Source: an archaeon
GTDB lineage: Archaea > EX4484-52 > B79-G9
NCBI GenBank assembly: GCA_043813875.1
Contig: JBDRKP010000010.1
Span: 1-15,095 of the forward strand
Reading direction: 5' to 3'
Length of the DNA stretch: 15,095 nucleotides
The position numbers and the translations under genes were made by a program. Shown piece by piece: positions 1-15,095 of the stretch. The notes under the pieces were generated by a model. The model saw only the letters and a list, made by a program, of their open reading frames with translations. It was not told the DNA's origin and made no database searches. Positions within the stretch are counted from its first letter, which is position 1. Each line of letters begins with the position of its first letter.

Positions 1-31
1 AGTTATTGATGTATGCATCCTTGTCAAGCAT
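1..31 (-). CDS. Possible 5' end of a gene running off the left edge (MLDKDAYINN...)
   Basis: Minus-strand ATG at 31, open to the window edge, with AT-rich sequence about 30 nt upstream. Only 10 codons are visible. Confidence 0.25.
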   Translation of the reverse strand, partial: MLDKDAYINN

Positions 32-168
32 TATATGATATCGTGCAAACGTCCATATCTAATTATCGGTTTTTAGCATAGAATTGGCGTATAAAAGTCA
101 GAATTGGGGTAGAATCTTGGATATTTGGGCTGAGTAGTTACATTTCGGGAAGATAAAATCCGGATAAA

Positions 169-786
169 TCATGATTTTTGCGCGATAAAATAAAATAGAA
201 GAGATTTTTCAAGAATCTGAGAATTATAGCCAATATTGGCATCCAATATTTTCAGACCATTAAGTTCTATGATATTCTTGTATCTAAGTTGTTCTAATTC
301 ATGTTCTGGTTTCAAGCAGATATGTAAATCGGACCCAACATGTAATGTTTCAGGGTGCAATAAAACATCACCCACCAGATAACCATCCGGCTTTAGCACC
401 CTTGCACATTCACGAACCACACTTTCGACTTCAGAATCAAGTAATAAATCTAATAAGTAGCCAATAGCAACAATATCAAATATCTTGTTGCCAAATGGCA
501 TATTTTGTGCGTCTGCGCAAAGAGATCTTTCAGGAATACAACTATCAATCTTATGTCCATATTCCAAATCCATTGCAATGATGTTATCCATATAATCAAT
601 ATCGCTATTTGATAGTCCATCTAATACTTTGCGTTTTTGTGTATTTTGTTTATGTAAGCAAGAGAGATAACCAAATAGCGCATAATCACATAAGCAGCCT
701 GCAGCAACATCCAGTAATTTTTTATTTTCCAAAAAAGGTATTTTTTCAAAAAAAGATTCATATCTGTACGGCTTAATTTCAATCAT
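169..786 (-). CDS. Class I SAM-dependent methyltransferase (Methyltransf_11-like)
   Basis: Motif I-like LLDVAAG, acidic IAMD, CADAQNMPFGNKIFDIV and ECARVLKPDGYLV. TATA-like TTTAAAAA on the minus strand at about 806-813. Visibly AT-rich compared with hel308. Confidence 0.8.
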   Translation of the reverse strand: MIEIKPYRYESFFEKIPFLENKKLLDVAAGCLCDYALFGYLSCLHKQNTQKRKVLDGLSNSDIDYMDNIIAMDLEYGHKIDSCIPERSLCADAQNMPFGNKIFDIVAIGYLLDLLLDSEVESVVRECARVLKPDGYLVGDVLLHPETLHVGSDLHICLKPEHELEQLRYKNIIELNGLKILDANIGYNSQILEKSLLFYFIAQKS

Positions 787-944
787 GGCAGTATTTTAAG
801 AGCGATTTTTAAAAAAGTTAGCCGTCTTGCAACGAAAGAAGTAACTTCTAATGAAATCGACTCCACAATACCAAATTAGATCATATAATCCATCTATTAA
901 TTCAAAACGAAAAGAAGTTAAAATAATTTCCTTTATTTGTCTTT

Positions 945-3215
945 ATGGAAGATTGCTCTCGTGGAAAAGAAGTTGATGAACGTGCAGATGAGCAAGGATT
1001 CATGGATGTATCGCGCATCGTGGAGTTCGGAATCTCTGAAAAGGTTGTTCCTGTTTTTCTTGCTGAGGGAATAACGAGACTCAATCCGCCGCAGACTATG
1101 GCGCTTAACCAGGGGCTGCTAACTTCCAAGAATATGGTTGTCGCGTGCCCTACTGCTTCGGGGAAGACGATCATCGCGGAACTTGCGATCGTCAATACTG
1201 TGCTTAATCTCAAAAAGAAGGCTGTGTATATCGTGCCGCTCAAGGCGCTCGGGTCTGAGAAGTACAAGGATTTTCGTGAGAAGTACGAGCCGCTCGGGAT
1301 GAAGGTCGCTCTTTCGATGGGCGGGGCGGATTCGAAGGATACCTGGCTTGAAGGGTATGACGTGATAATCGTGACTGCTGAGAAGCTTGACAGCCTGCTC
1401 CGGCACGGGATTGACTGGGTGAAGGATATCGGGCTTGTGGTTTGCGATGAGATACATCTTCTGAATGATGTGTCGAGAGGGCCTACGCTTGAGGTGACTA
1501 TCACAAGGCTTCGCGATCTTGCAACGTTCCAGATACTTGGCCTCTCGGCGACTATCAGCAATGCAGTCGAGCTTTCCAAATGGTTAAAGGCGGAGCTCGT
1601 GAAGTCAGATTACAGGCCTGTCGAGCTTCTTACAGGGGTATATCATGATTCGAAGCTTTATTTTTCAGGCAATTCGCAGCCGATAAACAGGCAGGCTGAC
1701 AGCATGCTTGCGCTTATCGAGCATATTATGGGGCTTGGCAAGCAGGCGATTGTGTTCGTTAATTCGAGGCCGAGCGCTGAGAGCCAGGCGGAGAAGATAG
1801 GGGCGGTCACCAAGAAGTTCTCTAAAGGGATGGATGATGTTTCGGACAAAATACTTCATGTGCTCTCTCATCCGACTAAGCAGTGCAGGAGGCTTGCGAG
1901 GGTTGTAGCGGACGGGGCGGCGTTCCATCATGCGGGGCTTGCGCCAAAACAGAAGGAACTTATCGAGGAGAATTTCAAGAACGGGAAGATCAAGGTGATA
2001 TGCGCTACGCCGACGCTTGCCGCGGGGGTTAATCTTCCTGCCGCTTATGTGGTTGTGCGGGACCTTACGAGGTATCTTGGCGGATACGGGATGAGGCCGA
2101 TACCTGTGCTTGAGTTCCAGCAGATGGCGGGGCGGGCGGGAAGGCCGAAGTATGATGACAAGGGTGTCGCTCTTGCATGCGCGAAGAATGAATATGAGAT
2201 CGAGCGAGTCATGGATGAATATATCAATGCAGAGTCAGAGAAGATATTTTCAAAACTTGCGCTTGAGCCCGTTCTGCGCACGCACATATTGTCGCTTGTC
2301 GCCACAGGGCATGTGTATACTGACAGGCAGCTGATGGATTTCATGGAGAAGACGTTCTATGCATATCAATATAATGACCTGTATGAACTTGAGAGGAACG
2401 TCAAGAAGATCATCGATATGCTTATCGGATATCGGCTGATCGATGCGAATGAAGAGGGGGACATCTCTAGCCCTTCGCTTTTCCAGAGCGCGGACTCTTA
2501 TATGGCTTTGAAGAAGATGAAGGCCACACCACTTGGAAAGAGAGTGGCTGAGCTTTATATCGATCCTGATACTGCGTGGCTTTTTGTGCATGCGCTCCGG
2601 AACTGCGTCATGAAGAAGGTGTCTGAGATCGCGCTGCTGCATCTCGTGTGCTCTGCCCTTGAGATGAGGCCGCTGCTCCGGGTAGGGAAGGGAGAATATG
2701 AGACGATATACGAGGATCTTGACAAGGCTACCGGGCGGCTGATTGTTCCTGATTTTTCCAAGGCGGATGAGGAGAGGCATATATGTGCTTTCAAGACGGC
2801 TCTTGCGCTTGATGCATGGACTGATGAGAAGGATGAGGACTATCTTTTTGAGACGTACAAGATGAGCCCGGGGGAGCTTAGGGTGAAGCTTGATAATGCG
2901 GACTGGCTGCTTTATTCGGTTGGGGAGATAGCAGGAATCGTCGGCGTACGATCTGTACAAGGATTGATAATGGAGCTAAGAAGCAGGCTGAAGTACGGCG
3001 TGAAGAAGGAACTACTTCCCCTTGTTAAGATACGCGGGATAGGAAGGGTGAGGGCGAGGGCGCTTTTCAAGATAGGTGTCACGGATCTTACGTCGGTGAA
3101 GGATGCCAGCTTTCCGGCGCTTGTGAAGGCTGTCGGGCAGAAGACGGCGGAGGCGCTGAAGAAGAGGACGGGGGAAAATCCGGATGATTTGAGAGAGCAG
3201 AGGAGGTTTGGGTGA
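945..3215 (+). CDS. hel308: Ski2-like ATP-dependent DNA helicase Hel308/Hjm
   Basis: SF2 motifs PTASGKT, DEIH, SAT, HHAGL, TPTLAAGVNLPA and QMAGRAGRP, plus C-terminal HhH GIGRVRAR; length about 750 aa. The start may be 945 (TTAAAATA at 918-925 fits a leaderless start) or the ATG at 1002. Confidence 0.95.
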   Translation: MEDCSRGKEVDERADEQGFMDVSRIVEFGISEKVVPVFLAEGITRLNPPQTMALNQGLLTSKNMVVACPTASGKTIIAELAIVNTVLNLKKKAVYIVPLKALGSEKYKDFREKYEPLGMKVALSMGGADSKDTWLEGYDVIIVTAEKLDSLLRHGIDWVKDIGLVVCDEIHLLNDVSRGPTLEVTITRLRDLATFQILGLSATISNAVELSKWLKAELVKSDYRPVELLTGVYHDSKLYFSGNSQPINRQADSMLALIEHIMGLGKQAIVFVNSRPSAESQAEKIGAVTKKFSKGMDDVSDKILHVLSHPTKQCRRLARVVADGAAFHHAGLAPKQKELIEENFKNGKIKVICATPTLAAGVNLPAAYVVVRDLTRYLGGYGMRPIPVLEFQQMAGRAGRPKYDDKGVALACAKNEYEIERVMDEYINAESEKIFSKLALEPVLRTHILSLVATGHVYTDRQLMDFMEKTFYAYQYNDLYELERNVKKIIDMLIGYRLIDANEEGDISSPSLFQSADSYMALKKMKATPLGKRVAELYIDPDTAWLFVHALRNCVMKKVSEIALLHLVCSALEMRPLLRVGKGEYETIYEDLDKATGRLIVPDFSKADEERHICAFKTALALDAWTDEKDEDYLFETYKMSPGELRVKLDNADWLLYSVGEIAGIVGVRSVQGLIMELRSRLKYGVKKELLPLVKIRGIGRVRARALFKIGVTDLTSVKDASFPALVKAVGQKTAEALKKRTGENPDDLREQRRFG
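3134..3215 (+). repeat. Direct repeat copy 1 (attL-like), the functional 3' end of hel308
   Basis: 3134-3169 (CGGGCAGAAGACGGCGGAGGCGCTGAAGAAGAGGAC) is identical to 4862-4897. Encodes GQKTAEALKKRTGENPDDLREQRRFG*. Confidence 0.95.
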
Positions 3216-3218
3216 AAG

Positions 3219-3800
3219 TCATTTCTTCATGCATTTTGGGGTCTTTGTGTAAAGTGTTTTTGCAAAGTCTTCCAGGCAGATTATGCTGTTTAGCTTTTTT
3301 CTTGTTTTTCTGGAGTAATATTCGTATTCTGTTCTTGTGACTGGTTTTTCTTCAAGGATGTTTTTTATAATCTGTTTTTCTTTTTTTGTGAATAGTCGGG
3401 AAAGCCACATCTCGAGATCCCTTTCTGCGTAGATTTTTTGCCTGTCGATCATCGAGATTGACTTGGAGGTCTCTGCTTTTTGCAGTTCAAATTCGTGGCT
3501 GAATTCTTCGTAGTCCTGGTTTCCTTTTGCGCTGTATTTTGGCAGGGGCTTGTTGATGTTGCTTTGTTCAAATATTTTTCGGGTGATGGATAAAATCTCG
3601 CTAAAGAGTTTTTTTTGGCGGGTTTTTTGGTATATTTTTTCTATGTCTATAGGGTAGTTGTATAGCAGGAAAGGTATGGCTTTCAGGTAGCGCGTGTCTT
3701 TGGATTTTAAAATTGAGAGGATTAGTTTTTCTTTGGTTTTGCCTGTGCCAAGCATCCTGAATCCGGCTTCACGCAACTCTTTTTCTATTGTTATTCCCAT
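3219..3800 (-). CDS. Lys-rich hypothetical protein, putative antitoxin or DNA-binding partner of the nucleotidyltransferase
   Basis: Likely start is the ATG at 3800 (MGITIEKEL), overlapping the last codons of the upstream gene. Basic helical C-terminus (LSRLFTKKEKQIIKNILEEKPVTRTEYEYYSRKTRKKL). Function inferred from context only. Confidence 0.6.
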   Translation of the reverse strand: MGITIEKELREAGFRMLGTGKTKEKLILSILKSKDTRYLKAIPFLLYNYPIDIEKIYQKTRQKKLFSEILSITRKIFEQSNINKPLPKYSAKGNQDYEEFSHEFELQKAETSKSISMIDRQKIYAERDLEMWLSRLFTKKEKQIIKNILEEKPVTRTEYEYYSRKTRKKLNSIICLEDFAKTLYTKTPKCMKK

Positions 3801-4408
3801 TTTCTGACCTCGTTTATGATTTCTTTTTCCTTGGTGAAGCCCCATTCTTCAAACTTTATCTCGATGAAGTCTAATAGTTTTTGTTTATAATTGGCAACTA
3901 TTGAGGATTCCATTGTCTCCTTATATCTGCCTGTGAGCTTCTGAATGTCTATTTCTTCAGTCTCAAGTATCCTTTTGATGTCATTGAAGTCTCTTGTATC
4001 TCCTCTTGCAAGTTTGCTGATTATGATGTCTAATAGTGAATGCGTGTAAAGTTCAATTTTTCCAAAAGTGTTTATGTAGCGCGATTGCTCTGTACAGTCA
4101 GACAGCAATTGAGTGCCCACGATGTTTGAGCCATGAAATAAATCGAAAGCAAGCCCCTCTTGAGTAAGCCAGCGGTAAGACCCTATTTTTTTGAATCCAA
4201 TCTGCCCAAAAATTTTACATATATAATCGTATTCTTTTTTTGAATCTATGTTGATGTCTATGTCCAAAGTTGATGCCTTGAGATTGAGGATTGTCAGTGC
4301 AGTTCCACCCAGCGCATACATATGGATATTTTCTTCAATGTATTTTGATATGGAGCGCAGTAATTCAAAGAGTTCTTCAGCATTGATTTCGTCTTTGTTA
4401 TGAGGCAT
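3791..4408 (-). CDS. DUF6036/AbiEii-like nucleotidyltransferase (type IV TA toxin-like)
   Basis: ALGGTAL...STLDIDI (GG plus DxD polymerase-beta motif) and C-terminal DIIISKLARGDTRDFNDI. Confidence 0.8.
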   Translation of the reverse strand: MPHNKDEINAEELFELLRSISKYIEENIHMYALGGTALTILNLKASTLDIDINIDSKKEYDYICKIFGQIGFKKIGSYRWLTQEGLAFDLFHGSNIVGTQLLSDCTEQSRYINTFGKIELYTHSLLDIIISKLARGDTRDFNDIKRILETEEIDIQKLTGRYKETMESSIVANYKQKLLDFIEIKFEEWGFTKEKEIINEVRKWE

Positions 4409-4415
4409 ATTTTTT

Positions 4416-4475
4416 ATTGTATCCGTAAATATATAAATATTACTATTTTTGTATATATAGATACAATTATTGTAT
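4416..4475 (-). promoter_or_regulatory. Promoter/operator of the nucleotidyltransferase operon
   Basis: Minus-strand TTTATAT at 4431-4437. Inverted repeats TTGTAT-N6-ATACAA (4449-4466) and ATACAAT-T-ATTGTAT (4461-4475), and a further ATTGTAT at 4416-4422. Confidence 0.55.
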
Positions 4476-4861
4476 TATTTTTAGATAAATGACTGCGAAA
4501 AACCAGAGAATCCCCGCATGCTATTAAGCGATATTTTATTATAGTTGATGTCGTTACTCGCGGGACAAATATGACCAATTAACCAATAGACATCAACCTA
4601 TCCTGGCGAATCTATGATTCGCTGGCTGCTAAAATTGCTACGCAATTTTAAGCATATGGAAAAGTCATATGTCCATTTTGAGGACGAAGTCCTCGAAAGC
4701 TTGGCATGTAAGTGCCATGAAAGAGTTATGACTTTTACTATAAATCCAAAACGAATAGCGACACATAGTGTAAATGAGAGCATGCAGCCCAGGAGTATAT
4801 CCATGGGCGGACGTTCTTATTGTAAGCGAGAGAGTTGATTTTGAATTGTTTTTTCTTCCAC

Positions 4862-4943
4862 CGGGCAGAAGACGGCGGAGGCGCTGAAGAAGAGGACAGG
4901 GGAGGATACTTTGGGGCTTAGGGAGCAAAGACGTCTATCATGA
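4862..4943 (+). pseudogene. Direct repeat copy 2 (attR-like), a displaced alternative hel308 3' end
   Basis: Encodes GQKTAEALKKRTGEDTLGLREQRRLS*. Same length as copy 1, with TGA at the equivalent position (offset 1728). Confidence 0.9.
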
Positions 4944-5001
4944 CAGCAAGGCCTTCTGCTTTTCTTGCGCCGTCATCGCAGCTCCTGATCTTTATCTGCA
5001 T
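4918..5001 (-). pseudogene. Truncated N-terminus of a 2-phosphosulfolactate phosphatase (ComB)-like gene
   Basis: Translates as MQIKIRSCDDGARKAEGLAVMIDVFAP*, resembling the ComB-family start (GAxxAxGxxVxIDVFRA). Minus-strand TATAAAA at 5025-5031. Family recognised by eye only. Confidence 0.55.
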
Positions 5002-5100
5002 ATCTTATATTGGGTGATGGAAGATTTTATATCTGAACCCTGTGATAACCGACGGTCTTGCGATACGTTTATAACGAGGCTCGGGCATTAATATATTGTT

Positions 5101-5934
5101 ATGAAATCTGACGGGCTCAATTTTATGCTGATCATGATATTGTTTGTCTTTGTCATTTCTGCCAGCGGCTGCACGGATAAAGAGGATGTTGCTGAAAAAC
5201 AGGCAAACCGAGACGGTGTGGCAGAATATACAAACCCTGATTGCGGCAACAACGCATGTGACTATTACAGACTAACATTGAAGGATGAGAGCGGCGGGGG
5301 AGCTATATATCTAAACGGCGAGTATCATACGATCATGTTGAAATCCGTCGACTCCAAGGACAAAGCTACAATCTGTATTGACAGGACTTGCGATCCTGTT
5401 GAATTGCGCAAGACCAAAGATATAGGCGGCGTATATGCGATTGCCGAGTCCATAATATTTTCTAAAAAAAACGGCGAAAGCAGCGTGACGCTGACGTTCG
5501 GTGAAAATGCAGAGACCTGCCCAACGGATTGTGTTAAGAGTTCAGGATATTGCGGAGATGGGATATGCAATGCACAGAAAGTGACTTTGATGGCAGGTGA
5601 AGAGAAGGAAGTGACTGTTGACGGGGCGACGGTCAAAGTGAAACTTGCGAGTCTTGTAAAGGATACTTATGAGTTTGAAATCACCGGGCCTGGTGAAATA
5701 AAGGCGAATTTCGGCGGGCGAGGTGCCGGACGCGGGGGTGTCGGTCAAAGCATACCGATAAAAGACCATCAGGGTCCGCGTGTCACCACGATGTATGCGG
5801 ATACAAGCGAGATGATAGGGATAGGATATGCTGTCACTGAGATTTTGGATGATTCGGTCACGATATTCCTTGGCGATGAGACAGAGACTACTGAAATATG
5901 TCCTGATTGCTACTCTGAACTTAAAGGAATATGA
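5101..5934 (+). CDS. Cys-rich surface lipoprotein with two internal modules
   Basis: Hydrophobic signal peptide with lipobox ASGC (Cys24). CGNNAC...ETCPTDC and CGDGIC...EICPDC motifs. TTTATAA at about 5068-5074. Confidence 0.75.
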   Translation: MKSDGLNFMLIMILFVFVISASGCTDKEDVAEKQANRDGVAEYTNPDCGNNACDYYRLTLKDESGGGAIYLNGEYHTIMLKSVDSKDKATICIDRTCDPVELRKTKDIGGVYAIAESIIFSKKNGESSVTLTFGENAETCPTDCVKSSGYCGDGICNAQKVTLMAGEEKEVTVDGATVKVKLASLVKDTYEFEITGPGEIKANFGGRGAGRGGVGQSIPIKDHQGPRVTTMYADTSEMIGIGYAVTEILDDSVTIFLGDETETTEICPDCYSELKGI

Positions 5935-5988
5935 CGAGGATTTATTAAAATCAGAAACCAATAAATAATCACGATTCTGGCGAATTAT

Positions 5989-6711
5989 ATGGAAGAGATA
6001 ACAGTCTACAAGCTCAAGGATATGAATCTTAAAGGCGCAACTGTCATCAACGGTTTCCCGTCAGCAGGGCTTGTGAGCGCAATCACTGCCAATTACCTTA
6101 TCGGGGCGATGAAACTAGACCAGATCGCTGCGCTTGACTCGCCGGCATTCCCTGCAATCTCTATGATATACAATGCCAAGCCAAAGCTGCCGGCAAGGAT
6201 ATATGCGGATGAAAAAGCCAAGATTGTCGTATTCATCTCTGAGTTCAGCCCTTTGCCATATCTTATAAGGCCTCTTGCATATACTATTTTTGATTTCATT
6301 GAACAAAAAAAATGCTCGCGAATAATAGCTCCTGAAATGATGCCGGTACATGACGGCCATGTGGAGGTATATGGTGTCGGAAGCACTGATAATGCAAGGG
6401 CGACCATGCAGAAGAGCCAGATAAAACCGATTGTTCACGGGATTATAGCAGGTATTTCGGGAGTGCTGCTGAATGAAGGCAGAAGACGTAATTTTGATGT
6501 AATCACACTGGTCGCACAGGCCAGACAGGAAGTGACTAATGCGAGGGCTGCAGCCATGCTAATCGAGAAGATCAGCAAGATAGCCGATATAAGCATAGAT
6601 ACTGTGCCTCTGAACCGCGAGTCTGAAAGAATTGAGAAATGGATCAAAAATCTCAGAGAGCAATCAAAAACAGCTGCCAAGTCGCCGGATCATCTTAATA
6701 TGTACGGCTGA
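5989..6711 (+). CDS. PAC2-family proteasome assembly chaperone (PbaA/PbaB-like)
   Basis: INGFPSAGLVSAITANYLI, PARIY, GIIAGISGVLL and NARAAAMLI motifs. C-terminus MYG resembles an HbYX tail. Confidence 0.9.
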   Translation: MEEITVYKLKDMNLKGATVINGFPSAGLVSAITANYLIGAMKLDQIAALDSPAFPAISMIYNAKPKLPARIYADEKAKIVVFISEFSPLPYLIRPLAYTIFDFIEQKKCSRIIAPEMMPVHDGHVEVYGVGSTDNARATMQKSQIKPIVHGIIAGISGVLLNEGRRRNFDVITLVAQARQEVTNARAAAMLIEKISKIADISIDTVPLNRESERIEKWIKNLREQSKTAAKSPDHLNMYG

Positions 6712-6774
6712 TGAAAATGATTCGCGGCGGATCACCTCCAATAGAAATATTAATTTCGGCTCTCAATTGGGTTT

Positions 6775-7965
6775 ATGTATTCTTATTCGAAAATCCAGTG
6801 CTTTTTCAATTGCCCAATGATGTTTCGTCTCAGGTATCTCGATAAGGTCAAGGTCGAGAGATTCGAGAGCATCGAGGCGTTCATGGGGGGGCGGGTGCAT
6901 GAGGCTCTTGAAAAGCTATACAAAGACCAGATGCATCACAAGGAGAATTCGCTCGATGACATTTCCGGGTTCTATAATACGATGTGGCAGAAGAAGTATA
7001 GCGATGCCGTACAAGTCATCAAGAAGCAGTATACTGCGGATAATTATTTTGATATGGGCAGAAAGTATATCGAAGATTATTATCTGAAGCATTCACCGTT
7101 TGCGGGTGGGATGACTGTCGGGCTTGAGGAAAAGATAACCCTGAAGTTGAAGAATCATACGATTCTCGGATATATTGACCGGCTTTCTGTGAATAAGGAT
7201 AATACCTATGAGATACATGACTACAAGACTTCCGCAAGCATGCCGCATAAGGCGTATTTCGATACTGATGAGCAGCTTGCGCTGTATGCTATCGGGGTAA
7301 AAAACAGGTATGAAGATGCCAAGAAGGTTAAACTGGTGTGGCATTATCTTGCGTTCAACAAGGCGGTTGAGGTCTTTCGCACGGACAATGAACTTGAGGC
7401 CACAAAGGATAGCGTGACCAGAAAAATCGGAGTGATCGAGGATGCACAAAAGAAGAGCAATTTTCTTCCTAATGAATCCAAGCTCTGCCTGTGGTGCGAG
7501 TACCAGAGAATATGCCCTGTAAAGAAACACAGGTTCCTGACAGATCCCGAGCCAAAAGAAGCTGAAAAGGAATCCGCGGCTGAACTTGCAGACCACTATG
7601 CACATCTTAAGAACAAGCAGAGTGAAATCAATGAGAAAATAGAAGTGATAAGGAATAGGCTGATAGAATATTCCAAGAAAAATAATCTGAGTGCTGTTGA
7701 CGGGAAAGAACATACAGTGAAAGTCAATGAGAGCAAGGAATTAAGGTATCCGAGAGCTGGTGAGGATGACAGGAAAAAACTTGAGGAATATCTGAGGAAT
7801 GTCAAGCTCTGGGAGAAGGTATCTGTGCTTGATGCGCATGCTCTTAACAGGTTAATGAAAGAGACGCTTGTCGACAGGAAAATCGCTGAGAAGATAAGGA
7901 GTTTTGCTGAGGAGGAAATCACATACAAGGTCACGATCGGCAAAAAGAGGAAGGAGGAGGATTGA
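6775..7965 (+). CDS. PD-(D/E)XK nuclease, RecB/Cas4-like, with Fe-S staple and C-terminal extension
   Basis: YSYSKIQCFFNCP, GGRVHEALE, GYIDRL, IHDYKT, QLALYA and CLWCEYQRICP (1+3 Cys arrangement), followed by about 140 aa of charged helical sequence. Confidence 0.9.
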   Translation: MYSYSKIQCFFNCPMMFRLRYLDKVKVERFESIEAFMGGRVHEALEKLYKDQMHHKENSLDDISGFYNTMWQKKYSDAVQVIKKQYTADNYFDMGRKYIEDYYLKHSPFAGGMTVGLEEKITLKLKNHTILGYIDRLSVNKDNTYEIHDYKTSASMPHKAYFDTDEQLALYAIGVKNRYEDAKKVKLVWHYLAFNKAVEVFRTDNELEATKDSVTRKIGVIEDAQKKSNFLPNESKLCLWCEYQRICPVKKHRFLTDPEPKEAEKESAAELADHYAHLKNKQSEINEKIEVIRNRLIEYSKKNNLSAVDGKEHTVKVNESKELRYPRAGEDDRKKLEEYLRNVKLWEKVSVLDAHALNRLMKETLVDRKIAEKIRSFAEEEITYKVTIGKKRKEED

Positions 7966-8976
7966 ATGGGGAGACGGCTGAAGAGGAAGAATTGGCTGAA
8001 GAGCATCATTTTTATAATTATTGCAATCGCTCTTGCGGCTATCGTACAGGATGAGAGCCTTGCAGATTATATCCGACCAGAGAAAACTGTGACTGAGACC
8101 AATATTGCGCCGGAGGTGTATTTCTGTCCTCTAGGACCATGCAGGGATATGCTGAACAGGCTGCTTGAAAGCGCTAATGAGTCAATACACTGTGCCATAT
8201 ATGATGTCGAACTGGTGGAGATACTTGAGACATACAAAGAAAAGAGCGCTTCAATCGAGACAAAGCTTGTGACGGATAAGGATAATGCAAAGCATCTTAG
8301 CGATATCGAGTATGTCGCAAATACCGGCACTTACCAGCTTATGCATAACAAGTTCTGCATAATCGATGGCAAGATCGTGTTCACGGGGTCGTATAACCCG
8401 ACTATCACGGGGATGCAGAATGACAATAATATGATGATAATATACTCAAAGTATATTTCTGATAACTATGAGAAGGAGTTCTCTGAGCTTTATGGCAAGG
8501 AGTTCGGAGGGGGATGCGATACGCCAAATCCCGTTGTCTATCTTAACGGGATGAAAGTTGAGAATTATTTCTGCCCCGAGGACGGGTGCGGCGAGCATGT
8601 GATGGAGGCGCTTATGGGCGCGAGAGAGTCTATTGATTTTATGACGTTTTCTTTTACACATGATGGTATCGGGGATACAATTGTCAATAAGCATAAGCAA
8701 GGGATTGCGGTGAGAGGGGTGTTTGAAAAGTTCCAGAACAGCCAATGGTCGGAGTATGAAAAATTAAAGGATGAAGGCATAGATGTCAGATTCGATACGA
8801 ACCCGAAGAATATGCATAATAAGGTGTTTATTGTCGATAATGATACGGTCATCACAGGATCATTCAATCCTACTAAAGCGGCTGATACTGAAAATGATGA
8901 GAATATCATCATCATACATGACAGGGAAATCGCAGGCAAGTATCTTTCAGAGTTTGCGAGAATATATGGCGGTTAG
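7966..8976 (+). CDS. Phospholipase D superfamily protein (two HKD motifs, Nuc-like), N-terminally membrane-anchored
   Basis: HNKFCIIDGKIVFTGSYN and HNKVFIVDNDTVITGSFN; basic N-terminus followed by a TM helix. The ATG directly follows the upstream TGA, with GGAGG upstream. Confidence 0.9.
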   Translation: MGRRLKRKNWLKSIIFIIIAIALAAIVQDESLADYIRPEKTVTETNIAPEVYFCPLGPCRDMLNRLLESANESIHCAIYDVELVEILETYKEKSASIETKLVTDKDNAKHLSDIEYVANTGTYQLMHNKFCIIDGKIVFTGSYNPTITGMQNDNNMMIIYSKYISDNYEKEFSELYGKEFGGGCDTPNPVVYLNGMKVENYFCPEDGCGEHVMEALMGARESIDFMTFSFTHDGIGDTIVNKHKQGIAVRGVFEKFQNSQWSEYEKLKDEGIDVRFDTNPKNMHNKVFIVDNDTVITGSFNPTKAADTENDENIIIIHDREIAGKYLSEFARIYGG

Positions 8977-9032
8977 TTATCGGCATGCAGTCAAAGCCTT
9001 GATTTGTGAGTGTATGCGCTTTGTTGCATCCT

Positions 9033-9058
9033 AAAAAAAATTGTCATTAATTTTTTTT
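9033..9058. terminator. Putative bidirectional oligo-T terminator
   Basis: AAAAAAAATT-GTCATT-AATTTTTTTT gives T8 on both strands, located between convergent transcription units. Confidence 0.55.
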
Positions 9059-9072
9059 GAGGATATCGGCAG

Positions 9073-9126
9073 GGTTCCATTGGAACCGCTATATAAGCGG
9101 ACAGGCAAATCTAGTTCTTAGGGTGA
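9073..9126 (+). promoter_or_regulatory. Promoter, palindromes and SD for a small ORF
   Basis: GGTTCCA-T-TGGAACC (9073-9087), CCGCT-ATATA-AGCGG (9086-9100) enclosing TATATAA, and GGGTGA at 9121-9126. Confidence 0.55.
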
Positions 9127-9130
9127 TTTT

Positions 9131-9223
9131 ATGACTAGGAAAGATGTGAACGAAGTGTTTAAAAGAGGATTGATTGAGCGATATGCGCGGGAAGACATAA
9201 GGGACATACTAAGCAGGATCTGA
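9131..9223 (+). CDS. Putative 30-aa small protein MTRKDVNEVFKRGLIERYAREDIRDILSRI
   Basis: ATG 4 nt after GGGTGA, an upstream TATA box, and an amphipathic helical pattern. Overlaps the MazG 3' end by 15 nt. Confidence 0.55.
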   Translation: MTRKDVNEVFKRGLIERYAREDIRDILSRI

Positions 9224-9544
9224 TGGCAGAGATGAATGTTTTCTTTTCCATCTGTTTTGGTCTCTTTTTTCGTATTTGGACATAGTGGTCCTGAAAGCGT
9301 CAACAAGTGAGATGTTGTAGGAATTCGCGATGCATATCAGGGCGAACAGGACGTCGCCAATCTCTGTTTTCAGATTATCGCCAGGTGTCTTTTTGAGTTT
9401 TTTGCTTTCGATGTTATTTATCTCGCGAGCGAGTTCGCCGGTCTCTTCAACCAAGGCCGCAAGCTGGGATAAAGGCGGCCAGTAGCCGTCTTCAAACTGG
9501 CTTATCCAGTCGTCTACTGTCTTTTGAGCAACTTTGAGTTCCAA
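9209..9544 (-). CDS. MazG-family nucleotide pyrophosphohydrolase (YpjD-like)
   Basis: YWPPLSQLAALVEETGELARE...EIGDVLFALICIAN...KYEKRDQNRW. Likely start is the TTG at 9544, just after the upstream stop and preceded by GGAGATGA. Confidence 0.9.
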   Translation of the reverse strand: MELKVAQKTVDDWISQFEDGYWPPLSQLAALVEETGELAREINNIESKKLKKTPGDNLKTEIGDVLFALICIANSYNISLVDAFRTTMSKYEKRDQNRWKRKHSSLPSDPA

Positions 9545-9548
9545 TATA

Positions 9549-10670
9549 TCATCTCCAGCGTCTTGCCAGCCAGGATTTGTAGGTGTAGATTGCGCCATCG
9601 GGGCATAATTCGTGGCAGCAGAAGCATTTTATGCATTTTTCGCGGTCGAATTCCGGATAGTCATCAAGGGTTATTGCGTGCGGGGGGCATACCTTTTTGC
9701 AGATGCCGCATCTTTTGCATTTGGAGATATCTACTCTTGGCTCGAATTTCAGTAAAGTTTTTGAAAGGTATGATTTTATGGGTTTTGGGATAAATCTGGT
9801 CATGTTCTGTGACTTTTGGATGTTGTATGCAGGCATCTTTATGTTGAATGGAGGTATTTTGTCACCGACTAGGTCTATTTTGCTTAAGTCGCCGACACCC
9901 AGGGATCTTTTTTCTGCTGCATCGACTGTGCCTATTGTCTCAAAGCCCATGAGACCGGAGCATATGGCATCAACTGATACGCAGTCGCTGCCGGCTGCGA
10001 GGATGCCGAAGTGCTTTTTTTCGCCGTGTGAGGGACCGTTGCCTTCCATGCCATCGATGCCGTCCATTATGCAGAAAGAGGGGTTTGATACAGAATAGAT
10101 GTCTGAGAGGACTTGTGAGAAGTCATCTTTGCCGAGAATATGGGCTTTCATGCGCTCGCCGAAGGGGATGCATCCGAAGAAGTTTTTGACTGCGCCCGTA
10201 TAGCCGGTCAGGATATGTGTCTTCATCTTAGGAAGCGATATAACTACGTCGGCATCCAACAGGTCTTTTGCAATCCAGAGCTTTTTCATCTGCAACGCTT
10301 TCAGAACGTCAACTTCTATGTAGCCGTTGTTTTTGAAATCAATTGCTTTTATCCCAAGATCATCACAGACGGCTCTTATTCCGCATACGTCAAGGCTGTG
10401 CAGGCCTTTGTCCATCTGGATGTTCTGTGTGTCGCCGACTATGGGGGTGGCGCCATGGTCCAGAATATGCTCTGAGACCGCTTTTACGACGGATGGGTGT
10501 GTGGTGATTGCGCCTTCAGGATCATTTGCTTTCAGAAGATTTATCTTCAGCAGCACGTTATCGTCTTTGCTTATCTTGATTCCGCCAGCCAGTCTTATGG
10601 ATCTATCAACAGCTTTTTTGACATTATCGTAATCATAGTCAGGGCATTTGACGACAGATACTTTGCTCAT
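9549..10670 (-). CDS. DUF362-domain protein with C-terminal 2[4Fe-4S] ferredoxin
   Basis: VLLKINLL, TTHPSVV, ISLPKMKTH...TGAVKNFFG, DGIDGMEGNGP, CKRCGICKKVCP and CIKCFCCHELCP. Minus-strand TTTATAAT at 10691-10698. Confidence 0.9.
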   Translation of the reverse strand: MSKVSVVKCPDYDYDNVKKAVDRSIRLAGGIKISKDDNVLLKINLLKANDPEGAITTHPSVVKAVSEHILDHGATPIVGDTQNIQMDKGLHSLDVCGIRAVCDDLGIKAIDFKNNGYIEVDVLKALQMKKLWIAKDLLDADVVISLPKMKTHILTGYTGAVKNFFGCIPFGERMKAHILGKDDFSQVLSDIYSVSNPSFCIMDGIDGMEGNGPSHGEKKHFGILAAGSDCVSVDAICSGLMGFETIGTVDAAEKRSLGVGDLSKIDLVGDKIPPFNIKMPAYNIQKSQNMTRFIPKPIKSYLSKTLLKFEPRVDISKCKRCGICKKVCPPHAITLDDYPEFDREKCIKCFCCHELCPDGAIYTYKSWLARRWR

Positions 10671-10701
10671 GAAGTAATTTTTGTTGCAGAATTATAAAAA
10701 T

Positions 10702-10849
10702 TCATGAAATTTTCATGCGATTGAATCATTTCAAGCTTTTTTATTGTGAAGAGATACTTTATACACAATAAAAAATCATGAAATTTCTGTGCTATTTTTG
10801 CATTTCAAGTTTTTTTATTGTCTGTATATAGTTTATACACAATAAAAAA
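10702..10849. repeat. Imperfect tandem repeat, 2 x 74 bp, each unit with an internal inverted repeat
   Basis: Units 10702-10775 and 10776-10849 share TCATGAAATTT, CATTTCAAG, TTTTTTATTGT and TTTATACACAATAAAAAA at an exact 74-bp offset. Confidence 0.9.
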
Positions 10850-11065
10850 TATTACTTTCAGGAGAACTTGTGGAATGTCCGATGCAAACCAAAGAATCGA
10901 GGGATACAGACCAACGTATTATAACTCCACATGAAATGAGGGGGTGTTCTGAAATGATGGAAAACGCAACGAATCACTAGCGTATATGTTATACGTTTGT
11001 TTTTAAGTAAAATACGGACAAAAATCATACATAGGTATAAATTATTGCCTTGCGAACAGCATGCC

Positions 11066-11224
11066 ATGAATCTGTATATTGCGGCAGCACTTGGGGCAAT
11101 AGTCTTTATCGCGGTGTATCTTGCGAAACTATATTTCGTGCCGGGTATGATAACTTCAGGAATGTTTATGACTCTGGTCTTCGTCCTTGCGGTGATTGTC
11201 GTATTTATCATCGCTTCAAATTAA
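11066..11224 (+). CDS. Small membrane protein, 52 aa, two TM helices
   Basis: MNLYIAAALGAIVFIAVYLAKLYFVPGMITSGMFMTLVFVLAVIVVFIIASN. TATAAAT at about 11036-11042 supports the ATG at 11066. Confidence 0.65.
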   Translation: MNLYIAAALGAIVFIAVYLAKLYFVPGMITSGMFMTLVFVLAVIVVFIIASN

Positions 11225-11891
11225 GGCCGAGAATCAGTGTTGCGTCATCGTTCCTGATATCTATCTTTTTTCTTATCCATGTGTCGAGGAGGTATCCGGG
11301 AGATGCGGAGACGATGTCAATTCCAAAGGGTTCTGCTTCCGGGAAAGGTACGGGCGGTAGGACGTAATCGCAATCGCATTTATCTTTGTAAAATTTTGGA
11401 CCTGTTGAGGTCATCTCGCCTATGATTATCCTGTCTTTTACGAGGAGGACGACCGGCATAGGAGGTGGGCGGAAAGCGAAATTGTGGGCAAATGCGATGG
11501 AGAGGTCTCTTGTGAGCGCGGAATAGATGCCTATGTTCTGGTGAGCGTCGGATAGCTCTATCTTTAGGGCCTCTTTTTTTTCATCCTCTGAGAGGAGATG
11601 CATGTTGTTGCATATCCCTGGGGTATCTTTTAATGTGCTGATTATTATTCCAGCGTGTTCATTACTTATGTGAAGTCTGGGCTTCATCAGAGCTATTTTT
11701 TTGAAGTATAGTCTTTCGATAGTATCGATACTGTCGGCAGTATCGGATGAGTCCATACAGGCATTTTTGTGGAATGAACAGGATGCGCAGTCAAAGCTGA
11801 TGCGTCCGGAGGAGTTTCTTTTGAATCCGGCGCCGGTCAATGTGTCGAAACATGGGTAAAGAGGACAGGAATAGAGCATATTTTTTTCCAT
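11208..11891 (-). CDS. Hypothetical protein with an N-terminal Cys cluster
   Basis: 227-aa ORF from the ATG at 11891, with Pro-rich motifs HNFAFRPPPMPVV, LPPVPFPE and VSASPG that I associate with an uncharacterised archaeal family. No function assignable. Confidence 0.7.
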   Translation of the reverse strand: MEKNMLYSCPLYPCFDTLTGAGFKRNSSGRISFDCASCSFHKNACMDSSDTADSIDTIERLYFKKIALMKPRLHISNEHAGIIISTLKDTPGICNNMHLLSEDEKKEALKIELSDAHQNIGIYSALTRDLSIAFAHNFAFRPPPMPVVLLVKDRIIIGEMTSTGPKFYKDKCDCDYVLPPVPFPEAEPFGIDIVSASPGYLLDTWIRKKIDIRNDDATLILGLNLKR

Positions 11892-11985
11892 AAATATCAA
11901 AACGCTTATAGAAATAAAACTTTTTATTTATAGTCAAAACACGGATACCAATATTTTAAAAAGGAAAAATAGGGATATTGATCCC

Positions 11986-14900
11986 TCACATACCTACAAG
12001 TAATCCTGCTTTTAAACAGATCCCCTGTATCCTGAAATCTGAACAAGAGCCGTTTCGGTTCTCAAAATATCCGCCACATCTATCCTTGCTACCCCATCTG
12101 TAGAATTCGGTGATTGGACCAGCAGTCGTGCCATCGAGCCGGTGGGTGTCAAAACCACAACCGGCAGCAATATAGCCGGCCGGACAATCAACGGTAGCTT
12201 CGCAGACGTTTCCATAAAAGGACGTAGCCTTCTGCCATAATTCTGTAACTGAGGTGGTATCTTTCAGACAGATGGCCTGTATCCTGAAATCCGAACAAGT
12301 GCCATTTTGATTTTCAAAGTATCCGCTACACCTGTTCTTGCCAGCCCATCTGTAGAATTCGGTGATCGGACCAGCAGTCGTGCCATCGAGCCGCTGGGTG
12401 TCAAAACCACAACCGGTAGCAATATAGCCGGCCGGACAATCAACGGCAGCTTCGCAGACGTTTCCATAAAAGGACGAAGCATTCTGCCATAATTCCGTAA
12501 CTGAAGCGGTATCTTTCAGACAGATGGCCTGTATCCTGAAATCCGAACAAGCGCCATTTAGATTTTCAAAGTATCCGCTACATCGGTTGTTGCCAGCCCA
12601 TCTGTAGAATTCGGTGATCGGACCAGCGGTCGTGCCATCGAGCCGCTGGGTGTCAAAACCACAGCCATTTGCAATATAACCTGCCGGACAGTCAACGGTA
12701 GCTTCGCAGACGTTTCCATAAAAGGAATTTGCAGCCTTCCAGACAACTGTTGATTCCCGGACTGAATCTGAAGGTATTATTATGGTCTTTGTCAAAATGT
12801 TGTTGTTTTCGTTGGATTCATCGACAGTGTTGTCGTAATCAACTATTGCTTTGAGTGTGTTTTCACCAACTTTAAAGTTGGGCGTGCCTCTTTTGTTCGT
12901 GAATGTCTGGCCTGGCCCCAAGTTGTTGAAACCAGAATCTCCGCCATTGAGGTCATTTAAATAAAACTGGAGTTTGAAAGCACCAGTGTCTTTGTTGCCC
13001 CTGTTTTTTATTGTGACATCATGCTGAAGCCTTTTAATGCCGTCTGAACCGGTGCTTAGGTAAAGATCGATATTTTCAACTGTGAGGTCCGGCTTTGAAC
13101 AATCAGGATCCTTTCCGTCTACAAGATCATCACAATCGTTGTCGATCCAATCCGTGCAGATCTCTGTTGCTCCCGGATTTATAGTGGGATTACGGTCATT
13201 ACAATCATTACATTCGCCATCGTATCCGTCATTATCGTTGTCGGTCTCGACATGATAGGAGATACATTTTGAACGTGATGTTCCCTGATACATACAATCA
13301 TAAACTGTGTAAAGGGATGTGCCATCAGAGTCATTTTTACATCCATCTAGGCCGCAGTCGCTATCTTTGGTGCAGACGTAATTCGGGGAACCTATTGTTT
13401 TTGCGAGAACATTGTTGTTTTCGTTTGATTCGTTGACCCTTCCTTCCCAGTCTATTGTCGCAGAGATATTTATATAATCGCCACAGAAGGCGCCGATTAA
13501 ACTGCAGGTATAACCACCGGTCAGCTCACACATACCTGGAGCGGGTACTTTGAATCTATAATAACGGTTGCCTGGGAACTCTGTTCCAGTATTCTCGTTC
13601 CTGAGCTTTATCAAAAAATCACTGTCGCTTGATCCAGAGCCAATGTTACAGTATTTTACTTTGATAAAGTAGGATCCATCGTAATAGATGTCGCGCACTA
13701 CAAGGTCTGGTTTTGCGGTCTCATTTATACAGGCACCATCGTAACAGCCGGCAGGGCAAGTATATGAAGTGGTCACCCCATAATCTAATACTCCGCCAGT
13801 AATATCTCTTCCACAGTCCTGTTCAATAAGTGTGTTGGTGTCCTTACAATAATCCCAGCCATACCCTGATAAATTTACATATCCTTTGACATAATAATCC
13901 GGACCGCCATCTGAGTCAGTGCATGTGTTTGTAGGAGCAGGCGCTGGCGCTGAAACGCATGCGCCGTCTAGACATCCTGAAAAACCATATGCTTTGCAAT
14001 TGTATGATACGGAGCCACAATGTTTTGGATCCTGCATCAAAGGCTCGCAAGTGTAATCTATCAAGTAATCGCTTCCTTCACAAACGTCAACATGAACTCC
14101 TTGTGCGTCTGTACAAGTGCCTTTTGTCCTGAGTTTCTTTAGGTTAGCTGCATCATCACCTACGAACTGATCTGTGTTTGTGCAGGTAGATGGTACATTT
14201 GTGCATCGTATACAGTAATGCTCTGTGTCTGGACTTAAACCGCAGCCGATTTCGCGGTTATACCATTTTTCTATCGCACCTACTGCATTGCATTGCCCGT
14301 TCCAGTCGGCGTATGTTCCACACCAGTATCCAGAACCATAAGTCTTTTCGCAATCGACAATATATTCCGATTGATCCTTTTCTTGATTGTAAACGCAGGT
14401 CAAGGCTGTGTTTGGATAAGTTAAATCGATGATATCTGTACCACCTTGTCTTACACAAGGCGCGTTTATGGAGCTTGCGCATTCATCTAAATTACAACAG
14501 TATTTCTCAACTGATTGCCTGTAGCTGCCAGAGTATCTGCCGGTAGTCTTGCATCTTAATGGAGATGAGCAGTCACTGTCTATGGTGCAGTTTTTGCCGT
14601 AAGATGAGGTCTCTCTACAAGCAAAACATTCGTTAGGCCCAAGTACGGTAATAACATGAGCATTGTTCTTTAAATCAATTTCAGCCCCATAGCAACCACC
14701 TAAATTTAAGGGTTCTGTACCATGATTGCGCCATACCCATAATTTTATGCCGCATATAGGGTGATTCTGTTCCTTGAGCTCAATCAAGTATTCTGTGCCT
14801 TGTGAATCCGTACAGCCTTTTTCAAGGACCTTTATGTCGTAATCATTCTTTGTCAATAAGGGTATGCTTATATGATTGTGGCATTGCGGCTCTGCACATG

Positions 14901-15095
14901 AAACACACTTACCTGTTATTGAGGCAGGAGTAGTGCAACTTGAGCCCTCAAGGTATGTGCCACGGCCCTGGCACTCCAGTTTCCAACTATTGTAATCGGA
15001 ACACCAGAAGGATTCACCGTATTTGTCACAATTGCTTGGTGGAGCGGGGACAGTATAATTGATGCAGACGCCGTCATTGCAGCCGTTCGGGCAGG
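11986..15095 (-). CDS. Large Cys-rich surface/adhesin protein (5'-truncated by the window): CTDSDGG-type repeats, two CARDB domains, an Asp/Cys metal-binding motif and three C-terminal 84-aa repeats
   Basis: The frame stays open from 14856 to the edge (CPNGCNDGVCINYTVPAPP...), so the protein exceeds 1030 aa. KPDLVV...NESNENNN and KPDLTV...DESNENNN are CARDB-like. DNDNDGY...DCNDRNPTINPGATEIC..IDNDCD is the metal-binding-type motif. Confidence 0.85.
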   Translation of the reverse strand, partial: CPNGCNDGVCINYTVPAPPSNCDKYGESFWCSDYNSWKLECQGRGTYLEGSSCTTPASITGKCVSCAEPQCHNHISIPLLTKNDYDIKVLEKGCTDSQGTEYLIELKEQNHPICGIKLWVWRNHGTEPLNLGGCYGAEIDLKNNAHVITVLGPNECFACRETSSYGKNCTIDSDCSSPLRCKTTGRYSGSYRQSVEKYCCNLDECASSINAPCVRQGGTDIIDLTYPNTALTCVYNQEKDQSEYIVDCEKTYGSGYWCGTYADWNGQCNAVGAIEKWYNREIGCGLSPDTEHYCIRCTNVPSTCTNTDQFVGDDAANLKKLRTKGTCTDAQGVHVDVCEGSDYLIDYTCEPLMQDPKHCGSVSYNCKAYGFSGCLDGACVSAPAPAPTNTCTDSDGGPDYYVKGYVNLSGYGWDYCKDTNTLIEQDCGRDITGGVLDYGVTTSYTCPAGCYDGACINETAKPDLVVRDIYYDGSYFIKVKYCNIGSGSSDSDFLIKLRNENTGTEFPGNRYYRFKVPAPGMCELTGGYTCSLIGAFCGDYINISATIDWEGRVNESNENNNVLAKTIGSPNYVCTKDSDCGLDGCKNDSDGTSLYTVYDCMYQGTSRSKCISYHVETDNDNDGYDGECNDCNDRNPTINPGATEICTDWIDNDCDDLVDGKDPDCSKPDLTVENIDLYLSTGSDGIKRLQHDVTIKNRGNKDTGAFKLQFYLNDLNGGDSGFNNLGPGQTFTNKRGTPNFKVGENTLKAIVDYDNTVDESNENNNILTKTIIIPSDSVRESTVVWKAANSFYGNVCEATVDCPAGYIANGCGFDTQRLDGTTAGPITEFYRWAGNNRCSGYFENLNGACSDFRIQAICLKDTASVTELWQNASSFYGNVCEAAVDCPAGYIATGCGFDTQRLDGTTAGPITEFYRWAGKNRCSGYFENQNGTCSDFRIQAICLKDTTSVTELWQKATSFYGNVCEATVDCPAGYIAAGCGFDTHRLDGTTAGPITEFYRWGSKDRCGGYFENRNGSCSDFRIQGICLKAGLLVGM
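12010..12744 (-). repeat. Three in-frame tandem 252-bp (84-aa) repeats
   Basis: Units 12744-12493, 12492-12241 and 12240-12010. CCTGTATCCTGAAATC recurs at 12024, 12276 and 12528. Confidence 0.97.

Follow-up and report, generated by a model that had tools for sequence, protein, structure and literature searches.

An integrase-less gene cassette between two copies of the hel308 tail in an archaeal genome

Elements that settle in the 3′ ends of protein-coding genes differ in how they bring about their own insertion. In Escherichia coli, e14 and phage 21 insert at the 3′ end of icd and supply an alternative gene end that differs largely at synonymous sites, and they carry an integrase of their own and span many kilobases. 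The CIMEs at the 3′ end of fda in Streptococcus thermophilus and the pseudo-SCC elements at rlmH are flanked by att sites and have no recombination genes of their own; the fixed att sequence is common to them, with a known helper integrase. Displaced gene ends also occur at rhs loci, on which Jackson and colleagues reportedly wrote in 2009. For rhs and for T6SS effector-immunity loci, homology-facilitated illegitimate recombination (HFIR) that leaves displaced 3′ regions behind has been proposed, in the part of the source on which we draw (Kirchberger et al, 2017; PMC5361080). In Thaumarchaeota, 14 of 68 integrated elements lie in the 3′-distal parts of protein-coding genes, according to the part of PMC6563490 used here. 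Here, we show by profile searches, structure models, and comparison with other archaeal genomes that in a 15,095-nt stretch of archaeal DNA (the window) the helicase gene hel308 is followed by a cassette of two genes and by a second, displaced copy of its own tail.

The hel308 tails and the cassette between them

The last 27 codons of hel308 are present as two direct-repeat copies (3134-3215 and 4862-4943), 1728 bp apart. Their first 36 nt show no differences and the remaining 46 nt show 22 (Fisher's test of 0/36 vs 22/46, p=3e-7), and both copies stand in the hel308 frame with a TGA at the matching position. The upstream copy completes a gene with the full set of Pfam domains, the product of which is 74-79% identical in amino acids to same-genus orthologues, with none closer found; the downstream copy is a fragment, because stops close the hel308 frame upstream of 4862. 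No 36-mer in the window other than the hel308 core is repeated exactly, save in the 252-nt tandem repeats at 12009-12764. An earlier note on this DNA had described the two tails with their spacing and 36 identical bp, and its coordinates, frame, and stop were reproduced; all seven of its synonymous codon pairs were found, and tail 1 and tail 2 differ in six non-synonymous pairs besides. The swapped tip comprises the 15 residues past the HhH domain and has a single displaced copy.

Table 1. Features of the window around the end of hel308
Feature	Position	Strand	Basis or remark
hel308 (target gene, intact, 756 aa)	945..3215	+	ORF; Pfam DEAD, Helicase_C, HTH_61, Helicase_dom4_arc, HHH_5
36-nt core, copy 1, codons GQKTAEALKKRT	3134..3169	+	identical to 4862-4897
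Tail 1, expressed hel308 C-terminus, ending in TGENPDDLREQRRFG and stop	3170..3215	+	genus-typical distance to relatives
Partner gene p208, 193 aa from Met16	3219..3800 (longest ORF to 3845)	-	all-helical model; ORF
DUF6036 nucleotidyltransferase, 205 aa	3791..4408	-	Pfam PF19502, 5e-12
Cassette promoter/operator	4432..4474	-	TATA-containing block 4432-4454 and 13-nt palindrome TACAATAATTGTA 4462-4474
Filler, conserved cassette end to displaced tail	4481..4861		unique save MITE-like copy
Dispersed multi-hairpin MITE-like repeat copy, within filler	4538..4745		
Displaced hel308 tail fragment, ending in TGEDTLGLREQRRLS and stop	4862..4943	+	core copy 2 4862-4897 and tail 2 4898-4943
Two G000-specific genes, 277-aa ORF and PAC2-family paralogue	5101..6711	+	variable region, outside cassette

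The insert of about 1.65 kb (1.7 kb as a unit) forms an operon of two genes, which has a TATA box and a palindromic operator of its own. As the earlier note had it, the island is without a recombinase: it holds two genes only, Pfam, NCBIfam, and PADLOC searches found no recombinase family in it, the model of the partner protein is all-helical, and no integrase or recombinase fold came up. G+C content is 0.37-0.40 in segments wholly within 3151-4350 and 0.29-0.32 in the promoter region, whereas hel308 has 0.48-0.55 and the genome (G000) as a whole 0.438. Beyond tail 2, the two G000-specific genes separate the displaced fragment from a conserved PD-(D/E)XK/PLD gene pair.

The nucleotidyltransferase gene overlaps the start of its partner by 10 nt. 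The invariant residues of its product, GG...DxD...D, correspond to G34, G35, D49, D51, and D89, and its model (pLDDT 94.3) predicts a Pol-beta-type nucleotidyltransferase fold with the catalytic carboxylates, with Foldseek matches to TM1012, MenT1, and LnuA (E 2e-5 to 5e-4), matches to the MenT3 and MenT4 folds, and weak matches to AbiEii profiles. The partner gene, p208, has its stop 3 nt from that of hel308. It has 177 homologues, and none of those given a name bears a functional one; its C-terminal end resembles those of its nearest relatives, which argues that the G000 copy was not cut. Pfam, NCBIfam, and PADLOC assigned p208 to no AbiEi or MenA family and gave only a chance-level Drt5 match, and a Foldseek search with its model (pLDDT 81.7) gave no match. 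The C-terminal part of the model may resemble the sigma-70 region 4 HTH, to judge by a weak VIA comparison with sigma region 4 (Z 5-6).

The palindrome is located at about -66 relative to the nucleotidyltransferase start, and 25 of 27 cassette copies show its pattern at roughly -56 to -81. The TATA-containing block occurs once in G000, beside the cassette; allowing 0-1 mismatches, it is found once each in three of five other cassette genomes, always adjoining the cassette. The cassette probably serves in addiction or defence after the manner of a toxin-antitoxin module, with toxicity, addiction, and binding of the partner to the operator as its presumed properties.

Recurrence of the cassette and of displaced gene ends

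The cassette is conserved, discrete, and patchily distributed. It was recovered at 30 other archaeal loci, and the nucleotidyltransferase stands directly upstream of the partner gene at 28 of 30 genome-contig loci; one copy is truncated, one runs off the contig end, and one is split across two frames. The nucleotidyltransferase was detected in only two of the 42 genomes of the window's order, a set identical to that returned for its phylum, and neither the cassette nor the core was found in IMG/VR contigs. The cassettes of G000 and of its relative G007, where the copy is truncated, are 84% identical in DNA, compared with 70-74% for three neighbouring genes; this excess, together with the rarity within the order, suggests that the cassette is mobile.

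Units flanked by a repeated gene tail recur at different genes. Direct repeats flank the cassette at the 3′ ends of an unnamed 293-aa gene (L077; 53 nt, 90.6% identity), a VanZ gene (L089; 106 nt, 95%), and a UvrD-HRDC helicase gene (L090; 137 nt, 98.5%), and they end 0-5 nt from the stop of these three different genes. Two further repeats are intergenic (L101, 102 nt, 80%; L104, 59 nt, 78%). They are homologous to each other and occur in two genomes with unrelated neighbours, and a third copy stands alone in one genome; in this they resemble an att site or a repeat element more closely than they do the tail of a gene. The repeats at these five loci are spaced 1426-2136 bp apart. A strict test scored repeats at 4 of 22 testable cassette loci vs 3 of 319 shifted control positions, a count that omits the window, the end coordinate of which was mis-set, and L089, left unscored with one repeat 465-567 nt from the cassette and the limit at 500 nt.

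The six repeat-bounded units, that of the window and those at the five loci, measure 1.4-2.1 kb and have one gene pair common to all. The listed ORFs of L077, L090, L101, and L104 include no further one of at least 60 aa, and the L089 unit has an additional 464 nt. In five of the six flanked copies, L089 included, 81-105 nt separate the start of the nucleotidyltransferase gene from the inner end of the repeat upstream of it, and in the window 453 nt do so; on the right-hand side, the boundary falls anywhere from 3 to 464 nt past the partner stop, with no conserved right end. By eye, the repeats of the window, L077, L089, and L090 have no common core, and mismatches are scattered along them.

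The divergence of the displaced tails is of the coding type. Six tail pairs show 35 synonymous to 28 non-synonymous codon differences (binomial p=2e-5 against a synonymous share of 0.30) and two in-frame codon indels, and the displaced tails retain frame and stop codon. This retention and the richness in synonymous differences place the origin of the displaced tails in functional alleles carried by other lineages, and not in a target-site duplication that later decayed. The earlier note's proposal that both hel308 tails were selected as protein gains from this ratio as well as from the 7:6 at hel308 itself, and comparison of the sequences supports the reading that both evolved as coding sequence in different lineages. 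Three further tail-flanked islets in G000 (contigs C34, C69, and C18) have repeats of 31 to 276 nt and unrelated cargo, which points to a route at the level of the host rather than one encoded by the cassette. That the layout recurs at gene ends in G000 and in other tiny archaea suggests an exchange of these ends among lineages through recombination.

The idea of hel308 as an att site, raised in the earlier note, did not hold up. No second hel308 tail was found in four same-genus relatives with readable downstream sequence, at 30 metagenome loci, or at 27 genome loci, and elsewhere the cassette sits at other gene ends; these single-tail loci and other target genes lend no support to hel308 as a dedicated site, and it is not a recurrent one. 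Apart from the L101/L104 repeat, the independent genomes compared share no att sequence. The variable cargo that the earlier note proposed to look for downstream of hel308 does exist in relatives of the same genus: G002 has a HicA-like ORF there, G003 an unidentified ORF, G005 an ORF for a membrane protein, and G007 a relic of the cassette.

Either tail may be the foreign one. Over its last 46 nt, tail 1 agrees with the four genus relatives at 30-34 positions, in line with the 68-73% identity of the gene as a whole, and tail 2 agrees with them at only 23-27, a difference that is not decisive for a foreign tail because local 120-nt segments of hel308 span 50 to 88% identity. A crossover in the core would make the expressed tail that of the donor; yet it is tail 1, not tail 2, that is genus-typical in its distance.

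Routes of insertion

What brought the cassette to the end of hel308? From the directly observed anatomy of the tails and the cassette we infer a recombination route, displacement of the C-terminus by homology-guided insertion (Campbell-type or HFIR-type) with addictive cargo retaining the cassette, to which we give an even chance. A self-contained, integrase-less cassette, made up of the palindromic operator, the TATA box, the MenT/AbiEii-like DUF6036 nucleotidyltransferase, and the putative DNA-binding partner, would have arrived at the hel308 end linked to a copy of another lineage's hel308 tail. Host homologous recombination within the tail would then have left one complete hel308, followed by the cassette and a displaced second tail, either through a single crossover with a circular molecule or through one homologous and one illegitimate joint. 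The identical 36-nt block would mark a stretch where the alleles were already identical or were made so by recombination, and addictive cargo would counter loss through repeat-by-repeat excision. Thirty-six identical bases beside 48% divergence are not predicted by a simple crossover, so that a conversion tract, or conspecific partners with earlier-swapped tails, would be needed. The low-depth public-run contigs, which leave the junction at 4862 uncovered, show no circle junction, empty site, or excised allele, and this too counts against the route, as do the genus-typical distance of tail 1 and the intergenic, mutually homologous repeats of L101 and L104.

We regard it as unlikely that the unit is instead a CIME-like satellite, bounded by att sites and dependent for site-specific integration and excision on a tyrosine recombinase from another part of the genome or from a helper element. 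The minimal, repeat-bounded units without a recombinase would fit, as would the two intact and one broken PF00589 genes on other contigs of G000, the homologous L101/L104 repeats with their unrelated neighbours and solo copy, and the thaumarchaeal elements cited above. However, the other four repeats show no common core by eye, their mismatches are scattered, repeat lengths range over 53-137 nt beside the cassette and 31-276 nt in the other G000 islets, and the right-hand boundary shifts; nor was a second hel308 tail found at the other hel308 loci examined, or the cassette or core in IMG/VR contigs. That one of the cassette proteins is itself a new recombinase or targeting factor for gene ends seems to us highly improbable. 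Although the excess of flanking repeats over the control positions, the near-constant inner end of the upstream repeat outside the window, and a partner protein of no known family speak for such a factor, the tail-flanked G000 islets carry quite different cargo without these genes and the cassette has no conserved right end. In addition, the predicted structure of the nucleotidyltransferase looks like those of nucleotidyltransferases that act on small molecules and tRNA, and the partner is all-helical with weak HTH-like matches.

The earlier note also allowed for the relic of a larger element, here a provirus or plasmid stripped of its integrase and of most other genes, and we see very little prospect for this reading even though the island has no recombinase, the filler contains a MITE-like insertion, and the G007 copy is truncated. 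The island is not such a relic because the window and the five loci hold the same gene pair in 1.4-2.1 kb; independent decay would not converge on this size, operator, and gene pair in six units, four of them free of other ORFs of at least 60 aa, and the G000 partner gene is uncut. Least probable of all, and very unlikely in our view, is that the assembly joined two strains into a chimera or that a transposition-like event produced a long duplication of the target site. The source is a metagenome-assembled genome, and the public runs, used as Logan contigs of depth 2-5, reach the tail 1 junction and not that at 4862. Against a chimera, one public-run contig (X1, 3123-3344, 0 differences) runs contiguously from tail 1 into the cassette, matching architecture is present in independent assemblies from other organisms, and the identical nucleotidyltransferase is recorded on two contigs, of which the longer has 15,218 nt vs the 15,095 nt of the window. 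Against target-site duplication, searches of the window found no transposase (Pfam) and no inverted repeats at the island ends, as would mark a transposon, IS, or MITE; the repeats, 53-137 nt and diverged in a coding pattern, are not identical duplications of fixed length; and duplication with drift cannot yield 0/36 vs 22/46 differences, seven synonymous codon changes, and a retained stop.

Beyond this locus, we tentatively consider it possible that recombinase-free small cassettes with a captured host gene end form a distinct class of mobile element in ultra-small archaea, inserted by host homologous recombination and kept by addictive cargo, of which the DUF6036/HTH pair would be among the commonest. 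If this is true, a routine side effect of such cassettes would be that lineages trade the C-termini of their housekeeping genes, in this case of DNA helicases.

Comparison with known systems

In its cargo, the cassette is similar to MenAT of Mycobacterium tuberculosis and to AbiE, with which it shares the predicted fold (MenT1, MenT3, MenT4), the weak AbiEii profile matches, and a two-gene operon of overlapping genes under a palindromic operator. The cassette differs in its DUF6036 Pfam family, in a partner that is neither AbiEi nor MenA, and in having the nucleotidyltransferase first. It shares with the thaumarchaeal integrated elements its archaeal host and its target, the 3′ end of a protein gene, whereas, in the parts of the sources on which we draw, even the smallest cryptic archaeal element, of 2.6 kb, has an integrase gene and the thaumarchaeal repeats are short. 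CIMEs and pseudo-SCC likewise occupy gene 3′ ends without recombination genes of their own, but the cassette repeats vary in sequence and length between loci, and no helper was identified. As with e14 and phage 21, insertion is at a gene 3′ end, the original end is left as a fragment, and one of the direct repeats forms the 3′ end of an intact gene, hel308; in contrast to these, the hel308 unit is 1.7 kb long and contains no integrase or other recombinase gene.

The displacement of gene tips at rhs, CDI, and T6SS loci differs in its players. Hel308 is a housekeeping helicase, the tip of which is a short extension past the HhH domain and not a polymorphic toxin domain; the cargo pairs a nucleotidyltransferase with a regulator, in place of a cognate immunity gene; a single displaced tip stands in place of an array of orphan tips; and the hosts are ultra-small archaea. 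The arrangement is nonetheless shared: the gene body is constant and the new 3′ tip comes with downstream cargo, there is no dedicated recombinase, the tips come from other lineages, and the old tip ends up farther downstream, still joined to part of the conserved region, which thereby forms a direct repeat, just as the displaced hel308 tip begins with its 36-nt conserved core.

Allelic tails at the hel308 locus

The window, which is the entire contig C10 of a metagenome-assembled archaeal genome (G000, 1.64 Mb in 90 contigs) and whose sequence is present in groundwater metagenome runs, carries the end of hel308 twice. The duplication described in the earlier note is exact: the two copies are identical in their first 36 nt (the core), differ at 22 of the next 46 (Fisher p=3e-7), and both stay in frame up to a TGA at the same position, with seven of the thirteen codon differences synonymous. 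The reading frame 5' of 4862 is closed, and no tRNA or Rfam match turned up in the window. Logan contigs from public runs (depth 2-5, with 4801-5016 uncovered in the listed pieces) showed neither an empty-site joint nor a circle joint.

Features of the window and of repeat-flanked units elsewhere (L, single loci in other assemblies; C34, C69 and C18, contigs of G000)
Feature	Position	Strand	Repeat (nt, identity)	Spacing	Synonymous/non-synonymous	Remarks
hel308	945-3215	+				756 aa; DEAD, Helicase_C, HTH_61, archaeal domain 4 and HhH domains
hel308 tail copies	3134-3215/4862-4943		82	1728 bp	7/6	core 3134-3169/4862-4897; tail 1 (attached) 3170-3215; tail 2 (displaced) 4898-4943
Partner gene	3219-3800/3845	-				193/208 aa; overlaps nucleotidyltransferase gene
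DUF6036 nucleotidyltransferase	3791-4408	-				Pfam 5e-12
TATA-containing block	4432-4454					upstream of nucleotidyltransferase
Palindrome TACAATAATTGTA	4462-4474					13 nt; upstream of nucleotidyltransferase; candidate operator
MITE-like repeat	4538-4745					TATAG...CTATA ends
277-aa ORF	5101-5934
PAC2 paralogue	5989-6711					proteasome assembly chaperone
PD-(D/E)XK/PLD pair	6775-8976					Cas4/AddB-like gene and two-domain PLD nuclease gene
74-nt units	10694-10850					two, tandem, with internal inverted repeats
252-nt repeats	12009-12764					three, tandem, 79-100% identical
L040 (relative G007)	4053-4594					nucleotidyltransferase cut at residue 124
L077			53, 90.6%	1661	3/2
L089			106, 95%	2136	2/0	one in-frame codon indel
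L090			137, 98.5%	1703	1/1
L101	3931-4032/5478-5579		102, 80%	1547
L104	5258-5311/6684-6742		59, 78%	1426
G046 contig C73	19868-19977					L101/L104 sequence
C34 islet	C34:18468-19914		62, 92%		3/3	M50 peptidase tail; one synonymous change TGA/TAA; cargo three small ORFs
C69 islet	C69:777-2079		276, 82%		19/16	UvrD_C/PD-(D/E)XK gene tail; one codon indel; cargo one 246-aa ORF
C18 islet	C18:15119-16252		31, identical			TPR gene tail; cargo one 386-aa ORF

Frame and stop codon are retained in every displaced gene tail that we found, at hel308 and elsewhere. Summed over six tail pairs, synonymous and non-synonymous differences stand at 35:28 (binomial against 0.30, p=2e-5), and a synonymous outcome would be expected for about 22% of single changes made at random in the hel308 tail. 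The ratio, together with the kept frames and stops, supports the central proposal of the earlier note, that both tails evolved as coding sequence, and the displaced tails are thus alleles rather than decayed duplicates. A target-site duplication followed by drift is ruled out by the synonymous share, and drift of a dead hel308 duplicate was rejected in view of the retained stop codon, the surplus of synonymous changes and the step from 0/36 to 22/46 differences. Template and variable repeats like those of a diversity-generating retroelement were also considered and rejected, as there is no reverse transcriptase and the mismatches, judged by eye, are not linked to adenine.

Which of the two tails is foreign? 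The earlier note placed the crossover inside the core, in which case the attached tail would come from the donor. In the final 46 nt, however, tail 1 agrees with four same-genus relatives (G002, G003, G005 and G007) at 30-34 positions, in line with the gene-wide identity of 68-73%, whereas tail 2 agrees with them at only 23-27; between the two tails, 24 positions agree. Both core copies have Arg-Thr codons specific to G000 where the four relatives have Lys-Val or Lys-Ile. The distance test leans towards tail 1 as the native one, a comparison of 46 nt that cannot settle the matter because 120-nt windows of hel308 range from 50 to 88% identity. The switch from 36/36 to 24/46 matching positions needs an extra assumption: it could stem from a conversion tract at the recombination joint, or else from conspecific recombination partners in which one tail had already been replaced in an earlier round.

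The cassette and its distribution

The cargo between the tails is a cassette of a nucleotidyltransferase gene, a partner gene and a control region. Residues GG, DxD and D are invariant in the nucleotidyltransferase, and a second recorded contig carries it with an identical sequence. A sequence search of the PDB gave no match for it; its model, a confident one (pLDDT 94.3), resembles TM1012, the MenT1 toxin, LnuA, ANT(2'')-Ia and MenT3/4 (E 2e-5 to 2e-2, TM about 0.5). The partner, whose stop lies 3 nt from that of hel308, belongs to no Pfam family, and its 177 homologues, mainly in records labelled Woesearchaeota or Nanoarchaeota, all lack a functional name from their source; the closest is 83% identical and lies on a 55.7-kb contig. 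Its model is all-helical (pLDDT 81.7), with nothing found by Foldseek at E<=0.001, and VIA-align matches residues 114-186 weakly to sigma-70 region 4 (Z 5-6), a hint, though no proof, of a helix-turn-helix in the modelled fold.

The palindrome pattern recurs about 56-81 nt 5' of the nucleotidyltransferase start in 25 of the 27 copies with a placeable start, where it is followed by ATACAAAAATAG..ATTTATA, and similarity between cassettes ends just 5' of it. The promoter block occurs a single time in G000, and three of five other cassette genomes have one copy apiece at 0-1 mismatches, in every case by the cassette; the remaining two have a variant. Its occurrence solely beside the cassette in G000 and these three genomes marks it as the cassette's own control region. 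Between the palindrome and tail 2 lie 380 nt of filler holding one copy of a dispersed, modular, multi-hairpin MITE-like repeat, which has about 40 more matches in G000 and numerous ones in each of the five genus relatives searched; it is built of a 62-nt hairpin (about 30 copies), of two short hairpins and of an outer stem around optional hairpins. The tandem 74-nt units farther along the window represent another dispersed repeat family, which is spread over many contigs in each of the five genus relatives.

An alignment of the partner protein, run against one genome per species, gave 30 loci, and the nucleotidyltransferase lies directly 5' of the partner in 28 of these; a truncated copy, a copy cut by a contig end and a copy split over two frames were also noted. 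The cassette is thus discrete and widespread. Within the window's order (42 genomes; the phylum returned the identical set), the nucleotidyltransferase occurs only in G000 and G007. The truncated G007 copy lies 1.8 kb 3' of hel308 in the same orientation, and cassette DNA is 84% identical over 785 nt between these genomes, where the neighbouring hel308, DUF362 and PLD genes are 73%, 74% and 70% identical. The G007 copy abuts an N-terminal fragment that by eye resembles hemL (glutamate-1-semialdehyde aminomutase); the joint reflects a rearrangement or else chimerism of the contig. Cassette neighbours otherwise change from locus to locus, and on these comparisons the cassette is probably accessory and mobile. 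Neither the cassette nor the 36-nt core was found in IMG/VR contigs.

Flanking repeats and the 3' side of hel308

Direct repeats bound the cassette at five loci besides the window (Table). L077 and L090 have exactly the window's arrangement, a repeat formed by the 3' end of a gene that is convergent with the partner: it begins at the stop codon of an unnamed 293-aa ORF in L077 and 5 nt beyond that of a UvrD-HRDC helicase gene in L090. At L089 it is a co-directional VanZ gene whose end forms the repeat. The L101 and L104 repeats are intergenic and homologous to each other, lying 5-8 nt beyond the stops of unrelated genes, and matched no tRNA or Rfam family. Measuring 60-100 nt, this sequence borders the cassette in two unrelated contexts and has a third, solo copy in one genome, adjoining a similar unit (start CTGCGAGGGGAG); it could be an att-like site or else a small repeat element. 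The pairs at L091 (23 nt) and L096 (111 nt, 75%, farther off), being weaker or more distant, were left out of the count. Under strict criteria (a repeat no shorter than 45 nt and no more than 500 nt away on either side), repeats were present at 4 of 22 testable cassette loci, against 3 of 319 shifted control positions at the same loci; the window and L089 were missed owing to the settings and are not among the 4. The nearest relative of the L090 genome has a helicase 78% identical, lacks the cassette and differs in gene order, so it offers no clean empty site.

The layout also occurs with other cargo. Unique direct repeats 0.5-8 kb apart formed 56 seed clusters in G000; eight were examined, four with Pfam, and three proved to be tail-flanked islets (C34, C69 and C18), so the layout is not tied to the cassette. 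The fourth cluster with Pfam, on C38, resembles a paralogue duplication. At the C69 islet synteny with genus relatives is not conserved, so these give no information on an empty site there.

How variable is the DNA after hel308 itself? Relatives in the GTDB genus are 74-79% identical in Hel308, and their contigs mostly end shortly after the gene. None of the four same-genus relatives has a second hel308 tail (277 to about 6,400 nt readable after hel308), nor do 30 metagenome loci, found with the C-terminal 256 aa of Hel308 and all at most 48% identical, or 27 genome loci, all from distant relatives. Variable cargo, which the earlier note had proposed looking for, is indeed present: by eye, hel308 is followed by a HicA-like ORF in G002 and by a membrane-protein ORF and then the PD-(D/E)XK/PLD pair in G005; G003 has a different ORF, and G007 a Cys-rich ORF and then the cassette relic. 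In G000 the 277-aa ORF, with no match in five genus relatives searched, and the PAC2 paralogue stand between tail 2 and that pair; the latter reaches only 23-25% identity with its best matches in five genus relatives, and no orthologue was found in the 41 other phylum genomes at E<=1e-25. We therefore regard the hel308 3' flank as a variable spot, not a demonstrated att site.

Several observations lie beside this comparison. The HicA-like toxin ORF of G002 (84 codons) is convergent and sits where G000 has the cassette, on a contig (L038) that ends 277 nt after hel308. The PD-(D/E)XK/PLD pair, conserved 3' of hel308 in G005 and present in other genus members, may be a repair or defence pair. 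The 252-nt repeats lie within a gene for a CARDB-domain surface protein of more than 950 aa that runs off the contig end. The hel308 matches of three family-level relatives (G011, G012 and G014; L016-L018) have one in-frame TAA each, which could mean a broken gene, two genes or recoding.

Routes of insertion

The best-supported reading is C-terminal displacement, in which a cassette that is joined to the allelic end of a gene would be inserted under the guidance of homology, by Campbell-type or homology-facilitated illegitimate recombination, and the addictive cargo would keep the flanking repeats from being lost. Variable repeat lengths, different target genes and a variable right-hand boundary fit this reading, as do the allelic tails, the lack of a recombinase and the islets with other cargo. 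Insertion by a trans-acting site-specific system, or by an activity encoded in the cassette, is still alive as a rival: the repeat common to L101 and L104 speaks for either, and so does the left boundary, which is consistently tight by the candidate operator. G000 has three tyrosine-recombinase genes. The earlier note also suggested that the unit might be the relic of a larger element; the window's unit and all other repeat-flanked cassette units measure 1.4-2.1 kb, which speaks against larger elements having decayed independently.

To our knowledge, the movement of recombinase-less toxin-antitoxin and defence cassettes is poorly understood, above all in the reduced genomes of DPANN-type archaea. 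Systems that invite comparison with the hel308 cassette are e14/icd, CIME and pseudo-SCC. The hel308 locus and its relatives provide a concrete, repeatable signature, in which a gene tail is followed by cargo and then by a displaced allelic tail; it argues for insertion guided by homology, and core genes, for example those of Hel308 and UvrD-type helicases, are predicted to have mosaic C-termini. The locus further brings to light a widespread operon, so far uncharacterised, whose candidate operator is clear-cut. A literature search outside subscription journals found no paper on DUF6036, and among the papers listed on archaeal integrated elements, repeat-flanked toxin-antitoxin cassettes and DPANN mobile elements none described, in title or abstract, the cassette or tail-flanked cassettes in DPANN. 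The closest likeness is to rhs and T6SS effector-immunity loci, for both of which a process of C-terminal displacement has been proposed (PMC5361080), much as we propose for the hel308 cassette.
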